Of a stretch of DNA of 64,000 bases, positions 1 through 64,000 are shown piece by piece. How positions within the stretch are numbered: position 1 is the first letter of the stretch; the number at the start of each line of letters is the position of its first letter. The notes beneath the pieces were generated by a model. It did no database searches and was not told where the DNA came from. It saw only the letters and a list, made by a program, of their open reading frames with translations. The DNA is taken from NCBI RefSeq assembly GCF_044647545.1, contig NZ_CP172818.1, one strand, 5' to 3'. The stretch comes from Escherichia coli. Lineage in GTDB: Bacteria; Pseudomonadota; Gammaproteobacteria; Enterobacterales; Enterobacteriaceae. A program made the position numbers and the translations under genes.

Positions 1-1
1 C

Positions 2-208
2 TCATCGGCCTGTACTGACGCAGTGAATGCGCCGGAATGGCGGTATTACTGGCAGGTCAACATGCCAGCCGCCACCAACACCACCTGGATGACATGTGGC
101 GATCCCTGTGATTCCGCACTGCGTATCTGGGGCGACACCGTTGTCGAGTGCGTGCTTAACAAACTCTGCCCTTCGCATACCTACGTAATTTTTAAATATC
201 CGGAGTAA
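2..208 (+). CDS. C-terminal fragment of a phage tail/baseplate protein, truncated by window edge
   Basis: Open frame running from window start to TAA at 206-208, directly upstream of stfP; position matches the gene preceding stfP in e14; identity not recognised. Confidence 0.35.
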
Positions 209-211
209 TCC

Positions 212-841
212 ATGCATCGTATAGACACGAAAACCGCGCAGAAGGATAAGTTCGGCGCGGGTAAGAACGGTTTTACCCGTGGTAACCCCCAGACCGGCAC
301 ACCTGCCACCGATCTGGATGATGACTACTTTGACATGTTGCAGGAAGAACTTTGTAGCGTGGTGGAGGCCTCCGGTGCCAGCCTGGAGAAAGGGCGGCAT
401 GACCAGATGCTTACCGCACTTCGTGCGCTGCTGTTAAGCCGCAAGAATCCGTTTGGCGATATCAAATCGGATGGCACTGTGCAAACGGCTCTCGAAAACC
501 TTAGTTTAGGAGAAGGAGCAAAACTCAATGCAGCAACGGCTACATTAGGACGCACCGGTTTCATAGCTATACCGGTTATGATTGGTGGTATTGAGCAATC
601 AGTAATCATTCAGTGGGGGTGGAATGCCGCAAAAGCATCTGCCTCTGGGGGGGATGGAAATACAGTTGTATTCCCGGTTGCGTTTAATAATGCCTGTGTT
701 GCCGTTGTTGCAAATTATGACAATGTCAGCGCACCTATCAATGCAGTGGCAACGGGGGGATATACAACCACTTCGTTTTTATTACGGTGCGCAGCTCAAA
801 CGGGTAGTTATTACTATAACTGGATTGCTATTGGGTATTAA
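212..841 (+). CDS. stfP: Side tail fiber protein StfP (constant N-part fused to P-orientation variable part)
   Basis: 209-aa ORF; junction motif NLSLGEGAKL at the pix site; same length as K-12 StfP. Confidence 0.8.
   Translation: MHRIDTKTAQKDKFGAGKNGFTRGNPQTGTPATDLDDDYFDMLQEELCSVVEASGASLEKGRHDQMLTALRALLLSRKNPFGDIKSDGTVQTALENLSLGEGAKLNAATATLGRTGFIAIPVMIGGIEQSVIIQWGWNAAKASASGGDGNTVVFPVAFNNACVAVVANYDNVSAPINAVATGGYTTTSFLLRCAAQTGSYYYNWIAIGY
489..514 (+). other. pixL: Hin/Gin/Cin-type 26-bp inversion crossover site inside stfP
   Basis: ctctcgAAAACCttAGTTTaggagaa; AAACC-NN-GGTTT-like core; inverted relative to site at 2310-2335. Confidence 0.6.
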
Positions 842-842
842 G

Positions 843-1319
843 ATGAAAATATACTGTTGCTTAAATACCGTTGGTTTTTTTATGGATGGCTGTGGCGTCA
901 TTCCGCCAGATTCTAAAGAAATAACGGCAGAACACTGGCAGTCATTATTAAAATCTCAAGCTGAAGGAGGCGTGATCGATTTTTCTGTTTTTCCTCCTTC
1001 TATTAAAGAGGTTATCCGTACTCATGATGATGAAGTCGCAGATGCGAACTTTCAAAAGCAGATGCTTATCTCTGATGCAACTGATTTTATCAATAGCAGA
1101 CAGTGGCAGGGTAAGGCTGCATTGGGAAGACTTAAAGAAGATGAGCTGAAACAATCTGATTTGTGGGCTGGATTATCTGGACGCACTGGCGCTGGTCGAT
1201 ACCGCCAGTGCGCCGGATCTGAATGGCCTACGCCTCCGGCAGTTCAGGCCAGTAAATATCCGGTACAGTGCTGGTATCCGTTGCCATCACCGCGTCAATG
1301 TAATCCAGCACGGCGTTAA
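843..1319 (+). CDS. tfaP: Tail fiber assembly protein TfaP (start uncertain)
   Basis: ATG at 843 immediately after stfP stop; 3' end overlaps convergent tfaE; C-terminal region atypical so exact ends uncertain. Confidence 0.5.
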   Translation: MKIYCCLNTVGFFMDGCGVIPPDSKEITAEHWQSLLKSQAEGGVIDFSVFPPSIKEVIRTHDDEVADANFQKQMLISDATDFINSRQWQGKAALGRLKEDELKQSDLWAGLSGRTGAGRYRQCAGSEWPTPPAVQASKYPVQCWYPLPSPRQCNPARR

Positions 1320-1830
1320 GTCGGGTGTTTTCTGTCTGCGTCAGCTTCCTCCCGGCCTGCAATTTCAGTTGAATCAGACTAATTGAAGCCATTGCAGTAT
1401 CAATCAGTGACTGGCGCTGTGCTTCTGCCGCTTCTATTGCGGCACCGTATTGTGCCTCGGTATCGGTTACCCATTTCTCACCATCCCATTTATCGTATGG
1501 TGTTAACGGAGCGATAGTGGTCATATTTTCAGGGTAATCCCCTGGCGCTGTGATTTCTTTTGGTTCTCCCGTTTCGGTGCTATAAACAATTTCACCGCGA
1601 TGGTCTGGCACATATTTCCACGAGTTCAAATCCGTTGAGCGGCAAATTGCATAACCCGTTTTATGTGTACCAGGTGCATCTAAACAAGAACATGCCGGGA
1701 TACCGACACCGACAGCAAGATATTCGGTTGATGTTGAGATATATTCCTGTGTCCCATTATCATAGTTATAAACGGTAATATCCCCTGCCTTTACCGCGAT
1801 CAGCGCATCATTTAATACAGCTCCACCCAT
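1228..1830 (-). CDS. tfaE: Tail fiber assembly protein TfaE
   Basis: 200-aa ORF with typical Tfa C-terminal region (...VPDIYWPELPEA). Confidence 0.8.
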   Translation of the reverse strand: MGGAVLNDALIAVKAGDITVYNYDNGTQEYISTSTEYLAVGVGIPACSCLDAPGTHKTGYAICRSTDLNSWKYVPDHRGEIVYSTETGEPKEITAPGDYPENMTTIAPLTPYDKWDGEKWVTDTEAQYGAAIEAAEAQRQSLIDTAMASISLIQLKLQAGRKLTQTENTRLNAVLDYIDAVMATDTSTVPDIYWPELPEA

Positions 1831-2330
1831 TATGCAGCCCTCACGATATAATTAAATGAAATATTTCGTGGACGTGATTCGTTACCGAATTTATCTGAAC
1901 CATCAGTATTTCTCGCTGAATATGTTTGGAGGATTGTCCCTGATGATGGATTCGCATTATATTCATTTGTTCCTGCTGGATAGTATGACATTGCACTATT
2001 GTCATCTTTGAAAACAGCAGACATCAATCCATCACCACCACTTCCGTAAGCAGTTGTAAGAAATGACGGTGATCGAAAGAAAGACTATTTTGTGCCGAAA
2101 GTAAGGGAACGACCAGAATCTACCCCGCGCCCATCATCCCAGCCACGAATAAACTCACCACGTAAATCAGGCAATTTATTTGTCGGGTAAGCCTTCGCCA
2201 GTTTTGGATATTCAACGGCAGAAAAAGCCGCACCGTTGCATTTCAGCCAGCCAGTAGGCGGTGTGGCTGAAGGCCACGGAACAGGCACACCAACGGGTAA
2301 TGCCGAACCTTCTCCCAAACCAAGGTTTAT
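1830..2330 (-). pseudogene. stfE: Alternative tail-fiber variable segment StfE, interrupted by in-frame TAG at 2085-2087
   Basis: ORFs 2085..2390 and 1830..2027 are in the same frame, separated by a TAG; junction motif NLGLGEGSAL parallels StfP; an uninterrupted frame would give 166 aa. Confidence 0.6.
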
Positions 2331-2335
2331 GAAAA
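2310..2335 (+). other. pixR: Hin/Gin/Cin-type inversion crossover site just upstream of pin
   Basis: ttctcccAAACCaaGGTTTatgaaaa closely resembles hix/gix/cix consensus; reverse complement matches the 489-514 site core. Confidence 0.7.
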
Positions 2336-2392
2336 TGCGGAATAAGCGGCAAATGGCATCATTCCTGCTTTTGTCAGGGAGAGCTACCATGC

Positions 2393-2941
2393 TTATTGGC
2401 TATGTATGTGTGTCAACAAATGACCGAAACACAAATCTACAGCGTAATGCGCTGAACTGTGCAGGATGCGACTCATTTTTGAAGACAAGATAAGCGGTAC
2501 AAAGTCTGAAAGGCCGGGACTGAAAAAACTGCTCAGGACATTATCGGCAGGTGACACGCTGGTGGTCTGGAAACTGGACCGGCTGGGGCGTAGTATGCGG
2601 CATCTGGTCATTCTGGTTGAGGAGTTGCGCGAACGTGGCGTTAATTTTCGCAGCCTAACAGATGCTATTGATATCAGCACATTCGATGGGGCGTTTTTCT
2701 TTATGTGATGGGGGCCTTGGCTGAAATTGAGCGTGAACTGATTGTTGAACGAACAAAAGCTGGACTGGAAACTGCTCGTGCACAGGGACGAATTGGTGGA
2801 CGTCGTCCCAAACTTACACCAGAACAATGGGCACAAGCTGGACGATTAATTGCAGCAGGAACTCCTCGCCAGAAGGTGGCGATTATCTATGATGTTGGTG
2901 TGTCAACTTTGTATAAGAGGTTTCCTGCAGGGGATAAATAA
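2393..2941 (+). pseudogene. pin: Serine invertase Pin, disrupted by two frameshifts
   Basis: Three consecutive ORF pieces in three frames (MLIGYVCVSTNDR... stop at 2495-2497; ...RLIFEDKISGTKSERPGLKK... stop near 2706-2708; ...MGALAEIERELIVERTKAGL...GDK); together they cover a Gin/Hin-like invertase. Confidence 0.8.
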
Positions 2942-3047
2942 AGTTAAAGACACTTTGTGTACAAAAGAAAGTAAAACAACAGCAACTTGTTGCAATTTTA
3001 TCAATAAAAGTAGTATTGTCGTGAAAAATTGATTAAAGATTAATATT

Positions 3048-3881
3048 ATGCATGTTTTTGATAATAATGGAATTGAACTGAAAGCTGAGTGTTCGATAGG
3101 TGAAGAGGATGGTGTTTATGGTCTAATCCTTGAGTCGTGGGGGCCGGGTGACAGAAACAAAGATTACAATATCGCTCTTGATTATATCATTGAACGGTTG
3201 GTTGATTCTGGTGTATCCCAAGTCGTAGTATATCTGGCGTCATCATCAGTCAGAAAACATATGCATTCTTTGGATGAAAGAAAAATCCATCCTGGTGAAT
3301 ATTTTACTTTGATTGGTAATAGCCCCCGCGATATACGCTTGAAGATGTGTGGTTATCAGGCTTATTTTAGTCGTACGGGGAGAAAGGAAATTCCTTCCGG
3401 CAATAGAACGAAACGAATATTGATAAATGTTCCAGGTATTTATAGTGACAGTTTTTGGGCGTCTATAATACGTGGAGAACTATCAGAGCTTTCACAGCCT
3501 ACAGATGATGAATCGCTTCTGAATATGAGGGTTAGTAAATTAATTAAGAAAACGTTGAGTCAACCCGAGGGCTCCAGGAAACCAGTTGAGGTAGAAAGAC
3601 TACAAAAAGTTTATGTCCGAGACCCGATGGTAAAAGCTTGGATTTTACAGCAAAGTAAAGGTATATGTGAAAACTGTGGTAAAAATGCTCCGTTTTATTT
3701 AAATGATGGAAACCCATATTTGGAAGTACATCATGTAATTCCCCTGTCTTCAGGTGGTGCTGATACAACAGATAACTGTGTTGCCCTTTGTCCGAATTGC
3801 CATAGAGAATTGCACTATAGTAAAAATGCAAAAGAACTAATCGAGATGCTTTACGTTAATATAAACCGATTACAGAAATAA
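3048..3881 (+). CDS. mcrA: 5-methylcytosine-specific restriction endonuclease McrA (HNH)
   Basis: 277-aa ORF with C-terminal HNH motif (CENCG...HHVIPLSSGG...CPNCH). Confidence 0.9.
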   Translation: MHVFDNNGIELKAECSIGEEDGVYGLILESWGPGDRNKDYNIALDYIIERLVDSGVSQVVVYLASSSVRKHMHSLDERKIHPGEYFTLIGNSPRDIRLKMCGYQAYFSRTGRKEIPSGNRTKRILINVPGIYSDSFWASIIRGELSELSQPTDDESLLNMRVSKLIKKTLSQPEGSRKPVEVERLQKVYVRDPMVKAWILQQSKGICENCGKNAPFYLNDGNPYLEVHHVIPLSSGGADTTDNCVALCPNCHRELHYSKNAKELIEMLYVNINRLQK

Positions 3882-4125
3882 AATTATTTATTAAAGTCAC
3901 ATTTAAGACGTAATACCCTACAGGGTAAAAATTTTCTCTGATCTTAACTTCTGCAAATGTTAACTGCTATTTTTATGCTAAAAATGGTTATCAAAACTCA
4001 AAAACACATGTTTATAATCAATGAGTTATAGAAATGCTAAGGGCTAATGAGTTATATGCAAATTAGTAAAATTATGTTGCTATGTCAGATAGTTACGATT
4101 TAGTCATCTAACTAATGTACGCCAT

Positions 4126-4278
4126 ATGGGCTGGACTGAAGCCGCAGACTTGATTGTTAAAGGTATGGAAGGCGCAATCAACGCCAAGACTGTAACCTAT
4201 GACTTCGAACGTCTGATGGAAGGCGCTAAACTGCTGAAATGTTCAGAGTTTGGTGACGCGATCATCAAGAATATGTAA
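4126..4278 (+). pseudogene. icdC: icdC: displaced 3' fragment of isocitrate dehydrogenase at prophage attR
   Basis: Encodes [50 protein letters not shown], the Icd C-terminus, without an upstream body. Confidence 0.85.
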
Positions 4279-4301
4279 TTACTACATGTGTTAAATATTG
4301 T

Positions 4302-4334
4302 AACGGGCGTATAACACGCCCGTTGTTTTATTTA
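4302..4334 (+). terminator. Rho-independent terminator (icd 3' terminator)
   Basis: Hairpin aacgggcgt-ataac-acgcccgtt followed by gttttatttat. Confidence 0.6.
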
Positions 4335-4380
4335 TGTGGGTATTATTAATAGCACATTGAGCATATTTATATGAAGCCCA

Positions 4381-4704
4381 TTACTTGAGCCCATATGGGC
4401 ATATTTTTATAATGCAACTATTATGCAAACATTTATTTGTTATTTTGCTTTCTCCTGGAGGACACTCTTGACTGCTTTTGAGTAAACTCCATAAATCCTT
4501 GTTGAATGGTGCGATGTTATAAATAGTAATAGGATATTCTTTATCCTTAAGGATAATACCAGATTTAACCGGTGTAAATATCCTGCCAGGAGGAAGAAAT
4601 ATAGTGGATTGATACCAGATGATCATTTTCATATCACCCCATATGGCTGAAAAAGATATGCCGCATGTAGGTTGAATTACCGTGTCAATTACTATCCACT
4701 TCAT
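4381..4704 (-). CDS. iraM: Anti-adaptor protein IraM
   Basis: 107-aa [33 protein letters not shown]... recognised as IraM. Confidence 0.9.
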
Positions 4705-5148
4705 TTGTTATGTCTTATCCCACGGTGCTTAATATAGTTCATTTGGATGTTCATTTCTTGATTTTGCATATGTGTATATTACTCCCAAAAAAATAAATTA
4801 ATTAAAAATTAATGTCATTATCTATATAAAACAAAATTTAAAGCAAGGAATCTCAATAGAGATTAAACAAAATGAGATTTAGTGAAAACATTAAATTATT
4901 CACTTCGTTTTAGATTTGTTTAGCTAAAATGTTATACATTCAAATGACTGAATATTCTGTAATTAAAACATAGCCTTTATGCTACTTTGAGCCAATTTGC
5001 TAAACATTATGGTTGGCCTTTTAATATAACGATAATGATGAATATAAGCATGACCTGAGAATAAGGTTTCAATTTTTTAGTTATATAAAAATGGTTAAAC
5101 CCGTTCCTGACTAAAATACATATAATCGGATGATGACTAAACCAAAAC

Positions 5149-5200
5149 ACATGTGCGTTAAGTATTGAAACGGGCGTATGGCACGCCCGTTGGTTTTATA
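5149..5200 (+). repeat. Second copy of the icd-terminator-like hairpin module (direct repeat of 4283-4334)
   Basis: acatgtgcgttaagtattgaaacgggcgtatggcacgcccgttggttttat versus acatgtgttaaatattgtaacgggcgtataacacgcccgttgttttattt. Confidence 0.55.
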
Positions 5201-5406
5201 AATATGTTAACCGTTATAAAATAACGTATAGAAAGTCAAGTGATCACATTTCAAATATTAAGTTGATAGTATTGGCCTGGTGATTATTTATGGGTGGCAA
5301 TAAAAAGACAGTATTTATCATCCATAGGGATAGTCTCTGCACTTTTATTTCCATTATGCTAATGCCTTACTGAATTATGAAGCATTTCTTAAGCTTCCAA
5401 CTTTAG

Positions 5407-5811
5407 CTAGATTAATGGTTTATTGTTTTCTACATCTTCAATATATAAAAGCGTATTATCAATGGCGTAGTAACTGCGTTTGTTATGATTAACATCAGTA
5501 ACCCACCGGAAAACGCCCGCGTCTGCCAGTGTTGAACAGTATTCCCGAAATGTAGATTTTCCGCAAATATGAAGCAATGCGGCCTCTTTTATTTTAGCAG
5601 GGTTCTTGGTCGTACTAACTTTTAACAGGTTCCTGGTTCCTCTTAATAACAAAACCGTGTCATCGTGAGTAATAATTCTGATGTTATCCGTAGCTAGATA
5701 ATAAATGTAATGTGCAATACGGTGATGTTTTAATTCTGAATAAAACCAGGAGAAGTTTTGCTCTTTTCTCACTTGCTCAAACATCTTTTGAAAAACAACG
5801 ACCTGATCCAT
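5407..5811 (-). CDS. ycgX: Uncharacterized protein YcgX
   Basis: 134-aa ORF at the K-12 ycgX position. Confidence 0.8.
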   Translation of the reverse strand: MDQVVVFQKMFEQVRKEQNFSWFYSELKHHRIAHYIYYLATDNIRIITHDDTVLLLRGTRNLLKVSTTKNPAKIKEAALLHICGKSTFREYCSTLADAGVFRWVTDVNHNKRSYYAIDNTLLYIEDVENNKPLI

Positions 5812-6031
5812 CAGGATAATAACCTCTTGTTAGTTGTGAGACTGCGTAGTGTGCACGATCGGTTTTACCACTTCAATCTGGTCTGTCCTTTGGCTGTGAT
5901 ATGTACAAAGTGTGAAAGGGGGATTACCTGAATTCTCCCGGTGAGCATTTTGTAATGGACCAGCTCCGGTACAAACGCTGTTGTGGGTTCAGATTATAAC
6001 ATTCTGTCTAAGGGGCGGGATAAAGGTGAAA

Positions 6032-6763
6032 TTAGGGGGCATGGAAGATGACTTTATAACCTTGCTCACCCCAGTGTTGTAAAAGTTCGTTTTGCCTTCT
6101 CGTTGGTGCCATGCCTGTCCAGACAATTAATGTTTGCGTCGGGAACAGTTCCGGGCGCGGCGATTCAATGGGATCAGCAAGAACAGAAATGTGCCATCCT
6201 GACAATGATAAACGCCATGCTTCCAGCCACAATCGTGCTCTCTCTTCAACATTCCACGCCATCAGAATGGCTTCTTTACCGGGCTTACGGCGCATTTCGA
6301 AAAGCGAGGCTGCTGCGTATTCAATTAATGCGCCGTCAAACATACTGCTCATAATGCGGGAGGTGTTGTGATCAAGCACGAGACGCTGGCGAACAGGAAG
6401 GTAAACATGATTAATCAATTGATCTACTGGGTACTCTCGGCCCAGTGAAATAATTCTCGCGCGTAGTTTGGCAGGATTAGCCATACGAAGAATTGACATC
6501 ATCTCTTCTTGCAGGCGGCTCCAGTCATCTTCCGTATCCTGGCTGGTGGTTTCCAGTAATGCTTTAACTTTGCCTACAGGGACGCCATTACTTATCCAAC
6601 GCTTGATCTCTTCGATGCGTTGTATGTCTTCTTCATCAAAGAGTCGGTGTCCGCCTTCACTGCGCTGTGGTTTTAACAAACCGTAGCGGCGTTGCCAGGC
6701 CCGGAGAGTGACAGGATTAATCCCGCAACGTTCAGCAACATCACCAATGCTGTAATAAGCCAC
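6032..6763 (-). CDS. bluR: MerR-family repressor BluR
   Basis: 243-aa ORF with N-terminal MerR HTH ([30 protein letters not shown]...). Confidence 0.9.
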
Positions 6764-6967
6764 AATTCCTCCTTGCGGTCACAAATCTCCGTCGCCTGTA
6801 CACGACCCAATAATACTTTGTACAATATACGCTAAAATTGTACAAAGTATAAATAAGATTTCAGCTAAATTGAATGAAACATTATTTTTAATGTGGATTA
6901 AATTTAAACATAACGTATTCATTTTCACGATGATTTTCAGAAATCATACGAAATAATGTGCTGGAAA

Positions 6968-8179
6968 TTATTTTTTCTCCGGCCACGCAACTGAAGGGAT
7001 ACCATTCAATTTAGCTTTCGCAAACAGATCTCCCTGAAACATCTCAATTCCTGCAGATTCAAGCCACATCCACTCTTCTGGTGTTGTCACACCCATAGCA
7101 GAGACTTGAATTTCAAGTGATGTACAGCATTTTATGATCGCTTGAATAATTGCCTGCCGTGGCCCGCTTTTATGAACATTGGTAATCAATTCCTGACTGA
7201 TTTTAATTCTGTCAGGCTGGAAGCGTGACAGGAGTAACAAACCGGCAAAACCTGCGCCAAAATGATCAATTGCTACACTGATACCGGCAGCCTTAAGCGA
7301 TTTAATCGCTTCTGCAAACTCATCAAACCGAGATATGACTTCACTTTCAGTAAATTCAACGATGATTTGTTCAGGCACCAGAGCATTGGCCTTTATTTCA
7401 TCAAGTAAAAAAGAGACTGCGTCAGGTTCGTTAACCAGGGTCATAGGTAATAGATTGATTGAAATCATTTTATCACCGAGCTCAAGTGCGTGTGCCATCG
7501 CGAATGCAAGCGCCTTACTTTTGAGATCCGCTGTATAGATTTCCCCGTCTTTACGCTGCCCAACCGCTATAGCTGATGGGCTATCTTCATTTTTTTGCAC
7601 AATGGCTTCAAAAGCGATTATCCGCCGCGATAAGGGATCGACAATAGGATGAAAGGCAAAGTGGTCGTTTATAGTTGGTGAAAGGGTACAGGAATCAAGT
7701 TCTTTATCAGATCCGTCAGCGATAAAAAGCCAGGAGTCTTCGGCAGGGATCTCGAAATAGGTTGCTTGTTCGGTTGCAAGGACAAAAGTACGAAAAAATT
7801 GTAGCGCTCTGTCATCATAAGTTAGCTGAAATTTTGATGTGCCTTTGTCGAATACGGCCTGTAAAACGTCATCTCGCTCGTGCAGGCGCAAATCAAATAA
7901 TTCCATTCCCGCTTTGTCAAAACGGCGAGCAGGCGCGTAATCGCACATCAGCTCAACAATATTATAGTGCCGTGGATCCTGGCATATAGCCCGATATATC
8001 ATTTTAACCTGTTCTTCCGGACCTTCCAGAAGCTGGAAAAAATGAGAACCATTAAACAGTAAGATCCCTGTTACGTCAGACAGCATGTTCCTGCGATTTG
8101 CTATCGAAACCATTTCTTCGATTTTTTTGACAGGTTCGTCGTCACGTATATGGCTACGATAAATAAGGGTGGTAAGCAT
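6968..8179 (-). CDS. bluF: Blue-light sensor BluF (BLUF + degenerate EAL)
   Basis: 403 aa from ATG at 8179 (MLTTLIYRSHIRDDEP...); ORF-track start at 8257 is an upstream extension. Confidence 0.9.
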   Translation of the reverse strand: MLTTLIYRSHIRDDEPVKKIEEMVSIANRRNMLSDVTGILLFNGSHFFQLLEGPEEQVKMIYRAICQDPRHYNIVELMCDYAPARRFDKAGMELFDLRLHERDDVLQAVFDKGTSKFQLTYDDRALQFFRTFVLATEQATYFEIPAEDSWLFIADGSDKELDSCTLSPTINDHFAFHPIVDPLSRRIIAFEAIVQKNEDSPSAIAVGQRKDGEIYTADLKSKALAFAMAHALELGDKMISINLLPMTLVNEPDAVSFLLDEIKANALVPEQIIVEFTESEVISRFDEFAEAIKSLKAAGISVAIDHFGAGFAGLLLLSRFQPDRIKISQELITNVHKSGPRQAIIQAIIKCCTSLEIQVSAMGVTTPEEWMWLESAGIEMFQGDLFAKAKLNGIPSVAWPEKK

Positions 8180-8416
8180 TAACTGTCCAGGGTAATGGGA
8201 GAGGCGAGAGTAAGACGGTAACAGACATATCTTCCGGTGTCTTTCTTTTAATACCAAAACATAACTGTTTCTTTACATTGATAAAAAATGGAAAAAGTTG
8301 AAGATGAGTTGGCGAAAATTTTTGTATAGGTTGTTATTTAAATGATGCAATATTTTTTATCATAACCTGTTGTTTTGTATGTATTAGCACTAAATGCAAA
8401 AAATTAATTTATCATT

Positions 8417-8438
8417 TTGTACACATATTTCGTACAAG
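8417..8438. promoter_or_regulatory. Candidate MerR-type (BluR) operator in ycgZ promoter
   Basis: Imperfect inverted repeat ttGTACAcatatttcgTACAAg about 60 bp upstream of ycgZ ATG. Confidence 0.3.
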
Positions 8439-8492
8439 TTTGCTATTGTTACCTCACTTAACATTGATTAACATTTTTAACAGAGGCGTAGC

Positions 8493-8729
8493 ATGCATCA
8501 AAATTCAGTGACTTTAGATTCTGCGGGAGCAATCACTCGTTACTTTGCAAAAGCTAACTTGCCTACTCAGCAGGAAACTCTCGGAGAAATTGTGACTGAG
8601 ATTTTGAAAGATGGACGTAATCTGAGTCGAAAGTCGCTTTGTGCCAAACTTCTAGGTCGACTGGAACAAGCGACAGGGGAAGAGGAACAGAAACATTATA
8701 ATGCACTAATTGGGTTGCTTTTTGAATAA
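8493..8729 (+). CDS. ycgZ: YcgZ
   Basis: 78-aa ORF, first gene of ycgZ-ymgA-ariR-ymgC cluster. Confidence 0.85.
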   Translation: MHQNSVTLDSAGAITRYFAKANLPTQQETLGEIVTEILKDGRNLSRKSLCAKLLGRLEQATGEEEQKHYNALIGLLFE

Positions 8730-8771
8730 TGCAACAGCCTGATTATTTAACAGGTTAGCTATGAAGTCGTT

Positions 8772-9044
8772 ATGAAGACATCTGATAATGAAAGTACAAA
8801 ATATGAAATTACTGGCCAGGCGGTGCTCCAGATACTGCGCATGAAGATAAATTTTTCGTTGCAGACTCTTATTAAGCAATTACTCGTAATGAAATCTGTT
8901 GAGGAAAATGCTTTCCGACGAGATTTAATTGACAGCATAATTCGTGATTTTAGTAACAGTGATACAGGAGGGCCAAACAGAAGAACAGCGATAACTGACA
9001 ATAAAAGTATTTTCAATGGTAAGAAAATAAACAGAATACATTAA
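8772..9044 (+). CDS. ymgA: YmgA
   Basis: 90-aa ORF. Confidence 0.85.
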   Translation: MKTSDNESTKYEITGQAVLQILRMKINFSLQTLIKQLLVMKSVEENAFRRDLIDSIIRDFSNSDTGGPNRRTAITDNKSIFNGKKINRIH

Positions 9045-9072
9045 AATTTCATAAGTAAGATGAGAGGTTACT

Positions 9073-9339
9073 ATGCTTGAAGATACTACTATTCATAATG
9101 CAATAGCTGATAAAGCGTTATCAAGTTACTTTCGCAGTTCGGGTAATTTGTTAGAAGAAGAGTCAGCTGTGTTAGGGCAGGCTGTCACCAATTTAATGCT
9201 TTCAGGCGATAATGTTAATAATAAAAATATTATCTTAAGTCTGATACACTCCCTGGAAACAACAAATGATATCCTCAAAGCTGATGTGATCAGAAAAACA
9301 CTGGAAATCGTGTTGCGATACACAGCGGATGATATGTGA
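9073..9339 (+). CDS. ariR: AriR (YmgB), acid-resistance/biofilm regulator
   Basis: 88-aa [23 protein letters not shown]... Confidence 0.85.
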
Positions 9340-9451
9340 CTTTTAATTATTAAGTATAAATTTATAGAAAACTCATTCATCTTATTTTTGTCTGTCGCTT
9401 TAGACTATACACAGCATAATTTTATTGGGTTAATATTTCTACGAGGCTGAC

Positions 9452-20776: not shown

Positions 20777-21436
20777 ATGTATCAACATCACAACTGGCAA
20801 GGTGCGCTGCTGGATTATCCGGTGAGTAAAGTAGTCTGTGTTGGCAGTAACTATGCCAACCATATTAAAGAGATGGGCAGCGCAGTGCCCGAAGAGCCAG
20901 TGCTGTTTATTAAACCAGAAACGGCACTGTGCGATCTGCGGCAGCCATTGGCGATCCCATCCGATTTCGGTTCAGTTCATCATGAAGTCGAACTGGCGGT
21001 ATTGATTGGCGCGACGCTGCGTCAGGCTACGGAAGAGCATGTCCGCAAAGCCATTGCCGGTTATGGCGTGGCGCTCGATCTGACATTGCGTGATGTTCAG
21101 GGAAAAATGAAGAAAGCCGGGCAGCCGTGGGAAAAGGCTAAAGCGTTTGACAACTCTTGTCCGCTTTCCGGGTTTATTCCCACGGCGGAATTTACCGGCG
21201 ACCCGCAAAATACAACGCTGGGCCTGAGCGTAAACGGCGAACAACGCCAGCAAGGTACGACTGCGGACATGATCCATAAAATCGTTCCGCTGATCGCTTA
21301 TATGAGCAAGTTCTTTACCCTCAAGGCCGGTGACGTTGTGCTGACAGGCACGCCTGATGGCGTCGGCCCGTTGCAAAGCGGTGATGAGCTGACAGTCACT
21401 TTTGATGGGCATTCTTTGACAACTCGCGTTTTGTAA
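20777..21436 (+). CDS. ycgM: FAH-family hydrolase/oxaloacetate decarboxylase YcgM
   Basis: 219-aa ORF with fumarylacetoacetate hydrolase-family features. Confidence 0.85.
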
Positions 21437-21512
21437 TACTTTTTGCCGCCTGAAAGCGACGGCAAAACTTGCATCGCTGTGCCAGACTGGTTATAAGGTG
21501 CGTTTTAACGTA

Positions 21513-21974
21513 ATGGCGGAACACCTGATGAGCGATGTACCTTTCTGGCAAAGTAAAACCCTGGACGAAATGAGCGATGCGGAATGGGAGTCGTTGTGTG
21601 ATGGTTGCGGTCAGTGTTGCCTGCATAAACTGATGGATGAAGACACCGACGAAATCTACTTCACTAACGTCGCCTGTCGCCAGCTCAATATTAAAACCTG
21701 TCAATGTCGGAACTACGAACGTCGTTTCGAGTTTGAACCTGACTGCATTAAATTAACCCGTGAAAATCTGCCAACATTCGAATGGCTGCCAATGACCTGC
21801 GCTTATCGCTTGCTGGCGGAAGGTAAAGATTTACCTGCGTGGCATCCGCTGCTTACTGGTTCGAAAGCGGCAATGCATGGCGAACGTATCTCTGTGCGTC
21901 ATATCGCAGTGAAAGAATCAGAAGTGATTGACTGGCAGGATCATATCTTAAATAAACCTGACTGGGCGCAGTGA
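21513..21974 (+). CDS. ycgN: UPF0260 cysteine-rich protein YcgN (start codon uncertain among 21498/21513/21528)
   Basis: ORF with CDGCGQCC...C...CQC motif. Confidence 0.75.
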
Positions 21975-22180
21975 TAAATTTAATAGATGTTGATGGGGGC
22001 TTTCTTAATATACGTCTGGATGCTCGCCATTTCGTAGCCCTGTTTTTGAAAGCGCTCTGTCATAATGAGAGTTACCCGATACCTTATTATCAACAGGTAA
22101 CTCTCAATCTTTAAAAAACGTCTGTATTTTTAAATGTGATAAACTTTATACCTTGAGTACATGGAGAGAATAATCGCTGA

Positions 22181-23092
22181 TCAGACTTCAGGTACCTCAA
22201 AGAGTGTCTTCTTACCGTGTCTTTTCTGATACTCATTACAGGTGTTAATCATTTTTTTGGCCGCTTCTTTTAGCAAAGAAAGCATTAAATCATCATAATC
22301 AACGTAGAATCTGGTTGTTTCAGTTTCCGTTTTTATCTCCCCGATGGCGGCTATTTCGGTGGTTAATTTCAATTTGGCGGCATCGATATCTTTATTCGCT
22401 TGTTTAACCGTGTTAGACAGGGTGGTAAAGAAACTCTGCACAGATTTTAACTTGTTCTTCAATTCTGGAATCAGTTTCCCTTCAACTACGCCCGCAGCAA
22501 TAGAATAGGAAATGATTAAACCAAATGGACCGGCGACGACACCGGCTGCGGCACCGGCATACGCTTCCTTCCTGATTTTATCTACCTGTGACTGGAAATA
22601 GCTGCTTTTTTCTGAAAAATCATTGGTTAACTGGCTATCTAACGCCAGCAGTTTCCCGGAAGCGTTGTTGAAACTTTGTGAGCTTACCAGCAGGGATTTT
22701 TGCGCTTCATTCAGCTTCGTGATACCGTCATCCAGTACCTTAATGAGAATGTCTTTCTGGGCGGATGCTTTCTTCTCATTGTACTCATCAAATAGCAAAA
22801 TATACGCTGCGAGCAATTGCGTCGCAACACCACACCATTCATACACTGTTTGGGTTGCTTCAAAATACTTATCCTGGCTATCCATAAGTAAGGTTTTAAT
22901 ATCGCCAACTAAAACGGAGGCTGCCTGTGAATACTCCTGTTTAAAGCGACTTAACTCTTTTATGGTTTCATCAAAGGTCTGCCAGGGGATGACCTGATCG
23001 AGATATTTATTATAAAGATCTAATGCTCCATCTGCGGTTTCGATTGCGTTTTTAACTACCTCTACCGTTTTATCTGCAACGATTTCAGTCAT
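22181..23092 (-). CDS. hlyE: Pore-forming hemolysin E (ClyA)
   Basis: 303 aa from ATG 23092 (MTEIVADKTVEVVKNAIETADGALDLYNKYLDQVIPWQTF...). Confidence 0.9.
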   Translation of the reverse strand: MTEIVADKTVEVVKNAIETADGALDLYNKYLDQVIPWQTFDETIKELSRFKQEYSQAASVLVGDIKTLLMDSQDKYFEATQTVYEWCGVATQLLAAYILLFDEYNEKKASAQKDILIKVLDDGITKLNEAQKSLLVSSQSFNNASGKLLALDSQLTNDFSEKSSYFQSQVDKIRKEAYAGAAAGVVAGPFGLIISYSIAAGVVEGKLIPELKNKLKSVQSFFTTLSNTVKQANKDIDAAKLKLTTEIAAIGEIKTETETTRFYVDYDDLMLSLLKEAAKKMINTCNEYQKRHGKKTLFEVPEV

Positions 23093-23424
23093 AATCATTC
23101 GCCTCTTTAAATATATAAATTGTAATGAAACTCCTGTTTTACAACTATTAAAGAATTTTACTTCATCTAATTCATAGTTAGCCGGGCGGGATGCGTCAAT
23201 GTCTTTATTTCTATTAATATGATAAATATCAAACAATGTTTAATGTCATTATGGCTGATGCTTCTATTCTATTTTTTAGCCGGGTGATATTTTTCATTTC
23301 TGCTGGATGAGCGTCGTCGCCAGAAGGCGCGTGAGCACAGGATAAGAGAACGAAAAATCAGCAGTCTATGCAGCGACAAATATTGATAGCCTGAATCAGT
23401 ATTGATCTGCTGGTAAGAACAGAC

Positions 23425-23444
23425 TACTGTATATAAAAACAGTA
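23425..23444. promoter_or_regulatory. LexA (SOS) box of umuDC
   Basis: taCTGTatataaaaaCAGta palindrome 20 bp upstream of umuD ATG. Confidence 0.85.
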
Positions 23445-23463
23445 TAACTTCAGGCAGATTATT

Positions 23464-23883
23464 ATGTTGTTTATCAAGCCTGCGGATCTCCGCGAAATTG
23501 TGACTTTTCCGCTATTTAGCGATCTTGTTCAGTGTGGCTTTCCTTCACCGGCCGCAGATTACATTGAACAGCGCATCGATCTGAATCAACTGTTGATCCA
23601 GCATCCCAGCGCGACTTACTTCGTCAAAGCAAGTGGTGATTCTATGATTGATGGTGGAATTAGTGACGGTGATTTACTGATTGTCGATAGCGCTATTACC
23701 GCCAGCCATGGTGATATTGTCATCGCTGCTGTTGACGGCGAGTTTACGGTGAAAAAATTGCAACTACGCCCGACGGTACAGCTTATTCCCATGAACAGCG
23801 CGTACTCGCCCATTACCATCAGTAGTGAAGATACGCTGGATGTCTTTGGTGTGGTGATCCACGTCGTTAAGGCGATGCGCTGA
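23464..23883 (+). CDS. umuD: DNA polymerase V subunit UmuD
   Basis: 139-aa ORF. Confidence 0.95.
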
Positions 23884-25151
23884 TGTTTGCCCTCTGTGAT
23901 GTAAACGCGTTTTATGCCAGCTGTGAGACGGTGTTTCGCCCTGATTTATGGGGTAAACCAGTGGTTGTGCTATCGAATAATGACGGTTGCGTTATCGCCC
24001 GAAACGCTGAGGCAAAGGCGCTGGGTGTTAAAATGGGCGATCCCTGGTTCAAACAAAAAGATCTGTTTCGTCGCTGTGGCGTGGTTTGCTTTAGCAGCAA
24101 TTATGAGCTTTACGCAGACATGAGCAATCGGGTGATGTCGACGCTGGAAGAACTATCGCCCCGCGTCGAGATTTACAGTATTGATGAGGCATTCTGCGAT
24201 CTGACCGGTGTGCGTAATTGTCGCGATCTGACTGATTTTGGCAGAGAAATTCGCGCAACGGTGCTACAACGAACCCATCTTACTGTTGGTGTGGGGATCG
24301 CCCAGACCAAAACGCTGGCTAAGCTTGCCAATCATGCGGCAAAAAAATGGCAGCGGCAGACGGGTGGGGTGGTGGATTTATCAAATCTGGAACGCCAGCG
24401 TAAATTAATGTCTGCTCTCCCCGTGGATGAAGTCTGGGGGATTGGACGGCGGATCAGCAAAAAACTGGATGCGATGGGGATCAAAACCGTTCTCGATTTG
24501 GCGGATACAGATATCCGGTTTATCCGTAAACATTTTAATGTCGTGCTCGAAAGAACGGTGCGTGAACTGCGCGGCGAACCCTGTTTGCAACTGGAAGAGT
24601 TTGCACCGACGAAGCAGGAAATTATCTGTTCCCGTTCGTTTGGTGAACGCATCACGGATTATACGTCGATGCGGCAGGCCATTTGTAGTTACGCTGCCCG
24701 GGCGGCGGAAAAACTTCGCAGCGAGCATCAATATTGTCGGTTTATCTCCACGTTTATTAAGACGTCACCATTTGCGCTCAATGAACCTTATTACGGCAAT
24801 AGCGCGTCGGTAAAACTGCTGACGCCCACTCAGGACAGCAGGGATATCATTAACGCCGCTACGCGATCTCTGGATGCCATCTGGCAAGCGGGCCATCGTT
24901 ATCAAAAAGCGGGCGTGATGCTGGGGGATTTCTTCAGTCAGGGAGTCGCGCAGCTCAATTTATTCGATGACAACGCACCGCGCCCCGGGAGTGAGCAATT
25001 GATGGCGGTAATGGATACGCTAAATGCTAAAGAGGGCAGAGGAACACTCTATTTTGTCGGGCAGGGGATCCAGCAACAATGGCAGATGAAGCGTGCCATG
25101 CTTTCACCACGTTATACAACGCGAAGTTCTGATTTACTGCGGGTCAAATAA
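23883..25151 (+). CDS. umuC: DNA polymerase V catalytic subunit UmuC
   Basis: 422-aa ORF; start overlaps umuD stop. Confidence 0.95.
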   Translation: MFALCDVNAFYASCETVFRPDLWGKPVVVLSNNDGCVIARNAEAKALGVKMGDPWFKQKDLFRRCGVVCFSSNYELYADMSNRVMSTLEELSPRVEIYSIDEAFCDLTGVRNCRDLTDFGREIRATVLQRTHLTVGVGIAQTKTLAKLANHAAKKWQRQTGGVVDLSNLERQRKLMSALPVDEVWGIGRRISKKLDAMGIKTVLDLADTDIRFIRKHFNVVLERTVRELRGEPCLQLEEFAPTKQEIICSRSFGERITDYTSMRQAICSYAARAAEKLRSEHQYCRFISTFIKTSPFALNEPYYGNSASVKLLTPTQDSRDIINAATRSLDAIWQAGHRYQKAGVMLGDFFSQGVAQLNLFDDNAPRPGSEQLMAVMDTLNAKEGRGTLYFVGQGIQQQWQMKRAMLSPRYTTRSSDLLRVK

Positions 25152-25196
25152 ACATAGCGGCAGGAAAAAAGCGCTCCCGCAGGAGCGCTGAATGGA

Positions 25197-25727
25197 TTAG
25201 CGACCGAACAGGTCACGTTTTTTCGCTTTAAACGGCTGGGAAATCACCACCAGCACCGCGACAATCAGGTAAGCGATAAAAATACCGAGCAACCACTGCG
25301 GCATTTCCAGACCTAAAAAATCCCACTGACGCTCGGCACAATCGCCAGAGGCGACAAACACTTGCGGCACCCATTTATCCAGCGGCAGCCATTCCGGGAA
25401 ACGAACCATAAAATCACAGGTGGCAAACGGCGAAGGATAGAGCTGAAGCATGGTGTGCTCGTAAGTTAACTGCACACCGCGGAACGCACTATACAACCAG
25501 ATAACCATCGCTACATAACGCAGTGGCGTTTTTGGGGCGATCGCGCCAATCAGCGCAGCACCCAGAACGCCGAATAATGCGCAGCGTTCATAAATACAGA
25601 GCACGCAAGGTTTCAGTAACATCACATGCTGGAACCACAGCGCCGTCAGTTCCAGTGCCAGAGCAGTAAACGCCATCAACAGCCACGCGCCCCGGCCTTG
25701 TGAACATTGGTTCAAAAATCGCAACAT
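25197..25727 (-). CDS. dsbB: Disulfide oxidoreductase DsbB
   Basis: 176 aa from ATG 25727 ([17 protein letters not shown]...). Confidence 0.9.
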
Positions 25728-25872
25728 AATCATTTCCCTGCAATATGCATAGAGTGCGCAGTTTAAACCAATTCATTCGCTGCGCCACCAGGAGGCAGCA
25801 AAAATAGGACGCAATTGGACAATTATCGGGCGAAAAGGCAAACCGGGCATTTATATGCCCGGTAAGTTGTTA

Positions 25873-27414
25873 TCAAAGCGTTGCTATCCAGCCCATTTGC
25901 ATAAACCATTCGGTTACAGGGGCAAGCGTAAACTCGACGCAGAGCAGTCCGACGAGTGTCAGTACGAGGGTGTAAGGCAGGGCCATCCACACCATGCGGC
26001 CATAAGAGAGGCGAATCAATGGCGCGAGTGCAGAGGTCAGCAGGAACAGGAACGCAGCCTGACCGTTCGGTGTAGCGACAGAGGGCAGATTGGTACCGGT
26101 ATTAATGGCGACCGCCAGCAGCTCGTATTGCTTCAACGTGATAGCGCCACTTTCCATTGCCGCTTTCGCTTCGTTGATATAAATCGTCCCCACGAAGACA
26201 TTATCCGAAATGGATGACAGCAGGCCGTTAAAAATATAGAACAACGACAGCTGGGCGTGTTCCGATGCCTGTAGGACAAAATGAATGATTGGTGAGAACA
26301 GTTGCTGATCAATAATTACCGCGACGACCGAGAAAAAGACAGTCAACAGTGCGGTGAATGGCAGAGATTCGGTGAAGGCTTTACCGATAGCATGTTCATC
26401 AGTGACACCAGTCAATGATGTCGCCAGAATAATGACCGACAAACCAATCAGGCCAACCTCCGCCAGATGCAACGCCAGCGCGGTGACCAGCCAGACGCCG
26501 ATAATCGCCTGGACAATCAGACGAATTTTATCCTGACGGGTACGCTGGTGGCGACTTTGATCGTCAAACTGTTGCAGCACTTCGCGGACTTTCTCCGGCA
26601 GCGTTTCGCCGTAGCCAAAACAACGCAGCTTCTCCACCAGCAGGCAGGTCAACAGGCCACAAATCAGAACCGGAACGGTCACTGGCGACATGCGCAGGAA
26701 GAAATCGCCAAAATGCCAGCCAGCTGCTTTAGCGATGATCAAGTTCTGTGGTTCGCCCACCATGGTCATCACGCCGCCTAATGCGGTGCCAACACCGGCA
26801 TGCATCATCAGGCTGCGCAAAAAGCCACGGAACTGTTCCAGAACCACTTTGTAATGCTTGTCGATATGACTATCGTCTTGCAGGTCGGTATCTTCAGTAC
26901 GGGAAGAGGCAACACGATGATAAATACCATAAAAACCGACTGCGACGCTGATCACCACCGCCACGACGGTTAAGGCATCGAGGAACGCGGAGAGGAACGC
27001 CGCCGCCATGCAAAAAGAGAGCGACAGCAGCATTTTGGAGCGAATGCTTAGCAGCAAACGGGTAAATATGAACAGCAACAGCTGTTTCATAAAATAGATA
27101 CCCGCCACCATAAACATCAGTAACAGCAAGACTTCAAGATTCGCCGCCACCTCTTCACGAACATGTTCCGCGCTGGTCATGCCGATGAATACCGCTTCGA
27201 TAGCCAACAGACCACCGGGGAGCAGCGGATAGCATTTGAGGGCCATCGCCAGAGTGAAAATAAATTCCGCCACCAGCAGCCAACCGGCAACAAAGGGGCT
27301 GATGATGAAAATTAACGGATTAAGAATTAAGAAAATAATGAGGGCGAGTTTGTACCAGTCGGGGGACTGGCCCAAAAAATTGCGCCATAGCGCACGGCCC
27401 CAGGAGATCTCCAT
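25873..27414 (-). CDS. nhaB: Na+/H+ antiporter NhaB
   Basis: 513 aa from ATG 27414 ([23 protein letters not shown]...). Confidence 0.9.
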
Positions 27415-27636
27415 GATGGTTTCCCTTACCTTAGAAATAATCAATGATGTTTTTATCTTAGAACGCAAAGCTTAACGGTCAGGAGGGGATCGAGGCAAGT
27501 GTTGATGGTCTGGAGAAAAGAGATGTAGAAAATGAAGCCTTGATCCCTTTTTTCTTCTTTTTGTGTGCTATCAGCGTAGATAGCCCTCTGGTATGATGAG
27601 TCCAACTTTGTTTTGCTGTGTTATGGAAATCTCACT

Positions 27637-28356
27637 ATGGTCATTAAGGCGCAAAGCCCGGCGGGTTTCGCGGAAGAGTACATTATTGAAAGTATCTGGA
27701 ATAACCGCTTCCCTCCCGGGACTATTTTGCCCGCAGAACGTGAACTTTCAGAATTAATTGGCGTAACGCGTACTACGTTACGTGAAGTGTTACAGCGTCT
27801 GGCACGAGATGGCTGGTTGACCATTCAACATGGCAAGCCGACGAAGGTGAATAATTTCTGGGAAACTTCCGGTTTAAATATCCTTGAAACACTGGCGCGA
27901 CTGGATCACGAAAGTGTGCCGCAGCTTATTGATAATTTGCTGTCGGTGCGTACCAATATTTCCACTATTTTTATTCGCACCGCGTTTCGTCAGCATCCCG
28001 ATAAAGCGCAGGAAGTGCTGGCTACCGCTAATGAAGTGGCCGATCACGCCGATGCCTTTGCCGAGCTGGATTACAACATATTCCGCGGTCTGGCGTTTGC
28101 TTCCGGCAACCCGATTTACGGTCTGATCCTTAACGGGATGAAAGGGCTGTATACGCGCATTGGTCGTCACTATTTCGCCAATCCGGAAGCGCGCAGTCTG
28201 GCGCTGGGTTTCTACCACAAACTGTCGGCGTTGTGCAGTGAAGGCGCACACGATCAGGTATACGAAACAGTGCGTCGCTATGGGCATGAGAGCGGCGAGA
28301 TTTGGCACCGGATGCAGAAAAATCTGCCGGGTGATTTAGCCATTCAGGGGCGATAA
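27637..28356 (+). CDS. fadR: Fatty-acid metabolism regulator FadR (GntR family)
   Basis: 239 aa from ATG 27637 ([28 protein letters not shown]...). Confidence 0.95.
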
Positions 28357-28373
28357 TCCCTTCCGTTTAAAAA

Positions 28374-28399
28374 GCAAACCCCTCAAACGAGGGGTTTTT
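28374..28399. terminator. Bidirectional terminator between fadR and ycgB
   Basis: aaacccctc-aaac-gaggggttttt, with an A-run upstream on the + strand. Confidence 0.65.
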
Positions 28400-28407
28400 G
28401 GTTGTTT

Positions 28408-29940
28408 TTACAGATTTCCCATTCTTGGCGGGCAACGTTCCAGCAACTCGACGCTGCCGTCTTCGTTTTGCTGTTCCAGCATCACATCAAATCCCCACAG
28501 GCGATGCACATGCTTCAGTACTTCTTTGCGCCCCCGATCCAGCGGTGCGCGATTATGTGGAATGTAACGCAGCGTCAGCGAACGGTCGCCGCGCAAATCC
28601 ACGTTCCAGATCTGAATATTCGGCTCCAGATTACTTAAATTATATTGCGACGATAACCGGTTACGGATCTCCCGATAACCTTCTTCATTATGAATAGCGG
28701 AAATCTCCAGATAATTATGCCGATCGTCGTCCAGCACGGTGAAGAAGCGGAAATCACGCATCACTTTCGGTGATAGGAACTGACTGATAAAGCTCTCATC
28801 TTTGAAATCACGCATCGCAAAATGTAATGTGTCCAGCCAGTCAGAACCGGCGATATCCGGGAACCAGTATTTGTCTTCTTCCGTTGGCGACTGACAAATC
28901 CGTTTAATATCCTGGAACATGGCGAACCCGAGGGCATACGGGTTGATGCCGCTGTACCACGGGCTGTTATAGGGCGGCTGGAAGACCACATTGGTGTGGC
29001 TGTGCAAAAACTCCAGCATAAAACGTTCCGTTACTTTCCCTTCATCATACAGATGGTTAAGGATGGTGTAGTGCCAGAAGGTCGCCCAGCCTTCGTTCAT
29101 CACCTGAGTCTGTTTTTGCGGATAAAAATACTGGCTCACCTTACGCACAATACGCAGGATTTCACGCTGCCATGATTCCAGCAGTGGCGCATTTTTCTCC
29201 ATAAAATAGAGCAAGTTTTCTTGTGGTTCGGACGGATAGCGGCGCGCTTCAGCAACCGTTTTCTCTTCCTCGCGCTTCGGCAGGGTACGCCAGAGCATAT
29301 TGACCTGACTTTGCAGATACTCTTCGCGACTTTTCTGCCGGGCTTTCTCTTCTTGCAGCGAGATTTTTTGCGGGCGTTTGTACCGGTCCACGCCGTAGTT
29401 CATCAGCGCGTGGCACGAGTCCAGAAGCCGTTCTACTTCATCAACGCCATAACGTTCTTCGCACTCGGTAATATATTTACGGGCAAAAATCAGATAATCG
29501 ACAATCGAACTGGCGTCGGTCCAGCTACGGAATAAGTAATTGTTTTTGAAGAAAGAGTTATGCCCATAGCAGGCGTGTGCCATCACCAGCGCTTGCATGG
29601 TAATGGTGTTTTCTTCCATCAGGTAAGCGATACACGGGTTAGAGTTAATGACGATTTCATAGGCCAGTCCTTGCTGACCGTGCTTATACAGCCGTTCAGT
29701 CTCGATAAACTTTTTACCGAATGACCAGTGCGGATAGTTAATTGGCATGCCGACGCTGGAGTAGGCATCCATCATCTGTTCTGAGGTTATCACTTCAATC
29801 TGGTGCGGGTAGGTATCCAGCCGGTAGAGTTTCGCCACCCGGTCTATCTCTGCCAGATAAACATCCAGCAGGTCGAACGTCCAGTCGGGTCCATCGCTCA
29901 AACGTGTGGTGTCCTTATTCATAGAATCGATCGTCGCCAT
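28408..29940 (-). CDS. ycgB: SpoVR-family protein YcgB
   Basis: 510-aa ORF. Confidence 0.9.
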   Translation of the reverse strand: MATIDSMNKDTTRLSDGPDWTFDLLDVYLAEIDRVAKLYRLDTYPHQIEVITSEQMMDAYSSVGMPINYPHWSFGKKFIETERLYKHGQQGLAYEIVINSNPCIAYLMEENTITMQALVMAHACYGHNSFFKNNYLFRSWTDASSIVDYLIFARKYITECEERYGVDEVERLLDSCHALMNYGVDRYKRPQKISLQEEKARQKSREEYLQSQVNMLWRTLPKREEEKTVAEARRYPSEPQENLLYFMEKNAPLLESWQREILRIVRKVSQYFYPQKQTQVMNEGWATFWHYTILNHLYDEGKVTERFMLEFLHSHTNVVFQPPYNSPWYSGINPYALGFAMFQDIKRICQSPTEEDKYWFPDIAGSDWLDTLHFAMRDFKDESFISQFLSPKVMRDFRFFTVLDDDRHNYLEISAIHNEEGYREIRNRLSSQYNLSNLEPNIQIWNVDLRGDRSLTLRYIPHNRAPLDRGRKEVLKHVHRLWGFDVMLEQQNEDGSVELLERCPPRMGNL

Positions 29941-30156
29941 ACGCGCACCTCATTGTTGTCGGCGCTCTCTGTGTGGAGCACCTCATTTCAAGCATAGAAC
30001 ACCTGTTAAAAACCGCGTCGCCGGAGAATTTTTTTCTTTGCGATTTCTTATTATTAGAGTGCCACTAATCCGCTTCTGAACGGAATTTTATGCTGGATAA
30101 AAAGGGCGTTCAGCAGGAGATACTAAAGACGCCATATTGCCGCAGAGTCAGGGAGA

Positions 30157-30172
30157 TGTGAGCCAGCTCACC
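30157..30172. promoter_or_regulatory. CRP binding site in dadAX promoter
   Basis: TGTGAgccagcTCACc matches TGTGA-N6-TCACA. Confidence 0.7.
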
Positions 30173-30224
30173 ATAAAAAAGCCATATGTTGAATAATATT
30201 TTCAACTGAGTTATCAAGATGTAA

Positions 30225-31568
<1,344 letters not shown>

Positions 31569-31577
31569 GGAAACGAG

Positions 31578-32648
31578 ATGACCCGTCCGATACAGGCCAG
31601 CCTCGATCTGCAGGCATTAAAACAGAATCTGTCCATTGTCCGGCAGGCCGCGCCGCACGCGCGCGTTTGGTCGGTGGTAAAAGCGAATGCTTACGGGCAC
31701 GGTATTGAGCGTATCTGGAGCGCGCTAGGGGCCACCGATGGCTTTGCATTACTTAATCTGGAAGAGGCAATAACGTTACGTGAGCGCGGCTGGAAAGGAC
31801 CGATCCTGATGCTGGAGGGATTTTTCCATGCACAGGATCTGGAGATTTATGACCAGTACCGCCTGACCACCTGCGTCCACAGCAACTGGCAGCTCAAAGC
31901 ACTGCAAAATGCGCGGCTAAAAGCGCCGTTGGATATTTATCTTAAAGTGAACAGTGGGATGAATCGGTTGGGCTTCCAGCCCGATCGCGTGCTTACCGTC
32001 TGGCAGCAGTTGCGGGCGATGGCGAATGTTGGCGAAATGACCCTGATGTCGCATTTTGCCGAGGCGGAACATCCTGATGGAATTTCCAGCGCGATGGCGC
32101 GTATTGAGCAGGCGGCGGAAGGGCTGGAGTGTCGGCGTTCGTTGTCCAATTCGGCGGCGACTCTGTGGCACCCGGAAGCGCATTTTGACTGGGTTCGGCC
32201 TGGCATTATTTTGTATGGCGCTTCGCCGTCCGGTCAGTGGCGTGATATCGCCAATACCGGATTACGCCCGGTGATGACGCTAAGCAGTGAGATTATTGGT
32301 GTCCAGACGCTAAAAGCGGGCGAGCGTGTGGGCTACGGCGGTCGCTATACTGCGCGCGATGAGCAGCGAATCGGCATTGTCGCCGCAGGATACGCCGACG
32401 GTTATCCGCGCCATGCGCCTACCGGTACTCCTGTTTTAGTGGACGGCGTGCGCACCATGACGGTGGGGACCGTCTCGATGGATATGCTGGCGGTTGATTT
32501 AACGCCTTGCCCGCAGGCGGGGATTGGTACGCCGGTTGAGCTGTGGGGCAAGGAGATCAAAATTGATGATGTCGCCGCCGCTGCCGGAACGGTGGGCTAT
32601 GAGTTGATGTGCGCGCTGGCGTTACGTGTCCCGGTTGTGACGGTGTAA
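31578..32648 (+). CDS. dadX: Catabolic alanine racemase DadX
   Basis: 356-aa ORF with PLP-lysine motif VVKANAYGHG. Confidence 0.95.
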   Translation: MTRPIQASLDLQALKQNLSIVRQAAPHARVWSVVKANAYGHGIERIWSALGATDGFALLNLEEAITLRERGWKGPILMLEGFFHAQDLEIYDQYRLTTCVHSNWQLKALQNARLKAPLDIYLKVNSGMNRLGFQPDRVLTVWQQLRAMANVGEMTLMSHFAEAEHPDGISSAMARIEQAAEGLECRRSLSNSAATLWHPEAHFDWVRPGIILYGASPSGQWRDIANTGLRPVMTLSSEIIGVQTLKAGERVGYGGRYTARDEQRIGIVAAGYADGYPRHAPTGTPVLVDGVRTMTVGTVSMDMLAVDLTPCPQAGIGTPVELWGKEIKIDDVAAAAGTVGYELMCALALRVPVVTV

Positions 32649-33033
32649 CTTGTTGTAAGCCGGATCGGAGGCAGCGTCTTCTGGTTGCGAAAAAATCATC
32701 CATCCGGCTGGTCAGCAACTGTAGTTGGTGATGTGACAGAGCCATTTCCCATGATAGTGTCCATTACAATGATGGACACTATTTCCCCGGAACCTGAACT
32801 CACCGCACAGGCGTTCTACATAAAACGCTTACGTTTCATTGTTGACTCGAACTCGACTTCAGATAAATCACGCTTCACCCTTGATGGAGCCTGTACATAG
32901 ATTTGTGTAATTGCCTGATTTTGATATGTTCAATTCACCTTCAAATGAAGGTGAATTTATGGCCGACAAACAATTACAGGCTCTGGCTGCGGTCAGTAAA
33001 GCATCGCATCCGGCGATAGATGCTGCATTAAAT

Positions 33034-34818
<1,785 letters not shown>

Positions 34819-34864
34819 TTAGCGGCAGAGACAGCGTTTTACTTAGCCCTGAAGCGTGATTTTT

Positions 34865-36490
<1,626 letters not shown>

Positions 36491-36491
36491 A

Positions 36492-37226
36492 TCAGTCGCG
36501 CACTTTGTCCGCTTTTTTCCGGGCTTCTCGCTCGAGAGAGAAAATAATCCGCTGTAATTGCCGCTCCACCGTCGGGCTGACGTTAAGAAAACGGAAGCTC
36601 AGACGGGGAGTGGTGATGGTTTCATTCTTGCCATCAATCACTTTGCGCTCGCTGATGGAGATTAACTGGGCGTCAAAGTGAAAAACACCCCATTGCCCCA
36701 TGTTGACTTCAATCTGAGCGAAGCGCATGCCTTCGTGCAATCCGGCAGGCTTTGCTGTTTCCAGTAATGCGCCCATGCCGCCTAACGATAAATCATACAG
36801 GCGGAAACGTAACGTACTGTTATCCGCCAGTTTGGTCTGGCAAAAATAAGGCGGATGGAGTGGGGCGGAGATGCGGAAATATCGGCGTCGTTGTACAAAC
36901 CACAAGGTGGGAGGCGGTACGGTAATAAATGCCGGAAGCTGCAAGTATTCACTCTGCTGTAGTTGTTCAACAGTAAACTCGACTTTCGCACCCTGAGTTT
37001 CGGCGGTAATGGTAATGTGCTGCGCCTTTAGCACGGCGATGTTGTCTTCGGCCTGGCTGCCGAAATCCAGCACCAGTTTATCCGGAGTTATTGCCAGTAT
37101 TTTGCTGATCAGCTGCCCGCCATTCCAGCTAATACGCAAAGGAATTGCGGCTTTGTGCAAATCGCGTAACACGCCCAGGACGGCTAACGGATTTTGTTTC
37201 AGGAACTGCTCATGGTAATGACTCAC
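36492..37226 (-). CDS. ycgR: Flagellar brake protein YcgR (PilZ domain)
   Basis: 244-aa ORF. Confidence 0.9.
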   Translation of the reverse strand: MSHYHEQFLKQNPLAVLGVLRDLHKAAIPLRISWNGGQLISKILAITPDKLVLDFGSQAEDNIAVLKAQHITITAETQGAKVEFTVEQLQQSEYLQLPAFITVPPPTLWFVQRRRYFRISAPLHPPYFCQTKLADNSTLRFRLYDLSLGGMGALLETAKPAGLHEGMRFAQIEVNMGQWGVFHFDAQLISISERKVIDGKNETITTPRLSFRFLNVSPTVERQLQRIIFSLEREARKKADKVRD

Positions 37227-37426
37227 GCGGAAAAACTCCTGACTGACAAACTGTCTTAGGTTTATCGGTCACAGTTAACAAAACTTAATACAAATGCGTG
37301 AATATTTTTTACATGTCGTTCTTAAATCAGCCGACATACGCCCAGCATCGATCCCGCCCTTGCCTATACTTAGAGCGTTGACGTAAGCATTTCTTGCGTC
37401 CGATTCATCGAAACGAGGGCCTGAAC

Positions 37427-37681
37427 ATGGGAATTATTGCCTGGATTATTTTTGGCCTGATAGCCGGCATAATCGCCAAGCTAATCATGCCGGGACGTGA
37501 TGGTGGTGGATTTTTCCTGACCTGTATTCTCGGGATAGTCGGTGCGGTGGTCGGCGGCTGGCTGGCGACCATGTTTGGCATTGGCGGCACCATCAGCGGT
37601 TTTAATTTGCACAGCTTCCTGGTGGCGGTGGTGGGCGCTATCCTGGTGCTGGGCGTATTCCGCCTCCTGCGAAGAGAATAA
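37427..37681 (+). CDS. ymgE: Transglycosylase-associated small membrane protein YmgE
   Basis: 84 aa from ATG 37427 (MGIIAWIIFGLIAGIIAKLIMPG...). Confidence 0.85.
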   Translation: MGIIAWIIFGLIAGIIAKLIMPGRDGGGFFLTCILGIVGAVVGGWLATMFGIGGTISGFNLHSFLVAVVGAILVLGVFRLLRRE

Positions 37682-38082
37682 GATTTTCATAAGGCGGATA
37701 GTGATACAGATGCCGCTATCCGCTTTCACATCAGAACGTATACTCGATACCTGCTTTACGGGGTGAAAAAAATCAATATAGCACTTCGATATCCGATAAA
37801 GTCGGTTCCCGGTAACAACAACAGAATCCTTTTTTAATTATTGTTTCGTTGTTTTTGGTGTGATTCAGAAAATAAATATTTTAGACAGTAGCCAGTCAGG
37901 CGTTAAAAATGGGGCGGATAGTGAGGCGGTTTTGGCTGCGCTTATTGAACATTTTCAGAATTGATCAGAATCCTTCTGTAGATTCGTAGCCAAAATACCC
38001 GTTCGGCAATGCTTCAGTTACGCGAAGAGGAATGGGTCTGAATTCTTTTTTTGGTTGTCAACTTTGGTAGTGTCTGGATTAT

Positions 38083-38286
38083 GTGATTATTAATTTAACT
38101 CCAGAAAGCAAAAAACGTCGACGAAGTGAACACCAGACATTCAGGAAGCAATTGATGCTTTATATAGCCAACGTCTGGGGCGTAAAGTCGCTGGGTGATG
38201 AGGTGAGACACTTACCCGTAAATGACGCTAATTCGCAAAATCCACGCACTCCAAACATTTGCGCAATACTTCCCGCCAGGACTTGA
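38083..38286 (+). CDS. Hypothetical 67-aa ORF in the interval where K-12 carries ycgY (possible remnant)
   Basis: Only + strand ORF of at least 60 aa between ymgE and treA; GTG start; no recognisable domain. Confidence 0.2.
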   Translation: MIINLTPESKKRRRSEHQTFRKQLMLYIANVWGVKSLGDEVRHLPVNDANSQNPRTPNICAILPART

Positions 38287-38378
38287 AAAACCGTCGTGAG
38301 AAAAAACCATAGCTATGGTGTTATCCGCCGACAACGCCATCCGGAGAAGCCGAATGACGTTGTCGGAGTAAGCGCTGG

Positions 38379-40076
38379 TTAAGGCGTAGGTTCCGCCTCT
38401 TTTTGTTTTAGCGGTTGTGTTGTTGATTCACTGAGTGGACGCGTCGCCGGAACATTGTCACACGGTTGCTCTTTCGGGCAGATCAAATCCAGCATTTTCA
38501 GCGTCACGCCATTGGTCCAGCCAAAGCCATCCTGTAATGGATATTCGCCACCGCCGCCCCCCGTTCCGGTGGCGCTGACATCATATTTTTCCACCAGCTT
38601 TTTCTCCCGGTCATAGGTGTGCTGAACATTGGTCAGGAAGTGCCAGCTAATGTCCATCGCCACCTCTTTTTGCCCGTAGTTTTGTAATCCTTCTGTCGCG
38701 ACCCACTGCAACGGTGCCCAGCCGTTTGGCGCATCCCATTGTTGTCCACTTTTCACCGACGTGGTGTTCAGGCCGCCGGGTTGCAGCAGATGTGTTTTCG
38801 TCGCCGTCGCCATTTTGCTGGCGCGATCTTTCGCTGCCGCATTGACGTACAGCGGGAACAGGGCGGCCGCGGTTAACTGATTGCGCACTTTATGACTTTT
38901 CAGGTCGTAATCGGCATACCAGCCTTGTTGATCGTTCCACAGGTATTTTTCGATCCCTTTTTGACGGGCATTCGCCAGCGTTTCGTACTGGTTTGCCATC
39001 GCGTTATCTCCGGCAGCTTTGCTGGCGCGGGCGAGGATTTTTTCCATTTTAAACATCAGGCTGTTCAGATCGACCGGTACGATGCTGGTGGTGCGTAAGG
39101 TATTTAACTGCTGCGGATTGTCCATCCAGCGTGAGCTGAAATCCCAGCCAGACGCAGCGGCAGAGCGCAGGTCGCGGTAAATTTCAGTGGCAGGTCGATT
39201 CGGATTGCTTTTGGCGGTGGCAATATCTTCCACCCATGACTCTGGTCGTGGCGTATCGCGATCGTCCCAGTAGCGGTTGAGAAGGGTACCATCCTGAAGT
39301 TTGACAATGCGTTTTTCCTGTTGTCCGGCTTGCAGGTTTTCAACACCGTCCATCCAGTAAGCATATTCTTTTTGCATTTGCGGCAGGTATTGTTTCAACG
39401 CGGCGTCGCCTTCATGCTGCGTCAGTAACTCTACCATCAGGGCAAAGAAGGGCGGCTGCGAGCGGCTTAAATAGTAACTGCGGTTGCCGTTGGGAATATG
39501 CCCGTAAGTGTCTATTTCATGAGCAAAATTGGCCACCATATCCGCGACTTTATCCCAGTGACCGCTTTCGGCAAGTCCTAACATGGTGAAGTAACTGTCC
39601 CAGTAATATACCTCGCGAAAACGTCCGCCCGGCACGACATAAGGTTCCGGCAGCGGTAACAGAGAATCCCATTTTTCGGTGTTTTCGGTAGAACGCGTTA
39701 ATACCGGCCAAAGTCCGTCAATATGTTCGCGCAGTGACTGCCCCTCTGGCGGAACATATTTCTCGCCCTCTTTTGGCAGGGTGAAATTGACGTTAACGAA
39801 ATGGCGCAGATCAAATCCGCTCTGGTTTTGCTGCATCCGATAATCAGCAAGGATCATCAGCGGATCGCTGTTCGGCACGGCATCGGCAAAGGTTTTTTGG
39901 TCCGGAAAAAGTTTGGCGTTTTGCACATCATTAAACAGCGGCCCTAATAAAATATCAGGCGGCTGTGGCGTTACCGATGTTTCTTCTGCCTGCACCGATA
40001 GCGCAGCAAAACACAAAAAGATGCAGGCTGGAATTAACGCCATTTTTTGCGGGCGAGAAGGGGTGGGGGATTTCAT
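38379..40076 (-). CDS. treA: Periplasmic trehalase TreA
   Basis: 565 aa from ATG 40076, signal peptide. Confidence 0.95.
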
Positions 40077-40395
40077 CAATCATTCTCCTTTGGCGAAACC
40101 GAATAAAACGGTATTCAAGTATCAGAAAACCTTAGTTCAGGATCGCACTAGCTGCATGATCGAAATCACATTCTGCGAACTGACAGACATTTTAGAAAAG
40201 GGAATTAAAGGGATAAATAACGGCGAAATAGAGTGATAAAATAACATCTGTTTATTAGTCAGCCAGCGACGTTGGGTTCGCGATTAGCGAAGAAAAATCA
40301 TCATAATTTGGTGAAAAATATAACAGGTAGTTAAAAAACATCAGTGCAGAGTAAATTGCCGGATGACATCAGAATGATGCCATCCGAACGGTGGT

Positions 40396-41814
40396 TTAAC
40401 CCTGACGGTTGAAACGTTGCGTTTTAACGTCCAGCGTTAGCGTTTCTTCTGGTTGTATCGCATACAGTTTCTCACCCTGCTGGCAAATCCAGCCAATTCC
40501 CAGTTCACGGGCGATTAGGGCACTGTGGGATAGCGGACTTCCGGCGCTAAGGCAGATACCTTTTACAACCGCTGGATCCAGTTGCAGTACTGTGGAGGGA
40601 TAAATGTTCTCCGCCAGTAGAATAGTTGGCGAGTTAAACTGCGGGAGTTCTTCTTTCGTTTGGGTCAGGTGGACCAGGGTGCGATGCAGAAGATCGTCCA
40701 CATCGATATAGCGAGCCTGTAGATATTCATCATCCAGCTGTTGGTATTGCTGGCTAAGTTCTTTAAGAACGTGCTGCCAGGCATATTCCGCCGTGCAATG
40801 TTCATGCTGAAGGAGTTCGCTTGCCGCCGCCTGCAGTTCCGGATCATCTAACAGTGTATGGTGACCAGAAAAGATTGCGGCAATATCGTCAAGCCCGCTG
40901 GTTTCTGCTTTCGCTGTTAACGTCATCAGATCTAATAACGTGAAGTCAATGGCCTGGCGTAATCGTTCTTGTTCTTCTTCCACGGTCAGGATTGATTTTG
41001 CCTGTACCGTACATAAAACAGGTTGATAATAAAAGGCTTTACCCGAAACAGGCGGAACGGGACGCAGAGTAGGTGGAGCAACTTCCTCCGTTTCACCAAA
41101 GTTATCTTCAGCCAGCTGACGGAAAGCGATCAGTGCCTCTTCAGCTTCTGGTCCTTTCGCAATCAGGCGCAGCGTATCGTTATAGCGAACTTGTAGTAAC
41201 GCAATCTGATTAATACTCTCCGGTGTAACGCATTTGCCGTTTTTCTCCAGCAACATATCGGCATTAAATGTCGATAAGGTATAAACCAGTCGGGAGGCCG
41301 GACGTACATGCAGGCCGTTACGGTTTTTTATGACCACCGACAGAGAACGGGCTTCTTCATCGTACGGAGGACATGTGTCAGAGATTTCAGTGTCGGAGGA
41401 CGGTAAACCCAGTTGTTCACGTTTGGCTTCCAGCGCATGCATGGCGTCAAAGATGACTTTGTCGATATCCGCCCCCGAGGCCGCGCTGACCGTTGCTGCC
41501 AGTGTACCTTCGACCAACGGCGCAGCACACAAACGTACTTTTGCGGCGATCTCGGGAGCCAGCAATTCCAGCGCAGTTTCAGCACTCAATAATGCGCTTC
41601 CCATATCCATCATGACCAGCACATGGTCGGCATCGGCAACAGATTCGATGGCCTCCATCACTTTGACGGCATCGGTACCAATGGGATTTTGTGGATCGTC
41701 AATTCCCGCGGCAATGGCGATTTTACAATTATCACTCATTAACATCTGACGGGCTAATTCACCGACACCTTCTCCCAGTCGGCTGCTATGTGAAACTATG
41801 ACCAGGTTTACCAT
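40396..41814 (-). CDS. dhaM: Dihydroxyacetone kinase phosphotransfer subunit DhaM (EIIA-HPr-EI-like)
   Basis: 472 aa from ATG 41814. Confidence 0.9.
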   Translation of the reverse strand: MVNLVIVSHSSRLGEGVGELARQMLMSDNCKIAIAAGIDDPQNPIGTDAVKVMEAIESVADADHVLVMMDMGSALLSAETALELLAPEIAAKVRLCAAPLVEGTLAATVSAASGADIDKVIFDAMHALEAKREQLGLPSSDTEISDTCPPYDEEARSLSVVIKNRNGLHVRPASRLVYTLSTFNADMLLEKNGKCVTPESINQIALLQVRYNDTLRLIAKGPEAEEALIAFRQLAEDNFGETEEVAPPTLRPVPPVSGKAFYYQPVLCTVQAKSILTVEEEQERLRQAIDFTLLDLMTLTAKAETSGLDDIAAIFSGHHTLLDDPELQAAASELLQHEHCTAEYAWQHVLKELSQQYQQLDDEYLQARYIDVDDLLHRTLVHLTQTKEELPQFNSPTILLAENIYPSTVLQLDPAVVKGICLSAGSPLSHSALIARELGIGWICQQGEKLYAIQPEETLTLDVKTQRFNRQG

Positions 41815-41824
41815 CACCAATTCC

Positions 41825-42457
41825 TTACTCTTTTGCGGCTAACGCCAACATTTGCATCATAAACATCACCGAGGTCGCGCCGGGATCCTGGTGACCAATA
41901 CTGCGTTCACCGAGATAACTGGCGCGGCCTTTGCGGGCTTGCATCGTAATCGTACTTTGTGCAGCGGATTCGGCGATGCTACTGGCAGCGTCGAGCGCCG
42001 CCGGAACAGGGAGATTTTGCTCGCAGGACTGACGTAACGATTCCACCACCGGCACCCACACATCACACATGGTTTTATCGCCAGGTTCGGCTTTCCCGCG
42101 ACTGATTACGCCGTCCGCGCCATCGCGGAACATCTGATAAAGCTCTTCCAGCGTCAGGCTTTGCCGTGCCTGGGTTGTCTGTGCGGCGCGGATAAAGAAG
42201 GTACCGAACAGCGGACCACTGGCACCTCCGACGCTGGAAAGTAGCGTCATGCCGGTATTCTTGAGAATGAAACCGATATCTTTATCTGCGATAGCAGGGA
42301 GTTTTTCCACCACTTTGCTAAAGCCTCGATTCATATTTAGCCCGTGGTCAGCGTCGCCAATCTCGCGATCCAGTCCAGTAAGATACTCGCTCTCGGTGCT
42401 GAAAATATCGCCACAACGAGTGAGCCAGTTAACAATTTGAGTTCTGCTCAGTGACAT
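41825..42457 (-). CDS. dhaL: Dihydroxyacetone kinase ADP-binding subunit DhaL
   Basis: 210 aa from ATG 42457 (MSLSRTQIVNWLTRCGDIF...). Confidence 0.9.
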   Translation of the reverse strand: MSLSRTQIVNWLTRCGDIFSTESEYLTGLDREIGDADHGLNMNRGFSKVVEKLPAIADKDIGFILKNTGMTLLSSVGGASGPLFGTFFIRAAQTTQARQSLTLEELYQMFRDGADGVISRGKAEPGDKTMCDVWVPVVESLRQSCEQNLPVPAALDAASSIAESAAQSTITMQARKGRASYLGERSIGHQDPGATSVMFMMQMLALAAKE

Positions 42458-42467
42458 TGCTTTCTCC

Positions 42468-43538
42468 TTATTTACCCCAGTTAAGGGCCGGGGTGTGGAC
42501 AGGGGCGTCCCAGAGTGCCAGCGTTTCGTCATCAACTTTCAGTAAGCTGATTGAGAAACCGGTCATATCCAGTGAGGTGCAGTACGCGCCAATTAAATTA
42601 CGTTCGATAGTCAATCCCGCTTGCTGGCAACGTGTGGTCAGGCGGCTATAGACGCCGTACAGCTCAGAAAGCGGAGTTGCGCCAAGATTGTTAACCAGCG
42701 CAATCACCCGATCGCCAGACTGGAGCGGTTGTTTGGTTTGTGGTTCTTCCTGCCAGCTGCCTTGTTGATAATCCCAGAAACGCAAAGTGCGATGGTATGA
42801 GCCATTTTCCAGCAGGGTGTCGAACATTTCATCGACGGTTTGATCAAGGGAAGAGAAGGGGCGGCGGTCAATACCTGGCTCACCATGAATGCCGACGCCA
42901 AACTCCATCTCATTATCCGCCAGGGTAAAAGAAGGTTTGCCCGCGGCAGGAACGGTACAGGCACCGAGAGCGATACCTATTGAATGGCCTTGATTATTCA
43001 ACTTACGCCCCAGTTCCGCACAGGCGTCCAGTGAGTCGCCACGCTCCGCCGCTGCACCTACGAGTTTTTCAATTAATACGGTGTTGGCAACGCCGCGCCG
43101 CCCGGCGGTATAAAGACTGTCTTTTACTGCAACGTCGTCATCAATGACCACAGTGGTCACTTTTACGCCGCTATCGTGCAGTAACTCGGTTGCTGTTTCG
43201 AAGTTAAGAATATCGCCGGTGTAATTTTTGATAATCAACAGTACACCTTCGCCGCCATCAATTTGCATGGCGCATTCAAAGATTTTATCGGGCGTCGGTG
43301 AGGTGAAAATTTCGCCCGGACAGGCCCCAGAAAGCATCCCCTGACCGATATAACCACAATGCATCGGCTCGTGTCCGCTGCCGCCACCCGACAGCAGGGC
43401 GACTTTTCCTGCCACGGGGGCATCAGCTCGGGTGACATACACCGGATCCTGGTGCAGTATCAGCGATGGATGCGCTTTCGCTAGTCCTGCCAGTTGTTCG
43501 TCCAGTACGTCTTGCACATCATTGATCAATTTTTTCAT
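42468..43538 (-). CDS. dhaK: Dihydroxyacetone kinase subunit DhaK
   Basis: 356 aa from ATG 43538 (MKKLINDVQDVLDEQLAGL...). Confidence 0.9.
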   Translation of the reverse strand: MKKLINDVQDVLDEQLAGLAKAHPSLILHQDPVYVTRADAPVAGKVALLSGGGSGHEPMHCGYIGQGMLSGACPGEIFTSPTPDKIFECAMQIDGGEGVLLIIKNYTGDILNFETATELLHDSGVKVTTVVIDDDVAVKDSLYTAGRRGVANTVLIEKLVGAAAERGDSLDACAELGRKLNNQGHSIGIALGACTVPAAGKPSFTLADNEMEFGVGIHGEPGIDRRPFSSLDQTVDEMFDTLLENGSYHRTLRFWDYQQGSWQEEPQTKQPLQSGDRVIALVNNLGATPLSELYGVYSRLTTRCQQAGLTIERNLIGAYCTSLDMTGFSISLLKVDDETLALWDAPVHTPALNWGK

Positions 43539-43653
43539 TATTTTGCTCCAGCAATTACGGTAGGGCATGGATGATGTTCAACGACACGGCGACCACTGAC
43601 TGCCGATGAATCCATTGTGCATCAGGCAAGGGAAAAGAAAATTAGCCCAAATT

Positions 43654-43701
43654 ATGTTTCATAGTGAAACATATTCTTTAATGAATGTTCCATATTGAAA
43701 C
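43654..43701. promoter_or_regulatory. Tandem palindromic motifs in dhaK-dhaR divergent region (candidate DhaR sites)
   Basis: atGTTTCatagtGAAACat and atGTTCCatattGAAACtt about 10 bp apart. Confidence 0.4.
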
Positions 43702-43765
43702 TTTTACGTGTATTAATACTTAAAATTGCGAGCCGGAACACCTTTTGTCATAAGGGATGCGGGAT

Positions 43766-45685
43766 ATGAGTGGCGCTTTTAACAACGATGGTCGGGACAT
43801 ATCTCCCTTAATTGCAACCTCCTGGGAGAGATGCAATAAGCTGATGAAACGGGAGACATGGAACGTACCACACCAGGCCCAGGGCGTGACATTTGCTTCT
43901 ATTTATCGGCGTAAGAAAGCGATGCTGACGCTCGGGCAGGCTGCGCTGGAAGATGCCTGGGAATATATGGCACCGCGAGCGTGTGCGTTGCTTATCCTCG
44001 ATGAAACCGCCTGCATTCTCAGCCGTAATGGCGATCCGCAAACCTTGCAGCAACTAAGTACACTGGGATTCAATGACGGCACGTATTGCGCCGAGGGAAT
44101 TATTGGTACTTGTGCGCTATCGTTAGCGGCTATCTCTGGTCAGGCCGTGAAAACGATGGCCGATCAACATTTCAAACAGGCACTCTGGAACTGGGCCTTT
44201 TGCGCAACGCCGTTGTTTGACAGCAAGGGCCGATTGACGGGAACAATAGCGCTGGCGTGTCCGGTTGAACAAACTACCGCAGCTGATTTGCCGTTGACGT
44301 TGGCAATCGCACGCGAGGTCGGAAATTTACTGCTGACGGACAGTTTGCTCGCTGAAACTAACCGCCATTTAAATCAACTTAATGCCCTGTTAGAAAGTAT
44401 GGATGATGGCGTGATTAGCTGGGACGAGCAGGGTAATTTGCAATTTATCAACGCCCAGGCGGCGCGAGTCTTGCGCCTTGACGCGACGGCAAGTCAGGGA
44501 CGAGCAATCACTGAACTCTTAACGTTACCCGCCGTATTGCAACAAGCAATAAAACAGGCACATCCGCTCAAACACGTAGAAGCAACCTTTGAAAGTCAGC
44601 ACCAGTTTATTGATGCGGTGATAACCCTTAAACCGATAATAGAAACGCAGGGAACCAGCTTTATTTTGTTGCTCCATCCTGTGGAACAGATGCGGCAGTT
44701 AATGACCAGTCAATTAGGAAGAGTCAACCATACTTTCGCTCATATGCCACAGGACGATCCGCAAACCCGCCGCTTGATTCATTTTGGTCGCCAGGCGGCG
44801 CGCAGTAGCTTTCCTGTCCTGCTTTGTGGAGAAGAGGGCGTGGGCAAGGCACTGCTAAGTCAGGCAATTCATAATGAAAGTGAGCGTGCAGCGGGGCCTT
44901 ATATCGCCGTCAATTGTGAGTTATATGGTGATGCGGCGCTGGCGGAAGAATTTATTGGCGGCGATCGCACGGACAATGAAAATGGTCGTCTGAGTCGACT
45001 GGAACTGGCGCACGGCGGCACGCTGTTTCTTGAAAAGATTGAATATCTGGCGGTGGAGTTACAGTCTGCTTTGCTTCAGGTTATCAAGCAGGGTGTTATC
45101 ACGCGACTGGATGCGCGGCGTTTAATACCCATTGATGTCAAAGTGATTGCCACAACGACCGCGGACCTGGCAATGCTGGTGGAACAAAATCGCTTTAGTC
45201 GCCAGCTGTATTACGCGCTGCATGCATTTGAAATTACCATCCCGCCTCTGCGTATGCGGCGTGGCAGCATTCCGGCGCTGGTGAATAACAAATTACGCAG
45301 CCTTGAAAAACGCATCTCTACGCGGCTGAAAATTGATGACGATGCCCTCGCTCGCCTGGTTTCTTGTGCATGGCCAGGCAACGATTTTGAACTTTACAGC
45401 GTCATCGAGAATCTTGCACTGAGTAGTGATAACGGGCGCATTCGCGTCAGTGATTTACCTGAACATCTGTTTACCGAGCAGGCGACAGATGATGTCAGCG
45501 CCACTCGCCTTTCCACCAGTCTGTCATTTGCGGAAGTTGAAAAAGAGGCAATTATTAACGCAGCCCAGGTCACAGGCGGTCGCATTCAGGAAATGTCGGC
45601 TTTACTTGGAATCGGCCGCACTACGCTGTGGCGGAAAATGAAGCAACATGGCATTGATGCAGGGCAGTTTAAGCGCCGGGTATGA
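43766..45685 (+). CDS. dhaR: Transcriptional activator DhaR (GAF/PAS + AAA+ + Fis-type HTH)
   Basis: 639 aa from ATG 43766 (MSGAFNNDGR...). Confidence 0.9.
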   Translation: MSGAFNNDGRDISPLIATSWERCNKLMKRETWNVPHQAQGVTFASIYRRKKAMLTLGQAALEDAWEYMAPRACALLILDETACILSRNGDPQTLQQLSTLGFNDGTYCAEGIIGTCALSLAAISGQAVKTMADQHFKQALWNWAFCATPLFDSKGRLTGTIALACPVEQTTAADLPLTLAIAREVGNLLLTDSLLAETNRHLNQLNALLESMDDGVISWDEQGNLQFINAQAARVLRLDATASQGRAITELLTLPAVLQQAIKQAHPLKHVEATFESQHQFIDAVITLKPIIETQGTSFILLLHPVEQMRQLMTSQLGRVNHTFAHMPQDDPQTRRLIHFGRQAARSSFPVLLCGEEGVGKALLSQAIHNESERAAGPYIAVNCELYGDAALAEEFIGGDRTDNENGRLSRLELAHGGTLFLEKIEYLAVELQSALLQVIKQGVITRLDARRLIPIDVKVIATTTADLAMLVEQNRFSRQLYYALHAFEITIPPLRMRRGSIPALVNNKLRSLEKRISTRLKIDDDALARLVSCAWPGNDFELYSVIENLALSSDNGRIRVSDLPEHLFTEQATDDVSATRLSTSLSFAEVEKEAIINAAQVTGGRIQEMSALLGIGRTTLWRKMKQHGIDAGQFKRRV

Positions 45686-45784
45686 AAGACAGAAACGATT
45701 TCTGATACATCAGAGTGATCTGTATTTCATTCCGGCGCACGCTAACAATTTTCAGCATCGTTTAAGGGCTTGTCTATCCCGCAC

Positions 45785-48639
45785 TTAAAAGCTGAAGCGA
45801 TATCCTCCGTTGACTTGCTTCTGATCAAAGAGGTTACCCTGCGTGTAATCCGCTTCGAGATAGAATGTGTGCTGTTTGTTATACTGTGCACTGACTCCCA
45901 CGCCGTTATTCCAGCCATTACCTTTGAAACTGTACTTCTCCCGGGAGTTGTTCAACAGATATTCGGTATCCCCTGAAAACTCGCGGATAGCGCCAGTCTT
46001 CACATAGACATTCAGCTGGCTGTTGCCTGCGGTGATGTCATACCCCAGTATCATGCTGGCACGCCCCAGCAGCGATTCGTAGTGATTCAGATGTATATTG
46101 AGGCCATTACTCGCCTTCATAGTCATCTCATTCTGGTGGCTGTATGTAAGCTGGGTTTGCGGCTGAATATAGAACCCATAACCAGTAGGGGACAGGTTGA
46201 ACCTCTGCCCGGCTTCCAGGGAGATGCTCATTCCATTCGCAGTGCCGTTGGCGTTAACGCCGTTGTTCTGACTGTCCAGTACGTGGGGAAATGATTTTGG
46301 CGCGATGCTTTTATAACGAGATCGCTGTAAAACTGTTTTGTGCCATGTAACTGGCGTACATTCCCATGTAGTCTACGTGTGTTACGCTCCCGCTATAGTC
46401 CGGCGATGCATGTGTTGAGCCAATATACAGACCGACATACAACGGCATTACATCAGAGAGACGTTTATCCCCACCAAACTGGATACCGCTGTAACCCATG
46501 TCAAAGCCGCTCAGTTTGCCACTGGCAAAGGAGTCTGAGGCTTCCCCCATAACTGCGCAACCAGATATTACCGTCTTTACTCTGATTTCGCAGGTCACCC
46601 ATCCGTTGCATCAGCGTACGGTTTTCAACATAGTTCAATAAGTAACCGACATTGAGATAATTGCCGCCAGCATCTGCGGTCGTGGTGGGTTTAGGCGTGG
46701 GAGCGGGTTCAGGCGTAGGATCGGGGTTGACTATGGAGGCTGAGCGGGAAATGGTGTGGTTCAGGATTAGGAGTCGGTTCCGGAACTGTCCCGGAAGCGT
46801 AAAGCTCCCAGTTAGTGCCATTTTTACGCACATCAGACATATCCCCCAACTCAACCTGAGAAGACGCGCTGAACGAGGCCGCGCCGTCAGTGGTTATTAC
46901 CACGGTCAGAACTTCATTTCCCGTCGTGGCCTCGCTGCCCTGGTTCAGCATAGCTATATGTGATTACCAGCACTACTCCCGCTGATATTCAATAAATCCC
47001 CTTTATTATTAACGCCATTACCCTCGCCAACAACATCAGCACGCATAATAAAGGTACTGTTACCGCTCAGGTTCTCTACGTTTAATGTGGCAAATGTGCC
47101 GGCAGTTGACCCGTGGCTGGCAAAATCGACAGTTGAATGGCTCAGCGCCAGCGTGTCGAGATTAGAATTACTTGTTACGTTCCAGACGCTGTTATTCATT
47201 GCAACGTCCAGTTTTCCGCCATTGACATTATCGCTGAGGGAGGAACCTGTCCAAACCGACCCAGGGTGCATATCCAGATTGATTAGCCCACCTTTGGAAA
47301 GAACGCTACCGTTGATAAGCATACGACCCGAGGCGTTGATGCGGCTGGCGGCATAACCATCGTCATGTTGCGTTGCGATGGCCATCTGGTCGGGTGTACT
47401 CATATCAATGACCAGATCGCTCGTGAGGTCGATCTGGCTGTTGGTCATGGCATAAATTCCCCTGGCTCCTGCCGCGCCGGTGATAGCCAAACTGTCTCCG
47501 GTTATTCTACCGCCGCTGAGAGCCCACAAACCCAGCGCCAGACTGCCATTACGATCAACTGTAATATCGGTATTTTGCATGTTGACAACAGCCGTTGCCG
47601 TCTGGGCCGAGGCACCATAAGAACCGCCGGAAAAGATGCTGTTTCGTTGCGCTGCCGTGCCAGTAAAATTGATTATCGCGTCTGAACCACTGGTGACGAG
47701 GCCACCGCCCTGCGCGGAAGAAATATGGCTATCTGCACCGATAGTGGTTGTACCACCACGAACTTCGACGCCATTGGCCGCGGCTCCAGTTACATCAACA
47801 GTGAGTGCATTCGCGCTAACCTGGCCAAAGCTCCAGAGGCCGTGAGCATTATCGCCATTGGTTTTAATGGTACTGTTTGTTCCGAGATCGACAACAGAGT
47901 TTTTCTGTACGTTTATCCCCATGGCGCTGTAGCCCTGAACATCGATTGTCAGGTCTGTAGCCGTAAAACGCGCAGCACCATTGGCGTTATTGCCGTTGAG
48001 ACCACCGATATAAACACCTGTACTTCCATCGGTCGTGATTTTACTTCCGCTTCCAAGATCGACACTGGTGCCATAGTCATTGATGGTTAGGCCTATACCG
48101 TTCGAGTTTTCAATGGTGAATTGAGTGGCTGTTAGTGTTGAGCTATGCCCAATAATGATGCCGTCATCGTTACTCTTAATGGTGCTGCCTGTGCCTAAGT
48201 CAGCATGGGTATAGTCACCAATTAAGTTAATGCCGATGGCAGAGGTTTGACCAACAACATCTACTGTGAGTCGGTTAGCTGTCAGGGAGCTGTTTTTGCC
48301 CTGAATAATGATTCCTTTTGCATATCCAGAGGCGTCGTTGACATTGACGGTGACATCATTACCCAGGTTGATATTGCCAGGCGTGTTTCCTGCTGGGGTC
48401 ATTACACCATAGAGGTTTCCTGATGGATCGGCGGTATCTCCTGTAATTCTGTCACCATCATTAATAGTAATATTGGTGCCATATTGACTTCCTGTATCAG
48501 CAGCTATCAGCAGGGGGGAAAAGATAATTGCATTCAAACCAATAGCGCCAAATTTTATCAGTTGAATTGAGGGCGAACGGATTTTTAATTCAGCGAGACG
48601 ATCTGCTTTGGTATTCCCATTGTGTTGTTTGATGCCCAT
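45785..48639 (-). pseudogene. ycgV: Autotransporter adhesin YcgV with multiple frameshifts in the C-terminal third
   Basis: Five ORF fragments (46954..48639 passenger; 46709..46951; 46501..46854; 46311..46598; 45785..46231 beta-barrel ending YRFSF) jointly span an autotransporter of roughly 950 codons. Confidence 0.75.
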
Positions 48640-48980
48640 ACCACTCCTATATAGTACCCAGACTATGGGTCTATGGATTTTGTCATTTTGTTTAAATCAA
48701 TGAATAATATCCTCTTATCATCATGATATTTGTATGGTGCAATCATGATGAGCTTCTCAGAGAATAATTCTCTATTACCGGGCAAAATCAGGAACACAGG
48801 AATTAATATATATTTAACATCCCCCTTACAAAGGTGAGTTTATATCGAGTTATTCCCTAAGTTGTCGTTACTTATTCCAATTCGTTACTATAAATATGGC
48901 AAAAATATTACAACAAACAGCGGTTAAAAAATTTGGTGAAGATTTTTTGTAATAATCCTAATTAGTTATGGGAATTTCGC

Positions 48981-49163
48981 TTGATGTATCTGCATAACAA
49001 AAACAATATGCGCCATTTTTGCATTACTAATAAGAAAAAGCAAAAAACATCGATATTCATTTTTGGTCAATGGGTTTTCTGGCCTATCGTTGTTATTGTG
49101 CTACTGGTTATCATTTTCATCTTGCCAGCATATTGGAGCGTGATCAATTTTGATCAGCTGTGA
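48981..49163 (+). CDS. Hypothetical small membrane protein (60 aa, one predicted TM helix)
   Basis: ORF MMYLHNKNNMRHFCITNKKKQKTSIFIFGQWVFWPIVVIVLLVIIFILPAYWSVINFDQL in AT-rich ycgV-ychF spacer; weak SD. Confidence 0.2.
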   Translation: MMYLHNKNNMRHFCITNKKKQKTSIFIFGQWVFWPIVVIVLLVIIFILPAYWSVINFDQL

Positions 49164-49409
49164 AGGGGGCTGATGTGTAGTGATACAAAAACTTACGTTA
49201 TATCACTGCTAATGAGATATCCGGCATCTGAACACTTATGTCTTTAATTATTCTCGTGGTTCACTATAGGCAATAAGCACAAAAGTGTAGGATGTTACAA
49301 GAATGAATTAGGACTCTATGAAATGAAAAATCCACGCAATTGCGTGGATTTAATGGTTTTTTTGATTCTCATGAAGTTCAATGAAACCTCATGAGACAAC
49401 AAATTTTAT

Positions 49410-50501
49410 TTAGACGTTGAACAGGAAGTTCATTACATCGCCATCTTTAACGATGTAATCTTTGCCTTCTGCACGCATTTTGCCTGCTTCTTTCGCGCCT
49501 TGTTCACCTTTGTAAGTGATGAAATCTTCAAACGAGATGGTTTGTGCACGGATAAAGCCTTTTTCAAAATCAGTATGGATTTTGCCAGCGGCCTGCGGCG
49601 CGGTTGCACCAACCGGAATGGTCCATGCACGTACTTCTTTCACCCCAGCGGTGAAGTAAGTTTGCAGGTTCAGCAGCTTATAACCGGCACGGATCACACG
49701 GTTCAGGCCCGGCTCTTCCAGCCCAAGCTCCTGCATAAACTCGTCACGTTCTTCGTCGTCCAGTTCGGCAATGTCTGCTTCAACAGCAGCACAAACCGGA
49801 ACCACAACAGAACCTTCTTTCGCCGCGATTTCACGCACCTGGTCAAGATACGGGTTGTTTTCAAAACCGTCTTCGTTGACGTTGGCGATGTACATTGTTG
49901 GTTTCAGCGTCAGGAAGCTCAGGTAACGAATAGCCGCTTTCTCTTCAGCGCTTAAATCCAGCGCGCGCAGCATACCTGCGTTTTCCAGCTGGGGCAGGCA
50001 TTTTTCCAGGACCGCCAGCTCAGCTTTCGCGTCTTTATCGCCACCTTTGGCTTTCTTCTGTACGCGATGAATCGCACGTTCACAGGTGTCGAGATCCGCC
50101 AGCGCCAGTTCGGTGTTGATAACTTCAATATCATCCGCCGGGTTAACTTTGCCGGAAACGTGAATGATGTTGTCATTTTCAAAGCAGCGAACAACGTGAC
50201 CGATCGCTTCGGTTTCACGGATGTTGGTCAGGAACTGGTTACCCAGACCTTCGCCTTTCGATGCGCCTTTTACCAGACCGGCGATATCGACAAATTCCAT
50301 GGTCGTGGGAAGCGTACGCTGCGGTTTTACGATTTCAGCCAGTTGATCCAGGCGAGGGTCAGGCATTGGTACGACGCCTGTGTTCGGCTCAATGGTACAG
50401 AATGGAAAGTTGGCCGCTTCAATACCGGCTTTGGTCAGCGCGTTGAACAGGGTAGATTTCCCGACGTTGGGCAAACCGACGATACCGCATTTGAATCCCA
50501 T
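49410..50501 (-). CDS. ychF: Ribosome-binding ATPase YchF
   Basis: 363-aa ORF with G1 motif GLPNVGKST. Confidence 0.95.
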
Positions 50502-50617
50502 GATTTAAATCACCTTAATATCTTAATAATCAACCTGTTATTGCTAACAGATTGCAGAAATGGAAATAACTTTGCCTATTATACACGGCACTCGGCAAAA
50601 ATGCCGCAGACAACGAC

Positions 50618-51202
50618 TTATTGCGCTTTAAAGGCGTGCAATCGGTTCGTTGCTTTGGTCAAGCCATCTGTAAACCACATTTCAGTACAACGTGCCGCTT
50701 CGTCGATGGCTTCATCAATTAACTTCTGTTCACTAACAGGCGGTTTGCCTAACACAAAACCGACAACTTTATTTTTATCGCCTGGATGACCAATTCCGAT
50801 GCGTAAACGGTGAAAGTTAGGGTTATTACCCAATTTACTGATGATGTCTTTCAGTCCATTGTGACCACCATGGCCACCGCCCAACTTAAATTTGGCGACG
50901 CCAGGAGGCAGATCCAGTTCGTCGTGGGCCACCAGAATTTCGTCCGGATTAATACGGAAAAAACTGGCCATCGCCGCAACGGCTTTGCCGCTGAGATTCA
51001 TAAATGTAGTCGGGACTAACAGGCGGACATCTTCGCCTCCAAGGGTGACTCGCGAAGTATAACCAAAGAATTTAGCCTCTTCGCGCAGCGGAGCGCGCAA
51101 TCGCTCTGCCAGTAAGTCAACGAACCAGGCACCAGCATTATGTCGCGTTGCGGCGTATTCAGCGCCGGGGTTCGCCAGGCCGACAATCAATTTAATCGTC
51201 AC
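50618..51202 (-). CDS. pth: Peptidyl-tRNA hydrolase
   Basis: 194-aa ORF. Confidence 0.95.
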
Positions 51203-51479
51203 GTTTTTTTGTCCTGAGTGTGTACATAACTGGCGCGTAGTTTACTGGTTGCGGCCCCGCTTGACAAAAAACTGCGTATCAAATGCAGATAACGCAATAA
51301 TTGCCTGAGTGGACTATTAGAAAGCCAAGGTGTTCAGGCGTTTATTTGTAAAGTTTTGTTGAAATAAGGGTTGTAATTGTGATCACGCCCGCACATAACC
51401 CACAGGGTGTTGTCTATACTTTACACATAAGGAAGAGGGGTATTCCCTGTTACAACCCAGAAAGTTCCGGAGGTGACAT

Positions 51480-51758
51480 ATGAAACGCAAAAACGCTTCG
51501 TTACTCGGTAACGTGCTCATGGGGTTGGGTCTGGTGGTAATGGTGGTCGGTGTGGGGTATTCAATCCTCAACCAGTTACCACAGTTTAATATGCCCCAGT
51601 ATTTCGCACATGGTGCAGTGCTAAGTATTTTCGTCGGTGCCATTCTCTGGCTGGCGGGTGCCCGTGTTGGCGGGCATGAACAGGTGTGCGACCGTTACTG
51701 GTGGGTTCGCCACTATGACAAACGTTGCCGCCGTAGCGATAATCGCCGTCATAGCTAA
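51480..51758 (+). CDS. ychH: Stress-induced membrane protein YchH
   Basis: 92-aa ORF. Confidence 0.85.
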   Translation: MKRKNASLLGNVLMGLGLVVMVVGVGYSILNQLPQFNMPQYFAHGAVLSIFVGAILWLAGARVGGHEQVCDRYWWVRHYDKRCRRSDNRRHS

Positions 51759-51812
51759 CAAATACTGCAGTTTACTGACCAGTCAGTTTGCTCTGACTGG
51801 TCAATCTCGTAC

Positions 51813-53492
51813 TTATAAATCCGCCATCGCCGCGCGACGATTCGGGAAGAAAGCAAGGCGGCCCGGGATCGGTTGAATGCCTGCGCGAGCCATCGTGCGC
51901 AGTGGCTGGAATTCCACGTTGCACACGCGCAGTTCACATCCTTCGGGTAGACGCTTCACAAAACGCTGGAACGCATCAAGACCACCAGCATCAAGTACCG
52001 GAACGGCATCCCACTTCAGAATCACAATCCGTTTGCCTTCAAGACGTGACTCCAGGTCTGTGAATAAGCCTTCAGCAGCAGCAAAAAACAGCGGGCCAAT
52101 AACGCGCAGTACCAGGACATCGTCTGGAACATCTACGACTACCGGTGCCAGGCGAGTCATACGTGCGATACGACGCATAAACAGCAGCGATGCCAGCACG
52201 ATCCCCACGCTGATGGCAATAACCATATCAAACAGCACGGTCAGCGACATGCACAACAGCATGACAATGATGTCATCTTTCGGTGCATGACGCAGCAAGT
52301 CGACCACTTTGTGCGCTTCACTCATGTTCCACGCCACCATCAACAGCAGGGCTGCCATGGCGGAAAGCGGCAGCCAGGAGAGCAGCGGTGCCAGTACCAG
52401 CAGGGCAAGAATAACCAGAATAGAGTGGATCACCGCCGAGATAGGGGAAGTTGCCCCGGCACGGACGTTAGCGGCAGAACGCGCGATGGCAGCTGTAGCG
52501 GTAATGCCACCAAAGAACGGAGCGATAATATTCCCCAGTCCCTGTCCAACCAGTTCGCTGTTCGCTTTGTGTTTCGTTCCGGTCATACCATCCAGTACCA
52601 CGGCGCAGAGCAGAGATTCGATTGCGCCGAGCATTGCCATTGAGAATGCCGCAGGCAGCAGTGTGCGAATAGAATCCCAGGTTAGCGTGAATTCTGAATC
52701 AGGCAGATCCCACGGCAGCACAAGTTGCGGCAGCAGTTGCGGAATACCGTTACCCTGAGAACCATCGGCCAGGACGTAGTGGAATTGCGAACCGATGGTA
52801 GCAACATGTCCGCCGAGCAGATTAACAATCCCCATCACCGCGCAACCAGCCAGCAAGGCCGGAAGATGACCGGGTAAACGAATGCCCAGACGCGGCCAGA
52901 AAACCAGAATACCAAGCGTCACAATGCCAATGGCTGCATCACCCACATTAATGGTCGGCAGCGCCATAAATAATGCGCCGACTTTTTGTAGATAATGTTC
53001 CGGGACATGGGCCATTTGCAGACCGAGAAAATCTTTAATCTGCATGGTACCGATGGTGATCCCGATACCCGAGGTGAAACCTAAGGTGACGGAAACCGGA
53101 ATATACTCAATCAGGCGCCCAAAGCGTGCCAGCCCCATCAGAATCAAAAAGATCCCCGACAGCAAGGTCGCAACCAGCAGTCCTGCCAGTCCAAACTGTT
53201 GCGAAACGGGATAGAGAATTACCACAAATGCCGCAGTCGGACCGGAAACGCTAAAGCGTGACCCCCCCGTCAGAGCAATGACAATCCCCGCAACAGCTGC
53301 GGTATATAAACCGTACTGGGGTGCCACACCACTACCAATAGCCAACGCCATCGCCAGCGGGATAGCAATAATCCCGACGGTTATCCCGGCAATCAGGTCA
53401 CGGGTAAACCGTGCGGCAGTATATTTTTCTTTCCAGCAAGCGTCGATCAGAGCGCGGAAAGGCATCACATGTGAGGAAAATATTTTGTTCAC
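51813..53492 (-). CDS. dauA: C4-dicarboxylate transporter DauA (SulP family, STAS domain)
   Basis: 559-aa multi-TM ORF. Confidence 0.9.
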
Positions 53493-53573
53493 AATAATGT
53501 TTCATCCGTGAGCGCATCATCTGTCAACTAAATGGCAGGTGAAGGAGGCATAGGTCATACAAATGGATATTAC

Positions 53574-53600
53574 AGACAAAAAAACCCGCCGCAGCGGGTC
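53574..53600 (-). terminator. prs terminator
   Basis: Minus strand cccgctgcggcggg hairpin followed by ttttttt. Confidence 0.65.
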
Positions 53601-53616
53601 TTTGAGCCGGGTTCGA

Positions 53617-54690
<1,074 letters not shown>

Positions 54691-54714
54691 TCACCGAAAC
54701 TCAGCTTGCCCGGC

Positions 54715-55565
54715 TTAAAGCATGGCTCTGTGCAATGGGGAAAGATTAACGCCTTTCGCCACAAAGCCATTGAGCCATTCCGGGGCTTGCTCTAGCACCT
54801 GGCGGGCTTCAGACTCTGTATCAAATTCAGCAAAGACACAGGCCCCTGTCCCAGTCAGGCGCGACGGGGCGTATTCTAACAGCCAGGAAAGCACCGCATC
54901 AACCTCGCGAAAACGTTTTCTTGCGATAACCTCGCAATCATTGCTGAATTCACATTTTAGCAACGTTTCTATTGACCTTTTTGGCGTATTGCGCGGGAGT
55001 TCAGGATCTTTAAAAATCACCGGTGTCGGAATACTTACACCAGGGTGCGCCACCAGATACCACTTCTCTGGCGGATCCACCGGCGTTAGTATTTCACCAA
55101 CGCCTTCGGCAAACGCGGCATGCCCCCGAACAAAGACAGGAACATCTGCGCCCAGCGTCAGTCCCATTTCCGCCAGCTCATCCATGCTTAGCCCGCATTG
55201 CCAGAGATGATTTAATGCCACCAGGACCGTCGCGGCATTGGATGAACCACCGCCGAGACCGCCGCCCATCGGCAAACGCTTGTCAATGCTGATATTCGCA
55301 CCGCTTCCCGTCGGAAGGCGCCCGCTGTCTGCCGCAGTTTTCATCAATAACCGCGCTGCGCGAACGATCAGGTTATCTTCATGTTCCACGCCTTCAACGG
55401 GCGTTAACAGACGAATATCCCCATCGTCACGAAGCTCAATGTTGATGGTGTCGCCGTAATCAAGAAACTGAAACAGCGTTTGCAGCGTGTGGTAACCATC
55501 CGCACGCTGACCGGTAATGTATAAAAACAGATTAAGTTTTGCCGGAGAGGGCCACTGTGTCCGCA

Positions 55566-55566
<1 letters not shown>
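54715..55566 (-). CDS. ispE: 4-diphosphocytidyl-2-C-methyl-D-erythritol kinase IspE
   Basis: 283-aa ORF. Confidence 0.95.
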
Positions 55567-56258
<692 letters not shown>

Positions 56259-56402
56259 CTATGTTCACGTTGTCTTAATTGCCAGAATCTAACGGCTTTC
56301 AGCAATTACTCCAAAAGGGGGCGCTCTCTTTTATTGATCTTACGCATCCTGTATGATGCAAGCAGACTAACCCTATCAACGTTGGTATTATTTCCCGCAG
56401 AC

Positions 56403-57659
56403 ATGACCCTTTTAGCACTCGGTATCAACCATAAAACGGCACCTGTATCGCTGCGAGAACGTGTATCGTTTTCGCCGGATAAGCTCGAGCAGGCGCTTGA
56501 CAGCCTGCTTGCGCAGCCGATGGTGCAGGGCGGTGTGGTGCTGTCGACGTGTAACCGCACAGAACTTTATCTCAGCGTTGAAGAACGGGATGACCTGCAA
56601 GAGGCGCTCATTCGCTGGTTGTGTGATTACCATAATCTCAACGAAGACGATCTGCGTAATAGCCTCTACTGGCATCAGGATAACGATGCGGTCAGTCATT
56701 TAATGCGCGTTGCCAGTGGGCTTGATTCTCTCGTCCTTGGCGAGCCGCAGATCCTCGGTCAGGTTAAAAAAGCGTTTGCCGATTCGCAAAAAGGTCATAT
56801 GAAGGCCAGAGAACTGGAACGCATGTTTCAGAAATCTTTCTCTGTGGCGAAACGCGTTCGCACTGAAACAGATATCGGTGCCAGTGCTGTGTCTGTCGCT
56901 TTTGCGGCTTGTACGCTGGCGCGGCAGATCTTTGAATCGCTCTCTACGGTGACGGTACTGCTGGTGGGTGCGGGCGAAACCATCGAGCTGGTGGCGCGTC
57001 ATCTGCGTGAACACAAAGTACAGAAGATGATTATCGCCAACCGCACTCGCGAACGTGCCCAAATTCTGGCAGATGAAGTCGGCGCGGAAGTGATTGCCCT
57101 GAGCGATATCGACGAGCGTCTGCGCGAAGCCGATATCATCATTAGTTCCACCGCCAGCCCGTTACCGATTATCGGGAAAGGCATGGTGGAGCGGGCATTA
57201 AAAAGCCGTCGCAACCAACCAATGCTGCTGGTGGATATTGCCGTTCCGCGCGATGTTGAGCCGGAAGTTGGTAAACTGGCGAATGCTTATCTTTATAGCG
57301 TTGACGATCTGCAAAGCATTATTTCGCACAATCTGGCGCAGCGTAAAGCCGCAGCAGTTGAGGCGGAAACTATAGTCGCTCAGGAAACCAGCGAATTTAT
57401 GGCGTGGTTGCGTGCACAAAGCGCCAGCGAGACCATTCGCGAGTATCGCAGCCAGGCAGAGCACGTTCGCGATGAGTTAACCGCCAAAGCGTTAGCGGCC
57501 CTTGAGCAGGGCGGCGACGCCCAAGCCATTATGCAGGATCTGGCATGGAAACTGACTAACCGCCTGATCCATGCGCCAACGAAATCACTTCAACAGGCCG
57601 CCCGTGACGGGGATAACGAACGCCTGAATATTCTGCGCGACAGCCTCGGGCTGGAGTAG
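56403..57659 (+). CDS. hemA: Glutamyl-tRNA reductase HemA
   Basis: 418 aa from ATG 56403 ([21 protein letters not shown]...). Confidence 0.95.
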
Positions 57660-57700
57660 CAGTACATCATTTTCCTTTTTTACAGGGTGCATTTACGCCT

Positions 57701-58783
57701 ATGAAGCCTTCTATCGTTGCCAAACTGGAAGCCCTGCATGAACGCCATGAAGAAGTTCAGGCGTTGCTGGGTGACGCGCAAACTATCGCCGACCAGGAAC
57801 GTTTTCGCGCATTATCACGCGAATATGCGCAGTTAAGTGATGTTTCGCGCAGTTTTACCGACTGGCAACAGGTTCAGGAAGATATCGAAACCGCACAGAT
57901 GATGCTCGATGATCCTGAAATGCGTGAGATGGCGCAGGATGAACTGCGCGAAGCTAAAGAAAAAAGCGAGCAACTGGAACAGCAATTACAGGTTCTGTTA
58001 CTACCAAAAGATCCTGATGACGAACGTAACGCCTTCCTCGAAGTCCGTGCCGGAACCGGCGGCGACGAAGCGGCGCTGTTCGCAGGCGATCTGTTCCGTA
58101 TGTACAGCCGTTATGCCGAAGCCCGCCGCTGGCGGGTAGAAATCATGAGCGCCAGCGAGGGTGAACATGGTGGTTATAAAGAGATCATCGCCAAAATTAG
58201 CGGTGATGGTGTGTATGGTCGTCTGAAATTTGAATCCGGCGGTCATCGCGTGCAGCGTGTGCCTGCTACGGAATCGCAGGGGCGTATTCATACTTCTGCT
58301 TGTACCGTTGCGGTAATGCCAGAACTGCCTGACGCAGAACTGCCGGACATCAACCCGGCAGATTTGCGCATAGATACTTTCCGCTCGTCAGGGGCGGGTG
58401 GTCAGCACGTTAACACCACCGATTCGGCAATTCGTATTACTCACTTGCCGACAGGGATTGTTGTTGAATGTCAGGACGAACGTTCACAACATAAAAACAA
58501 AGCTAAAGCACTTTCTGTACTTGGTGCTCGCATCCACGCTGCAGAAATGGCAAAACGGCAACAGGCCGAAGCGTCTACCCGTCGTAACCTGCTGGGGAGT
58601 GGCGATCGCAGCGACCGTAACCGTACTTACAACTTCCCGCAGGGGCGCGTTACCGATCACCGCATCAACCTGACGCTCTACCGTCTGGATGAAGTGATGG
58701 AAGGTAAGCTGGATATGCTAATTGAACCGATTATCCAGGAACATCAGGCCGACCAACTGGCGGCGTTGTCCGAGCAGGAATAA
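57701..58783 (+). CDS. prfA: Peptide chain release factor RF1
   Basis: 360-aa ORF with GGQ motif. Confidence 0.95.
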
Positions 58784-59616
58784 TGGAATATCAACACTGG
58801 TTACGTGAAGCAATAAGCCAACTTCAGGCGAGCGAAAGCCCGCGGCGTGATGCTGAAATCCTGCTGGCGCATGTTACCGGCAAAGGGCGTACTTTTATTC
58901 TCGCCTTTGGTGAAACGCAGCTGACTGACGAACAATGTCAGCAACTTGATGCGCTACTGACGCGTCGTCGCGATGGTGAACCTATTGCTCATTTAACCGG
59001 GGTGCGAGAATTCTGGTCGCTGCCGTTATTTGTTTCGCCAGCGACCTTAATTCCGCGCCCGGATACGGAGTGTCTGGTGGAGCAGGCACTGGCGCGGTTG
59101 CCTGAACAACCTTGCCGTATTCTCGATCTCGGGACGGGTACCGGGGCGATTGCGCTGGCGCTGGCTAGCGAGCGCCCGGACTGCGAAATTACCGCTGTAG
59201 ATCGTATGCCAGATGCTGTCTCTCTGGCGCAACGTAATGCTCAGAATCTGGCGATCAAAAACATCCATATTCTGCAAAGCGACTGGTTTAGCGCGCTAGC
59301 CGGGCAGCAGTTTGCGATGATTGTCAGTAATCCGCCGTATATTGACGAGCAGGACCCACATCTTCAACAAGGCGATGTCCGCTTTGAGCCGCTCACTGCG
59401 CTGGTTGCGGCAGACAGTGGAATGGCAGACATCGTGCATATCATCGAACAGTCGCGTAACGCGCTGGTATCCGGCGGCTTTCTGCTTCTGGAACATGGCT
59501 GGCAGCAGGGCGAAGCGGTGCGACAGGCATTTATCCACGCGGGATATCATGACGTCGAAACCTGTCGGGACTATGGTGATAACGAGCGCGTAACGCTCGG
59601 CCGCTATTATCAATGA
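58783..59616 (+). CDS. prmC: Release-factor glutamine methyltransferase PrmC (HemK)
   Basis: 277-aa ORF with NPPY motif; start overlaps prfA stop. Confidence 0.95.
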   Translation: MEYQHWLREAISQLQASESPRRDAEILLAHVTGKGRTFILAFGETQLTDEQCQQLDALLTRRRDGEPIAHLTGVREFWSLPLFVSPATLIPRPDTECLVEQALARLPEQPCRILDLGTGTGAIALALASERPDCEITAVDRMPDAVSLAQRNAQNLAIKNIHILQSDWFSALAGQQFAMIVSNPPYIDEQDPHLQQGDVRFEPLTALVAADSGMADIVHIIEQSRNALVSGGFLLLEHGWQQGEAVRQAFIHAGYHDVETCRDYGDNERVTLGRYYQ

Positions 59617-60005
59617 CAAGTTTTTCTACACTGCTTAGTGTTCATCTTATTAGTATCGCGCTTTCTGTTGGGCTATTAACCTTACGTTTCTGGCTACGTT
59701 ATCAGAAGCATCCACAGGCATTTGCGCGCTGGACGCGCATTGTGCCGCCGGTTGTCGATACGCTGTTATTGTTAAGCGGCATTGCGTTGATGGCTAAAGC
59801 GCACATCCTGCCATTTTCCGGGCAGGCACAGTGGCTGACTGAAAAGCTGTTTGGAGTTATCATTTATATCGTTTTGGGTTTTATTGCACTCGATTATCGT
59901 CGTATGCACAGTCAGCAGGCGCGCATTATTGCCTTCCCGCTGGCGTTGGTGGTGCTGTACATCATCATTAAACTCGCCACCACAAAAGTACCGTTACTGG
60001 GGTAA
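59613..60005 (+). CDS. sirB2: Inner membrane protein SirB2 (YchQ)
   Basis: 130-aa ORF; 4-nt overlap with prmC. Confidence 0.85.
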   Translation: MTSFSTLLSVHLISIALSVGLLTLRFWLRYQKHPQAFARWTRIVPPVVDTLLLLSGIALMAKAHILPFSGQAQWLTEKLFGVIIYIVLGFIALDYRRMHSQQARIIAFPLALVVLYIIIKLATTKVPLLG

Positions 60006-60008
60006 GTC

Positions 60009-60818
60009 ATGAGATCGTTAGCTGATTTCGAATTTAATAAAGCGCCATTGTGCGAAGGCATGATCCTGGCTTGCGAAGCAATCCGCCGCGATTTTCCCTC
60101 GCAAGATGTTTACGACGAACTGGAGCGTCTCGTTAGTCTGGCGAAGGAAGAAATCAGCCAGCTTCTGCCTTTAGAAGAGCAGCTGGAAAAACTGATCGCG
60201 CTGTTTTACGGCGACTGGGGATTTAAAGCCTCACGCGGCGTTTATCGTCTTTCCGATGCATTATGGCTGGACCAGGTGTTAAAGAATCGACAGGGCAGTG
60301 CGGTATCATTAGGTGCCGTTTTATTATGGGTCGCGAATCGTCTCGATTTGCCACTGCTGCCGGTGATTTTCCCTACGCAGCTGATATTGCGCTTTGAATG
60401 TCCGGATGGCGAAATTTGGCTGATTAATCCTTTTAACGGTGAATCGTTAAGCGAACATATGCTGGACGTATGGTTAAAGGGAAATATCAGCCCGTCGGCG
60501 GAACTGTTTTATGAAGACCTTGATGAAGCTGATAACATTGAGGTAATCCGCAAATTGCTGGATACACTCAAAGCCTCGTTGATGGAAGAAAATCAGATGG
60601 AGCTGGCGCTACGTACCAGCGAAGCTTTATTACAATTTAACCCGGAAGATCCCTATGAAATTCGCGATCGCGGGTTGATTTATGCGCAACTGGATTGCGA
60701 ACACGTTGCGTTGAACGATTTAAGTTATTTCGTTGAACAGTGTCCGGAAGACCCGATCAGCGAAATGATCCGTGTGCAAATAAATAACATCGCGCATAAA
60801 CATATTGTGCTGCATTAA
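60009..60818 (+). CDS. sirB1: SirB1 (YchA)
   Basis: 269-aa ORF. Confidence 0.85.
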   Translation: MRSLADFEFNKAPLCEGMILACEAIRRDFPSQDVYDELERLVSLAKEEISQLLPLEEQLEKLIALFYGDWGFKASRGVYRLSDALWLDQVLKNRQGSAVSLGAVLLWVANRLDLPLLPVIFPTQLILRFECPDGEIWLINPFNGESLSEHMLDVWLKGNISPSAELFYEDLDEADNIEVIRKLLDTLKASLMEENQMELALRTSEALLQFNPEDPYEIRDRGLIYAQLDCEHVALNDLSYFVEQCPEDPISEMIRVQINNIAHKHIVLH

Positions 60819-60844
60819 TTAATCGACATTTTACTCAAGATTAA

Positions 60845-61708
<864 letters not shown>

Positions 61709-61785
61709 TCTTTTTTGCCTGAAAACTAAAGCCTTAGCGTTCTGCGTTAAGGTTTTTTTCATGGGTGCCGGATACAAAAAAGGCC

Positions 61786-61820
61786 GCAGGCTGTTACCCC
61801 TGCGGCCGTTTTCGGGCGCA
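61786..61820. terminator. Bidirectional hairpin terminator (kdsA on + strand, ldr on - strand)
   Basis: ggccgcagg-ctgttaccc-ctgcggcc flanked by aaaaa upstream and gtttt downstream. Confidence 0.6.
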
Positions 61821-61856
61821 TATTGCCATCACGGCAGCCTGACGCCCGTTTTCACC

Positions 61857-61964
61857 TTACTTCCGGTTACGCCACCAGCTGACAATCACTGCGGTAATAA
61901 TTCCCGCCAGGATCGGTGCTGCCAGGTCGTGCCAGAAAGTCATGGCAAACTGCGCGAGCGTCAT
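61857..61964 (-). CDS. ldr: Type I toxin Ldr, copy 1 (35 aa)
   Basis: Encodes MTLAQFAMTFWHDLAAPILAGIITAVIVSWWRNRK; which K-12 paralog (ldrA/B/C) is not resolved. Confidence 0.85.
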   Translation of the reverse strand: MTLAQFAMTFWHDLAAPILAGIITAVIVSWWRNRK

Positions 61965-62139
61965 ATAGCCGCCTTGTTGTAATGACAACATTTTGCGGCT
62001 ATTCTTGAATTGTTCTGGTTCAAGATTAGCCCCCGTTCTGTTGTCAGGTTGTACCTCTCAACGTGCGGGGGGGTTCTCTTTCCAGCAACCAATGCCACCA
62101 GGGATAAAGCCCCCGCAACATTGCGCCTCACCGGATAAC

Positions 62140-62225
62140 GCCGGCTTGGTGTGGATACTACGTCTCAATTCATCTTCACTTCATCCCTGAAATGTTTGCA
62201 ATGAAGAGTGCATTCCGGTTTTTCA
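62140..62225 (+). ncRNA. rdl: Candidate Rdl antisense RNA, copy 1 (position inferred)
   Basis: Conserved repeat segment upstream of ldr on the opposite strand, ending in gcattccggttttt; boundaries approximate. Confidence 0.4.
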
Positions 62226-62232
62226 ACAGCTG

Positions 62233-62518
62233 TTATTTCTTTTTACCCTTCCTTTCCCCCCCCTTTTTCCCACCTTTATGCCCTAAACAAATACTCATAC
62301 CCTTCAATCAAATTACCCTTATTTCCTCTCATCGGGTTCTCTCACAACAATCAGGATAAAGCCCCCCATTCCCTCCGGATACCCGGCTGGATATCGTCTC
62401 AATTCATCTCACTCATCCCAAATGTTCAAAATCATCCTCAACCCAGTCGTTTCATGAGTGCTCTGGATGATGCTTCCAGCTCGGGTTGCCAATATTTACT
62501 TGCAGAAGAGATAAAGAC
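62233..62518. repeat. Degenerate partial ldr/rdl repeat unit without a toxin ORF
   Basis: Aligns loosely to the leader/rdl part of the flanking units (ggataaagccccc...tctcaattcatct...); C/T-rich low-complexity tract at 62240-62290. Confidence 0.6.
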
Positions 62519-62599
62519 AAAAAGGGCCGCAGGCTGTTACCCCTACGGCCGGTTTCGGGCGCATATTGCCATCACGGCAGCCTGACGCCCGTTTTCACC

Positions 62600-62707
62600 T
62601 TACTTCCGGTTACGCCACCAGCTGACAATCACTGCGGTAATAATCCCCGCCAGGATCGGTGCCGCCAGGTCGTGCCAGAAAATCATGGCAAACTGCGCGA
62701 GCGTCAT
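62600..62707 (-). CDS. ldr: Type I toxin Ldr, copy 2 (35 aa)
   Basis: Encodes MTLAQFAMIFWHDLAAPILAGIITAVIVSWWRNRK. Confidence 0.85.
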   Translation of the reverse strand: MTLAQFAMIFWHDLAAPILAGIITAVIVSWWRNRK

Positions 62708-62879
62708 ATAGCCGCCTTGTTGTAATGACAACATTTTGCGGCTATTCTTGAATTGTTGATGGTTCAAGATTAGCCCCCGTTCTGTTGTCAGGTTTTACCT
62801 CTCAACGTGCGGGGGTTTTCTCTTTCCAGCAACCAATGCCACCAGGGATAAAGCCCCCGCAACATTGCGCCTCACCGGA

Positions 62880-62970
62880 TAACGCCGGCTTGGTGTGGAT
62901 ATTACGTCTCAATTCATCTTCACTTCATCCCTGAAATGTTTGCAATAAAGAGTACATTCCGGCTTTTCAA
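62880..62970 (+). ncRNA. rdl: Candidate Rdl antisense RNA, copy 2 (position inferred)
   Basis: Same conserved segment as copy 1, ending in acattccggctttt. Confidence 0.4.
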
Positions 62971-63112
62971 CAGCTGTTGCAGTGGTTTCGTGCAGGTTGT
63001 GGTACAGGCTCGCAATTCTGATTAACGACCTGTTCAGGTAGTATGAAGAAATACAATAAGCAGGAATTTATATTATCTCCCCCGATTTCTGTCATCAGAG
63101 GAGATATAACTG

Positions 63113-64000: not shown

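Follow-up and report, generated by a model that had tools for sequence, protein, structure and literature searches.

The coupling of prfA and prmC translation in Escherichia coli has been reported experimentally. In a passage of Saito et al. 2020 that cites Heurgue-Hamard 2002, prfA-prmC is counted among the gene pairs for which coupling has been "directly demonstrated" (PMC7538156). The same authors saw the prfA-prmC coupling again with their own reporter and found that ribosome recycling factor was not needed for coupling, so that the restart model is itself disputed (PMC7538156). Reinitiation in E. coli is strongly distance-dependent, with a loss of just 5-70% at +2 nt, and 707 of the 2,987 same-direction gene pairs of the genome (24%) lie at -8 to +6 nt (PMC10666635). 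Of 14 overlapping pairs examined by Huber et al. 2019, 13 proved to be strictly coupled (PMC6728339).

We analyzed a stretch of E. coli DNA of 64,000 nucleotides (the window), in which a reading of the letters and open reading frames (ORFs), made without database searches (the sequence-only reading), had noted overlapping stop/start junctions across prfA-prmC-sirB2-sirB1. The locus is, with high confidence, the standard E. coli hemA-prfA-prmC-sirB2(ychQ)-sirB1(ychA)-kdsA cluster, with prfA-prmC, prmC-sirB2, and sirB2-sirB1 junctions of -1, -4, and +3 nt, respectively. Its features, in window coordinates, are as follows.

56403 to 57659, plus strand: hemA, glutamyl-tRNA reductase, opening the cluster (position transferred from the RefSeq annotation of the corresponding E. 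coli DNA; ORF list)
57701 to 58783, plus strand: prfA, release factor 1, 360 amino acids, stop TAA at 58781 to 58783 (sequence, ORF list, RefSeq)
58776 to 58779, plus strand: AGGA, Shine-Dalgarno-like, within the final codons of prfA, 3 nt upstream of the prmC AUG (anti-SD duplex, -4.9 kcal/mol)
58781 to 58785, plus strand: junction 1, TAATG, prfA stop and prmC start sharing the A at 58783 (sequence read and script)
58783 to 59616, plus strand: prmC (hemK), release-factor N5-glutamine methyltransferase, 277 amino acids, stop TGA at 59614 to 59616 (ORF list, RefSeq)
59613 to 59616, plus strand: junction 2, ATGA, 4-nt overlap of the sirB2 start with the prmC stop (sequence read and script)
59613 to 60005, plus strand: sirB2 (ychQ), SirB-family membrane protein, 130 amino acids, stop TAA at 60003 to 60005 (ORF list, RefSeq)
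59999 to 60003, plus strand: GGGGT, Shine-Dalgarno-like, in the last sirB2 codons, its GGGG 6 nt before the sirB1 AUG (-6.0 kcal/mol)
60003 to 60011, plus strand: junction 3, TAA GTC ATG, with the 3-nt spacer GTC at 60006 to 60008 (sequence read and script)
60009 to 60818, plus strand: sirB1 (ychA), 269 amino acids, transglutaminase-like domain and TPR domain (ORF list, RefSeq)
60854 to 61708, plus strand: kdsA, closing the cluster, 35 nt past sirB1 (ORF list, RefSeq)
61729 to 61759, plus strand: hairpin with a trailing U-run downstream of kdsA, likely an intrinsic terminator ending the transcription unit (-19.7 kcal/mol, z = -4.5)

The names prfA, prmC, sirB2, and sirB1 given in the sequence-only reading were correct. 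All four products scored above the curated thresholds of their families along their entire length. In profile searches, the prfA product scored 585 bits against TIGR00019 (cut-off, 423; residues 1 to 358), which identifies it as RF1, and it contains PCRF and RF-1 domains with the GGQ motif within SGAGGQHVN. The prmC product scored 303 bits against TIGR03534 (cut-off, 199), which places it in the PrmC family, and carries PrmC_N (PF17827) and MTS domains with the NPPY motif as VSNPPYI. SirB2 matched NF007622 end to end (257 bits; cut-off, 190) as well as PF04247, and SirB1 matched NF008188 end to end (519 bits; cut-off, 391), with domains PF13369 and PF13371. The description of the last two products as small proteins suits SirB2 but not SirB1, which is near PrmC in size. 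The label "invasion regulator" carried by SirB1 and SirB2 is a name only.

A 3.3-kb stretch, beyond which most of hemA lies, was 100% identical to RefSeq-annotated E. coli DNA, where the starts and stops of prfA, prmC, sirB2, and sirB1 are exactly as read here. The region is 95-100% identical to the window in 5,419 of 5,426 complete E. coli genomes. Inspection of the junction sequences, the check that the sequence-only reading had proposed, established that all three tight junctions are real. The prfA/prmC overlap is 1 nt inside TAATGG at 58781 to 58786, with the prmC ATG at 58783 to 58785 (sequence, ORF list, and script), and the 4-nt prmC/sirB2 overlap joins the sirB2 ATG (59613 to 59615) to the prmC TGA. 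The sirB1 gene had been said to start 4 nt after sirB2, which holds only when counting to the first base of the ATG; the true spacer is 3 nt. The hemA-prfA gap, by comparison, is 41 nt.

With these spacings, the three pairs belong to the overlapping or close-spaced class (-4, -1, or up to about +6 nt). In 98 kb of an E. coli chromosome including the locus, overlaps occur in 9 of 49 same-strand neighboring pairs, with lengths of 1 nt (four pairs), 4 nt (four pairs), and 8 nt (one pair); these make up 9 of the 25 pairs spaced by 50 nt or less. The prfA-prmC-sirB2-sirB1 layout is ordinary: it consists of the commonest operon junction types in bacteria and is no less frequent than one would expect in an operon.

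We then compared the junctions across the 80 closest species, all Enterobacteriaceae; the counts for the two sirB2 junctions cover 73 of them. The 1-nt prfA/prmC overlap was found in 79 of 80 species, as TAATG in 50 and TGATG in 29. The -4 overlap between prmC and sirB2 (ATGA) was present in 56 of 73 species; the geometry differed in the other 17, with the overlap missing in 13, and in six species deletion has left only a remnant of sirB2. The geometry of this junction is therefore not strongly constrained. Between sirB2 and sirB1, the spacing was +3 in 60 of 73 species, +2 in 9, -4 in 3, and -1 in 1. Junction 1 is thus kept, and junctions 2 and 3 are common but changeable across species. A report on Pseudomonas aeruginosa describes sirB2 at another location, as a separate gene with a promoter of its own (PMC12721095). 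As sirB2 and sirB1 share one reading frame in E. coli, with TAA GTC between them, we also considered a SirB2-SirB1 readthrough fusion; this was rejected as a conserved feature, since the frame relation is broken in the 13 species with +2, -4, or -1 spacing.

The sequence-only reading had presented the junctions as translational coupling. This stands for prfA-prmC, given the published experiments, whereas for prmC-sirB2 and sirB2-sirB1 it is inferred from spacing. The likeliest alternative holds that genome compaction produced the overlaps passively, through loss and replacement of starts and stops, that each downstream gene has an independent ribosome-binding site, and that junctions 2 and 3 are uncoupled. 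Several observations agree with it: 1- and 4-nt overlaps are very common, the prmC/sirB2 geometry turns over between species, and the conservation of TRATG would follow from selection acting on these stop and start codons alone. Furthermore, 71 of 80 species have AGGA within 12 nt before the prmC start, and 77 of 79 have GGGG upstream of sirB1, the six with a sirB2 remnant among them. Because GGGG is kept even where sirB2 is deleted, sirB1 can probably also initiate independently. In contrast, no Shine-Dalgarno-like sequence was found upstream of E. coli sirB2 (best anti-SD duplex, -1.7 kcal/mol), which makes coupling at this gene plausible. Among ATGA-type junctions, the duplex was -1.7 kcal/mol in Escherichia and -2.5 kcal/mol in one Citrobacter, whereas in nearly all species without the prmC/sirB2 overlap, sirB2 is preceded by CAGGAG (duplex of about -6.9 kcal/mol). 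The gain of CAGGAG in the nonoverlapping species suggests that the overlap stands in for a ribosome-binding site at sirB2, and E. coli sirB2 probably depends on coupling. Together with the measured prfA-prmC coupling (PMC7538156) and the strict coupling of nearly all pairs tested by Huber et al., this makes passive compaction an unlikely account of the locus.

We also considered whether RNA structure hides the start codons. Predicted folding around the three start sites was not stronger than that of shuffled sequence (z of -0.55 to +0.34). The sirB2 AUG sits in a predicted hairpin, yet the start regions of sirB2 and sirB1 had a predicted accessibility of 0.40, close to the 0.42 of prfA, which has a true intergenic leader; over the 80 species, start-region accessibility was not clearly below that of prfA. 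These predictions count against the coupling reading. An Rfam search yielded no RNA family inside the cluster.

Consensus scans from prfA to kdsA revealed no convincing promoter or terminator signal; promoter-like sites were fewer than in shuffles, intragenic terminator-like sites were weak only, and the prfA-prmC-sirB2-sirB1 junctions have no room for signals between genes. A promoter within prmC or sirB2 would still be compatible with the sequence. The hairpin downstream of kdsA was matched by none of 200 shuffles. In the Burkhardt 2017 supplement, which lists only prfA, ychA, and kdsA of this cluster, prfA and ychA have comparable mRNA levels (121 and 117, respectively), kdsA reaches 359, and ribosome density falls from 103 for prfA to 39 for ychA. 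A search of the Mori 2021 supplement text for prmC and ychQ ribosome-profiling values gave no match.

Under the coupling reading, which we prefer, translation of prmC depends in part on that of prfA, as others have shown. A ribosome ending prmC at UGA would already be positioned on the sirB2 AUG, and SirB2 would probably be made through restart of this ribosome or through its opening of the local hairpin. Initiation at sirB1 would probably have two sources: ribosomes that have just finished sirB2, 3 nt upstream, and new ribosomes recruited through GGGG. The net effect would be one mRNA with a roughly fixed, stepped-down output of downstream proteins and no special regulatory device.

A more elaborate possibility is that the junctions sense termination activity, with slow termination stalling ribosomes on the next start and thereby resetting the output of PrmC, SirB2, and SirB1. 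The prmC UGA, read only by RF2, itself a PrmC substrate, overlaps the sirB2 AUG, and the prfA stop likewise overlaps the prmC AUG; this geometry would permit the same effect as in Bacillus subtilis. In that species, release-factor depletion lowers expression of downstream genes when the upstream stop is cognate and within 30 bp, and the rsbV/rsbW AUGA junction is highly RF2-sensitive (Lalanne et al. 2021, PMC8073009). This junction resembles prmC/sirB2 in being an overlap with an RF2-only upstream stop, but the likeness is in geometry only, and conservation of prmC/sirB2 is weak. The identity of the prfA stop varies (TAA in 50 species, TGA in 29, and TAG in 1), the RF1-specific codon is almost never used, and 13 of 80 species have TAA as the prmC stop; the loss of the overlap in some species and of sirB2 in others also speaks against a sensor, and Lalanne et al. 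themselves view such sensitivity as a by-product (PMC8073009). We therefore give a termination sensor hardly any credence. The claim that synthesis of PrmC, SirB2, and SirB1 is a read-out of release-factor activity through the stop/start chain is only marginally less improbable. If true, ribosomes awaiting RF1 or RF2 at the prfA stop, or RF2 at the prmC UGA, would mask the start codon that follows, linking termination capacity by feedback to the methyltransferase responsible for activating release factors.

Different start codons would have refuted the overlaps, as the sequence-only reading had pointed out, and we found no plausible alternative start. In a script scan, prmC had none within 45 codons, its frame was closed by a stop 60 nt upstream, and the next candidate in sirB2 was only at codon 44, leaving both genes with no usable alternative. 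The in-frame TTG (codon 14) and ATG (codon 18) of sirB1 were excluded, since residues 1 to 20 are the best-conserved part of the protein (mean conservation, 94%), with variation mostly at third positions. That the overlaps are annotation artefacts, with true starts further downstream, has in its favor only these two sirB1 codons and can be dismissed almost entirely, since N-termini align gap-free over 73 to 80 species and the family profiles match from residue 1.

The tight-junction layout is already known, being annotated in thousands of genomes, and matters little; the earlier description of it as known biology of low interest was borne out, the coupling at junction 1 having been published. 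In practice, when prfA or prmC is deleted or recoded, for instance in RF1-free strains for genetic code expansion, the last codons of the upstream gene should be kept because they hold the ribosome-binding motif and start codon of the next gene. In E. coli, sirB2 lacks a ribosome-binding site of its own. The 80-species comparison also offers a small worked example of how lineages use either an overlap without a Shine-Dalgarno sequence or a short spacer with one.

Compared with known systems, the locus is the same as the E. coli K-12 hemA-prfA-prmC operon (PMC7538156) in genes, species, and TAATG junction, with no difference at junction 1; that published work covers junction 1, and the sirB2 and sirB1 junctions are outside its scope. 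Junctions 1 and 2 are the two commonest motifs among the generic -4 (NTGA) and -1 (TRATG) pairs studied for termination-reinitiation (PMC6728339, PMC10666635, PMC12548453), and junction 3 falls within the -8 to +6 class of the close-pair literature, in which reinitiation is still efficient. Whereas this literature stresses subunits of heteromeric complexes, RF1 and PrmC are an enzyme-substrate pair. In the same chromosomal neighborhood, narGHJI is alike in having three successive junctions (-4, -4, and -1 nt), but, unlike the prfA cluster, its genes encode the subunits and chaperone of one enzyme. We know of no PrmC-SirB2-SirB1 complex. The three consecutive junctions of narGHJI indicate that runs of overlaps, such as the one described here, are routine.

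At 56.4-61.8 kb of the window, the plus strand carries the gene set hemA, prfA, prmC, sirB2 (ychQ), sirB1 (ychA) and kdsA. RefSeq annotation of identical E. coli sequence (for kdsA, of an E. coli record), with coordinates converted, places five of them as follows:

57701-58783 (+), prfA
58783-59616 (+), prmC
59613-60005 (+), sirB2
60009-60818 (+), sirB1
60854-61708 (+), kdsA

Several complete E. coli chromosomes are 100% identical to window 57600-60900, and of 5,426 complete E. coli genomes, 5,419 contain this segment at 95-100% identity across 80% or more of its length. RF1, PrmC, SirB2 and SirB1 match their curated NCBIfam models end to end and above the cut-offs, and all four proteins contain the expected Pfam domains. 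SirB1 is 269 aa long and is not the small protein that the sequence-only reading had made of it.

By direct base reading, prfA ends in GAA TAA (TAA at 58781-58783), and the last base of this stop is also the first of the prmC ATG (58783), giving TAATG with a 1-nt overlap. The end of prmC, CAA TGA (TGA at 59614-59616), meets the sirB2 ATG that begins at 59613, giving ATGA at 59613-59616 with four shared bases. Both overlaps lie where the sequence-only reading had put them. That reading also placed the sirB1 ATG correctly, at 60009, but its "4 nt after" sirB2 is really a 3-nt spacer: sirB2 ends in GGG TAA (TAA at 60003-60005), followed by GTC.

Different start codons had been named as what could remove the overlaps; we examined the candidates in prmC, sirB2 and sirB1, and the overlaps stand. 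The first 45 codons of prmC contain no ATG, GTG or TTG after the annotated start, and its frame is closed by a stop 60 nt upstream, while the earliest alternative in sirB2 is codon 44. In-frame alternatives exist in sirB1 at codons 14 (TTG) and 18 (ATG). Among the 80 closest species listed, however, SirB1 residues 1-20 have a mean conservation of 94%, versus 88% for the remainder, and nucleotide variation in these codons is concentrated at third positions. This indicates that codons 1-20 are translated, which rules out a start at codon 14 or 18.

In order to compare the junctions across Enterobacteriaceae, we ran a PrmC scan with one genome per species and extracted by script the orthologues and junctions of the closest 80 species listed (PrmC identity, 71-95%). 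Spacings in these species, with overlaps negative, were:

prfA/prmC: 1-nt overlap in 79 of 80 (TAATG in 50, TGATG in 29); 5-nt gap after a premature TAG in one
prmC/sirB2: ATGA in 56 of 73; otherwise -1 (2), +3 to +19 (13), -10 (1) and -14 (1)
sirB2/sirB1: +3 in 60 of 73; otherwise +2 (9), -4 (3) and -1 (1)
sirB1/kdsA: mostly 30-52 nt, up to 247 nt

The -10 case is probably a start-choice ambiguity. At four of the compared loci (L011, L041, L057 and L076), an inserted element, putatively an ERIC-like (enterobacterial repetitive intergenic) repeat, widens the sirB1-kdsA spacer from ∼36 to 223-247 nt. In six species listed (L040, L047, L050, L053, L063 and L069), sirB2 is cut to a remnant of 65-133 nt, apparently through three events, and all six retain TGGGGTA(A/G)G directly before the sirB1 ATG. 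In L063 and L069 (Enterobacter sichuanensis and E. mori), a 46-codon remnant ORF has ATGA overlaps with both the prmC stop and the sirB1 start; this resembles a relay ORF, although chance could also account for it.

Coupling of prfA and prmC, as proposed from the sequence, is correct and experimentally established according to the literature. Saito, Green and Buskirk, where they cite Heurgue-Hamard 2002, count this pair among those directly shown to be coupled, and saw coupling again with a reporter containing 120 nt from the end of prfA and 120 nt from the start of prmC; ratios for their five pairs ranged from 1.7 to 7.0, and coupling was independent of ribosome recycling factor (PMC7538156). 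In E. coli, prmC has AGGA 3 nt before its AUG (-4.9 kcal/mol against the anti-Shine-Dalgarno), and AGGA lies at most 12 nt upstream in 71 of the 80 species listed.

Coupling at prmC-sirB2 and sirB2-sirB1 is plausible from sequence features. Anti-Shine-Dalgarno duplex scoring found no Shine-Dalgarno for sirB2 in E. coli (best, -1.7) and the prmC stop codon lies on its AUG, so SirB2 would be made there by ribosomes fresh from prmC. One Citrobacter ATGA junction that was inspected has no Shine-Dalgarno either (-2.5), other ATGA species score up to -11.5, and nearly all species that lost the overlap have CAGGAG (about -6.9) before sirB2. This pattern, overlap without a Shine-Dalgarno versus spacer with one, supports the dependence of SirB2 on prmC ribosomes, short of proof. 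At the third junction, the 3-nt spacer may still allow efficient restart at sirB1; the published loss of restart at +2 nt is 5-70%, varying by pair (PMC10666635). GGGG lies 6 nt upstream of sirB1 in 77 of 79 species listed (-6.0 in E. coli), and its conservation and retention after sirB2 loss argue that sirB1 may also be open to independent initiation. Predicted RNA folding at the three junctions was nowhere better than in shuffled sequence, and predicted start-region accessibility of the junction genes was only slightly below that of kdsA; structure prediction favours no model over another.

That the junctions feed back on release-factor activity strikes us as very improbable. Release-factor depletion in B. 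subtilis does lower expression of genes just 3' of a cognate stop (PMC8073009), but the prfA stop is interchangeably TAA or TGA and almost never the RF1-specific TAG in the species listed, the prmC/sirB2 junction changes easily, and some lineages can do without sirB2. Since sirB2 and sirB1 share one frame in E. coli (TAA GTC ATG, 60003-60011), readthrough of the sirB2 stop would yield a SirB2-SirB1 fusion protein, which we rejected as a conserved feature because 13 of 73 species listed break the frame.

A single mRNA up to sirB1 with an extra kdsA promoter fits published mRNA levels (prfA, 121; ychA, 117; kdsA, 359); the translation efficiencies are 0.85, 0.34 and 1.31, respectively (Burkhardt 2017 supplement). 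Directly after kdsA lies a strong hairpin with a U-run (61729-61759, +; z = -4.5), which the consensus terminator scan did not list. Between kdsA and chaA are two Ldr toxin/Rdl antisense RNA type I toxin-antitoxin modules, detected with Rfam rdlD (73 and 84 bits) and, by script, the Ldr peptide:

61857-61964 (-) with 62012-62079 (+), first module
62600-62707 (-) with 62756-62821 (+), second module

The two modules are ∼743 nt apart; in the record that otherwise matches best, the distance is 535 nt. Upstream of the cluster, window 1-57599 is not colinear with NZ_CP033850.1 (E. coli FDAARGOS_497; 38,265 mismatches side by side), which has a ∼40-kb island from dhaR to ychF with integrases, large helicases and helix-turn-helix proteins. 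The small RNA C0299 matches at 23326-23404 (+; Rfam, 108 bits).

The junction observation is confirmed and already known; we found nothing outside known biology, as the sequence-only reading had judged. Next door, ispE and lolB, divergent neighbours of hemA (54715-56189, -), meet at a stop/start junction with one common base, of the same kind as those of the prfA cluster. On an E. coli chromosome that includes this locus, narGHJI has consecutive junctions of -4, -4 and -1, and over 98 kb around the locus 9 of 49 same-strand adjacent pairs overlap, by 1 nt in four cases, by 4 nt in another four and by 8 nt in one; these are 9 of the 25 pairs spaced by at most 50 nt. Tight junctions exceed chance in no interesting sense. 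Published counts for E. coli, with 707 of 2,987 same-direction pairs (24%) at -8 to +6 nt, -4 being commonest and -1 second (PMC10666635), agree with our 98-kb count.

Follow-up and report, generated by a model that had tools for sequence, protein, structure and literature searches.

The window analysed here, a 64-kb stretch of DNA, contains an ldr/rdl array between kdsA and chaA, where a repeat scan reveals two direct-repeat LDR units. The left boundary gene, kdsA (3-deoxy-8-phosphooctulonate synthase; 60854–61708, plus strand), is a 284-aa ORF collinear with K-12 kdsA, and lies within a block that is 100% identical to the genome Ecol_881, in which the collinear gene is annotated kdsA. The right boundary gene, chaA (cation/proton antiporter; 63113–64000, minus strand), is an ORF collinear with K-12 and Ecol_881; its 3′ part is present and the gene runs off the window end. 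Between the two genes, LDR unit 1 (61774–62235, 462 nt), delineated by the direct-repeat families D1 and D2, is the equivalent of K-12 LDR-A, and LDR unit 2 (62517–62978, 462 nt), delineated by direct repeats and alignment with K-12, is the equivalent of K-12 LDR-B/C. The units share 96.8–98% identity (14 mismatches and one gap), and their starts are 743–744 bp apart in the record. Two elements separate them, an anomalous segment of 208 nt (62236–62443) and a 73-nt inter-unit linker (62444–62516), the latter being, by K-12 collinearity, the rest of the canonical 535-bp period.

Peptides, Rdl models and the alignment of the units with K-12 agree that this is an ldr/rdl type I toxin-antitoxin array with two intact toxin copies, as originally predicted; of the predicted layout of two units of about 450 bp, the number of units holds and the measured length is 462 nt. 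This locus is the classical long direct repeat (LDR) array of the E. coli chromosome, for which the K-12 array of LDR-A, -B and -C serves as reference (Kawano et al. 2002, as cited in PMC4147584). Both the ldr/rdl system and its position are already known, as is the variation in its copy number from one E. coli strain to another (PMC2887945, PMC4147584).

Each unit encodes a toxin of 35 codons on the minus strand. Specifically, the product of ldr-1 (61857–61964; Thr9, Val26) is MTLAQFAMTFWHDLAAPILAGIITAVIVSWWRNRK, and the product of ldr-2 (62600–62707; Ile9, Val26) is MTLAQFAMIFWHDLAAPILAGIITAVIVSWWRNRK. Both minus-strand ORFs are borne out as predicted, including T versus I at residue 9, which is the sole difference between Ldr-1 and Ldr-2. 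The two peptides fill the whole 35-position Pfam profile PF13940 (Ldr_toxin), scoring 89.2 bits for Ldr-1 and 85.3 bits for Ldr-2 against a cut-off of 27 bits. Exact matches to Ldr-1 and Ldr-2 occur in 2,642 and 13,922 blocks of a public assembly collection, respectively. Compared with K-12 LdrA, LdrB and LdrC, the window peptides are identical at 33–34 of 35 residues: residue 9 is Ile or Thr, as in K-12, while the substitution A26V is present in both window peptides, and K-12 LdrB has an additional Gly29 relative to them.

Opposite each toxin leader, the Rfam rdlD model RF01813 (gathering score 50) identifies an antisense antitoxin RNA on the plus strand, rdl-1 at 62012–62079 (68 nt; 73.4 bits, E = 1e-14) and rdl-2 at 62756–62821 (66 nt; 83.6 bits, E = 2e-17), with full model coverage in both units. 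The folds contain the conserved hairpin in both cases, with z-scores of −3.1 for rdl-1 and −4.5 for rdl-2. The terminal 3′ U-tract of rdl-1 is shortened by two changes relative to K-12 (GGGGGGGUUCUCU). In both units, rdl starts 47–48 nt upstream of the ldr start codon on the opposite strand, compared with 47 nt in K-12, and is placed antisense to the ldr 5′ UTR, clear of the ribosome-binding site and the start codon.

Downstream of the toxin genes, a terminator scan identifies intrinsic terminator hairpins of the ldr-1 mRNA (61782–61807, minus strand; −24.5 kcal/mol, z = −5.2) and of the ldr-2 mRNA (62525–62550, minus strand; −20.8 kcal/mol, z = −3.1). On the minus strand, hairpin and T-run lie 49 nt past each ldr stop codon; that of ldr-1 is composed of a GC-rich 9-bp stem followed by TTTTTTG. 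Each hairpin stands between an A-run and a T-run, and the plus-strand tail, GTTTTC, falls below the scan threshold. The original prediction had described a bidirectional terminator hairpin and a conserved Rdl segment in each unit. The Rdl segment is confirmed by the covariance model, which scores above its gathering score in both units; the terminator is confirmed in the minus-strand direction and plausible in the plus-strand direction, given the sub-threshold tail. A simple consensus scan of the region found no sigma-70 promoter, so the transcription starts rest on K-12 homology.

By this organization, each 462-bp unit would give rise to a terminator-ended ldr mRNA from the minus strand, with a long 5′ UTR and a coding sequence for a 35-residue hydrophobic membrane toxin, and to an Rdl RNA of ~66 nt from the plus strand, opposite the ldr 5′ UTR, which would pair with the leader and thereby block toxin synthesis. 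Studies of K-12 describe Ldr as a small pore-forming toxin of the inner membrane that arrests growth when overproduced (PMC12643268, PMC4147584); overexpression of K-12 LdrD or LdrA stops growth or is lethal, and the cognate Rdl counteracts it (PMC4147584, PMC12643268). Rdl has been proposed to block a leader ORF, ldrX, that is coupled to ldr translation, in the manner of hok/mok/sok, although this is unproven (PMC4147584). The work on K-12 LdrD/RdlD and LdrA suggests that toxicity, the translational block and ldrX coupling would apply to the units described here.

The units also resemble the hok/sok type I toxin-antitoxin system. Both systems comprise a small membrane toxin, a stable mRNA and a long structured 5′ UTR (PMC4147584), and in both a short antisense RNA encoded in cis pairs with the leader and not with the toxin start codon (PMC4147584); the leader ORF proposed to exert control is mok for hok and ldrX for ldr (PMC4147584). 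The toxin families differ, being Hok in the one and Ldr/Fst in the other. The Rfam sok model gives weak matches to both ldr leaders, at 26–27 bits against a gathering score of 59, which fits the analogy; since these are below threshold, the two systems are taken as analogous in mechanism, with no membership implied.

In K-12 MG1655, ldrA/rdlA, ldrB/rdlB and ldrC/rdlC lie between kdsA and chaA with a period of 535 bp. The K-12 array shares with the window the locus, the flanking genes, the ldr, rdl and terminator parts and their internal spacing, and the window units align with K-12 LDR-A, -B and -C at a mean column identity of 98%. Window positions 61709–62235 are collinear with the K-12 stretch that begins at the kdsA stop and closes with LDR-A (unit 1 showing 97.7% identity to K-12 segment 2021–2547), and positions 62444–63112 are collinear with K-12 from the linker through LDR-C to chaA. 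The 73-nt linker is collinear with K-12 2548–2620 and 3083–3155, and is 100% identical in many E. coli genomes. Two differences stand out: the window has two units where K-12 has three, and, where unit 1 meets the linker, it carries an additional 208 nt, which place the copies 743 bp apart instead of 535 bp. The kdsA–chaA intergenic distance is accordingly 1,404 bp in the record, as against 1,196 bp for a two-unit or ~1,731 bp for a three-unit array. The alignment with K-12 thus shows that the predicted departure from three 535-bp units, in spacing and in copy number, is real in the record.

The number of units varies among the kdsA–chaA loci that we inspected, a sample biased towards the relatives of the window and hence no basis for a frequency estimate. 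Eight loci have one unit (L007, L008, L012, L013, L015, L016, L023 and L024); two units at 535-bp spacing are present at L002–L006, L009, L010, L014 and L017–L021 and in O157:H7 strain 2159 (~536 bp), the last of which resembles the window in its two units but lacks the 208-nt segment; three-unit arrays were seen in K-12 and MS6193. A difference of counts places two-unit arrays in at least ~10% of 5,426 complete E. coli genomes, this being a lower bound. BLAST coverage classes were rejected as copy-number classes, one genome of the 74% class having two units and another genome three. The two-unit array at 535-bp spacing is a common natural variant of E. coli, that is, an ordinary polymorphism. 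Lineage-specific duplication and loss of Ldr loci (PMC2887945) and the tandem organization of LDR units (PMC4147584) have been described previously.

Five of the inspected genomes (L003; L004, which is Ecol_881; L017; L019; and L021) match the window at 100.000% identity to the left and to the right of 62236–62443. The left identical block covers window positions 55000–62235, or the part of it that each locus holds, and in L021 extends over 7,236 nt with no mismatch or gap; the right identical block covers positions 62444–64000 (1,557 nt) in all five. In five of five genomes the left and right blocks directly abut, and the 208 nt are absent. By comparison, full-coverage matches of the window to complete E. 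coli genomes show only 97–98% identity, a range that had raised Shigella or a divergent Escherichia as a possible source; the match to Ecol_881 described next led us to reject this.

Ecol_881 (NZ_CP019029.1) provides the closest comparison. It is 99.96–100% identical wherever it is collinear with the window, with four mismatches and no gaps over ~49 kb of collinear sequence; its low rank among the genome matches is due only to islands and an allele swap. The two units and their flanks correspond base for base; Ecol_881 contains two copies each of Ldr gene and Rdl at 535-bp spacing, and its Ldr proteins, WP_000170956.1 and WP_022645587.1, are annotated in RefSeq as Ldr family toxins. Within 8.8 kb around the locus, the two sequences differ in nothing but the 208-nt segment. 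As 743 minus 208 is 535, the canonical period underlies the array, and indeed the period, 743 bp as recorded, is exactly 535 bp once 62236–62443 are removed. The original prediction had named identity to a standard reference arrangement as the finding that would speak against it; such identity holds with the 208 nt set aside, and does not hold for the record as it is.

The 208-nt segment is itself homologous to the LDR unit, with a local alignment score of 137 against 47 ± 6 for shuffled sequences. In particular, its right 127 nt align with the final 203 nt of the unit: all 127 match, with no mismatches and no extra bases, and the remaining 76 template bases are missing in 33 small deletions. 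These 127 nt are thus an exact subsequence of the template, a property shared by 0 of 20,000 shuffles and by 0 of 20,000 pieces drawn at random from the window. The relation extends to the whole segment: a single 535-nt LDR period, made up of linker and unit, contains the full 208 nt as an exact subsequence, whereas it contains none of 5,000 composition-matched shuffles in this way. In terms of the template length needed, 202 nt of the segment require 444 nt and all 208 nt require 484 nt, whereas shuffled 202-nt versions require 842 ± 49 nt. Taken alone, the left 81 nt are marginally LDR-like (p ~0.016), and their local alignment is not significant. The scores for unit 1 and unit 2 as the single template (109 versus 115) are too close for either to be chosen, and the segment is a subsequence of both.

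The loss of template bases is neither uniform along the segment nor equal among the four bases. When the segment is embedded most parsimoniously, the share of template bases kept is 12% at the left and climbs to 82% close to the right end. In the local alignment, G is retained at 25% as against 65–81% for the other bases (Fisher p = 6e-11), and in the whole-period embedding the corresponding values are 12% and 43–53%. As a result, the segment contains 15 G and 77 C, and its GC skew of −0.67 is the extreme of the 64-kb window, the next value being −0.39 (z = −5.9).

We searched for the segment elsewhere. BLAST with an E-value limit of up to 10 found it in none of the 5,426 complete E. coli genomes, in which the best match was the right end of an ordinary LDR (35–38% coverage, ~73% identity), and the plasmids and phages searched gave no match. 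K-mers taken from three parts of the segment had no exact match in 100,044 species-representative genomes or in a metagenome collection. The ORFs of 55 aa and 125 aa that span the segment are absent from a collection of 15 billion proteins, and the window contains no second copy.

For a deletion-only, one-base-biased and graded copy within an assembly that is clean elsewhere, the best explanation is a technical product arising at a tandem repeat. We consider it highly probable, judging from the sequence pattern and the comparison with other genomes, that the locus is the known LDR array in its common two-unit form with a 535-bp period, and that the 208 nt are an artefact of sequencing or assembly. 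By this account, the 743-bp spacing would be caused by a thinned, deletion-only, G-depleted copy of adjacent LDR sequence and would not be biological. Such a copy could have arisen by either of two routes. A third 535-bp unit, real or present in a sub-population, may have been collapsed in the draft and partly restored by consensus building or polishing; alternatively, a low-quality, untrimmed read or contig end that re-reads unit 1 may have been joined in tandem. The former accounts more naturally for boundaries at which good sequence is neither lost nor duplicated. The two routes are inseparable, since the 535 nt directly preceding the segment also contain it as a subsequence. By either route, the true array would consist of two, possibly three, canonical units, with a real ldr spacing of 535 bp.

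A biological origin of the 208 nt can be conceived in several ways. The segment may be the product of a recent one-step event, such as a partial tandem duplication of LDR through highly error-prone, skipping templated synthesis, in which case the 743-bp spacing would be true and a junk copy of the ldr promoter/5′ UTR region would lie upstream of ldr-1. Such an event is in accordance with the fact that tandem repeats do duplicate, with the otherwise clean assembly around the segment, and with the location of the segment exactly at the unit/linker boundary, where the good flanks are neither lost nor duplicated. It is difficult to reconcile with 33–64 micro-deletions accompanied by no substitution, graded loss and the selective loss of one base, and with a segment unseen in the related genomes, metagenomes, plasmids and phages searched. 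To our knowledge, no bacterial process yields substitution-free micro-deletions with graded and one-base-selective loss, and we regard a one-step event as unlikely. We attach a similarly small likelihood to the propositions that the segment is real through some unknown skipping synthesis, or that the culture mixes two- and three-unit arrays through rapid copy-number switching. If real, the 208 nt would lie upstream of the ldr-1 promoter region and would interrupt neither gene.

Homology to the right part of the LDR unit, at the score given above, together with the three units of K-12, would also fit an old third unit that decayed into a pseudo-unit from a K-12-like three-unit ancestor. Decay needs time, yet the flanks are 100.000% identical to those of genomes without the segment, which effectively refutes this reading. 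Moreover, natural divergence in this array, as seen between unit 1 and unit 2, is dominated by substitutions, whereas the well-aligned part of the segment has 33 deletions and no substitution, and not one of the complete E. coli genomes searched retains such a remnant. A decayed unit is thus very improbable. Even less credible, and refuted by the comparisons below, is the insertion into the array of a small mobile element, either a MITE or a deletion derivative of an IS. Precedents for insertion exist, since the array of locus L022 holds a mini-IS150 of ~206 bp bearing terminal inverted repeats and flanked by a CCGG target duplication, and full IS elements are present at L011 and in the hits H93, H94 and H112. 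At the segment, by contrast, inverted repeats and a target-site duplication were not found; its comparison with the L022 element gives a score of 41 against 36 ± 6 for shuffles, that is, no similarity; no further copy exists in the window or in the E. coli genomes, plasmids or phages searched; and the sequence derives from the LDR unit itself. The L022 array was rejected as an independent case of the same spacing, as its 745 bp are coincidental and due to an unrelated mini-IS150 at a different position.

If the 208 nt are a technical artefact, as we favour, the source record probably needs correction at the tandem repeat. The original suggestion that the array had been remodelled is unsupported as biology, two units being ordinary and 743 bp being the sum of 535 bp and a probable 208-nt artefact; the 743-bp spacing is unfit as evidence for remodelling of the array, for a new LDR variant or for a pseudo-unit. 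The biological weight of the observation is small, and its practical value is that of a warning about 208 nt with a technical signature. The exact-subsequence test with its shuffle control offers quick detection of such thinned copies of repeats elsewhere. What speaks against an artefact is the marginal likeness of the left 81 nt to LDR sequence and the high base quality outside the segment, with no indels relative to Ecol_881 over ~49 kb, so that the garbled stretch is an isolated defect.

The plus-strand antitoxin RNA of the first LDR unit, rdl-1, is altered at its 3′ end (window positions 62072–62079), where two changes convert the terminal GGGGGUUUUCU to GGGGGGGUUCU. The changes shorten the U-tract behind the terminator stem and lower the Rfam score of the RNA (73 versus 84 bits). 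The relatives checked, the kdsA–chaA loci L021 and L022, share the altered end, as does the consensus of other genomes whose flanks are 100% identical, indicating that it is natural. The shortened U-tract might weaken termination of Rdl-1.

The 5′ leaders of both ldr genes, at 61962–62114 and 62705–62858 on the minus strand, give weak matches to the Rfam sok model (RF01794; gathering score 59), at 26–27 bits and E values of 0.003–0.005, and both matches terminate at the ldr start codon. This sub-threshold resemblance echoes the hok-like control that has been proposed for ldr.

In the close relative L022 (contig CASDMQ010000024.1, GCA_949281555.1), approximately 206 bp are inserted within LDR unit 1 at the equivalent of window position 62134/62135, corresponding to 8353–8562 of L022. 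The insertion is bounded by terminal inverted repeats (TGTACTG...CAGTACA) and accompanied by a CCGG target duplication. Because its ends resemble those of IS150, the insertion may be a mini-IS150. Owing to the insertion, the ldr-to-ldr distance in L022 is 745 bp (743 bp in the window), which is coincidental. In several E. coli genomes, the kdsA–chaA LDR array has full insertion sequences within it or adjoining it, including an IS3-family element between the two ldr genes of another such locus (3417–4786 of L011), and IS200C, IS481-family and IS150 elements associated with the array in the genome matches H93, H94, H112 and H115. Insertion sequences seem to land frequently at this array.

Elsewhere, the window differs in gene content from the near-identical E. 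coli strain Ecol_881 at three sites. Ecol_881 carries an additional 1.9 kb at 32890–32972 and a 6.7-kb cluster with genes for an iron ABC transporter and a TonB-dependent receptor at 37755–38377, while after ychF (45679–49292) the window has ycgV-like sequence where Ecol_881 has a large integrase-bearing island. Relative to Ecol_881, 1,586 nt of an autotransporter adhesin gene (12373–13958) are replaced by a stretch of equal length, with almost no DNA similarity and 41% identity between the proteins, while both flanks are 100% identical. The difference looks like a passenger-domain allele swap through recombination; the adhesin reading frame contains an internal stop in both strains.
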